Translations under genes and position numbers: made by a program
The notes under the pieces: model-generated
Databases searched by the model: none
Told to the model about the DNA's origin: nothing
The model's input: the letters and a program-made list of their open reading frames with translations, nothing else
From: Obrimoposthia wandeli
Lineage: Eukaryota
Length of the DNA stretch: 64,000 bases
Direction: 5' to 3'
Assembly: GCA_977020255.1 (NCBI GenBank)
Contig: CDROCS010000506.1
Location: 930,001-994,000 of the forward strand
Shown: positions 1-64,000 of the stretch, piece by piece
Layout of the letters: each line of letters opens with the position of its first letter
How positions within the stretch are numbered: position 1 is the first letter of the stretch

Positions 1-63
1 TCTTTGTAAAGTTTATTCGTTCCAGTGCAGAACCAACAAACTTGCTCTTTCAAGCTTTAATCA

Positions 64-137
64 TGGAGGCGGGTCCCGAAGTCGAATCGAGGTCCACGGA
101 TTTGCAATCCGCTGCATAGCCACTCTGCCAACCCGCC
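64..137 (-). tRNA. tRNA-Cys(GCA), copy 3 in transcription order
   Basis: Reverse complement GGCGGGTTGGCAGAGTGGCTATGCAGCGGATTGCAAATCCGTGGACCTCGATTCGACTTCGGGACCCGCCTCCA; 74 nt, GCA anticodon, CCA end. Confidence 0.97.
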
Positions 138-224
138 ATATACTGCGATGACAAATTAATTGTTAACACAGAGCGCTAATTTTACATCTTAGCCAGATAT
201 ACTATTGCTAGTATTAGTAATAAT

Positions 225-310
225 TGGTGCCCGAGGCCGGAATTGAACCGGCACGCCTATTAAGCGAGGGATTTTAAATCCCTTGTGTCTACCGATTTCA
301 CCACTCGGGC
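225..310 (-). tRNA. tRNA-Leu(UAA)
   Basis: Reverse complement GCCCGAGTGGTGAAATCGGTAGACAC...GATTTAAAATCC...GGTTCAATTCCGGCCTCGGGCACCA; 86 nt, long variable arm, TAA anticodon. Confidence 0.97.
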
Positions 311-380
311 ACTGAATTCTTTGTAAAGTTTACTCGTTCCAGTGCAGAACCAACAAACTTGCTCTTTCAAGCTTTAATCA

Positions 381-454
381 TGGAGGCGGGTCCCGAAGTC
401 GAATCGAGGTCCACGGATTTGCAATCCGCTGCATAGCCACTCTGCCAACCCGCC
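381..454 (-). tRNA. tRNA-Cys(GCA)
   Basis: Identical to 64..137. Confidence 0.97.
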
Positions 455-542
455 ATATCCTGCCATCACAACTTTCGTTGCTAATACAGGTTGCTAATTT
501 TACATCTTAGCGAGATATACTATTGCTAGTATTAGTAATAAT

Positions 543-628
543 TGGTGCCCGAGGCCGGAATTGAACCGGCACGCCTATTAAGCGAGGGATTTTAAATCCC
601 TTGTGTCTACCGATTTCACCACTCGGGC
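543..628 (-). tRNA. tRNA-Leu(UAA)
   Basis: Identical to 225..310. Confidence 0.97.
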
Positions 629-698
629 ACTGAATTCTTTGTAAAGTTTATCCGTTCCAGTGCAGAACCAACAAACTTGCTCTTTCAAGCTTTAATCA

Positions 699-772
699 TG
701 GAGGCGGGTCCCGAAGTCGAATCGAGGTCCACGGATTTGCAATCCGCTGCATAGCCACTCTGCCAACCCGCC
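699..772 (-). tRNA. tRNA-Cys(GCA)
   Basis: Identical to 64..137. Confidence 0.97.
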
Positions 773-824
773 AAATTTTATTTCTACATCTATATATTTA
801 ACGTTATATCTAACAAAAAGAAAT

Positions 825-910
825 TGGTGCCCGAGGCCGGAATTGAACCGGCACGCCTATTAAGCGAGGGATTTTAAATCCCTTGTGTCTACCGATTTCA
901 CCACTCGGGC
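825..910 (-). tRNA. tRNA-Leu(UAA), first gene of the operon
   Basis: Identical to 225..310; follows the stable-RNA promoter. Confidence 0.97.
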
Positions 911-978
911 ACAGAATTCTTTTTACATAAGATCTAAGCTGTTTTAATTAAACTGCTTTAGCCCCTATGTGCTGACGC

Positions 979-1006
979 ATTCTACAGACCTAAAAAGCAG
1001 AGTCAA
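979..1006 (-). promoter_or_regulatory. Sigma70 stable-RNA promoter of the tRNA array
   Basis: Minus strand TTGACT (1006-1001), 16 bp spacer, TAGAAT (984-979), then GC-rich discriminator GCGTCAGC. Confidence 0.8.
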
Positions 1007-1138
1007 CATCCTTTTAATCCCATTGATTAAAACGTTTACGTTTCGACCTAAACAGTTTGTTTTTTAGCTAAAAGGGATTAAATATCACCGTAATAACGAG
1101 ACCTTATCAAAATAGCATCTCGTTATTAAAAATGAAAT

Positions 1139-1717
1139 TTAGTCTTCGCTAGTTAACTCGCCCCATGCCGCTGCAAAGTACTGCACCATAGAAATAACCG
1201 TTAATACCATCGCGGCATAAAAAACGAGATAAGCAAGGTAAACCATCCAAGGGCCTTGTTGCCAAATGAAGCCACCGAGTGCCATCATTTGCAAACTGGT
1301 TTTCCACTTACCGGCATTACCAACCGCAACGTCAGCGCGCTTACCAAGATCAGCCATCCATTCACGTAAACCTGAAATAGCTAATTCGCGACCAATCATA
1401 ATCAGAGTTGGGATCATGATCCATAATGCGCTGTGCTCACCAACAGTGGCAACGATACGGTCGTGATCACCAGCAACCATGACTAACGCCGTGATCACCA
1501 TGATTTTATCTGCAACAGGATCGAGGAATGCGCCAAGCTTACTTGATACATCCCAACGTCTTGCTAAATAACCATCAAGGTAATCGGTTACGCCAGCAAT
1601 AAAGAAGATCCAAGCGGCAATATAAAACGAATTTTCAATTGGTAAATAAAACGCGAGAACAAAAAAAGGAATTAAAATCACGCGAAACAAAGTTAAAATA
1701 TTGGGTATGTTTTTCAT
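1139..1717 (-). CDS. pgsA: CDP-diacylglycerol--glycerol-3-phosphate 3-phosphatidyltransferase
   Basis: NIPNILTLFR, TDYLDGYLAR, GAFLDPVADK motifs; uvrC-pgsA-tRNA synteny. Start at 1717 (alternative 1726). Confidence 0.96.
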   Translation of the reverse strand: MKNIPNILTLFRVILIPFFVLAFYLPIENSFYIAAWIFFIAGVTDYLDGYLARRWDVSSKLGAFLDPVADKIMVITALVMVAGDHDRIVATVGEHSALWIMIPTLIMIGRELAISGLREWMADLGKRADVAVGNAGKWKTSLQMMALGGFIWQQGPWMVYLAYLVFYAAMVLTVISMVQYFAAAWGELTSED

Positions 1718-1766
1718 TATTCTCATGCTTTTTAAATTAAATCCCCTATATAGTCCTATATCTTGC

Positions 1767-3620
1767 TTATTGATGCAACGAATCATAAATTTTTTCTGCC
1801 AAATCAATACTGATACCTGGTACTTTTGCAATTTCTTCACGACTTGCGCGACCTAATTGCTGTAATCCACCCATAAACTGCAATAATACTTGGCGACGTT
1901 TAGGACCAACCCCTGGAATGCCTTCCAAAGAACTCGTCCGTTTCACTTTATTACGACGAGCCCGATGCCCGGTAATGGCAAAGCGGTGAGACTCATCACG
2001 AATATGTTGAACCAGATGCAATGCTGGCGAATCACTGGGTAAATAAAACTCAATATCCGCCACACCATCCAGCGCCCCAGATAAGATTAATGTCTCTAAT
2101 CCGGCTTTACGGGTAACGCCTTTCGCGATACCAATTATTTTAGGTCGTTTAACGGCAAAGTTATCCGCGTACTCAGTAAGTACCTGCTCCGCCTGGGTCA
2201 TCTGCCCCTTACCGCCATCAATAAATAAAATATCTGGTATTTTATCTACTTCAATGGCCTTTTTAAAACGTCGCTCTAATACTTGTGCCATCGCTGCGTA
2301 ATCATCGCCCCCGGTAATACCACTGATATTATAGAGTCGATAATCACTTTTATTCGCACCTTCACGATTGAATACAACACAAGAAGCCACGGTTTGTTCA
2401 CCGCCGGTATGACTGATATCAAAACATTCCATACGTTGTATCTTACCGTCAAAACTCAATACTTGTTCTAACGCTTTAAACCGATTAAGCACCGTACTCT
2501 TAGTCGCTAACTTAGTTGTTAAAGCCGTTTCAGCATTAGTAAGCGCTAACCTTAAAAACTTAGAACGATCACCACGCTTGGGGTTAGTCAGCTTTATTTT
2601 ACGTCCAGCGAGTTGACTTAAACTTGCTTCAATTAATTCATGTTCTTCAGGTAGTTCAGTGAGCAGTACTTCCTTTGGTATCGCTTGCTGCGTTTCTTTA
2701 TTCAGATAGTATTGCAATAAAAAAGCTTGAATCACTTCGTTAATATCGGTGTTAGCAGGTACTGTAGGAAAATAACTGCGACTGCCAAAGACTTTACCTG
2801 AACGTACAAAGAGTAAATGCACACAGGCAATACCGTTTTTAAAGGCAAAACCAATCACATCCATCTCACCTAAATCAGACGTAACGTATTGCTGTTCTTG
2901 AATGGTTCTTAGTGCTTGGATCTGGTCGCGATAACGGGCAGCGGCTTCAAAATCTAACTGTTGACTAGCCTGCTCCATCTTCATCACTAATTCATTAATG
3001 ACATCGGTATTTTTACCTTTCAAAAATAACGCCGCTAATGCTACCTGCTGGTTATATTCTTCAGGCTTGTCCATTTTTACGCAAGGTCCTAAACAACGCT
3101 TGAGCTGGAATTGTAAACACGGTCGAGAGCGATTTTGATAATAGCTATCTTCACACTGACGCACCGGAAATAGTTTTTGCATTAAATGCAGACTTTCTCG
3201 CACCGCGCTACCACTGGGATAAGGCCCAAAATATTGTCCTTTACGCTTATTCCGCGTGCGGATAGACATTAACTGTGGATGTTTGTGATCGGTGAGCAGA
3301 ATGTAAGGGTAAGACTTATCATCTCGCAGAGACACGTTATAGCGCGGTTGATAACGCTTAATATAGGTATGCTCAAGTACCAAAGCTTCTGTTTCAGAGT
3401 GCGTTACCGTGACATCGATATTAGCAATATGCGTCACCAGTACGCGGGTTTTTTCACGATCAACGGTTTTGCGAAAGTAACTAGTTAAACGTTTGTGTAA
3501 GTCTTTGGCTTTACCGACATAAATAACCACATCTTTATGATCATACATACGATAAACACCGGGCTGGTGTGAGACGGTTTTTAAGAAGTCTTGATAATTG
3601 AATTGGTCTTTAGCAGGCAT
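1767..3620 (-). CDS. uvrC: Excinuclease ABC subunit C
   Basis: GIY-YIG (PGVYRM...IYVGKAKDL), [16 protein letters not shown]-terminal Hh[11 protein letters not shown]. Start trimmed to ATG 3620. Confidence 0.97.
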
Positions 3621-3648
3621 AAAATAAAAGACGCCCGAAGGCATCTTT
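3621..3648 (-). terminator. Terminator-like hairpin between uvrY and uvrC
   Basis: Minus strand AAAGATGCC-TTCG-GGCGTCTTT-TATTTT directly before the uvrC ATG. Confidence 0.6.
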
Positions 3649-3679
3649 CTCAATTAAAATTAAGTAAAGGAATACTTAA

Positions 3680-4324
3680 TTATAGTGTGTCAGCATCTAA
3701 GATACCGTGGCGGATCGCCAAGTGAGTCAATTCGACGTCACCATTAATGTTAAGCTTGCTGAATAAGCGATAGCGATAAGCATTAACAGTCTTAGAGTTA
3801 AGGTGTAGTTGCTCTGCAATATCAACTACTTTTTGTCCTTTCGTGATCATCATCATGATTTGTAACTCACGTTCAGACAAACTTTGAAAAGGGTTCTCAT
3901 CAGCAGACGAAAATTGGCTCAATGCCATTTGTTGTGCAATCTCAGGGGCGATATAACGCTGCCCACTGTGCACTTTACGAATTGCGCCTAATACCTCTTC
4001 AGGTGCTGCACTTTTAGTTAGATAACCAGCACCACCCGCTTGCATTACTTTGCTTGGGAAAGGTTCTTCCGTGTGTATCGTTAATACGATAATTTTAATA
4101 TCAGGGTTATTTCGTAAAATCTTACGTGTCGCTTCTAATCCGCCAATACCTGGCATGTTCATGTCCATCAAGATTACATCAGGTTGATTGTCTCGACAAA
4201 ATTGAACGGCATCCTCTCCGCATGAAACTTCACCCACGACTTTAATACCACGTACATCTTCAAGAATTCGGCGAATTCCGGTACGGACTAATTCGTGATC
4301 ATCGACAAGGAATACATTAATCAA
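3680..4324 (-). CDS. uvrY: UvrY/GacA/VarA response regulator (214 aa)
   Basis: INVFLVDDHELVRTGIRRIL receiver domain, LuxR HTH LSERELQIM; TTG start with GGAG RBS; adjacent to uvrC. Confidence 0.96.
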   Translation of the reverse strand: MINVFLVDDHELVRTGIRRILEDVRGIKVVGEVSCGEDAVQFCRDNQPDVILMDMNMPGIGGLEATRKILRNNPDIKIIVLTIHTEEPFPSKVMQAGGAGYLTKSAAPEEVLGAIRKVHSGQRYIAPEIAQQMALSQFSSADENPFQSLSERELQIMMMITKGQKVVDIAEQLHLNSKTVNAYRYRLFSKLNINGDVELTHLAIRHGILDADTL

Positions 4325-4690
4325 AAGAATATCTCCGCATACACATACAATTTCTAAAGAGCATAATACATTAGATAGCAAAAATAAGTTGTTATTTCTG
4401 CTATTTCGCTAACTATAAAAGCGAATATATTTATACTAAATAATAATATGCCATTATATATCAATAATTTAATAACTTAATGACTTTAAAGCTAAAGTGC
4501 GGTGTAGTTGGCAAAATTAAAAATAGTTACTAAGAACTGCTATATTTTAGGCTCTAAAGAATAATTTTATAAAACAATATATATAATTTATTGCAAGTAA
4601 TACAACAGCTTATTAATTAGACATCATTGCTTTATATTTGCCGTTAAAAATATGTTACATTTGCCTATAGTTTACGAAAAGGACAAATCC

Positions 4691-4852
4691 ATGGAAAAAT
4701 CACAACCAAAAGTAATAGATAAACCCTACCCACCGGCAGATGATGATTGTTGTGGCGGCGGCGCTTGCTGCCCGTGTGTTTGGGACCACTATTATGCACA
4801 ACGTAAATTATGGAATGCACAACGTGCAGCATTGCTTGAAGAAGCTGAATAA
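4691..4852 (+). CDS. Small Cys-rich oxidoreductase-like-domain protein
   Basis: PxPP..DDCCGGGACCPCVWDHY motif; AAGGA RBS before ATG 4691. Confidence 0.7.
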   Translation: MEKSQPKVIDKPYPPADDDCCGGGACCPCVWDHYYAQRKLWNAQRAALLEEAE

Positions 4853-4885
4853 ACCAAGATTTGGCATTAGCTAAACGCTAGATGC

Positions 4886-4918
4886 AAAAAAGGCGCTACC
4901 TTTTCAGATAGCGCCTTT
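4886..4918 (-). terminator. Intrinsic terminator of tRNA-Ser copy
   Basis: Minus strand AGGCGCTATC-TGAAAA-GGTAGCGCCT-TTTTT. Confidence 0.85.
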
Positions 4919-4929
4919 CTCTATATAGA

Positions 4930-5020
4930 TGGCGGAGGAGGAGAGATTTGAACTCTCGAGGAGCTATTAACCCCTGCTGGTTTTCAAGACCAGTGCATTC
5001 GGCCACTCTGCCACCCCTCC
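4930..5020 (-). tRNA. tRNA-Ser(UGA)
   Basis: Reverse complement GGAGGGGTGGCAGAGTGGCCGAATGCACTGGTCTTGAAAACCAG...TTCAAATCTCTCCTCCTCCGCCA; 91 nt. Confidence 0.97.
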
Positions 5021-5034
5021 GCAGCAATGAGCGT

Positions 5035-5063
5035 ATAATAGAGAGATGCAGGCCAGTTGTAAA
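5035..5063 (-). promoter_or_regulatory. Promoter of tRNA-Ser 4930..5020
   Basis: Minus strand TTTACA-17bp-TATTAT followed by ACGC discriminator. Confidence 0.7.
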
Positions 5064-5365
5064 GTGAATATCCAAAATCAAAAAACATCGCACAAAATCA
5101 AACCAACTTGATCAACTTCCTAGCGACACCATAAAATAGTGGCTTAAAAACACCTCATTCGAGAGGCCTATCAATAAAATCGCGCCAGCTATCAACTACA
5201 CTAAATAATAATACTGAAATACGACTGAAATAGATGATAGGAATACTACGATGGTCTCAAGAGAGAAAATTGGATAAAGTATTGAGATCTAATAAAAGGC
5301 TAAATAAGATTTTAGAATAAGACATAGAAAGACGAACAGTCTGGAAAATATGAAATGCTAGATGC

Positions 5366-5398
5366 AAAAAAGGCGCTACCTTTGCAGATAGCGCCTTT
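5366..5398 (-). terminator. Intrinsic terminator of tRNA-Ser copy
   Basis: Same hairpin as 4886..4918 with one loop difference. Confidence 0.85.
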
Positions 5399-5409
5399 CT
5401 CTATATAGA

Positions 5410-5500
5410 TGGCGGAGGAGGAGAGATTTGAACTCTCGAGGAGCTATTAACCCCTGCTGGTTTTCAAGACCAGTGCATTCGGCCACTCTGCCACCCCTCC
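5410..5500 (-). tRNA. tRNA-Ser(UGA)
   Basis: Identical to 4930..5020, 480 bp away. Confidence 0.97.
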
Positions 5501-5514
5501 GCAGCAATGAGCGT

Positions 5515-5543
5515 ATAATAGAGATGTAATGGTAGTTTGTAAA
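5515..5543 (-). promoter_or_regulatory. Promoter of tRNA-Ser 5410..5500
   Basis: Minus strand TTTACA-17bp-TATTAT. Confidence 0.7.
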
Positions 5544-5701
5544 TATCAACACGCAAAAATTTAACTAGAAACACGAGAAGCGTTTACTTCTCACTCGTTT
5601 CGCACTGTAATACAACGATGCGACACAGTGGTAGGCAGTAATAGACAGTAACAAAGCCCATTTAGAAACATAACACAGGTATTTATCATTAAAGGTGCGA
5701 C

Positions 5702-6313
5702 ATGGATAAACAAGCAGTCAAAGTAACAATCTATCGCTGGGCTGGCGATTGGGGACCCTTTCATATCAATATCCCTTGTGGCGAATGCGCGCTCACTAAA
5801 GATATTGTCTTAGATACCTTACAAAACGAATTAGACGGTATTGCAGTCGAGTTAGAAATCAAAGATTGGCTAAATGAATGGTGGCAGCCGCTGTTGAAAG
5901 GTGGTTGGCATGCCCCGATTGTCATGGTGGCAGGTAAGGTTATCAGTCAAGGCCGCGCATTAAACCGTGGGATATTAACCCAAGCAGTCATCGAAGCACA
6001 TTCTCAACAAGTCCCCATCACTGGTCAGCATATTTTTGGTAAGCAAAATTGCCCCCATTGCCAGCGAGCAAAAACATACTTACAAGATGCGAATATTGAC
6101 TATCTTTATCATGATGTTATCACCAGCCCTCGAGCACTGTATGAAATGATCTCGAGAGTAAAGCCGTTAATAGATCCAAAGCAACCGGTGACCGTACCGC
6201 AAATATGGATAGAAGGTCATTATGTTGGTGGCGCAGATGAGTTAAGTCGTATCGTCAAACACAAAGTCGAGGCGAATACAGAGCGTGGGCAATGCTCACT
6301 GTCCGAGAAATAA
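5702..6313 (+). CDS. Tandem thioredoxin-fold/glutaredoxin domain protein
   Basis: N-terminal CGEC and C-terminal Grx CPHC...TVPQIWI...GGAD; AAGG RBS. Confidence 0.85.
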   Translation: MDKQAVKVTIYRWAGDWGPFHINIPCGECALTKDIVLDTLQNELDGIAVELEIKDWLNEWWQPLLKGGWHAPIVMVAGKVISQGRALNRGILTQAVIEAHSQQVPITGQHIFGKQNCPHCQRAKTYLQDANIDYLYHDVITSPRALYEMISRVKPLIDPKQPVTVPQIWIEGHYVGGADELSRIVKHKVEANTERGQCSLSEK

Positions 6314-6349
6314 TGAGGGTATGAGCAGTAATTTATAAAGCTGAAATGC

Positions 6350-6383
6350 AAAAAAGGCGCTATCTTTTCAGATAGCGCCTTTC
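6350..6383 (-). terminator. Intrinsic terminator of tRNA-Ser copy
   Basis: AGGCGCTATC hairpin plus U tract. Confidence 0.85.
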
Positions 6384-6393
6384 TCTATATAGA

Positions 6394-6484
6394 TGGCGGA
6401 GGAGGAGAGATTTGAACTCTCGAGGAGCTATTAACCCCTGCTGGTTTTCAAGACCAGTGCATTCGGCCACTCTGCCACCCCTCC
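6394..6484 (-). tRNA. tRNA-Ser(UGA)
   Basis: Identical to the other two; divergent from yccA, the usual position of this tRNA; own TATTAT -10. Confidence 0.97.
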
Positions 6485-6676
6485 GCAGCAATGGAGCGTA
6501 TAATACAGAGTTTAAAAAAAAGATAAAGTGTTTTACAAAATTAATCACATTTTTAAGTAAAAAGGCTTGTTTTTAACTTATTTGGCTATAAATTAACTAC
6601 ATCGTCATAATATGTCGGAACTTTAGGGTATACTGATACTCTAACTAGCAGTGTTAATTATTAAGGAAAAGACACA

Positions 6677-7339
6677 ATGCAACAACGTACTATTCAGACT
6701 CAGTCGCAAGCAAGCGTACTCGCGACGAACAAGGTACTTCGAAATACCTATATGTTATTAGCGATGACACTCGCATTTTCAGCGATAGTTGCTGCTGCAG
6801 TAGTGACTCTAAACTTACCTGCTCCAGGCTTTATCATTACCCTTGTTGGTGTGTACGGTTTAATGTACTTAACCGAAAAGAACCGTAACAACTCAATGGG
6901 GATTTTATTTGTATTCCTATTCACTGGTTTCTTAGGCTATACAGTTGGCCCATTAATTAATCGATATATCGGTGCCGGTATGGGTGACATTGTTGTAATG
7001 GCATTTGCTGGTACAGCATTTACTTTCTTTGCTCTGTCTGCATACGTGCTAACAACTAAGAAGGATATGTCTTTTCTTAATGGCATGATGATGGCTGGTT
7101 TTGTAGTGCTTGTCGTTGCTATGATTGGTAATATCTTCTTACAAATCCCAGCGCTTAGCCTTGCAATCAGTGCAATGTTTATTCTGTTTTCATCTGCTGC
7201 AATCTTGATGCAAACAAGTTCAATCATTCATGGTGGTGAAACAAGCTACATCTCAGCGACTGTAACTATCTTCCTATCATTGTATAATATCTTTGTAAGC
7301 TTATTACAAATTCTAGGTGTTATGAATAGCGATGACTAA
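6677..7339 (+). CDS. yccA: Bax inhibitor-1/YccA family membrane protein (FtsH modulator)
   Basis: NKVLRNTYMLL start, about 7 TM segments, ATVTIFLSLYNIF; tRNA-Ser/yccA/tusE synteny. Confidence 0.93.
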   Translation: MQQRTIQTQSQASVLATNKVLRNTYMLLAMTLAFSAIVAAAVVTLNLPAPGFIITLVGVYGLMYLTEKNRNNSMGILFVFLFTGFLGYTVGPLINRYIGAGMGDIVVMAFAGTAFTFFALSAYVLTTKKDMSFLNGMMMAGFVVLVVAMIGNIFLQIPALSLAISAMFILFSSAAILMQTSSIIHGGETSYISATVTIFLSLYNIFVSLLQILGVMNSDD

Positions 7340-7368
7340 TGACAGTTAAACAGTCATTATAAATAGTG

Positions 7369-7396
7369 AAAAGCCTCGTCTGACGAGGCTTTTTTA
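7369..7396 (+). terminator. yccA terminator
   Basis: AAAAGCCTCGTC-T-GACGAGGCTTTTTT. Confidence 0.8.
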
Positions 7397-7423
7397 TTTT
7401 CCCCTTACGATTAGTGTAACCCT

Positions 7424-7753
7424 ATGTTAATTATCAACGAACAAGAAATCGCTACCGACAAGCAAGGTTATTTACTTAATTCGAGTGATTGGAGTGAAGC
7501 ACTGGCCGCTTTAATTGCAGAACAAGAAAGTATTGAGATGAGCACTGCTCACTGGGAAGTGGTATTGTTTGTACGTAACTTTTACCTTGAGTACAACACC
7601 TCCCCTGCGATCAGAGCCTTAGTTAAAGCAATGGCGAAAAAGCTCGGTGCAGATAAAGGTAACAGCATTTACCTATATAAGCTGTTTCCAAAAGGCCCAG
7701 CCAAGCAAGCCACTAAAATAGCCGGCTTACCTAAACCAGCTAAATGCCTATAA
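7424..7753 (+). CDS. tusE: TusE/DsrC sulfur relay protein
   Basis: [23 protein letters not shown] with C-terminal Cys. Confidence 0.95.
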
Positions 7754-7860
7754 ATAACCTCTTTAAAGAGTGTCTGTAATCTGTCAATGTATCTATAAAT
7801 AGACCTGTAAACTGAGCGATAAGAAACGCCTTTGATCAGCTCACTAATAAATACAGACAC

Positions 7861-7905
7861 AAAAAAGCCCCGTTTAGTTATCGTCATAACTAAACGGGGC
7901 TTTTT
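7861..7905. terminator. Bidirectional terminator between tusE and serS
   Basis: AAAAAAGCCCCGTTTAGTTA...TAACTAAACGGGGCTTTTT. Confidence 0.85.
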
Positions 7906-7946
7906 ATTTGTTACTCGGTCTAATAGACCATCTGTAGCAGGCTAGA

Positions 7947-9236
<1,290 letters not shown>

Positions 9237-9378
9237 TTACCTACTCTGCTTGTTTAATTTAAACCTAAAAGCACATTACTGGCTCTCAGATAGAAATATC
9301 TGTTGGTATTGTTTATACGTATTACTTTAACGTTATTTTACACTTTCATCACGGTATTTATACTTAAAATAGCTGTCT

Positions 9379-9762
9379 TTAGTCGTTAAATACTAAGCGC
9401 ATACCTAAATACACAACAAAAATACACACGAACACGTTTAAGGATACATTTAGCCCAGCTTTTAGCCACTGACCATTTTGTAATAACAATAATGAATCCA
9501 GCGAAAATGTTGAAAATGTCGTCAATGCGCCGAGGAAACCCAGACCTATCAGTTGGCGCCAAGGTTGACTCGCTATAATGTTTTCATCAAGTAAGGCAAA
9601 TAATATTCCCATTAAGAATGACCCGAGGATATTGACGACTAACGTGCCGTAAGGAAATCCATCACCGAGTACTGTCGTGGTAATTTGGGAAATAAATGTG
9701 CGTAAGACAGCTCCGACTGCGCCACCAAGTGCCACAAAACTGTATAATGCTAAATGATTCAT
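9379..9762 (-). CDS. crcB: Fluoride channel Fluc/CrcB
   Basis: GGAVGAVLR, FPYGTLVVN, GFLGALTTFSTFS. Confidence 0.95.
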   Translation of the reverse strand: MNHLALYSFVALGGAVGAVLRTFISQITTTVLGDGFPYGTLVVNILGSFLMGILFALLDENIIASQPWRQLIGLGFLGALTTFSTFSLDSLLLLQNGQWLKAGLNVSLNVFVCIFVVYLGMRLVFND

Positions 9763-9796
9763 TGATAATACCCGTTACTTTATAGTTGCTAAGCCG

Positions 9797-11134
9797 TTAC
9801 TTATAGCGCTTTCTTGGGCTATTAATATCGAGTTGATGTAAGTAATCAAGTTTTTGCTTAATTTGCTTTTCAACACCGCGATCAACAGGATGATATAACT
9901 TGGTACCTTGTAATGCTTCCGGCATATAACACTCACCAGGTGCATAAGCCCCTACTTCATCATGCGCATAACGGTAGTCATCACCATAACCAAGATCAGA
10001 CATCAATTTAGTCGGTGCATTACGTAAATGCATCGGCACATCAAAATCAGGTTGTTCTTGTACCATCATCTTCGCTTGAGTAAATGCGGTGTAAACCGAG
10101 TTACTCTTGGCTGCTGATGCAAGGTATACAATCGCTTGTGCAATCGCGCGTTCACCTTCATATGCACCAATACGACTAAAGCAATCCCATGCCGACACAG
10201 CAACTTGCATCGCTCTTGGATCAGCATTACCAATATCTTCAGAAGCAATAGCTAATAAACGACGCGCCACATGCAATGGATCACAGCCACCAGCAAGCAT
10301 ACGTGCAAACCAATATAACGCCGCATCAGGCGATGAGCCACGAATAGACTTATGTAACGCAGACATTAAGTCGTAATACAACTCGCCCTTATTATCAAAG
10401 CTATTCACTTTACGGCCGACGACAGACATCAATCTTTCTAATGTCACTAACTTGCCTTGCGGACCCTCTTCAACCATGTCACTTAATAGCTCAAGATAAT
10501 TTAAGCTTTTTCTCGCATCACCATCAACAAGGTCGCACAGTTTCTCTTTTACACCTGGTGCAAAGTCGAATTTTACATTAGCAAGTCCACGTTCATCTGT
10601 TAGAGCCTGATCAACAACTTGTTCAATTTCACCTGCTGTTAATTTTTTTAGCACATACACACGAGCACGTGATAACAAGGCGTTATTTAATTCAAATGAC
10701 GGGTTTTCAGTTGTCGCACCAATAAAGATGATGGTGCCATCTTCAATATGCGGCAAAAATGCATCTTGCTGACTCTTATTAAAACGATGTACTTCATCGA
10801 CAAACAAGATGGTGCGATAACCTTGAATAGCATTATCTTTGGCTTTTTCTATCGCCAAACGGATATCTTTAATACCCGATGTAACCGCATGCACACGCTC
10901 TACTTTAGCGTCGCAATAGTTAGCAATCATCTCAGCAATTGTGGTTTTACCTGTACCAGGTGGTCCCCATAAAATCATTGAATGGGCATGCCCCGCTAAT
11001 AGCGCGCGGTGTAAGGGTTTACCTTCACCAAGAATGTGCGTTTGGCCAATATATTGCGACATTTTTTGTGGTCGCATTCTGGCTGCTAGCGGTTGAAAAT
11101 CAGGACTAAAATCAAGTGACATCGTATTATTCAT
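9797..11134 (-). CDS. rarA: Replication-associated recombination protein A (AAA+)
   Basis: [35 protein letters not shown]; start overlaps lolA stop (TAATG). Confidence 0.97.
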
Positions 11135-11754
11135 TAGCGTTGGTCATCTATATCTGTATCTTCTGGGATAATAAAATTAAACAACGCAGGATCCATCTTG
11201 TTCATTGTCTTGTGGTTTGTTAAAGCAAACTGGCTATATTGACCTTGCTGCTCTTGTACCGTGAACTGAGCAATATCACCTTGTTTAAATTGTAGCGTGA
11301 AGATAGCTGCAGCAGGATCATTTGGGGTAATAACCGTATAAACACCTGCTTTTTTACTGACTCGATACGTTTCCCATGACGCTTGCTGAGAACCTGCAAT
11401 TAACATGAAGGGGGTATTAGCAATTGCATCTTTAAGTGAGTAAATACTAACTTGTTCTACAAATGGGTTATAAAACCACAAGCTTTCGCCATTTGATACG
11501 ATCAGTTGTTCATCCGGAGAAGTCGTTTCCCAACGAAATTGATTGGGACGCTGCAGCTGCATCAATCCCTGAGCTGTCGCTAAGTTATCACCTTCAGCGG
11601 ACGTAACCGTTTGGGTAAAGTCAGCACTGAATGGCTTTAACTGAGTCAGTTGGCTTTTTAATTCTTCTTTTACGCTTTGCGCGTGCGTTAGCATAGAGGC
11701 AGTCATTAGCACTGCCGTGAAAACTATTTTTTTAAGTGACATGTTATTTCTCAT
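11134..11754 (-). CDS. lolA: Outer-membrane lipoprotein carrier LolA
   Basis: Signal peptide, [24 protein letters not shown]; ftsK-lolA-rarA synteny. Confidence 0.95.
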
Positions 11755-11757
11755 AAA

Positions 11758-14436
11758 TTAATCCTTGGGTGGCGGTGGCGCCAATACTTCTCGATTACCG
11801 TTATGTCCTGGTGAACTCACAATACCCTGCACTTCCATCTCTTCAACGATACGTGCAGCGCGGTTATAACCGATCTTAAACTTACGTTGTACGCCAGACA
11901 CAGAACCTCGACGCGTTTCTGTAACATGGTATACCGCTTGATCAAATAGCTCATCAACATCTGATGAACCTTCTGCAACTTCACCGGGTAATAGGCTATC
12001 AGCCGTTGCCTCACCCTGTAAAATATCTTCAATATAATTCGGTGCACCACGTAATTTCCAATCCGCAACAACACGGTGAACTTCATGGTCGTCAACAAAT
12101 GCGCCGTGAACTCGAATCGGGACACTGGTACCAGCAGGTTGATACAACATATCACCCATACCAAGCAGCGTTTCAGCACCGCCTTGATCAAGAATAGTAC
12201 GTGAATCAATCTTACTCGATACTTGGAATGCAATACGTGTCGGGATATTAGCTTTAATCAGACCCGTGATCACATCAACAGAAGGACGCTGGGTCGCTAA
12301 GATTAAATGAATACCTGCAGCACGGGCCTTTTGAGCAATACGTGCAATTAATTCTTCAACTTTTTTACCTACAATCATCATCATGTCTGCAAACTCATCC
12401 ACGACAACCACGATAGACGGTAGTTTCGTTAACGCTGGCGCAGTGGCATCCATACTGTCACCCGGTTTCCACAATGGGTCTAGGATTGGCTGACCAGCAT
12501 CAATCGCTTGTTGTATTTTAGTATTAAAGCCAGCAAGGTTACGCACTCCAACTGCAGACAGTAATTTATAACGACGTTCCATTTCACCCACACACCAACG
12601 CAACGCATTAGCGGCATCTTTCATGTCAGTAACAACTTCTGTTAATAAGTGTGGGATACCTTCGTACACTGAAAGTTCCAGCATTTTTGGATCGATCATG
12701 ATCATACGCACTTCTTCTGGCGATGCTTTATACAGCAAACTCATGATCATCACGTTCACACCAACCGATTTACCCGAACCAGTGGTACCCGCAACCAGTA
12801 AATGCGGCATTTTAGCTAAATCAACCACCACAGAGTCGCCAGCAATATCATGCCCTAACACCATAGATGTTTTTGACTTCGCCTCGGTAAATGACGGGCT
12901 CGACATCACATCAGACAGGAACACTGTCTCTCTATATTTATTCGGTAATTCTAAGCCGATCACTGATTTACCCGGGATTACTTCAACCACACGCACGCTC
13001 ATTGCCGATAAAGAACGGGCTAAATCTTTCGATAATGCAGTGATCTTACTGACTTTAATACCCGGTGCTAAATCTAATTCAAAACGGGTAATAACCGGTC
13101 CTGGATGAACGTCGACCACTTTCGCTTTAATGTTGAATTCGAGTAGTTTTTCTTCGACTAAACGAGCTACATGGTCAAGTTCCGCTTTCGATATCGGATT
13201 GGCTTTTTTATTCGGTTTATCTAATAACTCTAACCCAGGCAACAAGGTCACTGGTTTTTCTTTAAATTGCAGCATATCTGTTGATACAACTTGGTCACCC
13301 ACAATTTCGAAACCACTATCCGTACCGTTATTCTTAATCTTAAATTCAGGTGCCAGCACTGCGGGTGCGTCTTGCGTCAGCTCTTGTGCAAATTCTTGTG
13401 CCAGCTCTTGTGTAACTACTGGAGCCAATACAGCCTCAGCTTGCGCGTCGATTACATCTGCATTACCAGCTGGATTTTCTATTTGCTTGTGGATTTGTTG
13501 CGAATCATAATCGGCAAGATAATCATCATGCATATTGTTACTGTCTGTCATATCAAATGTCGATATTGACGGTTCCGATCTTGATGGCACATCGTCAACA
13601 GCTGTAAATGACATATTCATAACGCCATCATGCTCATTAACTCCTGCTCCTGCTACAGTCCCAGGTGCTGGTGCATTTACTTGCTGATTATCAAACTCGC
13701 TGGTTAAATGGTCATGCATTTGCTGTACATTTACTGCTGCAGGTACACTAGATTCAGATTCAACATCATCATTCTGTCTATCGAATTCCGCTTCACTCGT
13801 TCGTCTATTTTTTAATTCAGTTACTTTATCAACAGTATATTGGCAGGCATTAATCACGCCAGCGCCAAGCATATCGACGATTGATAGCCAAGATATGCCC
13901 GTTAACAAGGTAAAACCAATCGCAACAAAACTCAGTAGAATAAGTGTTGAACCTAATATCCCAAATAATTCACTGATCGCCTGCTCTACGACGTCACCAA
14001 TTAAACCACCTGATGAAAAGTAATAAAGGTCATCAAAGTTAACAGATGCTAAGCCACAAACACCAATTAGCAGCAATAATGCACCGATCATGCGTAAACC
14101 GACGGTAAAAAAGTCAATTTCATCGAGCTGTCTTGGACGCCAAAATATAAACCAAGCTAATGATACAAACGCGAGTGGGATTGCATATGCATAAAGACCA
14201 AAGGTGAAGAATAATACATCCCCCATCCATGCACCTAATGACCCGGCAGCATTTTTAACTGGGCCTTGCCAACTGGTTTGCGACCATGACGGATCGGCAG
14301 GATCAAAGCTCACTAATGCGACCATGGCGTAACAAGCAATAAAGGTCGAAAGTATAAACCCGACTTCGAAAACACGTTGAATACCGGATAATGGCGCAAG
14401 ATATTTAGATGGAATGGTTAAGTTAAATTTGTTCAT
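11758..14436 (-). CDS. ftsK: DNA translocase FtsK
   Basis: N-terminal TM domain, linker, [28 protein letters not shown], gamma domain IGYNRAARI. Confidence 0.99.
13370..13417 (-). repeat. In-frame 12-bp tandem repeat (about 4 copies, [15 protein letters not shown]) in the FtsK linker
   Basis: tcttgcgtcagc tcttgtgcaaat tcttgtgccagc tcttgtgtaac. Confidence 0.75.
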
Positions 14437-14604
14437 CTTGATTTATGACTCTTGAAGGCGACGATGGTACGTTATCTATGAGCTATCAACTTTAAATAAA
14501 TGCAGGAAACAAAACAAGCGGCAATATGCCGCTTGTTTGATTATTTATCACTTTATTTGCGTTAATCGAGGATTACGCGAAAAGATTATGTGTGCAAAGC
14601 AGAA

Positions 14605-15099
14605 TTAACGCGTTTTAATCACTAAACGGTTACTTTGTTTTACTTCTTCCATCACAACATAAGTACGTGTGTCGTTAACACCCGGTAAACGTAATAACGT
14701 TTCGCCCAGTAAACGACGGTAAGCTGACATATCAGATACACGTGTTTTTAATAAATAATCGAAGTCGCCAGATACTAAATGACATTCTTGAATTTCTTCA
14801 AGCTCTTGAACAGCTTTGTTGAATTGCTCAAATACATCAGCAGCACCACGGTTAAGTGTAATTTCAACAAAAACAAGCAATGAAGCATCCAGAAACTGTG
14901 GATTTAGAATTGCGGTATAGCCTGTAATATATCCTTGGCGTTCTAAGCGTCGTACGCGCTCTAAACATGGCGTAGGGCTTAAGCCTACACGTTTAGACAA
15001 CTCTACATTGGAAATTCGGCCGTCTTTTTGTAATTCATTAAGAATATTACGGTCGATTCGATCTAGTTCCTTCATTGGTCGAGTTTTTACTTCCATCAT
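14605..15099 (-). CDS. lrp: Leucine-responsive regulatory protein (164 aa)
   Basis: LDRIDRNILNELQKDGRISNVELSKRVGLSPTPCLERV; start trimmed to 15099. Confidence 0.98.
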   Translation of the reverse strand: MMEVKTRPMKELDRIDRNILNELQKDGRISNVELSKRVGLSPTPCLERVRRLERQGYITGYTAILNPQFLDASLLVFVEITLNRGAADVFEQFNKAVQELEEIQECHLVSGDFDYLLKTRVSDMSAYRRLLGETLLRLPGVNDTRTYVVMEEVKQSNRLVIKTR

Positions 15100-15540
15100 T
15101 ATTTTTTCCGCCCTTTTACGTCCCAGTAAAACTTTGTTTTTCAAATAATCCATTCATTTGAATACGCCATAATTAGAACCAACTTAAAGCACTAGCTAAA
15201 TTCTAATTAAAATTATAATAGCCTACAATAATTCAATTTACGAGGCTTATGTTATGTTTCCCAGTCATTCGGGATACATAATATTTACAACGACGCAGCC
15301 TGCATAACAATAGGCTAACATCGATGTTTTATCTTATAAGCATCGAAATAGACGTTTCGTTGGTTTAAGTAGACACTAACAGAACATTAATTCCATTGAA
15401 AGGGCCTATATGCAAAATATATAGCTGAATCGCGGTTTTCATTATTTTTGCATTATTATGCATTTTAAAAATATATTTTTACTCTACTATTTACCCAGCG
15501 CCACAAAGTTTTTACAATTGACCACAATTATTGGTATTAA

Positions 15541-16506
<966 letters not shown>

Positions 16507-16521
16507 TCCGTCTATTCTGCT

Positions 16522-16567
16522 AAGGTGATACCCTATTTTTCAAGATATTCAGGGTATCACCTTTTTT
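16522..16567 (+). terminator. trxB terminator
   Basis: AAGGTGATACCCT...AGGGTATCACCTT-TTTT. Confidence 0.75.
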
Positions 16568-16614
16568 AAGCTCTAAGCTTTTTCAAGAGCTCCCCCTTCT
16601 TTCAAGATCTCTAT

Positions 16615-17322
16615 ATGCCAATCTACTTACCGACACTTAATCACGATTTAACCGATTTTCCAGCGGTACACAATGCCTTAACTGACCCAGACGGTTTACT
16701 GGCAATGGGTGGCGATCTTTCTCCACAACGGCTGATTAACGCCTATCAACGCGGTATCTTTCCGTGGTTTGAAGAAGACCAACCAATACTGTGGTGGTCA
16801 CCAAGCCAGCGCATGGTATTAAACCCAGGTGAAATGCATATATCGCGTAGTTTGCGTAAGTCTTGTCGTCGCCAAAACTTTACCTTATCGGTAAATACTG
16901 CTTTTTCAGAAGTCATTGAATCATGCGCAGAACCTCGAGAATATTCGAGTGATACCTGGATAACCGACACCATGCAAGATGCCTATTTACAGCTGCATGA
17001 TATGGGTTTTGCGCATTCTATTGAAGTATGGCAAGACGGGCTATTAGTTGGCGGGTTATATGGCTTATATATTGGTGATATTTTCTGTGGTGAATCGATG
17101 TTCCATACCGCGACTGATGCATCTAAAATAGCCTTTATCGGCCTGCAGCAACATCTTGTCAGTATCGGCTGTAAATTGATAGATTGCCAATTGCACAATG
17201 AACACCTTGCATCATTAGGGGCAACTGAAATTAGCCGCGAAACTTTCATCACTCATCTCAGCAAACGTGATCCAACAATTAAACCACAGCAATGGCAGCC
17301 TCAAGCACTTGTATTAGACTAG
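16615..17322 (+). CDS. aat: Leucyl/phenylalanyl-tRNA--protein transferase
   Basis: PDGLLAMGGDL, GIFPWF, AHSIEVW, GESMFH, LIDCQ. Confidence 0.96.
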   Translation: MPIYLPTLNHDLTDFPAVHNALTDPDGLLAMGGDLSPQRLINAYQRGIFPWFEEDQPILWWSPSQRMVLNPGEMHISRSLRKSCRRQNFTLSVNTAFSEVIESCAEPREYSSDTWITDTMQDAYLQLHDMGFAHSIEVWQDGLLVGGLYGLYIGDIFCGESMFHTATDASKIAFIGLQQHLVSIGCKLIDCQLHNEHLASLGATEISRETFITHLSKRDPTIKPQQWQPQALVLD

Positions 17323-17401
17323 TTGTATTAGGCTACTTCTAATAAACGACTTGTATTAAACTTAATAAATAAGTCTAAGGCTAATACATAGGAAACACAA
17401 C

Positions 17402-18085
17402 ATGATTAAAGTCGCCTTAACACCACCCATGCCTTGCAGTTACTTAGCTGATCAACAAGAACAGATCTTCGTTGTTCAAGATGATAGTTTACATAACCAA
17501 GCAGGCTATGAAGTATTGCTGTTAAACGGTTTCCGTCGCAGCGGCAATGACGTCTATCGACCACACTGTCAACATTGCCAAGCCTGCCAATCAATCCGCA
17601 TTGATAGTCAGACATTTAAACCCAGTAAAAGTCAGAAACGTTTGCTGAATAAAAACAAACACCTTGAAATGCGAATTAGCCACCAGCCACAAGCGGATTA
17701 CTATCCCTTGTACGAACGCTATATTAATACCCTGCACAGTGATGGCGCAATGTACCCTGCTAGCCAAGCGCAGTATGATGGCTTTATTAGTAGCGCGTGG
17801 TTAACACCGACGTTTATTGAATTTTATTCCGAAGAGGTACTTATTGCCGTTGCAGTAACCGATGTAATGGCGGATAGCATGAGTGCCATGTATTGTTTCT
17901 ATGATCCCGAGTTCCTCACCAACTCTTTAGGGACCTATGCGGTATTACAACAACTGGCAATCGCCAAGCAGACAGGCAAGAAATGGCTATACCTAGGCTA
18001 TCAAATAGATCAATGTAGTAAGATGAATTACAAGGTTAAATTTAAGCCACATCAGCGTTTGATAGCAGGAGAATGGCAGGCTTAA
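17402..18085 (+). CDS. bpt: Aspartate/glutamate leucyltransferase Bpt (ATE-like)
   Basis: PCSYL, GFRRSG..YRPHC..CQAC, SLGTYAVL, YLGYQI..CSKMNYK; follows aat. Confidence 0.9.
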   Translation: MIKVALTPPMPCSYLADQQEQIFVVQDDSLHNQAGYEVLLLNGFRRSGNDVYRPHCQHCQACQSIRIDSQTFKPSKSQKRLLNKNKHLEMRISHQPQADYYPLYERYINTLHSDGAMYPASQAQYDGFISSAWLTPTFIEFYSEEVLIAVAVTDVMADSMSAMYCFYDPEFLTNSLGTYAVLQQLAIAKQTGKKWLYLGYQIDQCSKMNYKVKFKPHQRLIAGEWQA

Positions 18086-18200
18086 TACCGCCGAAGAGTC
18101 AATTATAAAGCATTTTAAAAATAAAACGTAAATATCTTACCTATAATATATACAGGCCAGTGTAAATCTGGCATCATCTTGCGGTCAAATATAGCTATAA

Positions 18201-18437
<237 letters not shown>

Positions 18438-18449
18438 TCACGAGCCTCT

Positions 18450-18478
18450 AAAAAAACCAGCGTAAGGCTGGTTTTTTT
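18450..18478. terminator. Bidirectional terminator after infA
   Basis: AAAAAAACCAGC-GTAAG-GCTGGTTTTTTT. Confidence 0.85.
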
Positions 18479-18550
18479 AGGTCTACGATTCGATAAAGAC
18501 GGCTCAATTGCCTAACAGCGCGAGAGCCAACTGTACTAACCGATATTTTC

Positions 18551-18574
18551 TATTTCTATTTCTATTTCTATTTC
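18551..18574. repeat. Hexanucleotide microsatellite (TATTTC)4
   Basis: Direct reading of the intergenic sequence. Confidence 0.9.
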
Positions 18575-18600
18575 AGCAATCATTCAATATCAACGAGTGA

Positions 18601-18891
18601 CTACTCAACATCTACACGTAAAATCTCTTCTTCCCGCGCCGCTTTTTTATCTCTGAACTGTTGTTTTAGTACCGCTTTTTTAAGCATTGCGATCTCGCCA
18701 TCAGTACCAATTGTAAAATGTTCAGGTTCAGTATTAAAACGCGACTGATACAGCATCACAGCTTGCAGAGAGCTATCTTTTTGCGCTTGTGTCAATACGA
18801 TACCGCTTTCCCACTTTCCTAGCTCTACCGCCGTTCTAAGCTTTTCATATACTTCGGGAGTCATGCTTTCAAGTAACTTATCAACTGACAT
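18601..18891 (-). CDS. YeaC/DUF1315 family protein
   Basis: MTPEVYEKLRTAVELGKW..G..LT..QK...LQAVM.YQ. Confidence 0.88.
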   Translation of the reverse strand: MSVDKLLESMTPEVYEKLRTAVELGKWESGIVLTQAQKDSSLQAVMLYQSRFNTEPEHFTIGTDGEIAMLKKAVLKQQFRDKKAAREEEILRVDVE

Positions 18892-19204
18892 TTTTACATC
18901 CTTGGTTAATGCTCAGGGATATCCCCTGCGTAATAATAATATATACCGCAACACTACTATAAATACGCCGTAATTTAAACTACAACAGCGCTAGCCAGCT
19001 TGCTACTAATACTTAACTATTTATAACAAACACCTCAACCACCTTGTAACGAATAGCGTATCGCGTTCAATGCTGTCTATGCATTGGCTTTTTATATATA
19101 AATCGTTAGATACAAAAAAGGAAGCCAATTGGCTTCCTTGATAGACGTTCTATTCATGACACTTAATAGCAAGCAACAATAAACAGTCTTAATAAACGCT
19201 TAGC

Positions 19205-20632
19205 TTATGCAAATTCATGCATGTCAATGCCAGCCATTTTTTGCATTACGCGTAATACCTGACAGCTGTAACCAAACTCATTATCATACCAAACGTATAA
19301 TATTGCGCGGTTACCTTCAGCAATCGTTGCTAATGAATCAACGATACCTGAGAAACGGCTACCAACCATATCTGTTGATACTAATTCTTTCGATGTGCTG
19401 AAATCGATTTGGTTGTGTAATGGCGAGCTTAACGACATTTCTTGTAAGTAGCTGTTTAGAGATTCTCTTTCAACTTCTTTTTCAAGATTTAAGTTAATGA
19501 TTGCCATTGATACGTTTGGTGTTGGTACACGGATAGCGTTACCAGTCAGCTTACCTTTTAATGCAGGTAGTGCTTTTGCTACAGCAGATGCAGCGCCAGT
19601 TGACGTTAGTACCATGTTCATTGCAGCGCCACGGCCACGACGATCACCTTTGTGGAAGTTATCAATCAAGTTTTGATCATTGGTATATGAATGCACAGTC
19701 TCTACGTGACCATTGCTAATACCGTATGCATCTTGAATGGTTTTTAGTACCGGCGTGATCGCATTCGTTGTACAGCTTGCTGCTGACACGATGTTATCTT
19801 CAGGTAAGATATCGTTATGGTTAACGCCATAAACGATGTTTTTAATATCGCCTTTACCCGGTGCTGTTAATAATACTTTTGCTGCGCCAGGTGCTTTTAA
19901 ATGTAGACCTAGGCCGTCAGTATCACGCCAGATACCCGTGTTATCGACAACTAACGCATTGTGAATACCGTGTGCAGCGTAATCAATTTGATCAGGACCA
20001 TTTGAATAAAGGATCTTGATGTAAGTACCGTTAGCAATGATTGCATTGTTTTCAGTATCAATATCAATCGTACCGTTGAACTGGCCATGTACTGAATCAC
20101 GACGTAACAGAGATGCACGTTTTTCAATATCACCAGGACCGCCACGTACAACGATTGCACGTAAACGTAATAAATTGCTTTCACCTGTTTTATCAACAAG
20201 TAGGCGTGCAAGTAGACGACCGATACGACCAAAGCCATACAGTACGACATCACGAGGTTCAACTGCTGTATCGCTATTTAATGCAGGTGCTAATTCAGCA
20301 CGTAAGAATGCGTCGATACCAGTAGAATCTTCGTTTTCGCCCCAATAGCGAACAGCCAAACGGCCTATATCAATTTGAGCGTTACTAATCGGTAGTTCAC
20401 TGATCACTTGTAGTAATGGGAAAGTTTCAGTGAAACGTAAAATACGTCCTTCATGACGCTTAACTACGCGGTGTGCTTTTTGAAGATCAATTGCGGTTGC
20501 ATTTTGTAATGGGCGGCCATAAATTAATACCTCAACGCCTTTATTACGATACAGCTTTCCTAACAACGGTAGCATAGACTCTGCGAGTTCTTGGCTCTCT
20601 TGCCAATTTAATAAATGACTTTCAGATGGCAT
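19205..20632 (-). CDS. Long-type GAPDH-family dehydrogenase with about 125-aa N-terminal extension
   Basis: YGFGRIGR, ASCTTNA catalytic Cys, HSYTNDQ, WYDNEFGYS. Confidence 0.92.
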   Translation of the reverse strand: MPSESHLLNWQESQELAESMLPLLGKLYRNKGVEVLIYGRPLQNATAIDLQKAHRVVKRHEGRILRFTETFPLLQVISELPISNAQIDIGRLAVRYWGENEDSTGIDAFLRAELAPALNSDTAVEPRDVVLYGFGRIGRLLARLLVDKTGESNLLRLRAIVVRGGPGDIEKRASLLRRDSVHGQFNGTIDIDTENNAIIANGTYIKILYSNGPDQIDYAAHGIHNALVVDNTGIWRDTDGLGLHLKAPGAAKVLLTAPGKGDIKNIVYGVNHNDILPEDNIVSAASCTTNAITPVLKTIQDAYGISNGHVETVHSYTNDQNLIDNFHKGDRRGRGAAMNMVLTSTGAASAVAKALPALKGKLTGNAIRVPTPNVSMAIINLNLEKEVERESLNSYLQEMSLSSPLHNQIDFSTSKELVSTDMVGSRFSGIVDSLATIAEGNRAILYVWYDNEFGYSCQVLRVMQKMAGIDMHEFA

Positions 20633-21052
20633 CTCTTTTCCCTTTTAATCACAACTACATGTAAGAAACATTAAAATAACAGCGGCATAACCAACAGCTG
20701 ACATTTAATCAATTTGATAGCTTAATCATACAAAAATAACCGCGAATTTACCAATTAATCATGTCAATTAGGTCTTTTTTTACTTTCGGACTTTCATTCA
20801 AAACACAAATATTTAACAATGAAATAGGAACACTTTCACTTTTTGCGCTTGCTCACTTTATAACCGAGGTATTTATTTGCTCAACCGCAAACCAATATTT
20901 AATCCATCGTGGATAAATCATAAAGAAAGGAGGTGATATCATTAAGCCCAGCCCCCAAATTGAGGCTTTTAACTCCCCCCTATCTCACTCATTAGACAGT
21001 GTGCGTAAATCTATGATAGGGTTTCCTCATCTCCTATTTAAGTCTTAATGTT

Positions 21053-21949
21053 ATGTATCGTGTTCGCTTTATTCGCCGTCTAATTCCAACGGTTGTTCTA
21101 GCAAGTTTACTCATCGCATGTGATGCTCCTAACAATGTAGCTACGATTTGTGGAAACGATAACGCGATCTGTGCAGATTTAAATACCGATGAATGGTGTC
21201 AGGCAGAAAGAAACGAACTAATCACTAAGCGTTTTGCTGCTAAAGAAAGTACCCATGACCAAGCACAATATGGATTATTAACCGCACTTAATAATTTTCA
21301 AGAATGCATCAAAATAGCCGCGCTCATTGAGCCAAGAACACACCCCGAGTTAAAAACCCTCCGGGTATCAGCCATGTTGAGCACTTATGACGAATTGCTC
21401 GCCTTAGAAAAGAAAACGCTGACCAGTAATAACCCCTATATACTCAATTACCACTGGGTTGCACATAACAACGAAAAGGCTAAAAAACGTTTTATCGCCT
21501 TATCAAAGCAGCAAGGTTTCGATGATCCCGCTCTGTATTTTGCTATTGCAAATATTTACGATAACAATAACGCCAAAGCTATCGCTAATTTACTAAAAGG
21601 GTTAAGCCTCGTTAACCACGATAATCAATTCGACGATTCTCGGTTAGGCAACGCTCAATTAAAAAACTCTCGATTAGATAGTAATACCGACATAACAACC
21701 AAACTGCTCTACGCCATTATCACGGCTTACATGCATGAAAGAGATTACGCACTGGCTTATCTGTGGTCGCAGGTTGCGATAATTTCTGATGTGGAAAATA
21801 TAAACCTAGGTCTGTTTAATAAACATAAAGTAACGCCAAACGAACGACGCCGTTTAGATTCATTAGCAGCAACAGTAGCAGAACAAATAGAAGAGCAAGA
21901 ATTTACGACTGACAGCTACTCAGATACGCTATCAGTCGTTGGGCTTTAA
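21053..21949 (+). CDS. DUF2989-like lipoprotein
   Basis: Lipobox LLIAC, C..LN.D.WC..ER pattern; usual neighbour of gap in Vibrionales-like genomes. Confidence 0.75.
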   Translation: MYRVRFIRRLIPTVVLASLLIACDAPNNVATICGNDNAICADLNTDEWCQAERNELITKRFAAKESTHDQAQYGLLTALNNFQECIKIAALIEPRTHPELKTLRVSAMLSTYDELLALEKKTLTSNNPYILNYHWVAHNNEKAKKRFIALSKQQGFDDPALYFAIANIYDNNNAKAIANLLKGLSLVNHDNQFDDSRLGNAQLKNSRLDSNTDITTKLLYAIITAYMHERDYALAYLWSQVAIISDVENINLGLFNKHKVTPNERRRLDSLAATVAEQIEEQEFTTDSYSDTLSVVGL

Positions 21950-21965
21950 TCTAGCGATAAAGCCC
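21941..21965. terminator. Hairpin between convergent genes
   Basis: GGGCTTTA-ATCTAGCGA-TAAAGCCC. Confidence 0.6.
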
Positions 21966-21984
21966 GTTTACAATCATTTCGCAG

Positions 21985-23349
21985 CTACAGTGGTAACTGT
22001 TGCAGGCCACGAGCATCTAAATAAGCAGTTAGCTCTTCAGGTAACTCAGCATCGGCTTGATAATAGCAAGCGCAAGCATGGCGCTCACAACTCAATAGAA
22101 TGATACTCAACAATTCATTGAATTCATGATTCTGCCAAATACCAGCATCACCTATCGTTAACCATTGCTGCATAATCGATAATGGTTGATTAAGTACTAT
22201 GCCTGTCGATTGCATCGTAGTGAAGTCAACTAAAGTGCGGAATGCAGCATAACCATCTTGGCGTAACTGGTAGCTATTAATGCCCGTTGCAGTTGAACTC
22301 GCCGATACATTATCTAACTGACTATTATCTAACAGACTATTATCTAACAGACTATTATCTAATAGACAGTGTGCTAACTGATAGTCAGCTAATAACCACT
22401 GAGCAAATGAACCCGCATTAGCCACATCAATCGCAAAATCAATATCACGTAATAATGACTTACCAGTCAGCGCATTGTTCGCAGTTACGACTAACCATAA
22501 GTAAAACTCATAATCATCACTATGCGCATCTTGCCATTCTACCGTTTGTGTTTCTTGGCGTGACGCCGTCACACCATCAGCAGTATAAGCCGCTAAATAT
22601 TGGGCTAAATGCGTTTGCTGTAGTGCCGCGCCTGCAATAACCGTCTTCAACGTCAAAGCAAACTCAGTCTGTGCTTTATCGTTATTAAACTGCTGCTGTA
22701 ATTGTGCAAGTTGGGCAGATACAGTCTCTGCCGATTCGCTATCATTCATCGCAACAACAGCTAAACCTGGCTGTGCGTAAGTTAATAACTGGTTCAGCAC
22801 TGCTTCTGTTGTTGGTAATGCTGTTATCGTTGTCGAAGAAGCAGACGTAGAGGTTAGCGTAGCCGGTGAATTAATTATCCAGCTTTCGCCCAATGGCTCT
22901 TCACTACCTTGATCAAGAATAACGAATTGATAAGCGCCGACAGCAAGTGGCTGCGTGAAGCTAATTTGATAACTCTGCATTTCCATATCGTGTAAATGAT
23001 AAATACCATTTAACGACCATTCAACTGGCGTAAACTCAGCTGTTTCAATCACAGTTTGGTTTGACCTGATTTCCCAGATTAAATCTTCAGTCACAAATTC
23101 GATCGGTAAATGCAGATCAAATTGGATCTCTGCGGATTCATCCATCACGATCACAGGCGGTAATGCACGTAACCAAAACTGCTTAATTTCTTCTTCTAGC
23201 TTTACGTCTAATTCATCCGTAAAACCAAAATCAGTCAATGCTTGTGCAATGAGCGTTGTCGGTAACGCTTGTTCATCGCCATTGGCATTTAATTCCGTAC
23301 AGCTAAGACCAAGCATTTGGCCTAATTGCAGAATATGTTGTGCTGTCAT
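21985..23349 (-). CDS. Degenerate 4-alpha-glucanotransferase (MalQ/GH77) homologue, predicted catalytically inactive
   Basis: Matches recalled MalQ blocks: LPPVIV..W, DDYEFYLWL (DDVDFYLWL), LLRDI (LYRDL), YAAFRTLV (YEPFIELL), NELLSIILL..ERHAC (DDLLSILAL..KRHRC). RIDH reads VLNQ, GEDLG reads YQADA, C-terminus missing. Confidence 0.72.
   Translation of the reverse strand: MTAQHILQLGQMLGLSCTELNANGDEQALPTTLIAQALTDFGFTDELDVKLEEEIKQFWLRALPPVIVMDESAEIQFDLHLPIEFVTEDLIWEIRSNQTVIETAEFTPVEWSLNGIYHLHDMEMQSYQISFTQPLAVGAYQFVILDQGSEEPLGESWIINSPATLTSTSASSTTITALPTTEAVLNQLLTYAQPGLAVVAMNDSESAETVSAQLAQLQQQFNNDKAQTEFALTLKTVIAGAALQQTHLAQYLAAYTADGVTASRQETQTVEWQDAHSDDYEFYLWLVVTANNALTGKSLLRDIDFAIDVANAGSFAQWLLADYQLAHCLLDNSLLDNSLLDNSQLDNVSASSTATGINSYQLRQDGYAAFRTLVDFTTMQSTGIVLNQPLSIMQQWLTIGDAGIWQNHEFNELLSIILLSCERHACACYYQADAELPEELTAYLDARGLQQLPL
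22310..22367 (-). repeat. In-frame 15-bp tandem repeat (about 4 copies, LLDNS/QLDN) in the MalQ-like gene
   Basis: ttatctaactgacta ttatctaacagacta ttatctaacagacta ttatctaatagac. Confidence 0.9.
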
Positions 23350-23742
23350 TTGACACCTTAAATAGTGAACCTAGCGCTATTATACCGAATCAATATCAAG
23401 ATGCGAGGTCACGCGTTATTACAGCAACACTGTTTCGTGGGTTTTATGCCACTCTTGTCTATACTCCACTAAGGCAAATCTTTATAACTGAACTGTATTA
23501 TTTAAACAAATGTCGATTTATTTAATCTTTCAATTTTTTAATACTATATAAATAAGACACTTAGGCAGCATTAATTACTAATTAAAATGAGTTTAAAGAA
23601 CAAATAAGGGAAATATTCATGCCAATACCGCGGTTGGTAATGTTAATTTGGGCTCTCAGTTATTTAATTTATGTAATAAATAGTACGAAAACACATAATA
23701 AAGTGACTTAAATCAGTTTATTTTCGTAAATTTGCAACATTT

Positions 23743-23758
23743 TGTGATTCAACTCATA
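23743..23758. promoter_or_regulatory. CRP-like site upstream of gap
   Basis: TGTGA-TTCAAC-TCATA, one mismatch from TGTGA-N6-TCACA, AT-rich flanks. Confidence 0.6.
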
Positions 23759-23794
23759 CATTTTAGTATTTATTCTTGTCTTTTTATCAGAATC

Positions 23795-23808
23795 TTGTAA
23801 ATTTACAA
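23795..23808. promoter_or_regulatory. Perfect 14-bp palindrome, candidate operator in gap promoter
   Basis: TTGTAAATTTACAA about 50 bp upstream of the ATG. Confidence 0.45.
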
Positions 23809-23859
23809 CCAAGCAAGATTATTAATTCAAACTTACATTTAATTTAATGGATACAAGTT

Positions 23860-24873
23860 ATGACAATTAAAGTAGCAATCAATGGTTATGGTCGAATCGG
23901 CAGAAACGTACTTCGTGCATTCTACGAAGGTGGTAAAGAACAAGATCTAGAAATCGTTGCAATCAACGACCTAGGTGATTCAAAAATCAACGCTCACCTA
24001 ACTAAATATGATACTGCACATGGTCGTTTCCCTGGTACTGTTGATTTTGATGCTGAAGCACTAATCATCAACGGCGACCGTATCAAGACTTTCTCAGAAC
24101 GCAACCCGAAAGACTTACCTTGGGCTGAACTAGAAGTTGACGTAGTTCTAGAATGTACTGGTATCTTCGCAAGCAAAACTGCATGTCAAGTTCACCTTGA
24201 TGCAGGCGCTAAGAAAGTACTTATCTCTGCACCAGGTAAAGATGTAGATGCAACTATCGTTTATGGTGTTAACCAAGACGTAATCACTGCAGACATGACT
24301 GTTGTTTCAAACGCTTCATGTACTACTAACTGCCTAGCTCCAATTGCTAAACTATTAAATGATACTGTTGGTATCGAAAACGGCATGATGACTACTATCC
24401 ATGCTTACACAAATGACCAACGTCTATCTGATGTTTATCATTCAGATCTATACCGCGCACGTGCAGCGGCAATGAACATGATCCCAACAAGCACAGGTGC
24501 TGCAGCAGCAGTTGGCCTAGTAGTTCCTGAACTACAAGGTAAATTCCAAGGTATGGCGGTACGTGTACCAACAATCAACGTATCTCTAGTTGACCTTACT
24601 TTTGAAGCTGGTCGTGATACGACTCCTGAAGAAGTTAACCAAATCATCACTGATGCAGTAGCTGCGGATCCAATCCTAGCGCGTGCACTAGCTGTTAACA
24701 ACGAACCTCTAGTTTCAATCGACTTCAACCATGATGCACACACATCTAACTTTGATGCGACTCAAACTAAAGTTCAAGGCAAACTTGTTAAAGTTATGTC
24801 TTGGTACGACAATGAGTGGGGCTTCTCTAACCGTATGTTAGATAACGCTATCCTACTTATGAGCGCTAAATAA
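23860..24873 (+). CDS. gap: Type I glyceraldehyde-3-phosphate dehydrogenase
   Basis: [29 protein letters not shown]...[14 protein letters not shown]; strongly biased codons. Confidence 0.96.
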
Positions 24874-24916
24874 TCAAACTAGATTAAATAATCTAAGTTA
24901 ATTGATTTATAATGCT

Positions 24917-24942
24917 AAAGGCGACCATCAGGTCGCCTTTTC
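24917..24942 (+). terminator. gap terminator
   Basis: AAAGGCGACC-ATCA-GGTCGCCTTT-T. Confidence 0.85.
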
Positions 24943-24957
24943 TATGTTGGGGATTTT

Positions 24958-25845
24958 ATGTCATATCGCGATACAATCACAGATCAAATCGAGTTAACTG
25001 AACACATTCAGTTAGTCACCAGTAACGGCCTTAAATACCTGCATATTACGCACCCCAAAGCGGTAGCACGTATCAGTTTATTCGGTGCTCATCTACTTAG
25101 CTTTACCCCTGCAGACTCAGCGCCGGTGATCTGGATGAGTGATAATGCTATTTTTAACGGTGTAAAAGCGATCCGTGGTGGCGTACCTATCTGTTGGCCT
25201 TGGTTTGGTCCAGCAAATGAAAGCCCAAGTGTACAACCCCTTGCACAAACTAAAGATTACCCATCTCACGGCTTTGCACGTAACAACCACTGGCAATTAC
25301 TCGATACTCACAGTGATAGCGATACTTGCACAGTGCGTTTACAACTAACACCAAGCCCTGAAATGAAAAGATTATGGCCGCATGATTTCAATCTCATCGC
25401 CGAATTCACTATCAGTGAGTCGTTAACAATTAACCTCACGACGTTCAATACAGGCAATACAAGCTTTGATTATGGCAGTGCATTACACAGCTATTTCCAA
25501 ATTTCACAACCCGATGCAGTACAAGTACATGGTTTAGATAATAACAATCCAGTGCCGCGTGTATTAACCGGTGATGTCGATATTATTTGTGAAAACCCAG
25601 CCGCTACAATTACCTTAGAAGATAATCAGCTTCAGCGTAGGATTGATATCAATAACGAAGGTAATAATGCGATGGTCGTTTGGAATCCTTGGCAAGCAGG
25701 TGCCAAAGCATTTGTAGATATGCCGGATGACGGTTACCAAACTATGTTTTGTTTAGAACCTGCCATTATAGGTAAAAAAGCGGTAACGGTTGCCCCAGGA
25801 ACAAGTCATACACTGACAACCAGACTCAGTGTGACAGCGCTGTAA
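24958..25845 (+). CDS. yeaD: D-hexose-6-phosphate mutarotase (YeaD family)
   Basis: AIRGGVPICWPWFG, HGFAR, ALHSYF, CLEP; gap-yeaD synteny. Confidence 0.92.
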   Translation: MSYRDTITDQIELTEHIQLVTSNGLKYLHITHPKAVARISLFGAHLLSFTPADSAPVIWMSDNAIFNGVKAIRGGVPICWPWFGPANESPSVQPLAQTKDYPSHGFARNNHWQLLDTHSDSDTCTVRLQLTPSPEMKRLWPHDFNLIAEFTISESLTINLTTFNTGNTSFDYGSALHSYFQISQPDAVQVHGLDNNNPVPRVLTGDVDIICENPAATITLEDNQLQRRIDINNEGNNAMVVWNPWQAGAKAFVDMPDDGYQTMFCLEPAIIGKKAVTVAPGTSHTLTTRLSVTAL

Positions 25846-25885
25846 TTATTGATCGCGGTTTATCATTATTAATAGAATGATGCAA

Positions 25886-25930
25886 TTTCAAGATGAACAT
25901 CTGACTTATACCCCAATGTTCATCTTGAAA
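25886..25930. terminator. 15-bp perfect inverted repeat between convergent genes
   Basis: TTTCAAGATGAACAT-N15-ATGTTCATCTTGAAA. Confidence 0.65.
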
Positions 25931-25935
25931 AGTCA

Positions 25936-27186
25936 TTATCGTTGCGCCAGCGGTGTATCAATACTTTCATCAACGAATGAGCGCGCAGCAAAAATAAGAT
26001 TATCGACTTGCTGAGATATACTGTATTTACTCATATCTTGGCCCGTTAACAAACGACCTAGCTCAGCAAGTTGGCTACGTAAGTGTTGGTCTTTACGCAA
26101 TTTATCTTCATCTTTCTGTGAAATTTTTGATGCGACAGCATCTTTGATACCACTCACCTGAGATTGAAAATCTAACGCTGTTAATTCTTCCGTGCCTAAA
26201 TAACTATTTAATGTACTTAAGTGGTCACGGTAATTGATCACAACCCGCTCTGCCGATGTTTCAATTCTTTTTTTTACCCAAACAACTTCTTTAGCAATAC
26301 TCGCCGCTTGTTTTATTTGAATGTAGGTACCGTTCAAATTTTGTTGAATAACTGTATTGTCACGAGGATTTTTTTCAATTAATCGTTCTAAACTATATAA
26401 TGCGTTTAAGGCTTTATTATAGCTTTCAGGTACAAGCTCCTGATCTAAAGAATTAAATTCAGATGTTGGTAATCGCAGGACTTTACGTTTAATCATATCT
26501 ACTTCAAGACTATTATAATCACGCTCTAATTTGATTTTTTGATGCTCTAGCCCTAATCCAGTACCACGACTCTCAATTAAAGCAGCAAACTTAGTCGTCG
26601 AATCACGCAGTTTACTAAAACGAGCTTCAAAACCATCAACATCAATACTTTGAATGAACTCATCATGATCACGGATAACCGCTAATGACGGTTCAGTAAG
26701 GAGCTTAGCTTGAAAGGCTTTATTCATGCGTTGTACAAATAGTGCTGCTTCAGTTTCAATTTCTTCACTACCCGAACTTGAAAACCAGCTACCGCCATTC
26801 GGCGTATAATTCTCATACATACTCAGTAATTTTTCACGGTTACTTAACGCAAGTTCAAAATTACTTGGTGCATAATAAGCAAGATCTTGTTTATTACCAC
26901 GTTGATACAATATCTCCACGGCATTCATTGCAGCATTTACCGCATTCATTTCTTCTGATGCAGCGGCAGACAGCGTAAAGCTATCACGGTCACCAGTAAA
27001 CTCGGACAAGGTAACACAGCCCGAGAATAAACTCGTCGCCAGCATTAGCCCTGAAAGTTTAAGCGATAATTTGAATTGTTGCTTGTTTGGTAATCGTCGT
27101 TGCTTAAATAATTTTCGTAGCGCTGACAATTGGCGTGGCTTAGATAACTGACGTTTGATTGGTAATGTGGCGAGCATGAACATCAT
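25936..27186 (-). CDS. Hypothetical helical lipoprotein
   Basis: Lipobox LFSGC; helical/coiled-coil composition; two YAP-like segments; start uncertain. Confidence 0.7.
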   Translation of the reverse strand: MMFMLATLPIKRQLSKPRQLSALRKLFKQRRLPNKQQFKLSLKLSGLMLATSLFSGCVTLSEFTGDRDSFTLSAAASEEMNAVNAAMNAVEILYQRGNKQDLAYYAPSNFELALSNREKLLSMYENYTPNGGSWFSSSGSEEIETEAALFVQRMNKAFQAKLLTEPSLAVIRDHDEFIQSIDVDGFEARFSKLRDSTTKFAALIESRGTGLGLEHQKIKLERDYNSLEVDMIKRKVLRLPTSEFNSLDQELVPESYNKALNALYSLERLIEKNPRDNTVIQQNLNGTYIQIKQAASIAKEVVWVKKRIETSAERVVINYRDHLSTLNSYLGTEELTALDFQSQVSGIKDAVASKISQKDEDKLRKDQHLRSQLAELGRLLTGQDMSKYSISQQVDNLIFAARSFVDESIDTPLAQR

Positions 27187-27369
27187 CCTTTTGTTCGAGA
27201 CAGACTTAAATTAACAAGGACAGCATACGCGGCTGATATTCCAAATAGAGGTCTGAGTCAGGATAAATGCGACAAGGCGTGACAAAACAGCACTTAGTTC
27301 AACACTAAGCAGGAAGAAGGCATGAGTAGTATTATTTACATTACTAATACTACCCATACTTAATGACGG

Positions 27370-30300
27370 TTAACTTAACGCGTTCAGTAGCGCTTTAATA
27401 GGATGATTAAGTCGTACTTTACCCATACGTTTCACCTGACTACGGCAAGAATAGCCTGTTGCTAAACAACGGGAAGCATCACGTTGTGATATCGCATGCT
27501 TCCAACTTTGGCTGTAAATAGACTTTGACGCTTCGACGTTTTTAGCATCATGACCAAAGCTACCAGCCATACCACAACAACCGGTGGCTACGGTATCTAA
27601 CGCTAAACCAAAGCCATTAAATACCTGTTGCCATTCTTGTTCTGCGGTTGGCTTGTTGGTCTTTTCAGTACAATGCGCAAACAAGTAATACGGTTCTGCT
27701 TGATCTGCTTCTCCATTAATAACTTGTCCATTAATAGCTTGGCTGTTAATCGCTTCGCGCAAATGCACTTGCGCATTGTCAGTTAGCAACCATTCTTGAA
27801 TAAGTTGAACGCTGAAGTCACCGCGTTTATCCGCTAAGATTTGTTTATATTCGTCGCGATAACACAGCACTAATGCAGGTTCAACCCCTACCATAGGCAT
27901 GCCTAGATGCTGCAATTCATTCAAAAACTCTGCGGCTGTTGCTGCTGTTTTAGCAAATTTAGCTAAGAAACCTTTTACATGCTGCGGTTTACCGTTGGGT
28001 TTAAACGGTAAGATCATCGGTTTCAACCCTAACTTCTCAATCAGTGTCACTAACGTTTGCACAAGTTCGGCTTCATAAAAACTAGTAAACGGGTCTTGAA
28101 CAATTAATACATGCTTAGCTTTATCTTCCGCACTTAAACGCTGTAGAAACGCTAAATCAAAACTTTGTGCATAATGACCACGTAATGATTCTGATAACGT
28201 CGGTACACTTAATAACGGAATATCCACCATGCCAATGGTGTGCTTAGTCGCAGCTTGCAACCAATCTTGGCCTAACCAAAAATTAAAGAACTTCGGCATC
28301 TTCGCCATCATCGGCGTATAGCTTTCAGAATACCCCACCGCAAAATCTTTAATCGGACGTAAATAACGACTGTGGTATTGATCAATAAAGCGCGACCTAA
28401 ACTCAGGCACGTCAACTTTAACCGGGCATTGCACAGTACAGGCTTTACAGGCCAAGCAACCTTGCATTGCATCCATCACTTCATGCGAGAAATCATAACG
28501 ACCACGGGCTTTATTCCAACTATTTTTTAATCGCGTAGTAAACGTCGCGACACCCACTTGCTGGACCGTTAGTTGTTGGCCTAATTCATGTTCTGTCATT
28601 TCATGGCAAGATAACTGACGTAACCATTCACGCATTAAACCAGCTCGGCCTTTTGGCGAATGACGGCGATCACCAGTATGCTTAAACGACGGGCACATCG
28701 GGCTTTTGGTATCGTAGTTAAAACACAAGCCATTGCCATTACAGTCAATTGCTTGCGGAAAGCTCTCGCGCACAGTCACTGGGATTTGGCGATCATAAGC
28801 ACCGCGCTTAGTCGCATCAACTGATACCAGCTGTGCATCACTGCTGAGTGGTGTACAAATTTTACCTGGGTTTAAACGGTTATCCGGATCAAAAGCAGCT
28901 TTGATCTTACGTAACTCGGTAAATAGCTCATCACCAAAAAACTCAGGGCCATACTCAGAACGGAATCCGCGGCCGTGTTCGCCCCACATCAAGCCTTTGT
29001 ATTTTGCCGTTAATGCCACTACCTTATCGGATATTTCACGTAAAATAACTTCTTGTTGCGGATCTAACATATCTAGCGCAGGACGCACATGCAGTACACC
29101 CGCATCGACATGACCAAACATGCCATAGTGCAGGTTATAGCTGTCTAATAACGCTCTAAATTCAACAATATAATCCGCTAAGTGCTCGGGCGGTACCGCG
29201 GTATCTTCAGCAAATGCCAACGGTTTTGCTTGGCCTTTTGTTGCGCCTAACAAACCCACCGCTTTTTTACGCATACCGTAGATTTTCATTACATCCGATA
29301 ATTGGTCACAAATTTGATAACCAATCACCCCCGCTTCACCCGCAGCCATTAGACGGTCAAGCTCTGCCGTTAAATAGTCTATTTTTTGTTGCTGAATGAC
29401 ACCATCATCTTCGGCAAATTCAACAAAGTTAATACCCTGCATTTCTTTATTTGGTACATCGGTGATCAATGATTTAACCGAATGCCAAACGATATCTTGC
29501 TTGGCTAGGTTTAATACCACGGAATCAACGGTTTCTACCGACAAGGCATTGGCTTTAATTAGAAACGGCGCATTACGCAGTGCTGAGTCAAAGCTGTCGT
29601 ATTTGACGTTCACCAGACAACGGAACTTAGGGATCGGTGTTAAATTTAGTTTCGCTTCAGTGATAAATGCCAGCGAACCTTCAGAGCCACAAAGGATACG
29701 GCCTAAATCAAATGCTTCGGTGTCTTTATCATAGAGGTGGACCAGATCATAACCAGTCAGAAAGCGGTTTAATGCTGGGAAGGTATCTTCAATTTTTTGT
29801 TGTTTGTGGCTGATGGTATCAATCACTTGATGACACACTTTACCCAGATAATTATCATTCTGCGTTTGTGCCTGTAGCTGCTCACGAGACTGACTGGCTG
29901 TGACTAATTCAGACCCATCCATTAATACGGCTGAGACACTTAATACGTGATCACTGGTTTTACCGTATTTCAATGAGCCTTGACCCGACGCATCCGTGTT
30001 AATCATGCCGCCAATAGTGGCACGATTACTGGTCGATAAATCAGGCGAGAAAAAGAAACCATACGGTTTAAGGAATTCATTGAGCTGATCTTTCACCACG
30101 CCCGTTTGTACTTGTACCCAGCCTTCTTCAACATTAATATCAATAATGTTGTTCATATGGCGCGACATGTCGACAATAATACCGTCAGTCAGCGATTGGC
30201 CATTGGTACCGGTACCACCACCACGCGGCGAAAAGGTAACAGTTTTAAATTCAGCCTGTAATGACAACTGCGTCAAAATCATCAAATCTTGATGATTACG

Positions 30301-30474
30301 CGGCAGTACTACGGCTTGCGGTAATAACTGATAAATACTGTTATCCGTGGCAACCGCTAATCGACTAGCGTACGACTTTTCAATATCGCCACTAAACTGG
30401 CTGTTCTCTAACGCGCTTAAAAAAGCGAGATATTCTGATTTTACTGCATCCTGATAACTTAATTCGGGGATCAT
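27370..30474 (-). CDS. ydiJ: FAD-linked/Fe-S oxidoreductase YdiJ (D-2-hydroxyglutarate dehydrogenase family)
   Basis: PRGGGTGTNGQS, PDLSTSNRATIGGM, CNGNGLC, CLACKAC...CP, CCGMAG, TGYSCRSQ. Confidence 0.93.
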   Translation of the reverse strand: MIPELSYQDAVKSEYLAFLSALENSQFSGDIEKSYASRLAVATDNSIYQLLPQAVVLPRNHQDLMILTQLSLQAEFKTVTFSPRGGGTGTNGQSLTDGIIVDMSRHMNNIIDINVEEGWVQVQTGVVKDQLNEFLKPYGFFFSPDLSTSNRATIGGMINTDASGQGSLKYGKTSDHVLSVSAVLMDGSELVTASQSREQLQAQTQNDNYLGKVCHQVIDTISHKQQKIEDTFPALNRFLTGYDLVHLYDKDTEAFDLGRILCGSEGSLAFITEAKLNLTPIPKFRCLVNVKYDSFDSALRNAPFLIKANALSVETVDSVVLNLAKQDIVWHSVKSLITDVPNKEMQGINFVEFAEDDGVIQQQKIDYLTAELDRLMAAGEAGVIGYQICDQLSDVMKIYGMRKKAVGLLGATKGQAKPLAFAEDTAVPPEHLADYIVEFRALLDSYNLHYGMFGHVDAGVLHVRPALDMLDPQQEVILREISDKVVALTAKYKGLMWGEHGRGFRSEYGPEFFGDELFTELRKIKAAFDPDNRLNPGKICTPLSSDAQLVSVDATKRGAYDRQIPVTVRESFPQAIDCNGNGLCFNYDTKSPMCPSFKHTGDRRHSPKGRAGLMREWLRQLSCHEMTEHELGQQLTVQQVGVATFTTRLKNSWNKARGRYDFSHEVMDAMQGCLACKACTVQCPVKVDVPEFRSRFIDQYHSRYLRPIKDFAVGYSESYTPMMAKMPKFFNFWLGQDWLQAATKHTIGMVDIPLLSVPTLSESLRGHYAQSFDLAFLQRLSAEDKAKHVLIVQDPFTSFYEAELVQTLVTLIEKLGLKPMILPFKPNGKPQHVKGFLAKFAKTAATAAEFLNELQHLGMPMVGVEPALVLCYRDEYKQILADKRGDFSVQLIQEWLLTDNAQVHLREAINSQAINGQVINGEADQAEPYYLFAHCTEKTNKPTAEQEWQQVFNGFGLALDTVATGCCGMAGSFGHDAKNVEASKSIYSQSWKHAISQRDASRCLATGYSCRSQVKRMGKVRLNHPIKALLNALS
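27713..27757 (-). repeat. In-frame 15-bp repeat (3 copies, EAINSQAINGQVING) in ydiJ
   Basis: ccattaataacttgt ccattaatagcttgg ctgttaatcgcttcg. Confidence 0.75.
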
Positions 30475-30759
30475 CATCCATTCCCTTGTGACAATTTTCA
30501 ACTAACAGCATTATAACATGAGTGATTTAATTCATCGCCTATAGATAAAGGCTAAATTGATCTCACTTATAACTACTCACCATATTAGGGATGTGCTGCT
30601 CTACGATTCCCTATATCGGTGCACTATATCAGTGCTATAACCACAACTTAGCCATTCTCAGCCAAAAAACGCCCTAAATAGTCCTAAATTGCCTAATTTA
30701 AGCTGGTATAAAGATTGCTTTAACAACTGATATCTATAAGGACATATGAAGGGGCGATT

Positions 30760-31596
30760 ATGACATCACAATCAGTATTACTATTTAGTAGTTCATTGAT
30801 TCTATTAACACTAACAGCCGTATGTTATTTATTTTTCATATTTAAAAAACAACAAAGATATCGTAAAAAGATACAAATTAGTGGATTAGCAAAATTAAAT
30901 GCCATTCGTCGCCTGCTCACTGAAATACAGCAACACAGAGGTCTATCAAATGGTGTGTTACACGGTGATATGAATTTAAAAACCCGAGTAAGTGAAGTCT
31001 GTAAGTCCATCAATATCATTCAACAAGACATCTGTGATACTTACCCTGATTTGGCAGAAAATGAACGCTGGCAAGCTATGCGAGATCACTGGCAGCGTCT
31101 TGCTATTGGCGGCATTAACTTACCTGTTCGCAACAACCTAGAGCAACACAATAAATTAGTACTCAACTTACTTTACCTCATTGATGACATTGCATTTTCA
31201 AGTAAGTTACATCACTTACATGATGACAAAAACGAATCGATTCAATTTCTATGGCAGGAACTATTATTTACCGCAGAAAGTATTGCGCAAATACGGGCAT
31301 TAGGTACCGGGATCGCAGCAGCACAGATATGTACACGCGCAGAGCGTATACGTCTTAATTATCTTTGCCAAACGTTAGAACAAAGTATTCACATTCAAAA
31401 AAATCAAGATTTTCTACTTAAAATATCGTATTTACTTAAGGTTATCGACAGTGAAATAACCGTTACTACGCCAAGTATTACAGCGGACCGTTTCTTCAAT
31501 ATCGCCACAGAGTCGATTGATATGGTATTAACCAGCTTTGATAAGCAACTTGAAGAGATAACATTAAATAAACACACATCATGTACATCTACATAA
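30760..31596 (+). CDS. Stand-alone NIT (nitrate/nitrite-sensing)-like domain protein with one N-terminal TM helix
   Basis: LLTEIQQHRGLS resembles the NIT LQ.ERG.S motif and ESIAQIRA the second half-motif; no output domain. Confidence 0.65.
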   Translation: MTSQSVLLFSSSLILLTLTAVCYLFFIFKKQQRYRKKIQISGLAKLNAIRRLLTEIQQHRGLSNGVLHGDMNLKTRVSEVCKSINIIQQDICDTYPDLAENERWQAMRDHWQRLAIGGINLPVRNNLEQHNKLVLNLLYLIDDIAFSSKLHHLHDDKNESIQFLWQELLFTAESIAQIRALGTGIAAAQICTRAERIRLNYLCQTLEQSIHIQKNQDFLLKISYLLKVIDSEITVTTPSITADRFFNIATESIDMVLTSFDKQLEEITLNKHTSCTST

Positions 31597-31765
31597 ATTA
31601 CTCACACTTAGACCAAATATGTGACCTGTTTGCTTGCGGTTTGAGCCCTGAACAAATAACATGGACGAAAAATAATATACTCATCTGACATGTGGGTAAT
31701 TACAAGATGTAACACAGAATCCGTGTTTTATAACATCAAATAAGCATCTATTAGGAAATAAACAA

Positions 31766-33586
31766 ATGCGCATTGCTTTAATTGCCCTTGCCACCAGCTG
31801 TATTTTACTTGGCAATACAGCTCAAGCCACTGAAAAAAAACAAAATAACACTGTTGATAATTTGCAAACCGAGCTGGAAAGTATTCAATCTGAATACGGC
31901 ACATTCATTACATCACTTGCTGTGGTAAATGACAATATAGCTATCGAAAAAGCCAAATTAGCGCAAACAAGAACGCAAGGAAAAGCACTTGTTGGGCAAA
32001 CAACCAAAGCATTGACAGAAATGAACGAACAATATGCATTGATGATTGATAATCCAGCGCAAGACATAAGTGCTTCACAGGATGACTATCGCCAAGCAAT
32101 TCAGCAGCAACAGCAAAATAAACAGCTGATTAAAGATTCCGTTGCGACTTTAGCGCAGCTTAATAAACAACTGTCAGAAAAGAACATTGAACGCGTTAGA
32201 CTGCTAAATCAACGTGAAACAATCGGTGAAGAGATAAATATTTCACGTATTAATCGCCTGACCAATGAAATGCAGAAAACTCAATCTCACAGCATCAGCC
32301 AAAGTGTCAGCTGTGATTTGGAAACTTCATTTTCAAAATGTATTACTCGCAGTAATCTATTGAGTAAGCAAAAAGCATCGAAGACTTATTTAAACAACCT
32401 GTTTAGCTCAGTAACTGAAGCTAAGCTAGTTAATAAGCATAAAGCGAATTCCAACGCGCATGTTAAATTGCTAGGCAACAAGATACTAAACAGCGAATTC
32501 AGTGGTCAAGGTACCTATAGCTCAACAATGCAGGTAACAATGCAGGGCGTATTACCAAAAAATGAAGCCTGTAATCTTTTAAACATCTCTACTCGTTACT
32601 GCGCAGAACAAGCTCCTACAGCTAAAAAAAACCTCGCAAAAACGGATAAAGGAACATTATACGAACTGACTATTCGTTCTAACCAATATGATGATGAAGT
32701 CTTTATCGATGGCGTAAGCTATGGTTCGACCAAATTGTCGGTGATGTTGTCACCAGGTCCTCACCATATCGTGATCAAAAAACCTAGCTACAGGGACTTT
32801 GAGCAAAATGTGAAACTGAAAAGTAACACTATGGTCAGAGCGGAGTTAGTCAAAGCCAGCGTATCGTTAAAGAATGGTCAAGTAGTGCAAGACTTTTTAG
32901 CATCAGGTGAACGTGGTCCAGCATTAATTTCAGTACCAGCAGGTCAATTAGCCGCTAACGATAAGCAAATTAACGAGCTAGTGATTAAAGCATTTTCAGT
33001 AGGTACAAACCCGATTACAGTTGCTGATTTCAAACGTTTTGTTGCTGCGAGTAACTATACGACTGCAGCTGAATCAGGTAATGGTTGTGTTGAATATGTT
33101 GATGGTAAAGAAACATACAATGCCGACTTAAACTGGCGTCAACCTGGTTTTACCCAAACCGACGAGCACCCAGTTGTTTGTATTAACTCTGCCGATACCA
33201 ATGCTTACTTAACTTGGTTATCAAAAGCAACAGGCCAAAAATACCGTTTGCCAAACAATGGCGAGTGGGAATACTCAGCGCGAGCAGGCAGTAGTTACAA
33301 CTACTGGTGGGGTAACGATGCTGGTAACTCAAAAGCAAATTGCGCTTACTGTGGTAGCCAATGGTCAAATAAAAGCACCGCGCCGGTAAAATCATTTAAA
33401 GCCAATAGATTTGGCCTCTATGATACCGTCGGTAACGTTTGGGAACTGACTAGTGGTAATAATCTAGTGGCAAGAGGCGGCGCTTGGAACTTCGCACCTA
33501 AACTTGCTCAGGTTGATGTACGCCTCGAGTTAAAACCCGATTTCCGCGCTAACTACGTGGGCTTTAGAGCACTACGCGAAAACTAG
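31766..33586 (+). CDS. Secreted coiled-coil + PEGA + FGE/SUMF1-like protein
   Basis: Signal peptide, VFIDGVSYG PEGA, HPVVCIN, RLPNNGEWEYSAR, ANCAYCG, N.FGLYDTVGNVWE, GFRALR. Confidence 0.85.
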   Translation: MRIALIALATSCILLGNTAQATEKKQNNTVDNLQTELESIQSEYGTFITSLAVVNDNIAIEKAKLAQTRTQGKALVGQTTKALTEMNEQYALMIDNPAQDISASQDDYRQAIQQQQQNKQLIKDSVATLAQLNKQLSEKNIERVRLLNQRETIGEEINISRINRLTNEMQKTQSHSISQSVSCDLETSFSKCITRSNLLSKQKASKTYLNNLFSSVTEAKLVNKHKANSNAHVKLLGNKILNSEFSGQGTYSSTMQVTMQGVLPKNEACNLLNISTRYCAEQAPTAKKNLAKTDKGTLYELTIRSNQYDDEVFIDGVSYGSTKLSVMLSPGPHHIVIKKPSYRDFEQNVKLKSNTMVRAELVKASVSLKNGQVVQDFLASGERGPALISVPAGQLAANDKQINELVIKAFSVGTNPITVADFKRFVAASNYTTAAESGNGCVEYVDGKETYNADLNWRQPGFTQTDEHPVVCINSADTNAYLTWLSKATGQKYRLPNNGEWEYSARAGSSYNYWWGNDAGNSKANCAYCGSQWSNKSTAPVKSFKANRFGLYDTVGNVWELTSGNNLVARGGAWNFAPKLAQVDVRLELKPDFRANYVGFRALREN

Positions 33587-33635
33587 AATTACAGCGTTAC
33601 AAATCTGAAAAGATATGAACACTGATAATATTTAA

Positions 33636-33663
33636 ACGCCCAGCCTAACCACTGGGCGTTTTG
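33636..33663 (+). terminator. Terminator after FGE-like gene
   Basis: AACGCCCAG-CCTAACCA-CTGGGCGTT-TTG. Confidence 0.7.
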
Positions 33664-33744
33664 CATTCTAAGGCTCCAGCTTTGTGTTTCAAGAGATCGC
33701 TTTGTACCTTCAGACACTGCGCTGTATTCTTAAACCCTAAAAGC

Positions 33745-33780
33745 AAAAAAGCCCCAGTCTCTGCAGACTGGGGCTTTTTT
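33745..33780. terminator. Bidirectional terminator downstream of ppsA
   Basis: AAAAAAGCCCCAGTCT-CTGC-AGACTGGGGCTTTTTT. Confidence 0.88.
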
Positions 33781-33803
33781 ATTACACGTTATTCACTCAA
33801 GAT

Positions 33804-36179
33804 TTATTTAGCGTGTTTGTCCGCTAGATATAACCAAGTGCTTAATACTGTATCAGGGTTAAGCGATACACTATCAATACCTTGTTCAACTAACCATGCA
33901 GCGAAGTCTTCGTGATCCGATGGACCTTGACCACAAATACCAACGTATTTACCGGCTTTCTTAGCCGCTTGAATCGCCATTGCTAACAATGCTTTCACTG
34001 CGTCATTACGTTCATCAAACAGATGAGAGATGATGCCTGAATCGCGATCTAGACCTAATGTTAATTGCGTTAAGTCATTTGAACCGATAGAGAAACCATC
34101 AAAGTACTGTAGGAACTTGTCAGCCAGTAATGCATTCGATGGTACTTCACACATCATGATAACGCGTAAACCGTTCTCACCACGTTTCAAGCCGTGCTCT
34201 GCAAGTAAATCGATTACTGACGCCGCTTCGCTTAATGTACGCACGAATGGCACCATGATTTCAACGTTAGTCAGACCCATGTCGTTACGAACACGTTTCA
34301 TCGCTTCAGTTTCCAGTGCGAAACAATCGCGGAAATCTTGAGAGATATAACGTGATGCGCCACGGAAACCTAACATTGGGTTTTCTTCTTCTGGTTCGAA
34401 GAACTCACCACCAACAAGGTTAGCGTATTCATTTGACTTAAAGTCAGACATACGCACAATTACTTTTTTCGGGTAGAACGCCGCTGCTAGCGTAGAAATA
34501 CCTTCTTGTAATTTCGCGATGTAGAATTCAACTGGAGACTCATAACCGGCAATCATTTCGTTGATTTCAGCTTGTAGCTCAGGCGATTGCTTATCAAAGT
34601 TAAGCAATGCTTTCGGGTGAATACCAATCATACGGTTAATGATGAATTCAAGACGCGCTAGACCAACACCTTCGTTTGGTAATGCCGCGAAATCGAATGC
34701 ACGATCAGGGTTACCGACGTTCATCATTACTTTTACTGGAATTTCCGGTAAGTTATCAACTTTCGATGATGTTTCACGGAACGGTAAGATACCTTCATAA
34801 ATGAAGCCAGTGTCACCTTCAGCACAAGATACTGTTAGCTCTTGACCCGTTACAATAAGGTCTGTCGCGTTACCACAACCAACAACAGCAGGGATACCCA
34901 TTTCACGTGCAATAATTGCAGCATGACAAGTACGGCCACCACGGTTTGTTACGATTGCAGAAGCACGTTTCATGATAGGTTCCCAATCAGGGTCTGTCAT
35001 GTCTGTTACTAATACGTCGCCTTCTTTTACTTCATCCATTTGCGAAATTGATGAAATAACTTTAGCCGGACCTGCGCCAATCTTACCGCCAATTGCGCGG
35101 CCTTCACAAACAACTGTAGATTTAGCGTCTAAGTGGAAGCGCACCATTACTTGTTTGTCTTCACGGCTACGTACTGTTTCAGGACGTGCTTGAACGATAT
35201 AAATTTTGCCGTCGATTGCATCTTTAGCCCATTCGATATCCATCGCATGGCCATAATGTTTTTCGATAATCACAGCTTGTTTCGCTAGTTCCATTACTTC
35301 TTCGTCGGTAATAGAGAACTGACGAGACTTGCTTGCTTCAACATCAACGATTTGTACTTGTTTACCGTGACCTTCGTCAGCAGAGTAGATCATTTGGATC
35401 TGTTTGCTACCGATGTTACGACGAACAACAGCTGGTTTGCCTTTAGCAAGTGTTGGTTTGTGAACATAAAATTCATCAGGGTTAACTGCGCCCTGTACAA
35501 CCATTTCACCAAGACCGTATGAAGAAGTAATAAATACTACGTCTTCAAAACCAGATTCAGTATCAATAGAGAACATCACACCAGATGATGCTTCATCACT
35601 ACGAACCATGCGTTGAATACCCGCAGATAATGCAACACCACGATGGTCGTAACCAGAATGCACGCGGTAAGAGATAGCACGGTCGTTAAATAGTGATGCG
35701 AATACGTGTTTGATTGCAACAATGATGTTGTCATAACCACGTACGTTTAGGAATGTTTCTTGCTGACCAGCAAATGATGCATCAGGCATGTCTTCAGCAG
35801 TAGCCGAAGAACGAACTGCAAATGATGCCTGCTCGCCTGCTTCGCCTGCTAGAATTTCATAGCTTGAAGCGATAGCCGCTTCTAATTCAGGTTGGAAAGG
35901 TGTGTCGATGATCCATTGGCGAATTTTCGCGCCAGCTTCTGTTAACGCTGCAATGTTATCAACATCGAGATTGTCGAGTAGTGTGTAGATTTGATCGTTA
36001 ACACCACTTTGCTCTAAAAACTCATTAAACGCATCAGCGGTAGTCGCGTAACCACCAGGAACTTGCACGCCTGCGCCTGCTAAATTACTGATCATCTCGC
36101 CTAGAGATGCATTTTTGCCGCCAACTCGTTCTACGTCGTTCATTCCAAGTTTTTCGTACCCAATTACGTACTCTATCAC
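33804..36179 (-). CDS. ppsA: Phosphoenolpyruvate synthase
   Basis: [44 protein letters not shown]; GTG start with GGAG RBS. Confidence 0.99.
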
Positions 36180-36369
36180 GGCAGTTCTCCAGATTTAATC
36201 GATCTCAAAAATGATTTTAATTGTGGGCAATATTCGATATTGCTCACATATTATTAATGCAAAATAATCATCTTGCTTTCCTTAGTGTTTTTAATCATAC
36301 ACAGCTATTAATTTCAATGTAAGATACTTACTTAGAAAAATTCATCTGTTTATGAAAAGGATAGAGTCA

Positions 36370-37179
36370 ATGCAAACTGTTTTTTATGTCTCTGATGGCA
36401 CGGCGATCACCGCTGAAGTCTTTGGTCACGCCCTTCTAAGCCAATTTCCGATCGAATTTGAACAGCATACTTTCCCCTTTATTGAGACCGAAGAAAAAGC
36501 AAAAAATGTCACGCAAAAGATTAATGATATCGTTGCAAAAACAGGACAGAAGCCACTAGTGTTTCATTCGATAGTTTCATCTGAAATAAGGACAATCATC
36601 GAATCAAATCAAGGTCATTCTCACGACTTTTTGAGTACGTTTGTTGCACCGCTTTCTGAACAATTAAATATCAAAGCAGCGCCGAAATCTCATCGTACCC
36701 ACAGCCTCAAACTTGAGACTTATGATGCACGTATTGAAGCGGTCAATTATGCGTTAGCAAACGACGATGGTATTACTTGCAAAGATTATGACGATGCAGA
36801 TTTAATCTTAGTCGGTGTATCACGTAGTGGCAAAACCCCAACCAGTTTATATCTGGCACTACAGTTTGGTATCAAGACCGCTAACTACCCATTTATTGCC
36901 GATGACATGGATGAATTAAAACTGCCACCAGCATTAAAACGCAATAAACATAAAATATTTGGCTTAACGATTGATGTACAACGTTTACAGAATATTCGTA
37001 GCGAACGCCTTGCTAACAGTACTTACGCGTCATTACGTCAATGTAAGTTAGAGATTGCTGAAGTAGAATACTTGTATCGCAGTGAAAAGATCCCGTTCAT
37101 TAACAGTACTTCGTTTTCGGTTGAAGAGATCGCGACTAAGATATTGGATAAGAAAGGGCTGAAACGCCGTATTTTTTAA
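36370..37179 (+). CDS. ppsR: PEP synthase regulatory kinase/pyrophosphorylase
   Basis: [25 protein letters not shown]; divergent from ppsA; start trimmed to 36370. Confidence 0.96.
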
Positions 37180-37234
37180 CTTTGTATTAATCAAACACAC
37201 TGCACGCTGTCATAGTCTATTAAGCGTGTAGTGC

Positions 37235-37282
37235 TTTTATAACTATTTTTATAACTATTTTTATAACTCTTTTTATAACTAT
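37235..37282. repeat. 12-bp tandem repeat (TTTTATAACTAT)4, overlapping the pabC stop
   Basis: Three perfect units and one with a single mismatch. Confidence 0.92.
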
Positions 37283-38130
37283 AGCTCTAATGCTTGCTGC
37301 AATAAACGCCATACCGCTGAATCATTCACAGCTAAGTCATAATAAATATCATCCGTATGCAGGCTCGCTTGCGGGTTAACAATCGCCTTTACTGGCACTA
37401 CGCCCATCACTGAATTAGTCATAAAAACTTCATCAGAAATCAGTAAGTCAGCAACAGTGTAATCTCCCGTTTCTAGTGTTAAATTCAGGTTATTCAACAA
37501 GTTCAAAACATGGGTTTTCATTACACCTTCAACACCACTGCGTTTTGTGCTTGCGGTATAGACTTTACCGGCTTTCACCCAAAATACGTTAGCAACAGAG
37601 GTTTCAATGAGATAACCCTCTGTCGAGCACACCAATCCATCGGCCATGCCATTGGCATCAAGTTCTTGCTTAATCATCACCTGATCAAGTCTATTTAAGG
37701 TTTTTAATCCGGCCAGTACTGGATTTACCGTTTGTTGATATTGGCACACCATCAATTCAATACCTGAGCACGCCCATTCACTGTATTGGGGCGGAGTCGG
37801 TCGATGCTGTAAATACCAATTAGCGCTTGAACAACCGCTAGTACCATAAGCATAACCATAGCCACGCCCGCCTTCGCCACGCGTGATAGTGACTTTTAAT
37901 ACCCCATTCTGTAATGCTTGCGCTTGTTCGATGATTGCGTCAATCAATGCATCCCACTGGCTAAACTCAATGGCTAGCACCTTGCACGCTTGCTGTAAGC
38001 GCGCCATATGCAGATCTAACAACTGCGCTTTCCCTTCTACTAACTTCATCGTAGTAAAATGGCCATCACCAAAGTTAAAACCACGGTCGGCAATTGCTAC
38101 ATCTTGACTGGGAGTGCCATTAATTATCAT
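37279..38130 (-). CDS. pabC: Aminodeoxychorismate lyase
   Basis: DRGFNFGDGHFTT, HMARL, GLKTLNRLDQV, ETSVANVF, GVEGVM. Confidence 0.92.
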   Translation of the reverse strand: MIINGTPSQDVAIADRGFNFGDGHFTTMKLVEGKAQLLDLHMARLQQACKVLAIEFSQWDALIDAIIEQAQALQNGVLKVTITRGEGGRGYGYAYGTSGCSSANWYLQHRPTPPQYSEWACSGIELMVCQYQQTVNPVLAGLKTLNRLDQVMIKQELDANGMADGLVCSTEGYLIETSVANVFWVKAGKVYTASTKRSGVEGVMKTHVLNLLNNLNLTLETGDYTVADLLISDEVFMTNSVMGVVPVKAIVNPQASLHTDDIYYDLAVNDSAVWRLLQQALEL

Positions 38131-38159
38131 GTGTTATGCATCCAAGTTACTGTCTTACA

Positions 38160-38810
38160 TTAAGGTTTAAGCACTGATTGTATGTTCACTCTGGCTTGGT
38201 TTTCAAATTTTTCAGTAAAATAATCAGAATAATAGATCTTTGATTGACGTAAGAACTGTTTAAGTAACCGTTTACGCCCAAATTTATACAACCATAACGG
38301 CACATGCTGGTATTCAGCACGTATCGACTTTTCATAACCGGTATAAATCGCGTCACCTTGGCCTAATATGGTTAAATCAATGTCTAGAAATAACCCCTGA
38401 TCATGCTGGCTAACTAAACCTGTCAGCGCATGACTTGGTTTACAGGGATGTCGCGTTAACAAAATCAGTTCATAGACTTGTTGGACTAAGGTGGTCGATA
38501 CTACAAAGTTAGTTAGCGCTGTAACAGCATATTGGGCACTTTTCTCTTCATTATCACTGCGTCTCACATCATAAATAATATCGTGAAACCAGATCGCCAA
38601 CGCCACAGCTAACGGATTATCTAATGTATCCTGTACCTGATCAAACCAAGTAAAGCAGGCGTCAATATGCTGAAGGTCATGATAATGCCGATGCGATTCT
38701 CGATAATGCGGTAACAACCGTGACCAAGACTGCTGTATTTCAGCCAAGCTCAACTGGGTAAAATGCTGCGTCAGTAAAGTCTGCCAACGCAAAGCCAAAC
38801 GCTCTTCCAT
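38160..38810 (-). CDS. HD-superfamily phosphohydrolase
   Basis: RHYHDLQH, WFHDIIYD, NEEKSA, FLDIDL. Confidence 0.88.
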   Translation of the reverse strand: MEERLALRWQTLLTQHFTQLSLAEIQQSWSRLLPHYRESHRHYHDLQHIDACFTWFDQVQDTLDNPLAVALAIWFHDIIYDVRRSDNEEKSAQYAVTALTNFVVSTTLVQQVYELILLTRHPCKPSHALTGLVSQHDQGLFLDIDLTILGQGDAIYTGYEKSIRAEYQHVPLWLYKFGRKRLLKQFLRQSKIYYSDYFTEKFENQARVNIQSVLKP

Positions 38811-38812
38811 TC

Positions 38813-39616
38813 TTAATTCCTATAACAAGGCGGAAACTGCTGAGGAATATCAGAGCAGATGCCAGTCACGCCCCAGTTATACAACTGATTGGCACGCGCT
38901 AGACTGTTAACCGTCCACACGTTGACGCTATAACCTGCTGCAGTCATGGCCTGAACTTGTTGCTCGGTCAAGCCTTTGTCCTTAGGATGCACGAATTCAG
39001 CACCAACATACTGCATCGACGTCAACCAATCATTCGGTAATGGTGATGCAAATAAACAGGCCAAGCTGATTTCCGGTGCTCGACGTTTTACTTCCGCCAA
39101 TAACAAATGATTAAAGCTAGAAATCAGTAATTGCTGCCCACCCTGCCAGTGGTGATTGATATCGCGAATAATGCCGTCGATTAATCTGTCTGTCGCCGCT
39201 TTATCTGTGCCTGACTTAATCTCTAAGTTCAGGTTCATGCCCGTCTCGTTGGTGAATAAGATAAGCTCCACCAGCGTGGGAATACGTTCTCCGACAAAAT
39301 CTAATCCGAACCATGCCCCTGCATCAATATCATCAAGATCGGTCACTGTCTTATCGCGTAATAAACCATTATGATCGCTGCAGCGGTCGAGCGTGGCATC
39401 ATGACAAATAACCACAGTGCCATCACCAAGCATATCCGCGTCCACTTCAATCCAGGGAACATTGTTGTCCTCGGCTAATTGAAACGCAGCCAAGGTATTC
39501 TCGGGGGCTATAGAAGAGGCACCACGATGCCCCATCACCATCTTGCCGGCTTTCTCACTGGCTGATGGATTGAACTGAAATGTATTGGCAATAATTTCAG
39601 ATGTTGTATTTGTCAT
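38813..39616 (-). CDS. Glycerophosphodiester phosphodiesterase (UgpQ-like)
   Basis: GHRGAS..APENTLAAF, IEVD, CHD..LDR, NLEIK, WTVN. Confidence 0.93.
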   Translation of the reverse strand: MTNTTSEIIANTFQFNPSASEKAGKMVMGHRGASSIAPENTLAAFQLAEDNNVPWIEVDADMLGDGTVVICHDATLDRCSDHNGLLRDKTVTDLDDIDAGAWFGLDFVGERIPTLVELILFTNETGMNLNLEIKSGTDKAATDRLIDGIIRDINHHWQGGQQLLISSFNHLLLAEVKRRAPEISLACLFASPLPNDWLTSMQYVGAEFVHPKDKGLTEQQVQAMTAAGYSVNVWTVNSLARANQLYNWGVTGICSDIPQQFPPCYRN

Positions 39617-39643
39617 AAATGGATCTCGGCTATAAAACAGACT

Positions 39644-40096
39644 TTACTTTGCAGGTCGGGTAATTACGCACGTCGCTGTACAATGAGCATAAAGCTTACC
39701 GTTAGCATCACGGATATCGCCTTCAGAGATAACAACCGTTTTAGAGACGTTTAATACCTTCCCCTTGGCATGTAATTCTGTGTCTTTTGGAATTGGGCGT
39801 ACCATTTTTACATTCAAATCTACCGTGCCATAACTCTCACCAGCAACCAGAGTGGTATGTGTTGCGCAACCAGTAACGGAATCAAGTACTGTCGCCGCAA
39901 AGCCACCGTGTACACCACCCATTGGATTTAAATGGCGATCATCGGCTTGCACTTTAAAGTGGATTTGACCTTCGCTTAAATCAATACATTGCATTGGCAT
40001 TGTGTGGCAAATTGAAGGATGTGGGAATATTCCCTCCGCCATTGCTTGTAATATCTCTAGTCCACTCATTTTTGCTGGGTTTAACTGCTGACTCAT
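39644..40096 (-). CDS. PaaI family thioesterase
   Basis: LNPMGGVHGGFAATVLDS; AAGGA RBS before ATG 40096. Confidence 0.92.
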   Translation of the reverse strand: MSQQLNPAKMSGLEILQAMAEGIFPHPSICHTMPMQCIDLSEGQIHFKVQADDRHLNPMGGVHGGFAATVLDSVTGCATHTTLVAGESYGTVDLNVKMVRPIPKDTELHAKGKVLNVSKTVVISEGDIRDANGKLYAHCTATCVITRPAK

Positions 40097-40333
40097 GCTC
40101 TTTCCTTGTCTCATTAACATTATTTTTAACTGCTGTATTACAACAATATTCTCACAAAACTACCGTAATCCGGTAACCATTGCTGATAATGTTACACCCG
40201 AATCTTATCAATTAACAATGGCGCAACAATAAATCGTGTAGATCGCCAAATATCACTTCCAACAATGCCTTATATACGGTACTTTTATTACAGAAAGATT
40301 AACAACAAACATAATTAAAGCGGTGGAGACGGG

Positions 40334-41551
40334 ATGTACTCAATAGAAAAATCTCATAAATTAGATAACGTGTGTTACGACATACGTGGGCCAGTATTAA
40401 AAGAAGCGAATCGCTTGGAAGAAGAAGGTCATCGAGTAATCAAATTAAACATCGGGAATCCCGCCCCATTTGGTTTTGAAGCCCCGGAAGAAATCGTTAA
40501 AGACGTGATTCATAACCTGCCATCGAGCCAAGGTTATTGTGACTCAAAAGGATTATACTCTGCGCGTAAAGCTGTAATGCAGCATTACCAACAGAAAGGT
40601 CTGTTAGATGTATCAATTGATGATATTTACTTGGGTAACGGTGTATCTGAATTAATCATGATGTCGATGCAGGCATTACTGAATAATGGCGATGAGATCT
40701 TAGTACCTTCTCCAGATTATCCATTGTGGACAGCGGCAATTACCCTTTCAGGCGGTAAAGCAACGCACTACATTTGCGATGAAGAATCTGATTGGTATCC
40801 TGATCTGGATGACATTAAAGCCAAGATCACCCCGAATACTAAAGGCATTGTTCTAATCAATCCGAACAATCCAACGGGTGCTGTTTATAGCAAAGAATTC
40901 TTGCTTGAAGTAATTGAAGTTGCTCGCGAGAACAGACTGATTATTTTTGCTGATGAAATCTATGACAAGATCTTATATGACGGTGTTGAGCATGTGCCTA
41001 TGTGTACACTGGCGCAAGATATCCTGATTGTGACTTTCAATGGTTTGTCTAAAGCCTACCGTATTGCTGGTTTCCGCTCTGGCTGGTTAGTATTAAGCGG
41101 TGCAACGCATTTAGCTAAAGACTATATTGCCGGATTAGAAATGCTTGCCTCGATGCGTCTGTGTTCTAACGTACCAATGCAACATGCGATCCAAACAGCG
41201 TTAGGTGGTTATCAAAGTATTAATGAATTGATTCTACCGGGCGGTCGTTTACTGGAACAACGTGATTTAGCTTGGAAGATGTTAAATGAAATTCCGGGCA
41301 TCTCGTGTGTGAAGCCAAAAGGCGCTATGTACCTGTTCCCGAAAATTGATATCGAGAAATTCAATATCAAAGACGATCAGAAATTTGCCTTAGATCTGTT
41401 ACAGCAAGAAAAGCTATTGATTGTACAAGGCACTGGTTTTAACTGGGGTCGCCCCGATCACTTCCGCGTGGTGTTCCTACCACGTGTTGAAGAACTAACA
41501 ATTGCAATTAACAAGCTCGCTAACTTCCTGAAGACTTACCGTCAGGATTAG
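40334..41551 (+). CDS. alaA: Glutamate-pyruvate aminotransferase AlaA (YfbQ)
   Basis: LDNVCYDIRGPV, KLNIGNPAPFGF, NPNNPTG, NGLSKAYR. Confidence 0.97.
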   Translation: MYSIEKSHKLDNVCYDIRGPVLKEANRLEEEGHRVIKLNIGNPAPFGFEAPEEIVKDVIHNLPSSQGYCDSKGLYSARKAVMQHYQQKGLLDVSIDDIYLGNGVSELIMMSMQALLNNGDEILVPSPDYPLWTAAITLSGGKATHYICDEESDWYPDLDDIKAKITPNTKGIVLINPNNPTGAVYSKEFLLEVIEVARENRLIIFADEIYDKILYDGVEHVPMCTLAQDILIVTFNGLSKAYRIAGFRSGWLVLSGATHLAKDYIAGLEMLASMRLCSNVPMQHAIQTALGGYQSINELILPGGRLLEQRDLAWKMLNEIPGISCVKPKGAMYLFPKIDIEKFNIKDDQKFALDLLQQEKLLIVQGTGFNWGRPDHFRVVFLPRVEELTIAINKLANFLKTYRQD

Positions 41552-41581
41552 TTTGCTGTTGAAATACAGAGTAGATATAAG

Positions 41582-41608
41582 AAAGGCGTCGTTATGACGT
41601 CTTTTTTG
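41582..41608 (+). terminator. alaA terminator
   Basis: AAAGGCGTC-GTTAT-GACGTCTTT-TTT. Confidence 0.8.
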
Positions 41609-41705
41609 TACTTGGAGATTAATACTTACCACATATGATAATTTCACTACAAACTAAAGAAACTGTTAACGCCTCAATCTCTAGCGACCCAACATAATTG
41701 AAGTG

Positions 41706-42197
41706 TTATTGCTGTTCTCTAAGCTCTATTAACGTTGCTTCAATGATACTAACTAGTGACTCTTCTTTATTATTATAAACCCAGTCAAGAAACTCCTGAG
41801 CATTAGAACCATTAAGGATGCTTTCTAAGTATTGCTGATTTTCAGCACCACTTAAAGCCCGCCCTTTAGTTTTAGAGTTAACATGTCCAACATAGTCATT
41901 ACGAAATGCGATAATACCGCTATTTTTTATTTTTTCCTGATATTCATTTCTCGTTTTAGACAACGAAGGAGAACACTCGTATAGCACTTTACTGTATTTC
42001 CGACAAAATTCGACATACTTTCCACAGTTCATGACGATTGAGGTAAATCCAATACGGAAAATGGCCTTTCTGGATACCCCTGGTAAAGGCTTTAACTTTC
42101 CAGTTTCAGAAGCTTTAATTAGATTTACAGCACCAATTAAGTCTCCGACAACACCATCAAGAATATATATTACATCTTCTAATTGGTCTTTCATCAT
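41706..42197 (-). CDS. Hypothetical helical protein with HEPN-like RNxxxxH motif
   Basis: 163 aa, FRNDYVGH at 41903-41883; AT-rich; interrupts alaA-yfbR synteny. Confidence 0.6.
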   Translation of the reverse strand: MMKDQLEDVIYILDGVVGDLIGAVNLIKASETGKLKPLPGVSRKAIFRIGFTSIVMNCGKYVEFCRKYSKVLYECSPSLSKTRNEYQEKIKNSGIIAFRNDYVGHVNSKTKGRALSGAENQQYLESILNGSNAQEFLDWVYNNKEESLVSIIEATLIELREQQ

Positions 42198-42301
42198 TCA
42201 CCCGAGTTAAATTTTTAGTATAGCGCCATAAAAGGTAAAGAAAAACCTAATTAAACAAATGGTTATACTAATAAAAATTTAATACTCCTCCATACCAAAC
42301 T

Positions 42302-42411
42302 CATGCTACAGTAATGAAACCGATGACTTACCTATGTTTAGCCTGTATTGTCATGAGGTGCCTTTCTTAATCTGGAGAACATCATGAGCCATTTTTCGCA
42401 ACTGGCACGTA
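42302..42411 (+). pseudogene. Remnant duplicate of yfbR promoter, RBS and first ~11 codons
   Basis: 42373-42396 TGGAGAACATCATGAGCCATTTTT is identical to 46381-46404; 42302-42340 resembles 46321-46359; degenerate MSHF..LAR. Confidence 0.75.
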
Positions 42412-42516
42412 TAATCCCCTTCGCCGCAGAGTGCTGTTTCGTCATATGACTAATATAAATGAAAAATAAAGACGCTGTTAAACGCCTTTATTCATCATAA
42501 AAATGGGTTACAAGGC

Positions 42517-43149
42517 TTACTTCAATCGTTTCACCTCACTATAGGCACCTTCAAACTGAATGTTTATCGTTACGCTTTTACCCGAACGGTTACGCCAGAA
42601 CCAGCCGTGGTAACCATCGAATCCTGCGACTATCTTGCCGCTATCCTTGGTCACTTTAACGCCTTTTGAATAACGTAAATAATCCACGGAAGATGAATCA
42701 CCGTGATTATCGAAGTTGATTTTATCGCTCGACGTCCAGCTGTAATTGACTGTTTGGCCTTTTTTCAATGCTACTTTCAACTCTGCAGCTGCGCCATTTT
42801 TAAGTTCGATAGTGCGAGTGTCTGACGATAGCACTACAGTTTCCACTTCCTTAACTACTGGTGCGGCAGCTTTGACTACAGGAACAGCTGCAATTGCTGC
42901 CTGATTAACACTGCTGGCTTGTAAGGCAAGGTCTTCTTGTATAGCCTCCTCAGCTAGCGATACTTTAATATCGCCCATTTCTTGTAGGCCAATGACTCTG
43001 CCTACGCCTGTTATATCAATACCGAATTCTGCGGGTAATACCACGGTGACAGTCAGAACTACTGCAACGGTGAATGCGCCAAGTGTGGCTTTCATTAAAG
43101 ATTGCGTACTTGGCAATTCAGCCGTAGTTGTATTTGTTGAGTTATACAT
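42517..43149 (-). CDS. 'Transmembrane anchor' protein typically paired with HupE/UreJ
   Basis: AELPST..L..AT, VLPAEFGID.TG.GR..GL..MG.IK, FDGYHGWFWRN. Confidence 0.8.
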   Translation of the reverse strand: MYNSTNTTTAELPSTQSLMKATLGAFTVAVVLTVTVVLPAEFGIDITGVGRVIGLQEMGDIKVSLAEEAIQEDLALQASSVNQAAIAAVPVVKAAAPVVKEVETVVLSSDTRTIELKNGAAAELKVALKKGQTVNYSWTSSDKINFDNHGDSSSVDYLRYSKGVKVTKDSGKIVAGFDGYHGWFWRNRSGKSVTINIQFEGAYSEVKRLK

Positions 43150-43158
43150 TTGATATTC

Positions 43159-43899
43159 CTAATTTAAGATGTAACCAGTTAGCTGATAGCCCATGAGTAA
43201 AAAACCTGCCGTCATTAATAGCGCATTACTGAAAAATGCTTGCTGTGTAAATCTGCTGCTTTTACGCCAGAATCCCATGATGATTAAGATGATTGATAGC
43301 GCGATAAGTTGACCCATTTCCACGCCAACATTGAAGGCGATTAAATTGGTTAATAAGCCGTCTGCAGACATATCAAATTCTTGAATTTTGGTTGCTAAAC
43401 CAAAGCCGTGGAACAAGCCAAATATCAACGTCGCTATTTTGGTATTAGGTTGGTAACCAAACCAGCGTTGGAATGCACCCAGGTTATCCAGCGCTTTATA
43501 AACCACTGACAAACCGATGATGGCATCAATTAAATAAGCATTCGCTGGTACGTTATAAAACACGCCGATAAGTAATGTTGAAGAGTGACCAATAGCAAAC
43601 AAACTAACGTACAGACCAACATCTTTTAATCTGTAGAGAAAGAAGATAACCCCAAACAGAAATAACAAATGGTCATAACCCGTTACCATGTGCTTGGCAC
43701 CAAGGTACATAAAAGGAATGATATTGACGCCTGATATTTCTTGGATATAACCTTGGTCGCCAAGTGTGACGCCATGGGCATAAGCCATTTTAAAAAAACC
43801 AGTGAAAGCCATGAATAGAGTTAAAGCAAAAATAAACTTTACGTAGCGGGACAAACTAGTTGCACTAAACCAGTGAGTCCCAACTGAAGGGGATATCAT
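43159..43899 (-). CDS. HupE/UreJ family (Ni) transporter
   Basis: LGAKHMVTGYDHLLFL, FAIGHSSTL, FGLFHGFG, FNVGVEMGQ. Confidence 0.92.
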   Translation of the reverse strand: MISPSVGTHWFSATSLSRYVKFIFALTLFMAFTGFFKMAYAHGVTLGDQGYIQEISGVNIIPFMYLGAKHMVTGYDHLLFLFGVIFFLYRLKDVGLYVSLFAIGHSSTLLIGVFYNVPANAYLIDAIIGLSVVYKALDNLGAFQRWFGYQPNTKIATLIFGLFHGFGLATKIQEFDMSADGLLTNLIAFNVGVEMGQLIALSIILIIMGFWRKSSRFTQQAFFSNALLMTAGFLLMGYQLTGYILN

Positions 43900-43956
43900 A
43901 AATTGTTAGATCCTGTAGCAAAGGTAAGTTGTGCTCAGGATATTAGTATCAAATCA

Positions 43957-44005
43957 CTTATCATTGAAATCGAACATATTCATAATTAACATCAGTGAAA
44001 TCAAT
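43957..44005 (-). promoter_or_regulatory. Putative LysR operator upstream of hupE/ureJ operon
   Basis: 36/49 identical to the reverse complement of 44954..45002; two ATY/TTC-N9-GAT (T-N11-A) boxes. Confidence 0.65.
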
Positions 44006-44938
44006 TCAGCCTTTTAAACGAGTCACCTTATTCTGCACGACCAGCTTAACTTGAACGTTAAGCCACTTTAGTCGAGGATGCGCAGCATTACGCTTTAGCT
44101 CTATCATATCAACGTCAAAGTCTGGAATATCAATTGGTGGTGAGCAAAGTGTTAGATCATCTTGAATTAAGTCACTGCGCCCTACCATCTCAGCCATCAC
44201 AGCGAGTAATTTGCGTCCTGACAACATACGTCTGGTGGTAAAGAATCGCGTGGTACCAAGCACTACATTTCTTTTCACGCCGATATCCTGCAACGTAATA
44301 TCAACTTTGCTGGTTAAATCTTCATTTGCGGTAATAATGACTTGAGGCGTAGCAAGGTAAGTATCTAGTGGTATGGGTAACTCAGTCTGCATAACTCTGT
44401 TATCAAATATGCATAAATGCTTTTCTCGATAAAGAAATGTAGAGCTCACATTCGCAGGCAACTCATTAAAGACGCCGATACAAAGGTCAACCTCGCCACT
44501 CTCTAGCATTGCTAGACTATTTTGAGTATCTGCTGGTTTAAATAATATTTTACAATCAGGTGATTGCAGTAATAAATCGTCGAACAGTTCAGGTCCAAAT
44601 ATTTGCTCTGCATAATCCGTTAAACCGATCTTATAAACGCCGTCGTAACTTGCAGAATCAAATGTTTTTTGCGGCAGAATATCTTCTCGCATAATAGCGA
44701 GAATTTGATTCACTTTTCGTGCGATTTCTTTTGCTCTACAGGTTGCGATCATCTTATGCCCTTGTCGCTCAAACAAAGGATCATCTAACAATTCACGCAA
44801 GCGTTTTAAATTATAACTTGTCGCAGGTTGTCCAAGATTCAGATGTCTTGAGGCTGCAGATACACTTTCAAACATCATGAGTGCATTGAATGTGAGTAAT
44901 AGGTTTAAGTCTACCCCACGCCAGTTTATATCTTTCAT
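44006..44938 (-). CDS. LysR-family regulator (NodD/LeuO-like subgroup)
   Basis: VDLNLLLTFNALM..SVS.A...L.LGQPATSYNLKRLRELLDDPLFER; start trimmed to 44938 (GGGG RBS). Confidence 0.93.
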   Translation of the reverse strand: MKDINWRGVDLNLLLTFNALMMFESVSAASRHLNLGQPATSYNLKRLRELLDDPLFERQGHKMIATCRAKEIARKVNQILAIMREDILPQKTFDSASYDGVYKIGLTDYAEQIFGPELFDDLLLQSPDCKILFKPADTQNSLAMLESGEVDLCIGVFNELPANVSSTFLYREKHLCIFDNRVMQTELPIPLDTYLATPQVIITANEDLTSKVDITLQDIGVKRNVVLGTTRFFTTRRMLSGRKLLAVMAEMVGRSDLIQDDLTLCSPPIDIPDFDVDMIELKRNAAHPRLKWLNVQVKLVVQNKVTRLKG

Positions 44939-44953
44939 ACCGCCCCTTGCTGT

Positions 44954-45002
44954 ATTGATATTACTAATAGATTTAATAAATATGTTCGATTTAATTGATA
45001 AC
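44954..45002 (+). promoter_or_regulatory. Putative LysR operator upstream of MFS gene
   Basis: ATTGATATTACTAAT...AATATGTTCGATTTAATTGATAAC; TATAGT -10-like 12 nt downstream. Confidence 0.65.
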
Positions 45003-45062
45003 AAACAAAAGAGTATAGTGCACTAAATATTTGCATAATAGACGCGATAGGTATGAAATAAA

Positions 45063-46244
45063 ATGTGGCAAAACTATAATTATCTAAGATTATTTTCCGC
45101 TCAGATTATTTCTTTAATCGGCACTGGTATTAGCTCGATTTGCTTAACATTGATCGCTTACGATCTGGCAGGAGAAGATGCTGGCATAGTACTGAGTATC
45201 ATTTTTTCCATAAAAATACTGACTTATATTTTCCTAGCGCCGGTATTTAGTACCTTTGCACATAAGTTCCGTAAACGTCAGACTCTGGTAACGTTAGATA
45301 TTATTCGAGCATTAATATTATTATCACTGCCATTTGTCACTGACATTTGGCAAGTTTACCTGCTTATGTTTATCATCAATGCTTGCTCGGCATGGTTCAC
45401 ACCACAATTCCAGTCCGTATTACCGCTGATTTTACCGAACAAAGAGCAATATATTAAAGCCCTTAGTCTAAGTCGCTTAGCATTCGACTTAGAACAAATT
45501 GCCAGCCCAATACTAACGGCGATACTTCTCACCAGCATCAATTTTAAGTTTTTATTTATGTTTGATTCTGCCACTTTTGTTATATCGGCAATATTAATTT
45601 TACTTTGTACCTTCCCTAACACTAAGCAGTTAACGACTAAAAAATCACTTAACTTCTATCAATTAACTAAAACGATCCGCGACTATCTCGAAAAACCAAA
45701 ACTAAAAGCGTTATGGTTTGCCTATTTGGCAGTTGCAAGCGCATCTGCAATGGTTCTCGTGAATACAGTCACATACGTACATCAGATATTAAATGGCGGG
45801 GATAAACAAACGGCGCTCGCTATGATGGCTGTTGGTTTCGGATCGATATTTATCGCGCTTAATTTACCTCGATGGCTGAAAAAGCATAAACCGCAACAGT
45901 TTCATTGGACTGGCATGGTGACAATTTCAGCTGCATTAACGCTAGGTATATTTACACCTGGTTGGTTCGGCTATATCGCTATCTGTCTCCTGCTAGGCAT
46001 TGGCATGTCATGTATTCAAACTACATCAGGGTTAATTATTACCGAAAATTGCACCGAAGAAGAAAGTAGTCAATATTTCGCTGCACATTTTTCTTTAACT
46101 CACTTTTGGTGGTTAATCGCCTACCTTACCGCGGGGATAAGTGCTTCGGTTATTGGTATAGGATATAGCTATCTGTGTATGGGTGTACTTAGCCTTATGA
46201 GCGTACTCGGTTATTATATTGTCATCACTAAAGGTAATAACTAG
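45063..46244 (+). CDS. MFS transporter, NreB/NrsD (Ni efflux)-like
   Basis: YDLAG, LPFVTDIWQVY, FTPQFQS..P, KALSLSRLAFDLE..ASP, AAHFSLTH.WW resemble recalled NreB blocks. Confidence 0.78.
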   Translation: MWQNYNYLRLFSAQIISLIGTGISSICLTLIAYDLAGEDAGIVLSIIFSIKILTYIFLAPVFSTFAHKFRKRQTLVTLDIIRALILLSLPFVTDIWQVYLLMFIINACSAWFTPQFQSVLPLILPNKEQYIKALSLSRLAFDLEQIASPILTAILLTSINFKFLFMFDSATFVISAILILLCTFPNTKQLTTKKSLNFYQLTKTIRDYLEKPKLKALWFAYLAVASASAMVLVNTVTYVHQILNGGDKQTALAMMAVGFGSIFIALNLPRWLKKHKPQQFHWTGMVTISAALTLGIFTPGWFGYIAICLLLGIGMSCIQTTSGLIITENCTEEESSQYFAAHFSLTHFWWLIAYLTAGISASVIGIGYSYLCMGVLSLMSVLGYYIVITKGNN

Positions 46245-46391
46245 CGGCATAATTAACTATCTATTAACTATGTATCAGCCAAAGGTTAAGCCATATTTAA
46301 GCATGATATAACCACCAGCGCATGCTACAGTAATAAAAACGATGGCTTGCATGTGCTTGACCATTAGATGAATTTCTTATTGGAGAACATC

Positions 46392-46970
46392 ATGAGCCAT
46401 TTTTTTGCCCACCTCGCCCGCATGAAACTCATTTACCGCTGGCCGCTAATGCGTAACGTCACGCACGAGAATATAGCCGAACACAGTTTACAAGTTGCTA
46501 TGGTTGCCCATGCATTAGCGCTGATCGGTAATACTTATTACGGTAAGAGTTATGATCCAGACAAAGCAGCATCGATGGCCTTGTTTCATGACACAACAGA
46601 AGTGCTAACAGGCGACCTGCCGACCCCTGTAAAATATTACAACAAAGCTATTATTCGTGAATATAACAAGATTGAATTAGCCGCAGAGCAGACGTTATTA
46701 GATATGCTGCCGCCTGAGTTAAGAAAAGCTTACGAACCATTATTATCAACACCAGATCTAGATCCAACATATAAAAAATTAGTCAAAGACGCTGATATTT
46801 TATGTGCGCACATGAAGTGTATTGAAGAAGAAAGTTGCGGTAATCTAGAATTCTCTAAAGCTAAAATCCGTTGCCAAACAGCATTAGACGAACGCATGAC
46901 AGATGAGATCCGTTACTTCCTTGATGTGTTCTTACCGAGTATCGGTCAACCATTTGATGATATGAATTAA
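46392..46970 (+). CDS. yfbR: 5'-deoxynucleotidase YfbR (HD domain)
   Basis: SHFFAHLARMKLIYRWPLMR, EHSLQVA, HDTTEVLTGDLPTPVKY, VKDAD. Confidence 0.92.
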   Translation: MSHFFAHLARMKLIYRWPLMRNVTHENIAEHSLQVAMVAHALALIGNTYYGKSYDPDKAASMALFHDTTEVLTGDLPTPVKYYNKAIIREYNKIELAAEQTLLDMLPPELRKAYEPLLSTPDLDPTYKKLVKDADILCAHMKCIEEESCGNLEFSKAKIRCQTALDERMTDEIRYFLDVFLPSIGQPFDDMN

Positions 46971-46990
46971 TATCTGATAAACGTAAACAT

Positions 46991-47028
46991 AAAGCCTGAT
47001 CCTGCTCATACACAGGATCAGGCTTTTA
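46991..47028. terminator. Bidirectional terminator
   Basis: AAAGCCTGATCCTG-N-CAGGATCAGGCTTTT. Confidence 0.85.
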
Positions 47029-47030
47029 TT

Positions 47031-47819
47031 TTATGAGGCGCGTACGCCAATCTTGACCAGTGAAAGTTGCAGCAATAAATGAAACAATACACCAGAGGCA
47101 AATAACGTGATCACGATACTTGCACCACTGGGTAAATCATAGTGAGCAGACAACACAATACCCGACATGATCCCGGTAACGCCAATGCCCATACTCGCGA
47201 TAAAAAACCGTATACCTTTTAACGCAGACGCACACAGCGCAGGGATCACCAATAACGCAAACTCAAGGTAAATACCCGTCAATTTCACCGTTATCGGCAT
47301 CAATATAGCGAAGATAATGTAAAATCCACGCCCTTGCATAAATGCCGGTTTCAATGTAATTAAAGCCAACATCGCAGCGGTAATAATCGCTAACGGCCAA
47401 ACATCATCCCATGTTGCCCATAACAACTGACCATTTAAGATCCCTTGAATGAAATCAGCACCGTGCGGGTCTTTACTTGCCAACAAAATCGCCAATGACG
47501 CAGAAACAGCAAACAAGCTACCGATCATAGGCTCAAGATGCTGCTGATAGTGCTTTTCCATCAAGGCAATCAAGCCACATAGTAATAATGATAATACCCA
47601 AGGACCGATCATTTGCCCTAACCAAGTATCGGGTAATACATCAAAACGACTTAGCCAATACTGACTAAATGCAGCGCCTAATGCAGCGACTTGTGCTACT
47701 GCCAAATCAATAAAAATGATCTTACGCGCTAGCACTTGTTGCCCTAATATCACATTACCCACCAGCGCAATCAGTCCACACAATACAGCGGGAGCTAACC
47801 AAAGATAATCTACCAACAT
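47031..47819 (-). CDS. Metal ABC transporter permease (ZnuB/MntB-like)
   Basis: R.IIFIDLAVAQVAALG, multi-TM, DLPSGASI. Confidence 0.88.
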   Translation of the reverse strand: MLVDYLWLAPAVLCGLIALVGNVILGQQVLARKIIFIDLAVAQVAALGAAFSQYWLSRFDVLPDTWLGQMIGPWVLSLLLCGLIALMEKHYQQHLEPMIGSLFAVSASLAILLASKDPHGADFIQGILNGQLLWATWDDVWPLAIITAAMLALITLKPAFMQGRGFYIIFAILMPITVKLTGIYLEFALLVIPALCASALKGIRFFIASMGIGVTGIMSGIVLSAHYDLPSGASIVITLFASGVLFHLLLQLSLVKIGVRAS

Positions 47820-47822
47820 AGA

Positions 47823-48728
47823 CTAATCCTTTACTGGTTCTACAAGTACATTCAACAAGTCATCCAATACCTGGTCATACAGCTCGTCAAGGGTTTGCCC
47901 TTTCGATACCGTCAGCGGTAATTGGATCACGGGTTTGTCCGTGTGTTGGTGCAACCAATTTGCTGCGCGTTTATTCTGATGAGAAGAATAAATAATCGCA
48001 TCAAACGACGCAGGGTCTAACTTGGTCAAAGATTGCAAGTGTGCCGTCGTTGGTGAAACACCAGGTTTAGGCTCAAGGTCCGCAATCTGCTCCATCCCCA
48101 ACCAATCAAACAGATAACGATAGGTCTCGTGATAACTCACCACTTGCTTACCTCGCAGCGGTTCAGCACGTTGTTCCCATTCAACTAATTTTTTCCGCCA
48201 ATGCTCACGAAACTTCACGCCATTGACTAAGTAACCAAATGCATTAGCGGGATCGATACTTTCCAAGCGTTTGCTCACCACGCGAGAAATTCGGATCATA
48301 TCGTTAGCAGCAAACTGCACATGCGGATTACCATAAGCGTGAATATCCCCCATACTGCGGTCAACATGATGATGCGTATCCAACATGCTAACAATCTCTG
48401 ACGCATACAGCATACTTTGCTTATTATTCTGCACCGCCGGATTGCTGCTTCGTGCCTGCAACATCGGCAACCAACCAATTTCCAATTCAGCACCAGAACA
48501 CATCGCCATATCGGCTTGGCGCATCTTGGCAATTAAAGACGGCCTCGCTTGCACGTAATGTGGGTCTTGCAGCGCTGTTGTCGCAGAATAGATGGTTGCT
48601 TTGGGTGCATGTGCAGCCAATAGTGCTTTCCATTCAGGCTCGCAAACGAAAATATTCAACGCAAGAGCAGGTGCAGACAACATGGCCGCACTCACTGTCA
48701 CGAATAATGTGCTTTTCTTAAAACGCAT
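47823..48728 (-). CDS. Metal ABC transporter substrate-binding protein (cluster A-I, Zn/Mn)
   Basis: QDPHY, GAELE.GWL, GDIHAYGNPH, YHETY.Y, LEPKPG..P. Confidence 0.92.
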   Translation of the reverse strand: MRFKKSTLFVTVSAAMLSAPALALNIFVCEPEWKALLAAHAPKATIYSATTALQDPHYVQARPSLIAKMRQADMAMCSGAELEIGWLPMLQARSSNPAVQNNKQSMLYASEIVSMLDTHHHVDRSMGDIHAYGNPHVQFAANDMIRISRVVSKRLESIDPANAFGYLVNGVKFREHWRKKLVEWEQRAEPLRGKQVVSYHETYRYLFDWLGMEQIADLEPKPGVSPTTAHLQSLTKLDPASFDAIIYSSHQNKRAANWLHQHTDKPVIQLPLTVSKGQTLDELYDQVLDDLLNVLVEPVKD

Positions 48729-49866
48729 GGGCACCGTGCGCCCCAAACGTCATCACATATTGCAGCGTGAATACGTTATCTGTGGCTTTGTCTTGGTTTT
48801 CAACACGTGTGTATTGCGCACGCACAGTCCCAAAGTGAGAAGAGTCCCACGCGACCATTGCTTCGATTTCGCTATCACTCAAAGAGGTTAAGTGTGGCGG
48901 TGCATTAGTGGCATGTACATGTCCTTCATAACTTTCAGCATCACTGTAGCGCATACCCGCAGACCAGCTTGGTGTAAAGCGATATACGCCCGATACATAA
49001 TAAGCTGCTAGCGTATCCGGAGCATCTTTCTCTCCTTTAAATTTGCTATCCAAAATGTCATCTAACAACATATACTCAGCTGATAAGGTGAAATTACTGT
49101 ATTTATAATTGCCATTAGGCGCCCATTTCCAGACAAAGTCAGCACCATATAGATTCGCACCAGTCACTGCTGATGCGTGGCTGTGGTCATGATCTTCATG
49201 ACCATCCGTACTATGATCATGCTCTTCAAAACTTGTCACTTTACCATTTTCATTACGTAAGTAACTTAAACCAAACTGCCAACTCGATGATTCAGAAAAA
49301 TCATCACCAATCTTTAATGTCGTGGTATATACACCAACGGCAGTAGCATCGTCCACAGCAGACATCTTGCTACCACTTAACGCTTCAACGCCTAGCTTTA
49401 CATACATATCAGTAGGTAATACCAGATTCGCACGTAAACCATCATCGTAATAATGAGAGCCTAAGAAAGTACGATAAGCAATAGGTCGCTCAACGAAACT
49501 GTCTGAATGCATATGCTGATTGTTCATGTAACCGAAGTCAGATAGGAAACGACCACCGCGGATATTAAAGCCATATGGCATGGTTAATGTTTGAATGAAT
49601 GCTTCTTCTAGTAGCAATTCAGTTTCATCACCATGCGTTTCTAGCACTGTCGTTAATACACCGTGGAACTTGTCGTCAATATTCGCAGACATGCTAATTT
49701 CGGTGTGCCCGAGGCCAAATCCTTCGCTACGCTCTGAGTTATTACGTTCACCGTTTTGATAATAGCCATCAAGCACCACACCGATTTGTGGATTTGACAA
49801 GGTATTAGCAAAAGCTGGTGATACCAAAATACTACTGATTGCGAGGGAAACCAATTTCTTCTTCAC
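48718..49866 (-). CDS. His-rich outer-membrane beta-barrel protein (putative Zn uptake channel/receptor)
   Basis: Signal peptide, NP.IGVVLDG, EHDHSTDGHEDHDHSH loop, C-terminal QYVMTFGAHGAHAF. Confidence 0.8.
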   Translation of the reverse strand: MKKKLVSLAISSILVSPAFANTLSNPQIGVVLDGYYQNGERNNSERSEGFGLGHTEISMSANIDDKFHGVLTTVLETHGDETELLLEEAFIQTLTMPYGFNIRGGRFLSDFGYMNNQHMHSDSFVERPIAYRTFLGSHYYDDGLRANLVLPTDMYVKLGVEALSGSKMSAVDDATAVGVYTTTLKIGDDFSESSSWQFGLSYLRNENGKVTSFEEHDHSTDGHEDHDHSHASAVTGANLYGADFVWKWAPNGNYKYSNFTLSAEYMLLDDILDSKFKGEKDAPDTLAAYYVSGVYRFTPSWSAGMRYSDAESYEGHVHATNAPPHLTSLSDSEIEAMVAWDSSHFGTVRAQYTRVENQDKATDNVFTLQYVMTFGAHGAHAF

Positions 49867-49883
49867 TGTTTATCTTCCTTAAT

Positions 49884-49898
49884 TGTTATAATATAACA
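49884..49898. promoter_or_regulatory. Zur box
   Basis: TGTTATA-A-TATAACA matches the gammaproteobacterial Zur consensus TGTTATANTATAACA; just upstream of the RBS. Confidence 0.8.
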
Positions 49899-49905
49899 CT
49901 TCATG

Positions 49906-49931
49906 TTTTGTTATGTTATAACATAACAAAA
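49906..49931. promoter_or_regulatory. 26-bp perfect palindrome containing two overlapping Zur-like boxes
   Basis: TTTTGTTATGTTATAACATAACAAAA. Confidence 0.72.
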
Positions 49932-50086
49932 CAAAGGCAAGGGATATATATAACTGTTTGTAATTTAAACAGTATAAAAATAACGATAAATATGTTTAAA
50001 ACAATATCGTGAATATCAGCGGTATTTACAGGGAGAAAAGCAACGTTATTTGGTGTGGTTTAGTTTTTGATGATCGGGGGTGTTAT

Positions 50087-50929
50087 TTATTCGGCAGGTG
50101 AAGTGTCTTTGTTTGCACCGGTATCAGCGCTTGTATCAGCACTTGTAACAGGCATCATATAAGGTGCTAATAATGTCAGCCAATTGTTCGCGATGGTGTC
50201 ATATTCACTGATACAAAACTCACCACGTTCAGCAGAGAAACCGGTATCTTCTAGCAGGTACGCATAATTCACATCATCACTACCATAAACATGGCAAAGC
50301 GTGGCGTAATAACGTTGTAGATCTAGGCTGTGTTCGTCCCAGAAATCAGCCTCTTCAAACTCAGTTATTTCATCACCTTCTAGATAAAACAGATCTGCTG
50401 CGCTAATGGCGATCTCAGCGCCATTTTCAAAATATTCTATCGACAATACAGCCGCTAAATTATCTGCGGCATCTTCTTCTTTACCGACAATGGGTAATTC
50501 ATGATTGGCGATAAGTGCATGAGCAAGCTCATGAAATAACGTATGGATCACGACGTCCATAACAGCTTGATTCAGATCGGCAGGATCCGCCTTGCCATTA
50601 TCATCACTCGCGTAATTAACCGCCTTGAAACGCTGCTCGACTTCATCTAGAAAGGTGTAAGGGATAAGAATGTCATTAGTCGCCGGATCATATAACGGGC
50701 CATCCTCACCACCAAAGACTATGGTTAACGGTTGCTCAAAAATAAACTCTGTATTCATTAAACTCAGCGTATTTTGAATACTGCTATCTGACTGCAATGT
50801 TTTAACGATAGATTGTAGCTGGGCATCATTCGTCTGTTGATAACGCACAATGACATTATCAGCAGCTAAACTCACGCTAGAGAAAAGGACTGTAAGAGCG
50901 AATAACCACCCGCGTTGATAACCTTCCAT
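50087..50929 (-). CDS. DUF4344-like secreted metallopeptidase
   Basis: Signal peptide, HTLFHELAHALI, GKEEDAAD, WDEHSLD.QR. Confidence 0.82.
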   Translation of the reverse strand: MEGYQRGWLFALTVLFSSVSLAADNVIVRYQQTNDAQLQSIVKTLQSDSSIQNTLSLMNTEFIFEQPLTIVFGGEDGPLYDPATNDILIPYTFLDEVEQRFKAVNYASDDNGKADPADLNQAVMDVVIHTLFHELAHALIANHELPIVGKEEDAADNLAAVLSIEYFENGAEIAISAADLFYLEGDEITEFEEADFWDEHSLDLQRYYATLCHVYGSDDVNYAYLLEDTGFSAERGEFCISEYDTIANNWLTLLAPYMMPVTSADTSADTGANKDTSPAE

Positions 50930-50992
50930 GCCTTTCTCCTTAGCGTTTAATAAACTTTAATAATAGGTGACATTAATGCCTCACCATAAGGA

Positions 50993-51625
50993 TTAATTAC
51001 TAATAATAGGCGTCCAGTTAAATTCAGCATTGTAACTATTACAATCAAATAAATTGGCTTCAGCATTCGCTACATAAACTTGTTTCTTCGCTGAACTTGG
51101 ATAATTAAGGTATGACGAACACGTCGCGCTTTGCCCTGTACCTACTACCACTTTAGCACCTGCTTTTAAACTACACAGGGTCATTTTATCTAACGGCGAC
51201 CATTGATAACATATTTGATAATCACTGCGATATTGCGCTATGTTTCCACGTGGACTTTTAAGTGCCCACCAATCCCCAAATTCACTTGCTGAATTGCTGC
51301 CATTCCAAGCGCGAAACAACATGATTTGCGTATTCTGCTTAGCCACATAAACCTGACCCTGACAGAGTTTACCTTGTTCCGCTTCACCAAGAGATTGTGC
51401 TAACAGTGCAGGGTCTGATACAGCGGTAAACTTACGGCTAAATTCGACTGGTAACGCCATATCACCAGCACACTCTGCAGCAGAGATCGGCGTTGCAACT
51501 GGCATCAATGGTACTGCAGGGGCATCAGCAGGATCGATAATAGGTGCTATCGGATCTTTCTTTTCTAATAATGCACAGCCGGAACAACTTAAAATAAGTA
51601 TGCCCGTTATGGTATTTTTCAACAT
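50993..51625 (-). CDS. Hypothetical Cys-containing lipoprotein
   Basis: Lipobox SCSGC; six further Cys residues. Confidence 0.75.
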   Translation of the reverse strand: MLKNTITGILILSCSGCALLEKKDPIAPIIDPADAPAVPLMPVATPISAAECAGDMALPVEFSRKFTAVSDPALLAQSLGEAEQGKLCQGQVYVAKQNTQIMLFRAWNGSNSASEFGDWWALKSPRGNIAQYRSDYQICYQWSPLDKMTLCSLKAGAKVVVGTGQSATCSSYLNYPSSAKKQVYVANAEANLFDCNSYNAEFNWTPIISN

Positions 51626-51681
51626 AAACTCTCCTTAGTCCAATGTCGTATTATTCACTTATATCGCAGTAGGTTAAGTAA

Positions 51682-53028
51682 TTAAAACAGGAAATGTGAA
51701 CCTTGCCCATCTTTGAGTAGATCCGCTAACAATACAATACCTTGCTGAAAGCGTTGTTCGTCATTTATCGCCATTAACGATAAACGAATATGATTACTTT
51801 TATCACTCTGTTGCGAGAAATAACCGCCACTACTCACCAGCAGTTGCTGGTTTTTTGCTTCCATTACAAAATGCTCTTGTCGCCAGTGTTCAGGCAGTTG
51901 GATCCAGACATGATAACTTGTCGGTTGACTACTACTGACTAAAAAACCAAATTGCTTAGCCACGAACGTTTGACGCTGCTTGGCCAGTTGTTGCTGCTGG
52001 GTCGCCATCGAAAATGCAACGCCAGAATTAATCAGCTGCGCAGCCACTGCAAAGTTAAGCGGTGACGCTAGCCAAATAGACGTGCGAATACATGCCCCGA
52101 TCCTGCGGACTTCACTTTTTGGCGCTTTAATAAAGGCACAGCGTAACGCCGGACTGATCGCTTTCGACAAACTGCTAATGTGAAAACTCTTTTCCGGAAT
52201 ATAGTTACTAATAGCTGGAATAACGGTTTCATTTAAGAAGCCATAAATATCATCTTCTAATAACCAAATATCACCGGTTCGAATCACCTTCGCAATCGCT
52301 TCTCTACGCGCTTTCGGCATCGTCACGCCCGTCGGGTTTTGATGTGACGGTACGATGACAACTACTTTTGGCTTGTCGCTAAGAATAGTCTGTTTCAACG
52401 CAATCGGGCACATGCCTTTATCGTCCATCGACACTTCGACAATACGACGACCCAATAAATTAGCGATAGAGAGAATACCAGGGTAAGTAAATGCTTCGAC
52501 GGCAATACAATCACCCGGTTTGGTATACGTCTGGATAAGAATTTCCAGTGCATTTTGCGCGCCACTGGCCAGTAGTATTTGTTCAGGATCAGATACTGAC
52601 AAACCAAATTCAGCAGCCCATTTCATTCCCGCTTGTCGGTGGGATAAATGCCCCGAATGTTCAATGTAACCTAGCAGTTCACTCGGTAATGCCGCATAGG
52701 TTTGTTGAAATGCCGCCTGCAGTGGCAACACGTTATATTCTAAACACGGCTGTAGAATCGAAAAGTTATAATCCGCATCATCCTCTGGTGCTTGAATAAC
52801 CGTTTCTAATTCTGAATCACCACAGACAAACGTGCCACGACCAACAAAGGATTCCACTTTGTTTTTATCTGCCAATAATTTGTAGGCTTTAGACACTGTT
52901 GTTGGCGTCGTTTCAAGCTCATCAGCGAGCACTCGATGCGGCGGTAATTTAGTATTAGCGGGATACACACCGGTATTAATTCTAGCTTCAATGGTTTCGG
53001 CGATCTGTCGAAACTTTATATCACTCAT
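51682..53028 (-). CDS. MocR/GabR-family regulator (GntR HTH + PLP aminotransferase domain)
   Basis: KLPPHRVLA..L.TTP.TV..AY, GRGTFV, HQNPTG, EDDIY, SLSKAISPALR. Confidence 0.93.
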   Translation of the reverse strand: MSDIKFRQIAETIEARINTGVYPANTKLPPHRVLADELETTPTTVSKAYKLLADKNKVESFVGRGTFVCGDSELETVIQAPEDDADYNFSILQPCLEYNVLPLQAAFQQTYAALPSELLGYIEHSGHLSHRQAGMKWAAEFGLSVSDPEQILLASGAQNALEILIQTYTKPGDCIAVEAFTYPGILSIANLLGRRIVEVSMDDKGMCPIALKQTILSDKPKVVVIVPSHQNPTGVTMPKARREAIAKVIRTGDIWLLEDDIYGFLNETVIPAISNYIPEKSFHISSLSKAISPALRCAFIKAPKSEVRRIGACIRTSIWLASPLNFAVAAQLINSGVAFSMATQQQQLAKQRQTFVAKQFGFLVSSSQPTSYHVWIQLPEHWRQEHFVMEAKNQQLLVSSGGYFSQQSDKSNHIRLSLMAINDEQRFQQGIVLLADLLKDGQGSHFLF

Positions 53029-53188
53029 TAACTTGCCTCTAATGAACACTGCAAAACATAATCTGATTCCCCTTAGTTTACCTTGCTGAAATAAAACATA
53101 CAGTGCTAGATCCATTACTCCTCTCATTTATCTATTCATAAAAGCATTGTTTCATAAAAGCAGAGTTGTTAATTAATTGTATGAATGT

Positions 53189-53238
53189 AATTGACATACC
53201 ACACCATAATGCAATACCGTACAAATTGACATATGTCA
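53189..53238. promoter_or_regulatory. Candidate MocR operator array
   Basis: AATTGACATA direct repeat (53189, 53224) and palindrome TGACATATGTCA (53227-53238). Confidence 0.45.
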
Positions 53239-53324
53239 TTGTGATTTTCACATTTAAGATCCAGTTAGGATCAGTGAAGATCAACGCGAGTGGCTAAATT
53301 ATTTATACCGATGGGAGAATAACA

Positions 53325-54101
53325 ATGGAAATTTTTGGTTCAGATATTACGCTATGGATACTACTGGCATTAATGGCATCGGCTTTTGCAGCGGGCTTTA
53401 TTGACAGTGTTGCAGGCGGCGGAGGATTGATATTAGTGCCTTCATTCATCTTAGCAGGCCTGCCGCCACAAGTTGCCTTAGGTCAAGAAAAGATAGTCAG
53501 CACACTGGGTACCATTGCCGCAATCCGAAACTTCGTCAAAAACAAGAAGGTCATCTGGAATGCAGTGGCATCAGGGATCCCCGCGGGATTAGTGGGTGCT
53601 TACTTGGGCGCGGAAGCGATCCTCTACTTTGATCCTGATACGGTAGGTAAAATAATCCTAGGCATGTTACCTATCGGCATCATCGTCTCTTTTATTCCCA
53701 AGCAAGATCATCACCAGAGCGAACAAGTAATTAATACCAAGGTTATCTATTTTGGCGTGCCACTGTCAGTATTTATAATTGGTTTTTATGATGGTTTCTT
53801 TGGACCTGGTACGGGCAGTTTCTTGATCTTAGTTTTACACTACCTGTTAAGATTTGACTTAGTATCAGCCTCTGCGACTTCCAAGTTATTCAATTTTTCA
53901 TCAAATATCGGGGCTCTGATTGCGTTTATGTTAGCCGGTAAATTGCTTTATATGCTAGCGCTACCATTAGTGGTTATGAACCTAATCGGTAACCATTTAG
54001 GCAGTGCATCAGCAATGAAATTTGGCCCTGATTTTGTACGTAAAACATTATCCGTCTCGCTCATGTTATTGATGGCCTCGTTAGGTTATAAGTTTCTATA
54101 A
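53325..54101 (+). CDS. TSUP (TauE/SafE/YfcA) family transporter
   Basis: AGFIDSVAGGGGLI, GFYDGFFGPGTGSF, K..NFSSN. Confidence 0.92.
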   Translation: MEIFGSDITLWILLALMASAFAAGFIDSVAGGGGLILVPSFILAGLPPQVALGQEKIVSTLGTIAAIRNFVKNKKVIWNAVASGIPAGLVGAYLGAEAILYFDPDTVGKIILGMLPIGIIVSFIPKQDHHQSEQVINTKVIYFGVPLSVFIIGFYDGFFGPGTGSFLILVLHYLLRFDLVSASATSKLFNFSSNIGALIAFMLAGKLLYMLALPLVVMNLIGNHLGSASAMKFGPDFVRKTLSVSLMLLMASLGYKFL

Positions 54102-54193
54102 AATAAAAGTTTAATGAAGAGCGGTGATATAGGCGCTGCGATTGGTATTGTGGTCGCAGTCACCCTCTTGTTATTGACGTAATAAATGATTAC

Positions 54194-54913
54194 CTAGCAA
54201 TCATGATAGTCTTGTACTAGTTTATCCAAAAAGCTACCAAGCAATTGATTCATACGAGTGGTTGTATGCTTAAGAATAAACTCTGGTTCTTGGACATACT
54301 GACCTCTTAAGTCTGTATTAAAGGCCTTTTGATCGTGCTCAATCAAAGGTATTAATTGCTCTCCCATAAATTCAAGATGACACTGAAGACCATAAACGAG
54401 TGATGAATACCGTACAATTTGCCTTGGGCACCCCTGACTAACAGCCAAAATAGTGCTATCACTTGTGAGGCCGGGCATATCATTATGCCAATGACCTACA
54501 ATTTCTTTATATTCAAATTCAGCTAATTTTGCATCTATATTTCCATGCTCTGTAAGCACAATCGGAAAGTAGCCAATTTCTTGATATGGGCTGCTTTGGT
54601 ATTTTGCTCCTAAGGCTTCTCCAATTAATTGCGCTCCCAAGCAGACACCAACGACTGCTTTATTATTCAATATTGCTTGTTTAATAAATGCCTGCTCGCT
54701 AAGGCTATCAAAGTACGGACACATATCTAGATCTGTGCTTGGGTTTTGAGGCCCGCCCAATACGACTAACAGGTCGAACGCATTATCGTTAAAAGGTAAT
54801 TCTTCATGCAAATAAACTCTAGTGAAACTGACCTTATAATTATGTTGGTGCGCCCAAACTGAAAAATATCCAGGCCCTTCGTAACATTCATGTTCAATAA
54901 AATGGATTCTCAT
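54194..54913 (-). CDS. Class I glutamine amidotransferase-like protein
   Basis: VLGGPQ, GVCLGAQL, EIG..P, WHND, LQCHLE. Confidence 0.9.
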   Translation of the reverse strand: MRIHFIEHECYEGPGYFSVWAHQHNYKVSFTRVYLHEELPFNDNAFDLLVVLGGPQNPSTDLDMCPYFDSLSEQAFIKQAILNNKAVVGVCLGAQLIGEALGAKYQSSPYQEIGYFPIVLTEHGNIDAKLAEFEYKEIVGHWHNDMPGLTSDSTILAVSQGCPRQIVRYSSLVYGLQCHLEFMGEQLIPLIEHDQKAFNTDLRGQYVQEPEFILKHTTTRMNQLLGSFLDKLVQDYHDC

Positions 54914-54998
54914 ATTCCTTCCTGTAATGATATTTGACTATTAGCTTTATGTTACACTTACCCAAAGCGACTGAATAAGGCCATTAGGACCAATAACA

Positions 54999-55862
54999 AT
55001 GCCAACCAGCCAATATTTATCAGCTAATACATTAATAGAACAAAACAAACGAGCACCAGTATTAGTAAAAACGATTGAGATGCATAAAGGCTTTATTGAT
55101 AAGTACCATCATCACGACTGGCATCAGTTAATATTTCCAATCCAAGGATTGATACAAACTGAAGCAAACGATTGCCAATTCTTAATTCCTCACAACACTG
55201 CGATCTTTATTCCTGCAGGTATCATTCATGAATCAATAGCAATAACGGCAACCACGTTTATTGGCCTATACATTAACCCTCAATATGGACGATATGATGA
55301 TCTAAATGATGGAAAGAGGCTCAAACAAGTTTCAATGACATCTTTCCTCAAAGAGTTAATTTTGATGATTGAACAACAATATCAAACTGAATCACAATTT
55401 TCACATGACAAGACATCACGCTTACTTGAGGTTTTATACGATCAAATTAATACCAGTGAATCTTTCAAATTCAAACAGCTGATCCCAAAAGAACGAAGAA
55501 TTAAGATAATCTTTGAGCGGTTAACTACACAGCCAGATATCGATTTAACACTATCGCAATGGGGAGATATTGTCGGTGCATCTGAACGAACCTTATCCCG
55601 AATATTTGCTAAAGAATTCAATACTTCATTTGCCTTATGGAGACAACATTTACGCCTGATGTATTCACTGTCTTTACTAGAATCAGAATTTTCAATACAA
55701 AACGTGGCGCATCAGATCGGCTATCAAAATGATTCATCGTATATAAAATCCTTTAAAAAATGCTTTGGAGTTACGCCACAACAGTTCAGGTTAAAGGAAC
55801 ATAGAGTGTATGGCATGGCACAGAAGCTATCTGTACCCAACACCGGATCCAACTCTCTATGA
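54999..55862 (+). CDS. AraC-family regulator (cupin + HTH)
   Basis: HHHDWHQL cupin, GASERTLSRIF, WRQ..RL..SL, GY.NDSS.I..FKK.FG.TP. Confidence 0.92.
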   Translation: MPTSQYLSANTLIEQNKRAPVLVKTIEMHKGFIDKYHHHDWHQLIFPIQGLIQTEANDCQFLIPHNTAIFIPAGIIHESIAITATTFIGLYINPQYGRYDDLNDGKRLKQVSMTSFLKELILMIEQQYQTESQFSHDKTSRLLEVLYDQINTSESFKFKQLIPKERRIKIIFERLTTQPDIDLTLSQWGDIVGASERTLSRIFAKEFNTSFALWRQHLRLMYSLSLLESEFSIQNVAHQIGYQNDSSYIKSFKKCFGVTPQQFRLKEHRVYGMAQKLSVPNTGSNSL

Positions 55863-55983
55863 TATACTTTGCGCCCACAGCACTATAACGGTCTCAGCTT
55901 GCATGCCACACACTGCCCTATTCTTTCGTCAGCAATTAACCTTTAGCTCGCATAACGACTTGCTAATCAATACTGATGCGCCA

Positions 55984-56826
55984 ATGGACGTTTACTTATT
56001 TAACAGTAACAACATTGCTAGTGAACAGATCTCGGCACTGGCGGCGCAGTATTTACAGCCACAAGAACAGGCCATATTAGCCAAGCGTAAACAGCTGCAA
56101 GCAAAGCAAGAATACCTCGCGAGTCGTTTTATTATTAAAACTTATGCTAGCCAATACTTCGGCTATGATTTTGACTCACTGACTGTGCTATTCGATGATA
56201 AAGATACTTGCTTAAAGGTCTATCAGCATGGCCAAGCTATCGCGCTACACAGCTGTATATCGCACTCGCACGGCCAAGTACTCGTCGCCCTCCTTGTGCC
56301 AAGCCAACAGTCAGCCGAATTACAATCAATACAATTGGGTGTTGATTTAGAATGGCTATCGACCAAACGTTCTCTTGAAAAAGTGGCAAAGCATTATTAT
56401 CACAGTGAAGAATTACGCGCCTGTATGGCGCAAACTGAATATGTGGCTGAAGGCGTTACTGAAGACATTACTGAGGACGTTACTGAAAAGAAGAGCAAAG
56501 CAATGCATGCTAAGGCACTATATCGCATATGGACGTTAAAAGAGGCGTTAGCAAAAGCCATCAAAAAACCGATAGCGACATTGCTACGTGATAATGTGTT
56601 TGAGCATTGCCAATCGTTGAATGTACGTTCTGGTCGTTATGAAGCACTAGATAAAGAGCTAGATGAAGTACAGAGTGAAATAAAGAATGAAATAAAGAGT
56701 GGAGTGGCGAGTAAGACGTTTGATATAAGCATCATCAGTGATATTGAACTCACTGATAATACTCATATTCAGATACTAACCAATACGCTAGTCGATACGT
56801 TAATAGATACAGTAATAGTGCCGTAG
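55984..56826 (+). CDS. Sfp-type 4'-phosphopantetheinyl transferase, PfaE-like
   Basis: SHSHG, LGVDLE, IWTLKEALAKA; about 280 aa from ATG 55984 (start uncertain). Confidence 0.82.
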   Translation: MDVYLFNSNNIASEQISALAAQYLQPQEQAILAKRKQLQAKQEYLASRFIIKTYASQYFGYDFDSLTVLFDDKDTCLKVYQHGQAIALHSCISHSHGQVLVALLVPSQQSAELQSIQLGVDLEWLSTKRSLEKVAKHYYHSEELRACMAQTEYVAEGVTEDITEDVTEKKSKAMHAKALYRIWTLKEALAKAIKKPIATLLRDNVFEHCQSLNVRSGRYEALDKELDEVQSEIKNEIKSGVASKTFDISIISDIELTDNTHIQILTNTLVDTLIDTVIVP

Positions 56827-56839
56827 TTAATTGCTCAAA

Positions 56840-57481
56840 TCAGGATTTACGCAGCGTTAAATAAATAAAATACAAACTTGCAACAAACCACAGACCGCCC
56901 CACATAAAGGTCGCGCCGCCCATTTCATTGGCTAACATACGGGCATCAGATAATGACCCACTATGCACGATAGTATCTTGCCAAATATCGATAGGCACAT
57001 AAATCATGCTGGCGCTGGCAAACACTAATAACACCGTTTGTTTGATTGCCGCATTGGCATACTTTAACAATGCCATGATCGCCAACGCTATCACTGCCGC
57101 AAATCCAATGGTATATAAAGTGCCACCAAAGAACACAGCAACTAATAACATCGTAATAGCCAGTAACGCTAAACTAATATCGGTAGTCTTGCGGCGACTG
57201 CTTGCCGCATAAAATAACAAGCCAAACAGTAATGAACCTAAATAACCGGCACTCAAAATAATAAACCGCGAGCCGCCCATAGAGCGTACGTGGCCACTTT
57301 GATAAGCCGATACCACAAACTCCACCACTTTACCGCCTGTCAGCCAAGTCGCTAACGCATGACTCAGTTCATGCAAGAACACCACTAAGATTTTAAGTGG
57401 TGCAATAAGCGCACTTTGCCACATAAAAGCGAGAACCGTGAATACCAGTATAAATAGAATTCGTCTATCTCTCGCGATCAT
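56840..57481 (-). CDS. M50-family membrane metallopeptidase
   Basis: FLHELSHAL, ILSAGYLG, SDA..LA. Confidence 0.85.
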   Translation of the reverse strand: MIARDRRILFILVFTVLAFMWQSALIAPLKILVVFLHELSHALATWLTGGKVVEFVVSAYQSGHVRSMGGSRFIILSAGYLGSLLFGLLFYAASSRRKTTDISLALLAITMLLVAVFFGGTLYTIGFAAVIALAIMALLKYANAAIKQTVLLVFASASMIYVPIDIWQDTIVHSGSLSDARMLANEMGGATFMWGGLWFVASLYFIYLTLRKS

Positions 57482-57483
57482 AA

Positions 57484-58125
57484 TTAATTACTCGGGTAAC
57501 AAATACCACTGCCGCCTAAGCCGCAATAGCCTTGTGGATTTTTAGCTAAGTATTGCTGATGATCTGCTTCAGCATAATAAAATGGTGCCGCCATATCAAT
57601 TTCAGTAGTGATCGTTTCCGTACTACCGCTATCGAGCAATGCTTGTTGATAATGCGCAGCAGATGCTTTCGCTTCAGACAATTGCTGTTGCGAAGTACAG
57701 TACAGCGCAGAACGATATTGCGTGCCCTGATCATTACCTTGGCGCATGCCTTGGGTTGCTTGATGATTTTCCCAAAACAAGATCAATAATTCTGCGTAAC
57801 TAATCACTTCAGGATCAAAAACGACTAATACAGCTTCCGTGTGTCCAGTTTGACCTGTGCATACTTGCTGATAACGCGGGTGTACAGTGTAACCACCTTG
57901 ATAACCAACAGCTGTTGTGACAACACCGGGAATCGACCAGAATAATCGTTCAGCGCCCCAAAAACAGCCCATTGCGAAATAACATACGTGATATTGGGCA
58001 ATAAACGGGGGGACCATTTTAGTGCCAGCAACATAATGAAACGCATCAACGGGGATTGCCGTCGGATTGTCAGCCAGTGCATCAGACTTACTAACCATGG
58101 CGAGTTTATTTTTTGCAAAAAACAT
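57484..58125 (-). CDS. msrA: Peptide-methionine (S)-S-oxide reductase
   Basis: GCFWGAE, QGNDQGTQYRS, YYAEADHQQYLAKNP.GYC. Confidence 0.98.
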   Translation of the reverse strand: MFFAKNKLAMVSKSDALADNPTAIPVDAFHYVAGTKMVPPFIAQYHVCYFAMGCFWGAERLFWSIPGVVTTAVGYQGGYTVHPRYQQVCTGQTGHTEAVLVVFDPEVISYAELLILFWENHQATQGMRQGNDQGTQYRSALYCTSQQQLSEAKASAAHYQQALLDSGSTETITTEIDMAAPFYYAEADHQQYLAKNPQGYCGLGGSGICYPSN

Positions 58126-58160
58126 AGTGAACTCCTGCGTTAATGAGTCAAAGACAGCAT

Positions 58161-58472
58161 TTACTTAAACATGCTATCGCCAACTTGGTCGATGAATAAC
58201 TTACACTTTTGTAACGTGATCTGTTCAGCTTGCTGTTTGCTCATGCAAACATCAGAACGAATAAATGCATGTTTTAAATTATCCGCGGTTTCGTCGTCTG
58301 CTACTGGTTTTTCAATTAAACCTGCCACACGGTATTGACCCGATTCTTCATTCGGCATCACAAAGATAAGGTAACCTTTGTAATCAACAGGTTCAACATT
58401 TGGTGTGTTGTCTACAAGTTTAGTATCCGAATCCGCAGAACCAGAAAAAAATCGTTTTAATAATCCGAACAT
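58161..58472 (-). CDS. HlyU (DUF-type, MFG...GQYRVAG) family protein
   Basis: VDYKGY.I...P..E.GQYRVAG.I.K, H.FIRSD, QVGDSMF. Confidence 0.75.
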   Translation of the reverse strand: MFGLLKRFFSGSADSDTKLVDNTPNVEPVDYKGYLIFVMPNEESGQYRVAGLIEKPVADDETADNLKHAFIRSDVCMSKQQAEQITLQKCKLFIDQVGDSMFK

Positions 58473-58669
58473 GAAATCACAACCAATTTATTGTTTAATA
58501 GTTAATCAGAGTATAATCAGCTAGCTAGAACAGAGCAATAGTCTTATATGGAATGAAACTAATTTAGCCTTATCTCATTTTCACCATAATATGATTTGAG
58601 TCGCAATATAATTATTATAGAAGTGTTACCTAAAGCGTACTATGAGTGGATTATTGGCCGTTAGAAACA

Positions 58670-58706
58670 ACAAAGGCTTGTTACTGCAACAGTAACAAGC
58701 CTTTGT
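58670..58706 (-). terminator. pssA terminator (16-bp perfect stem)
   Basis: ACAAAGGCTTGTTACT-GCAAC-AGTAACAAGCCTTTGT. Confidence 0.8.
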
Positions 58707-58730
58707 GAATAGCGTTTAACAGTCGCTATA

Positions 58731-60080
58731 TTACAAAATACGTTTTAACAACATATCCAAGCGCGTGGTTTTAATGCGGCGCATAAATTTCTGCACCGGT
58801 GCTGGATAGTCCGACATACTTTCTAAATCAGAAAGGTGTTTAATGCGACGGGTATTTTTCATCACATGTTCTTGCTCGGCTTGCAGCGTATCTTTTAATA
58901 ACTGCTTGGTATCATGAATCAACAGACCATTTTCGAGATCTAAACCCCAAGCGCGTGGGTTTAAGTTATTACCTGTTAATAGATGATACTTATAATCACA
59001 ACACAACCCCTTAAGGTGGAAGCTGTTGCCTTCGTCAGTCCATAAACGCACATTAAGCAAACCTTGATCGATATAAGGTTGGCATGTTTTTACAAACTTA
59101 TGTAAATACGTTTCATAGATATAAGGCAGTGCAGATATCACTTTAAACGGTTCTTCCGGTGGAATGAAAAAATCATTCGCGGTTTTATCACCGATAACCA
59201 AGGTTACTTTCACATTACGTTTTAACAGACGCTTAATATCTTTCGATATTGATAGCGGTAAATTAAAGTACGGCGTAAAAATAGTCACTTCGCTTTCTAC
59301 TGCGCGTAGCAAGTTCGTGATGGTTTGATTTAATTTATTACCATGGCGACCAAAACCCGAAATAGGCGTGATACCCACTTCATTACTTTCTGGTGTGGTA
59401 TTAATATAATGATACTGCGCGCTACGTAACGTGTGTTTGAAGTGACGAATATCTTGCTTCAAGGCTTTGCTTGTAGGAATAGACTCATCATCAAGTCGGG
59501 TAACTGCGTTTTGGCTTACAAAGTAATCTTCTAAATACGCGACCATAGAATCTGCTAATGCAGGGTTGTACAACACATGGTAACGGTCACAACGGTATTT
59601 TTCTGCTTGGTGCAGATAGATATCATTAATACTCGCGCCACTGTACAGCACGTTATCATCGAAAATGAAGCCTTTAAGGTGCAATACACCCAGTACTTCT
59701 TTACCTTTTACAGGCACACCTAGGATCGTCACTTTATCGCCTAGTCTTTTGCGCATGTCTTTATACAGGTCGGCATTACCGCCATGTTCTTTCTGGCCAA
59801 TAAGCCCACGTTGTGCTCGATGAAAGTCAACGAACACTTTAATCACTAAGCCAGGGTTGTTTACTCGCGCCTGGTACAGCGCATTAAGTACTTCTTTACC
59901 TGCATCATCATCTTGAAGATACAAAGCCGAAAGATAAATACGTTTCGAAGATGAAGCAATTAAATCTAATATTTTTGCTTTAAAATCACGCGCTGAAAAT
60001 AAAACATCAATATGCTCTGCCGGCATCGGCAGTTGCTTTAAGTTGGTAATCGTAGATTGATAAAACTCTAATGATTTCAT
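58731..60080 (-). CDS. pssA: CDP-diacylglycerol--serine O-phosphatidyltransferase (PLD type)
   Basis: LYLQDDDAG, VDFHRAQRGLIG, two HKD-type motifs HLKGFIFDD and HLKG..CD, NLNPRAWGLDLEN. Confidence 0.95.
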   Translation of the reverse strand: MKSLEFYQSTITNLKQLPMPAEHIDVLFSARDFKAKILDLIASSSKRIYLSALYLQDDDAGKEVLNALYQARVNNPGLVIKVFVDFHRAQRGLIGQKEHGGNADLYKDMRKRLGDKVTILGVPVKGKEVLGVLHLKGFIFDDNVLYSGASINDIYLHQAEKYRCDRYHVLYNPALADSMVAYLEDYFVSQNAVTRLDDESIPTSKALKQDIRHFKHTLRSAQYHYINTTPESNEVGITPISGFGRHGNKLNQTITNLLRAVESEVTIFTPYFNLPLSISKDIKRLLKRNVKVTLVIGDKTANDFFIPPEEPFKVISALPYIYETYLHKFVKTCQPYIDQGLLNVRLWTDEGNSFHLKGLCCDYKYHLLTGNNLNPRAWGLDLENGLLIHDTKQLLKDTLQAEQEHVMKNTRRIKHLSDLESMSDYPAPVQKFMRRIKTTRLDMLLKRIL

Positions 60081-60394
60081 ATGTTGTTTCAAGCTGATTT
60101 ATAAAAGTTAATCGATAATTATCACCGATCCCCATCATGATTGCTATTTATCTCTGCAATTATTAGAACTCAGTGCTGAAAAATTACATTTCTTAACAAA
60201 AGTTATACCGATAATGTTAAATTTGTCATCAATAGTTAATTCCTATTGATGATTATTAAATAAACAATTTCATTTTATTTCAGAAAAACATATCATGTAG
60301 GCATATAGAGTGAATTCACTCACTAGCAACTGGTACTTGATAATAGAGTACATATCGCGTGCTAAGCAATTTTTTTACCCGGAGTATTTATATT

Positions 60395-60658
60395 ATGTTT
60401 ACAGTTATCTTTGGTCGTCCTGGTTGCCCTTTCTGTGTACGTGCAAAACAAATTGCAGAAACATTAAAAGCTGACAATGAAGATTTTGATTACAACTACA
60501 TCGATATGCTTGCAGAAGGTATCAGCAAAGCTGACCTAGAAAAATCAGCTGGCGTTCCTGTTAATACAGTGCCACAAATCTTTGTTGACGAAAAACACGT
60601 TGGCGGTTGTACTGAATTTGAACAGTTCGCTAAAGCAAACTTGGGTCTATACGCATAA
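60395..60658 (+). CDS. grxA: Glutaredoxin 1
   Basis: MFTVIFGRPGCPFCVRAK, TVPQIFVD..HVGGCTEF; GGAG RBS. Confidence 0.96.
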   Translation: MFTVIFGRPGCPFCVRAKQIAETLKADNEDFDYNYIDMLAEGISKADLEKSAGVPVNTVPQIFVDEKHVGGCTEFEQFAKANLGLYA

Positions 60659-60667
60659 GGCTCAGCC

Positions 60668-61321
60668 ATGTCGTTATTAAATAAGATCCGTTGTGCATTT
60701 ACTTTAGGGCAAGGCGTATTAGTCGACTTGCCCGACCTTGATCCAAGTGTTGATCCATTTGAGCAGTTCCAAAACTGGTTCAAAGCGGCGCAAGACTGCG
60801 GGATCGTCTTACCTGAATCCATGACAGTATCAACTGTTGATGCGAATGGATTTCCGTCATGCCGAGTGGTGTTACTGAAAGAGTTAACTAAAGAAGGCTT
60901 TGTTTTCTTTACTAATTACGAAAGTCGAAAAGGCCAAGAGCTGGCTCAAAACCCACATATAGCAATCACATTCCACTGGAATATTTTACAGCGTCAGGTA
61001 CGTATTCAAGGTGTGGTCGAAAAGATCTCAGCTGAAGACTCTAACGCTTACTTCCAATCTCGTGGACGTGGTAGCCGAATCGGCGCGTGGGCATCAAGAC
61101 AAAGTACAGTGATCTCTTCTCGCAAAATTCTCGAGCAACAAGTTAAAGATGTGACGAGTAAATTTGCGGATAAAGAAGTGCCGTTACCTGAATTTTGGGG
61201 TGGTTACCTAGTAAAACCAAGTAGCATTGAATTCTGGCAAGGTAAAGCCGATCGTCTACATGATCGCTTTAGTTATGTGAAAGATGGCAATGATTGGCGT
61301 GTTGATCGCCTAGCCCCTTAA
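60668..61321 (+). CDS. pdxH: Pyridoxamine 5'-phosphate oxidase
   Basis: CRVVLLK, FFTNYESRKG, RQVRIQG, EFWQG...RLHDR, RLAP. Confidence 0.96.
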   Translation: MSLLNKIRCAFTLGQGVLVDLPDLDPSVDPFEQFQNWFKAAQDCGIVLPESMTVSTVDANGFPSCRVVLLKELTKEGFVFFTNYESRKGQELAQNPHIAITFHWNILQRQVRIQGVVEKISAEDSNAYFQSRGRGSRIGAWASRQSTVISSRKILEQQVKDVTSKFADKEVPLPEFWGGYLVKPSSIEFWQGKADRLHDRFSYVKDGNDWRVDRLAP

Positions 61322-61396
61322 TCTAGCTAAAAACGTAATGCCAATGAAAAGTATAAGCAGATAACTCCCGTTACCTGCTTTATTTTTATCTACAAT

Positions 61397-62809
61397 TTAT
61401 AACCAATTCAATTTTTCGAACATATCACCAACACGGTTTAATTCTGCATCCAAACTCAAGGCATGATCATCCGCTTCACCAACCCAGCCTAAATTACCTA
61501 GAAACTGATTAATAAAGCCTTTGTTATCAAATAATCCATGTAAATAACAACCATAGACATTACCTTGCTGCCAGCCTAAATCGGCTTCAATAAAACTTTT
61601 ACAGCGCGCTGTTTTAGTCTCGTCATTGTGATTACATATGCTGGTTTTACCATGATGTATTTCATAACCGGATAACTTAAAACCTTGCCAATCAATATCA
61701 CGTTGTTTGGTGGTTTTAGTCTGGGCATGCGCCGTTACTATGGGTAATAGCCCTAAGCCTTGTTCGTCACCACCTTCGATATGGTGCGGGTCAAGGATCT
61801 GCTCACCAAGCAACTGCATACCGCCACAAATACCTAAGATTGGCTGACCACGTTGCGCGGCCTTGCTGATCTCGTTGGCTAATCCCGATTCTCGTAGATG
61901 TAATAAGCTCGCCGCAGTATTTTTGCTGCCGGGTAATATAATAGCGTCAAATTCAGCTAATGATTGACCCTCTCGCAGTGGTACAACACTGACGTTATCT
62001 TGATGGATCAAGTTATCAAATTCATCCATATTCGCAGCATAAGGATACGCGATTAGAGCGATATTAATCTGACCACTTTTAAATTCAGCACGGTGATGCA
62101 AGGTATCTTCTTCTGGCAAACGGTGTGGGAAATAATGAATATTAGCCACTGTCGGTACACCCGTCTTATCTTCCAGCCACTCCATTGCATTACCCAGCAG
62201 TAATGGATCGCCACGGAATTTATTTAACACAAAACCTTTAATCAGCTTTTGTTCTGCCTCGGCAAGACACATAAACGTACCAAGCAGATGGGCAAAAGCC
62301 CCACCCTTATCAATATCGGCAACCAAATAAACATCGGCATTACACGCCAAGGCCACACTCATATTAACAATATCACTGGCACGTAAGTTTACTTCCGCCG
62401 GACTGCCCGCCCCTTCAATAACAATCTGTTGAAAATCTTGCTGTAAATCACCCAGTGCTCTTTCAACATGCTCAAAAAGATGCGACTTGCGTTCCATCCA
62501 CGGAATGTTACTTAGCTCAGGCGCAGGTTTACCATTAAGGATCAGTTGGCTTTGAGTATCGGCATTGGGTTTGAGTAACACTGGATTCATGCGTACATCA
62601 GGTTGTACTTTCGCAGCAATTGCTTGTAAGTATTGCGCACGGCCAATTTCAGCACCTTGCGCAGTGACAGCGGCATTATTACTCATATTCTGTGCTTTAA
62701 AAGGGGCGACGCTGACACCACGATTAGCAAACATACGGCATAATCCGGCGACAACGAAACTTTTACCGGCGTCGCTAGTACACCCCATTATCATGATTGG
62801 CTTTGTCAT
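61397..62809 (-). CDS. cobQ: Cobyric acid synthase
   Basis: GCTSDAGKS, PFKAQNMS, MNPVLLKP, IEGAGSPAEVNL, GICGG.Q.LG, YLHG.F. Confidence 0.95.
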   Translation of the reverse strand: MTKPIMIMGCTSDAGKSFVVAGLCRMFANRGVSVAPFKAQNMSNNAAVTAQGAEIGRAQYLQAIAAKVQPDVRMNPVLLKPNADTQSQLILNGKPAPELSNIPWMERKSHLFEHVERALGDLQQDFQQIVIEGAGSPAEVNLRASDIVNMSVALACNADVYLVADIDKGGAFAHLLGTFMCLAEAEQKLIKGFVLNKFRGDPLLLGNAMEWLEDKTGVPTVANIHYFPHRLPEEDTLHHRAEFKSGQINIALIAYPYAANMDEFDNLIHQDNVSVVPLREGQSLAEFDAIILPGSKNTAASLLHLRESGLANEISKAAQRGQPILGICGGMQLLGEQILDPHHIEGGDEQGLGLLPIVTAHAQTKTTKQRDIDWQGFKLSGYEIHHGKTSICNHNDETKTARCKSFIEADLGWQQGNVYGCYLHGLFDNKGFINQFLGNLGWVGEADDHALSLDAELNRVGDMFEKLNWL

Positions 62810-62844
62810 TTTATCTTCTTGAGTTAAATATTAAGTGTAAGTGG

Positions 62845-63552
62845 TTACTGAAAAGTAAGATCGGTGAGTTTTAAATACGATTTACGGACGCCATGCTTAT
62901 ACACTTCAACTTGCGCCAGCTGGTAATCTAATTTCGGTATAAACCAATAATAAGTCGCACGATTTTTCTTCTTTTTAACTTCTTTGACTTTAATCGCCAT
63001 CATGTCGCCGTATATCGTATTGATCGTTTCTTCTTGTACAACTTCAAATGCAATGGTTTCTAGTTTTTTTTCAAATACCCATTCGTAACTGAATGCAGTT
63101 TTGCCTAACTTAAGGTCATTTTGCACGACAATAGTCATGGCCCCTACATCCATCACATCCGGCTTTGATTTTATTTCGACATGACCATCTTTAAGGTCCA
63201 TTAAAATATCGCCATTATCCTCAAAAGAAGCTGATGACACATCGCCAAAACCCATTACCGATGTTTCATGTTCGTAACGGTCAGTCGTTAGTACGTTATC
63301 TTTAAAATCAAACCACGAATTATTGGTATAATCACCAGTGCCAAATAATACGCTTGCTTGCGTGGTCAGTTTGTAGCTATCACCATTTAAACGGCGCAAT
63401 GTACGTTCGCCACTACCAAATCTGACATCTTTGTAATACACCGCATACTTCGCTTGGAAAGGATAGATTTTAGCTTGGGCTGCAGATATGGTCATAGCAT
63501 AAGTCCCTATACTCAATATGATCATGTAAACAAATTTGGTTAATATCTTCAT
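62845..63552 (-). CDS. DUF3108-like secreted beta-rich protein
   Basis: Signal peptide, F.A.Y..Y, E.I.T.YG...A.KV, YWF.P.LDY; GAGGGAG RBS before ATG 63552. Confidence 0.65.
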   Translation of the reverse strand: MKILTKFVYMIILSIGTYAMTISAAQAKIYPFQAKYAVYYKDVRFGSGERTLRRLNGDSYKLTTQASVLFGTGDYTNNSWFDFKDNVLTTDRYEHETSVMGFGDVSSASFEDNGDILMDLKDGHVEIKSKPDVMDVGAMTIVVQNDLKLGKTAFSYEWVFEKKLETIAFEVVQEETINTIYGDMMAIKVKEVKKKKNRATYYWFIPKLDYQLAQVEVYKHGVRKSYLKLTDLTFQ

Positions 63553-63730
63553 TCTCTGAACTCCCTCAAAGTAGCTCTCATTAGTCAGATGCAAGCCTTG
63601 GCTTTTCTGGTCTATAAGACTTAATAATTTTAGTCTATAAACCTTAATATTTAAGGTCTATCACTACGTTTTTATATCACTACAGCCACGGCGCAGTACT
63701 ATTCTCAACAACTATTATATTTAATAACGC

Positions 63731-64000
63731 TTATTTTTTAGTAATTTGATAGTCGCGTAACTTATTGGCAATCGCGGTATGTGATACCCCTAAACGCTTT
63801 GCCAGTTGGCGCGTACTTGGGTAAGACGGATAAAGACGCTGTAATAACAGTTTCTCAAAGCGCTTGCAGGCCTCATCGAGTGAACCATCAAACAAAGCTT
63901 CATCAACGCTGGTATTTTTAGTCGTGGGTAAGTTTAAATCACATGGATTTAGCACATCACCTTCAAGTAATGTTAGTGCGTGATATAACACATTACGTAA
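63731..64000 (-). CDS. tyrR: Transcriptional regulator TyrR, 3' end (partial, runs off window)
   Basis: LRNVLYHAL..LEG, SLDE...FE..LL..LYPSYPSTRQLAKRLGVSHTAIANKLRDY. Confidence 0.93.
   Translation of the reverse strand, partial: LRNVLYHALTLLEGDVLNPCDLNLPTTKNTSVDEALFDGSLDEACKRFEKLLLQRLYPSYPSTRQLAKRLGVSHTAIANKLRDYQITKK

Follow-up and report, generated by a model that had tools for sequence, protein, structure and literature searches.

A truncated MalQ-derived protein lacking the amylomaltase catalytic residues, encoded beside gapA in Moritella

Results

Genes and signals between DUF2989 and gapA

The window examined here, a stretch of 64,000 nucleotides, carries on its minus strand an intact Moritella open reading frame, which begins with ATG and encodes 454 amino acids. 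This gene is flanked by a divergent gapA and by a convergent gene for a DUF2989 protein, which takes the place of glgB-glgX. The coordinates of these genes, of the protein segments and of the putative signals are collected in Table 1. The candidate -10 box was not called by the consensus scan because it lacks a good -35 box. Between positions 20600 and 24000, no RNA family was found with Rfam.

Table 1. Features of the malQ-derived gene and its surroundings (window positions)
Feature	Position	Strand	Basis or remark
CDS, 454-aa MalQ-derived non-catalytic (predicted) protein	21985..23349	-	ORF list; stop codon 21985-21987
Residues 1-60, helical N1 subdomain, corresponding to about 50 residues at the MalQ N-terminus	23170..23349	-	AF2 helices 3-12, 31-40, 47-60; superposition; alignment to intact MalQs
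Residues 63-165, MalQ_N beta-sandwich, most conserved part	22855..23163	-	PF21226 match; dN/dS 0.07-0.17; alignments
Residues 166-354, variable helical middle, degenerate first half of barrel and B subdomains	22288..22854	-	dN/dS 0.16-0.34; low model confidence; many indels
In-frame 15-bp tandem repeat, 3.9 copies, LLDNS	22309..22367	-	Tandem Repeats Finder
Residues 355-454, conserved C-module, equivalent to beta4-alpha4-beta5-alpha5 (E. coli 426-519)	21988..22287	-	Profile/hhalign; dN/dS 0.03-0.17
Asn387 codon, position of MalQ nucleophile Asp448	22189..22191	-	Alignment; N, T, S or I in orthologues
Gln431 codon, position of MalQ acid/base Glu496	22057..22059	-	Alignment; Q, A or L in orthologues
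AAGGTG, Shine-Dalgarno, 4 nt before ATG	23354..23359	-	Invariant in six-species upstream alignment
TATAAT, candidate -10 box, ~30 nt upstream of ATG	23379..23384	-	Invariant in six Moritella species
gapA, 337 aa, divergent neighbour	23860..24873	+	Pfam Gp_dh_N, Gp_dh_C
DUF2989 gene, 298 aa, convergent neighbour	21053..21949	+	PF11207, E 1e-45
Hairpin between the convergent genes, 8-bp stem, overlapping the DUF2989 stop codon	21941..21965		-14.4 kcal/mol, z -2.18

Two regulatory elements proposed in the initial annotation were re-examined. The hairpin following the gene does exist (stem GGGCTTTA/TAAAGCCC), but it has no U-tract on the minus strand, on which the gene lies, and the terminator scan made no call there, so that the case for a terminator is weaker than first described. 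The spacer towards gapA had been described as a CRP-bearing region. It contains a single CRP-like site, a one-mismatch match at 23743-23758, at a distance of about 100 bp to gapA and of about 395 bp to the window gene; the whole window has three matches of this kind versus 2.35 expected, which is no enrichment, and the description was not upheld.

In Psychromonas sp. RZ22, the gene order is crr-ptsI-ptsH-cysK-sbcB-gapA<->malQ-glgB-glgX-DUF1315, and the malQ gene encodes a protein of 730 aa with its Asp, Glu and Asp intact. The Moritella-type forms are always found between gapA and DUF2989/gap2, and catalytically dead forms of 520-550 aa occupy the same locus frame, with glgBX replaced by DUF2989. 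By position, the window gene is orthologous to the malQ that is still intact in the gapA<->malQ-glgB-glgX locus of Psychromonas, a relationship reported here for the first time. Among the best 120 of 7834 matches to Psychromonas MalQ, none was a Moritella MalQ; this is suggestive only and leaves its absence unproven. Nothing on an intact malQ in Moritella was found in the literature.

Descent from long-form MalQ

When analyzed as a single sequence, the protein resembled MalQ with an E value of only 0.1. A profile built from 19 orthologues matched E. coli MalQ (PDB 4s3p) with an E value of 6.1e-6, and hhalign gave an alignment to MalQ residues 331-517 with a probability of 94.6% (E 7e-8). A profile search of 1.84 billion representatives recovered full-length MalQs at 1e-7 to 1e-4. 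With Foldseek, the top eight matches were all long-form amylomaltases (E ~1e-8).

The AF2 model of the 454-aa protein was of moderate confidence (pLDDT 65.9) and gave a Z score of 10.5 in VIA. A natural form of 299 aa was predicted to adopt a confident, compact fold (pLDDT 88.5, pTM 0.86), with VIA Z scores of 16.9 and 14.4 and an rmsd of 3.2-3.5 A over 250-284 residues; residues 2-299 of this model superpose on residues 2-517 of the MalQ chain. Fold matches at Z 10-17 were restricted to long-form amylomaltases (4s3p, 5b68), and apart from the MalQ fragment, the Foldseek and VIA fold searches brought up no known catalytic fold. Furthermore, the dead forms fall within the gammaproteobacterial MalQ tree. 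Profile, hhalign, structure and locus position agree: the window gene descends from long-form MalQ (GH77), in line with the ancestry first assigned to it.

Other resemblances were rejected. Pfam and NCBIfam matches to FrpC, NifQ, DUF5901 and slr1796 were taken as chance noise, and the single sequence had no real match to any family of these collections beyond MalQ_N. Similarity of residues 62-129 to DAPK1 and other kinases in the PDB (E ~0.5-1.8) was non-significant and had no structural support, and immunoglobulin-like matches in the fold searches (Z 6-7) merely reflect the generic beta-sandwich of the N-domain. One M. viscosa orthologue is named 'Lipoprotein' in UniRef; this reading was rejected because the N-terminus is homologous to the cytoplasmic N1 helix of MalQ and the Cys is missing from the short forms.

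Loss of the catalytic positions

HMMER, run without input from the initial annotation, aligned the motif VLNQPLSIMQQW, which contains Asn387, to RIDHVMSMLRLW of E. coli MalQ; N387 therefore pairs with the nucleophile D448. Gln431, within CACYYQADA, pairs with E496 of VIGEDLG. The open reading frame and both codons were thus present exactly as first described. The C-terminus of the protein corresponds to E. coli MalQ residue ~519, before the Asp548 of the THD motif, again as described, and a downstream remnant of MalQ is impossible because only 35 bp separate the stop of the window gene from the convergent stop of the DUF2989 gene.

The losses extend beyond the two substitutions. Arg446, His449 and the Trp of GQNWG are gone, and so are the motifs of beta1-beta3 and the whole of beta6-beta8. 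Of the residues by which GH77 function is recognised, the protein has neither the nucleophile Asp, nor the acid/base Glu, nor the transition-state-stabilising Asp of beta7, and it does not form a complete (beta/alpha)8 barrel with B1-B3 subdomains. In Pfam it had no match to PF02446 (GH77), and likewise none to the NCBIfam MalQ models. Length and catalytic state go together among the homologues: every protein of 297-625 aa has lost D448 and/or E496 as well as D548, and every match of 696-743 aa has kept all three.

The D-to-N and E-to-Q exchanges had been interpreted as substitutions that can preserve sugar binding. This interpretation fails on two counts, since the barrel is gutted and neither residue is conserved among orthologues, which carry Asn, Thr, Ser or Ile at the nucleophile position and Gln, Ala or Leu at the acid/base position. 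In the Moritella-type protein, no active-site cleft remains for maltodextrin sensing and, judged from its sequence, the window protein cannot catalyze the GH77 reaction.

Retained domains and natural short forms

Retention of the MalQ N-terminal domain, noted at the outset, was confirmed. The Pfam model PF21226 (MalQ_N) matched residues 63-150 with 18.4 bits (E 0.003), below its gathering threshold of 24.1 bits; it matched 18 of the 19 orthologues weakly, and the short relative P0031 scored 27.0 bits, above the cut-off. The assignment is backed by the structural superposition, and the N-domain is nearly invariant in the orthologue alignments. In the middle region, only residues 271-289 still resemble MalQ (332-350). 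This central region is deleted in natural relatives of 297-299 aa from uncultured lineages (P0031-P0035), which keep the N-terminal domain and the beta4-alpha5 segment only.

The LLDNS repeat had been said to replace the GQNWG loop. The repeat is real and lies roughly at the site of the loop, but it is specific to a group of strains: it occurs only in the window protein, in P0001, where one unit is missing, and in P0002, where it has diverged, and most orthologues do without.

The residues invariant in the family are H80, E84, E88, H120, D121, E123, D146, E151, H408, E412, C421 and C428. Of these, H408, C421 and C428 are invariant in the Moritella-type family and absent from intact MalQ. The motifs LPIDFVTD, EVEFQxY and EEGNEEPL are mostly present already in the intact MalQs of Psychromonas, Aeromonas and Motilimonas.

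Selection and expression

Orthologues with 66-96% identity were present in all Moritella species found, and a word search gave 36 homologues. The reading frame was open in every orthologue examined, down to 41% identity, and intact in 9/9 orthologous ORFs checked. The dN/dS ratio (NG86), expected to stay below 1 for a functional gene, was 0.11-0.21 overall, with 0.07-0.17 for the N-domain, 0.16-0.34 for the middle and 0.03-0.17 for the C-module. These values indicate that the gene is under purifying selection and is not a decaying pseudogene. By descent, lost catalytic residues and selection, the protein is a pseudoenzyme whose inactivity is predicted.

Expression was followed on metatranscriptome contigs, that is, contigs assembled from RNA libraries that may contain DNA. 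In three of the four libraries (X4, X17, X18), they cover the gene and gapA and little or nothing of the spacer between the two; in library X2, the contigs also span the intergenic spacer.

A second clade of truncated MalQs

In the MalQ tree, the dead truncated forms make up two separately supported clades, one of which is nested inside the Psychromonas MalQs (100/97 support). Constraining all dead forms to a single clade was rejected by the AU test (p 2.8e-10). The proteins end at E. coli residues 518-519 in the Moritella-type clade and at residues 521-525 in the Psychromonas-type clade. Dead truncated MalQs thus arose at least twice, with endpoints within ~7 residues of each other, an observation that is new here.

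Among intact MalQs, conservation is lowest in the N-domain (0.45, against 0.59-0.76 for the other regions). Each of the two dead clades has its highest conservation there (0.65 and 0.69), and conservation in the first half of the barrel is down to 0.33 and 0.36. For the Psychromonas-type clade, selection is suggested by such conservation patterns only.

A metagenome scan for DNA of the Psychromonas-type dead clade returned matches at 31-43% identity, which were taken, uninspected, as full-length MalQ loci.

Discussion

The window gene is very probably a relic of malQ maintained in place, with a function that resides in the N-domain module and most likely consists of binding. The ancestral state would be a malQ heading a malQ-glgB-glgX operon, divergent from gapA as in Psychromonas. 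The Moritella lineage no longer has glgB-glgX or the final third of malQ, and it has lost the catalytic Asp, Glu and Asp. What was the first half of the barrel has decayed to a variable helical linker and, in related uncultured lineages, has been deleted outright, with selection keeping the N-domain (N1 and the MalQ_N beta-sandwich) and the beta4-alpha5 segment against which it packs. Given the retained parts and the lost catalysis, the product would therefore be a cytoplasmic protein devoid of catalysis and expressed from a promoter of its own. Its function would lie in the N-domain module, most likely as either alpha-glucan/oligosaccharide binding or binding of a protein partner. Such a role would date back to long-form MalQ with its catalysis intact, and would have been all that selection preserved when catalysis was no longer needed.

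Thus, of the repurposed non-catalytic protein envisaged in the initial annotation, the derivation from MalQ, the loss of activity and the selection are retained, and sugar sensing via the catalytic site is abandoned. The most reasonable role is that of a binder, scaffold or regulator acting through the N-terminal domain instead of the dead site; as a best guess, the MalQ N-domain would bind glucan or a partner. Should Moritella lack alpha-glucan metabolism altogether, a glucan ligand would be unexpected.

Among the other explanations, the least credible is a decaying pseudogene, in which a malQ fragment left after deletion of glgBX would be drifting and open by chance. The truncation, the catalytic residue loss, the indel-rich middle region with its slippage-prone 15-bp repeat and the case of Flocculibacter, adjoining glgB far below the family cut-off and possibly reflecting locus decay, could all be accommodated. 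Drift is difficult to reconcile with a frame intact in all orthologues examined, in Moritella and in relatives down to 41% identity, with dN/dS values of 0.11-0.21 that fall to 0.03-0.17 in the two conserved modules, with a conserved promoter and Shine-Dalgarno sequence and metatranscriptome contigs over the gene, or with a minimal form that is predicted to fold confidently and compactly. Hardly more plausible is a neo-functionalised enzyme, not a binder, with a new active site made of the family-specific conserved residues. Invariant His, Asp, Glu and Cys residues across the family and the very strong conservation of the N- and C-modules (dN/dS down to 0.03) would suit an enzyme; the searches, however, revealed no known catalytic fold besides the MalQ fragment and no Pfam or NCBIfam match beyond MalQ_N, and most of the conserved N-domain motifs occur already in intact MalQs and are therefore not a new site.

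A partner or regulator of GapA, of the second GAPDH of 475 aa or of the shared control region, linking glucan status to glycolysis, is somewhat less improbable but still unlikely. In both dead clades, nearly all loci with sufficient flanking sequence have the gene next to gapA, frequently with the 475-aa GAPDH and DUF2989 close by as well (gap2 is the neighbour in locus L017); in addition, the invariant H408, C421 and C428 and acidic residues have been acquired, as they are not in intact MalQ. However, the gapA<->malQ arrangement is older than the loss of catalysis, as Psychromonas has an intact malQ there, so that the synteny is explained by descent; because it was inherited from the intact-malQ locus, adjacency to gapA carries no functional information. 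The CRP-like site is single, near gapA and not enriched. The link to glycolysis had been drawn from divergent transcription alone, and the intact malQ of Psychromonas sp. RZ22 is divergent from gapA as well.

Retaining a MalQ relic that binds through its N-domain, a bolder version can be put forward as a tentative suggestion. The N-domain and the beta4-alpha5 platform would constitute an autonomous non-catalytic binding function, possibly regulatory, of enough value to have been saved on at least two independent occasions as marine gammaproteobacteria gave up MalQ catalysis along with the neighbouring glycogen genes. The Moritella module would have been further minimised (297-299 aa in relatives), and the new H408, C421 and C428 might form a new or sharpened binding site, perhaps for a metal or for a redox-sensitive contact and conceivably tied to the flanking GAPDH genes.

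We know of no established function for the N-domain (~140-170 residues) that separates long-form MalQ, as in E. coli, Corynebacterium and many gammaproteobacteria, from the short amylomaltases. Constraint on this domain was kept at the level seen in active enzymes while the barrel decayed in two independent lineages, which points to a separable N-domain function, and the parallel truncation at almost the same residue suggests that the front domain of MalQ has a job of its own. The two lineages are a natural experiment on the role of this domain, and the 299-aa short form, with its confident predicted fold, offers a minimal construct for testing it. Database labels are inconsistent at present ('hypothetical protein' in NCBI; '4-alpha-glucanotransferase', once 'Lipoprotein', in UniRef), and labelling the protein as an enzyme would lead metabolic reconstructions of Moritella astray.

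Comparison with known systems

E. coli MalQ (PDB 4S3P/4S3Q/4S3R) has the same N1 plus MalQ_N and beta4-alpha4-beta5-alpha5 arrangement as the Moritella protein (short form, Z 14.4, rmsd 3.2 A), and the residual shared motifs are DFYLWL and the stretches around the RIDH and GEDLG positions. The two proteins differ in length (694 versus 454 aa) and in the catalytic residues, D448, E496 and D548 being replaced by Asn, by Gln and by nothing, respectively. Unlike E. coli MalQ, the Moritella protein stays below the Pfam GH77 and NCBIfam MalQ thresholds.

The gene for Psychromonas MalQ (730 aa, for example in sp. RZ22) lies at the same place with respect to gapA as the Moritella gene, and the N-domain motifs LPI(D/E)FVT(D/E), (D/E)xE(F/I/M)QxY and EEPL are common to both proteins. 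The Psychromonas enzyme is full length, with an intact triad, and lies beside glgB and glgX, whereas its Moritella counterpart is dead and cut short, and a convergent DUF2989 gene stands in place of glgBX. Closer in state are the truncated dead MalQs of the Psychromonas sublineage (518-569 aa; P0041, P0043-P0045, P0082-P0084, P0093), which share a near-identical endpoint with the Moritella protein. As in the latter, the nucleophile and/or the acid/base residue is lost, the neighbours are gapA and DUF2989, and the N-domain and beta4-alpha5 are conserved with the first half of the barrel decaying. They differ from it by their separate origin and by a still recognisable first half of the barrel, which matches Pfam GH77 at positions ~3-350 of 465.

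The best structural match to the 299-aa form is the C. glutamicum amylomaltase (PDB 5B68/5JJH; Z 16.9, 283/299 residues). This enzyme loses activity when its N-domain is deleted (PMC9860158, PMC11046441), and these reports cite an in silico proposal that the MalQ N-domain binds starch or alpha-glucan. Unlike the Moritella protein, the C. glutamicum amylomaltase is active, with 706 aa and D460, E508 and D561 in place.

No description of a GH77 pseudoenzyme was found in the literature, nor any earlier account of such a protein, as the initial annotation had anticipated; the Moritella protein would be the first GH77 pseudoenzyme of which any trace could be found there. Among other families, the GH18 chitinase-like lectins and the GH13-like heavy chains rBAT and 4F2hc are glycosidase-derived proteins that have lost their catalytic residues and are selected for binding or scaffolding. 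All of these keep a complete barrel, and the lectins also keep the sugar cleft. The Moritella protein would have followed an unusual route to a pseudoenzyme, in which the catalytic barrel was dismantled and not merely inactivated: in contrast to the GH18 and GH13-like examples, what survives is the accessory domain and a quarter of the barrel.

Descent of the window protein from MalQ

The initial annotation had described an ORF of 454 residues derived from MalQ, the long-form GH77 amylomaltase, with Asn and Gln at two catalytic positions. The ORF was found uninterrupted at its proposed location, and the observation as a whole was confirmed. When analyzed alone by phmmer, the window protein matched the E. 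coli MalQ structure (PDB 4s3p) weakly (E 0.1), and its match to MalQ_N, the N-terminal beta-sandwich (Pfam PF21226), remained under the gathering score (E 0.003). Its close homologues identify the organism as a Moritella, orthologues at 66-96% identity being present in M. dasanensis, M. marina, M. yayanosii, M. viscosa and a number of Moritella strains without a species name. With a profile built from 19 orthologues, 18 of which touch MalQ_N, the link to MalQ became significant (E 6.1e-6 against 4s3p); hhalign gave a probability of 94.6% (E 7e-8), with an alignment spanning MalQ residues 331-517. When 1.84 billion representative proteins were searched with a profile, full-length MalQs were recovered at 1e-7 to 1e-4.

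The HMMER alignment reproduced both proposed pairings, Asn387 opposite the nucleophile Asp448 and Gln431 opposite the acid/base Glu496. The AlphaFold model of the 454-residue protein had a pLDDT of 65.9. Its top Foldseek matches were all long-form amylomaltases (E ~1e-8), and VIA superposed residues 53-454 of the model on residues 52-519 of a long-form amylomaltase chain with a Z of 10.5.

Features of the window and their positions
Feature	Position	Strand	Remark
475-aa GAPDH paralogue	19205-20632	-	Pfam Gp_dh_N from residue 128
DUF2989 protein	21053-21949	+	Pfam E 1e-45
MalQ-relic CDS, 454 aa	21985-23349	-	ORF list, uninterrupted
Gln431 codon	22059-22057	-	opposite Glu496
Asn387 codon	22191-22189	-	opposite Asp448
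15-bp in-frame tandem repeat (LLDNS)	22309-22367		inside variable middle region
Contig of metatranscriptome library X2	23371-24900		single contig
gapA upstream block	23640-23860		block of ~200 bp, 5' of gapA
CRP-like TGTGATTCAACTCATA	23743-23758		within gapA upstream block

Lost and retained parts

As had been noted, the relic ends before the third catalytic Asp, its last residue corresponding to position 519 of the E. coli enzyme. The family has also lost Arg446, His449, the tryptophan of GQNWG and the beta1-beta3 motifs. Descent from MalQ and the loss of every catalytic requirement were demonstrated. The earlier idea that the D-to-N and E-to-Q changes preserve a sugar pocket was not upheld, since both substituted positions vary among orthologues (N, T, S or I at D448; Q, A or L at E496).

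Natural relatives of only 297-299 residues occupy the same chromosomal position; in them the first 165 residues are fused directly to the last ~100. The model of this minimal form was of high confidence (pLDDT 88.5, pTM 0.86) and could be superposed on the C. glutamicum and E. coli amylomaltases (Z 16.9 and 14.4, respectively; rmsd 3.2-3.5 A over 250-284 residues), model residues 2-299 corresponding to chain residues 2-517. As the short forms retain these two segments only, the conserved unit is the MalQ N-domain together with the beta4-alpha4-beta5-alpha5 barrel piece that packs against it. The invariant family residues H408, C421 and C428 have no counterpart in MalQ; judging from the alignments, these gained residues could leave room for a new site.

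The LLDNS repeat of the initial annotation is real, but it is limited to this strain group. Its copy number differs among near-identical strains, the homologous protein P0001 (96% identical) being one unit shorter; it is a slippage-prone length polymorphism.

Selection and expression

A decaying pseudogene was largely ruled out by intact reading frames in all nine orthologous loci with DNA and by dN/dS values below 1 (0.11-0.21 overall, Nei-Gojobori, among Moritella species). By the same method and among the same species, dN/dS was 0.07-0.17 for the N-terminal 165 residues, 0.16-0.34 for the middle region and 0.03-0.17 for the last 100 residues, establishing that purifying selection is centred on the N-domain and the segment it docks against. 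Further support came from upstream alignments, in which a TATAAT ~30 nt 5' of the relic ATG is invariant and an AAGGTG Shine-Dalgarno sequence is kept, and from metatranscriptomes of marine or sediment origin: in three of the four libraries, contigs covered the relic gene and gapA and hardly the spacer. As these are assembled contigs in which DNA carry-over is possible, they are supportive of expression, short of proof.

The library X2 contig runs across the whole intergenic spacer into gapA and starts within 1-2 bases of the predicted relic transcript start; carry-over of DNA, antisense transcription or a long leader of gapA could account for it. Across six Moritella species the gapA upstream block is almost invariant, exceeding the adjacent coding sequence in conservation, and looks like a strongly constrained control region or leader. 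Of the proposed CRP-bearing region there remained one near-consensus match in the vicinity of gapA, such matches not being enriched. The hairpin 3' of the relic gene is present, but the U-tract of a terminator is absent.

An in-place remnant of a gapA-malQ-glgBX locus

Wherever a related locus has enough flank, the relic gene and gapA are transcribed divergently; in most of these loci the relic gene also converges on a DUF2989 gene, after which comes the 475-aa GAPDH paralogue. More distant proteins of 350-625 residues, recovered by the profile search and composed of MalQ_N and a partial GH77 domain that ends near profile position 345 of 465, also adjoin gapA or this GAPDH. For one group of them, the nearest full-length relatives are Psychromonas MalQs. 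Psychromonas sp. RZ22 has the gene order crr-ptsI-ptsH-cysK-sbcB-gapA<->malQ(730 aa)-glgB-glgX-DUF1315, and dead forms (those that have lost catalytic residues of GH77) of 520-550 residues lie in the same gene frame minus glgB-glgX. The Flocculibacter collagenilyticus member still has a glgB-like gene 3' of it. Given this shared frame, the Moritella gene is a remnant of malQ left in its original position, in a gapA<->malQ-glgBX locus. Since adjacency to gapA was inherited with the locus, it provides no evidence for the functional link to gap suggested initially.

The DUF2989 gene stands where glgB-glgX was, beside both independent dead-MalQ groups; the DUF2989 protein of the window has a lipoprotein-like N-terminus (…LLIAC). 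GAPDHs of 475-482 residues occur in most related loci, adjoining the DUF2989 gene in several, and the 475-aa paralogue carries an extra N-terminal stretch of ~125 residues ahead of the NAD-binding domain. The Flocculibacter glgB-like gene (L014:9281-11413, CP059888.1), which adjoins a 625-aa dead MalQ, scored 393 bits with NCBIfam GlgB (cut-off 741; Psychromonas GlgB, 952), no match to the Pfam alpha-amylase catalytic domain being recorded; it is possibly the second glucan enzyme of this locus to have degenerated or been repurposed. In locus L007 (GCA_052426985.1, JBNOXG013482447.1), a 41%-identity relative with fully kept synteny is carried by a bacterial contig of 204 kb. The contig numbers of that assembly reach into the millions, so the contig probably stems from a bacterium associated with, or contaminating, a large eukaryotic or metagenomic assembly.

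Two independent dead clades

Among the proteins tabulated by catalytic position, all those of 696-743 residues keep D448, E496 and D548, whereas all those of 297-625 residues lack D548 together with D448 and/or E496. When 20 dead and 16 intact sequences were placed in a maximum-likelihood tree, the dead forms split into two separately supported clades. Clade A (99/94) contains the Moritella type, the homologues P0038, P0040 and P0054, and Flocculibacter; clade B (100/99) is nested within the Psychromonas MalQs, beside the RZ22 enzyme (100/97). Constraining the dead forms to one clade cost 102 log-likelihood units and was rejected (AU p 2.8e-10). The C-terminal ends fall at E. coli positions 518-519 in clade A and 521-525 in clade B. 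The same truncated architecture therefore arose at least twice independently.

Regional conservation in intact and dead MalQs
Group	N-domain	First barrel half	beta4-alpha5	Tail
Intact MalQs	0.45	0.59	0.76	0.64
Dead clade B	0.65	0.33	0.55	absent
Dead clade A	0.69	0.36	0.60	absent

Regional conservation is inverted, the N-domain being the least conserved region in intact MalQs and the most conserved in both dead clades, where beta4-alpha5 is intermediate. Because intact MalQs of Psychromonas, Aeromonas and Motilimonas already carry the conserved acidic motifs of the N-domain, the retained function probably pre-exists in the active enzyme.

Possible function and relation to known enzymes

The relic protein would act by binding. 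Its ligand could be an alpha-glucan or starch, bound through the MalQ N-domain, or, equally possibly, a protein partner. Alpha-glucan or starch binding is the sole idea that the literature offers for this domain, and deletion of the domain inactivates the C. glutamicum amylomaltase (PMC9860158; PMC11046441). The main weakness of the glucan-binding proposal is that Moritella may have no alpha-glucan metabolism left; no Moritella MalQ was present among the best 120 of 7834 matches to Psychromonas MalQ.

In full-text searches no paper was found on a GH77 pseudoenzyme or on the Moritella protein, in line with the initial annotation, nor on DUF2989. The family is variously named 'hypothetical protein', '4-alpha-glucanotransferase' and 'Lipoprotein', because dead forms reach only 130-232 bits with NCBIfam (cut-off 806; intact Psychromonas MalQ, 945) and the window protein gets no score with its MalQ models. 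On the comparisons made here, we rate the relic as a putative glycoside-hydrolase pseudoenzyme made by dismantling the barrel while the accessory domain was retained, and its convergent truncation bears on the role of the unexplained N-domain of MalQ itself.
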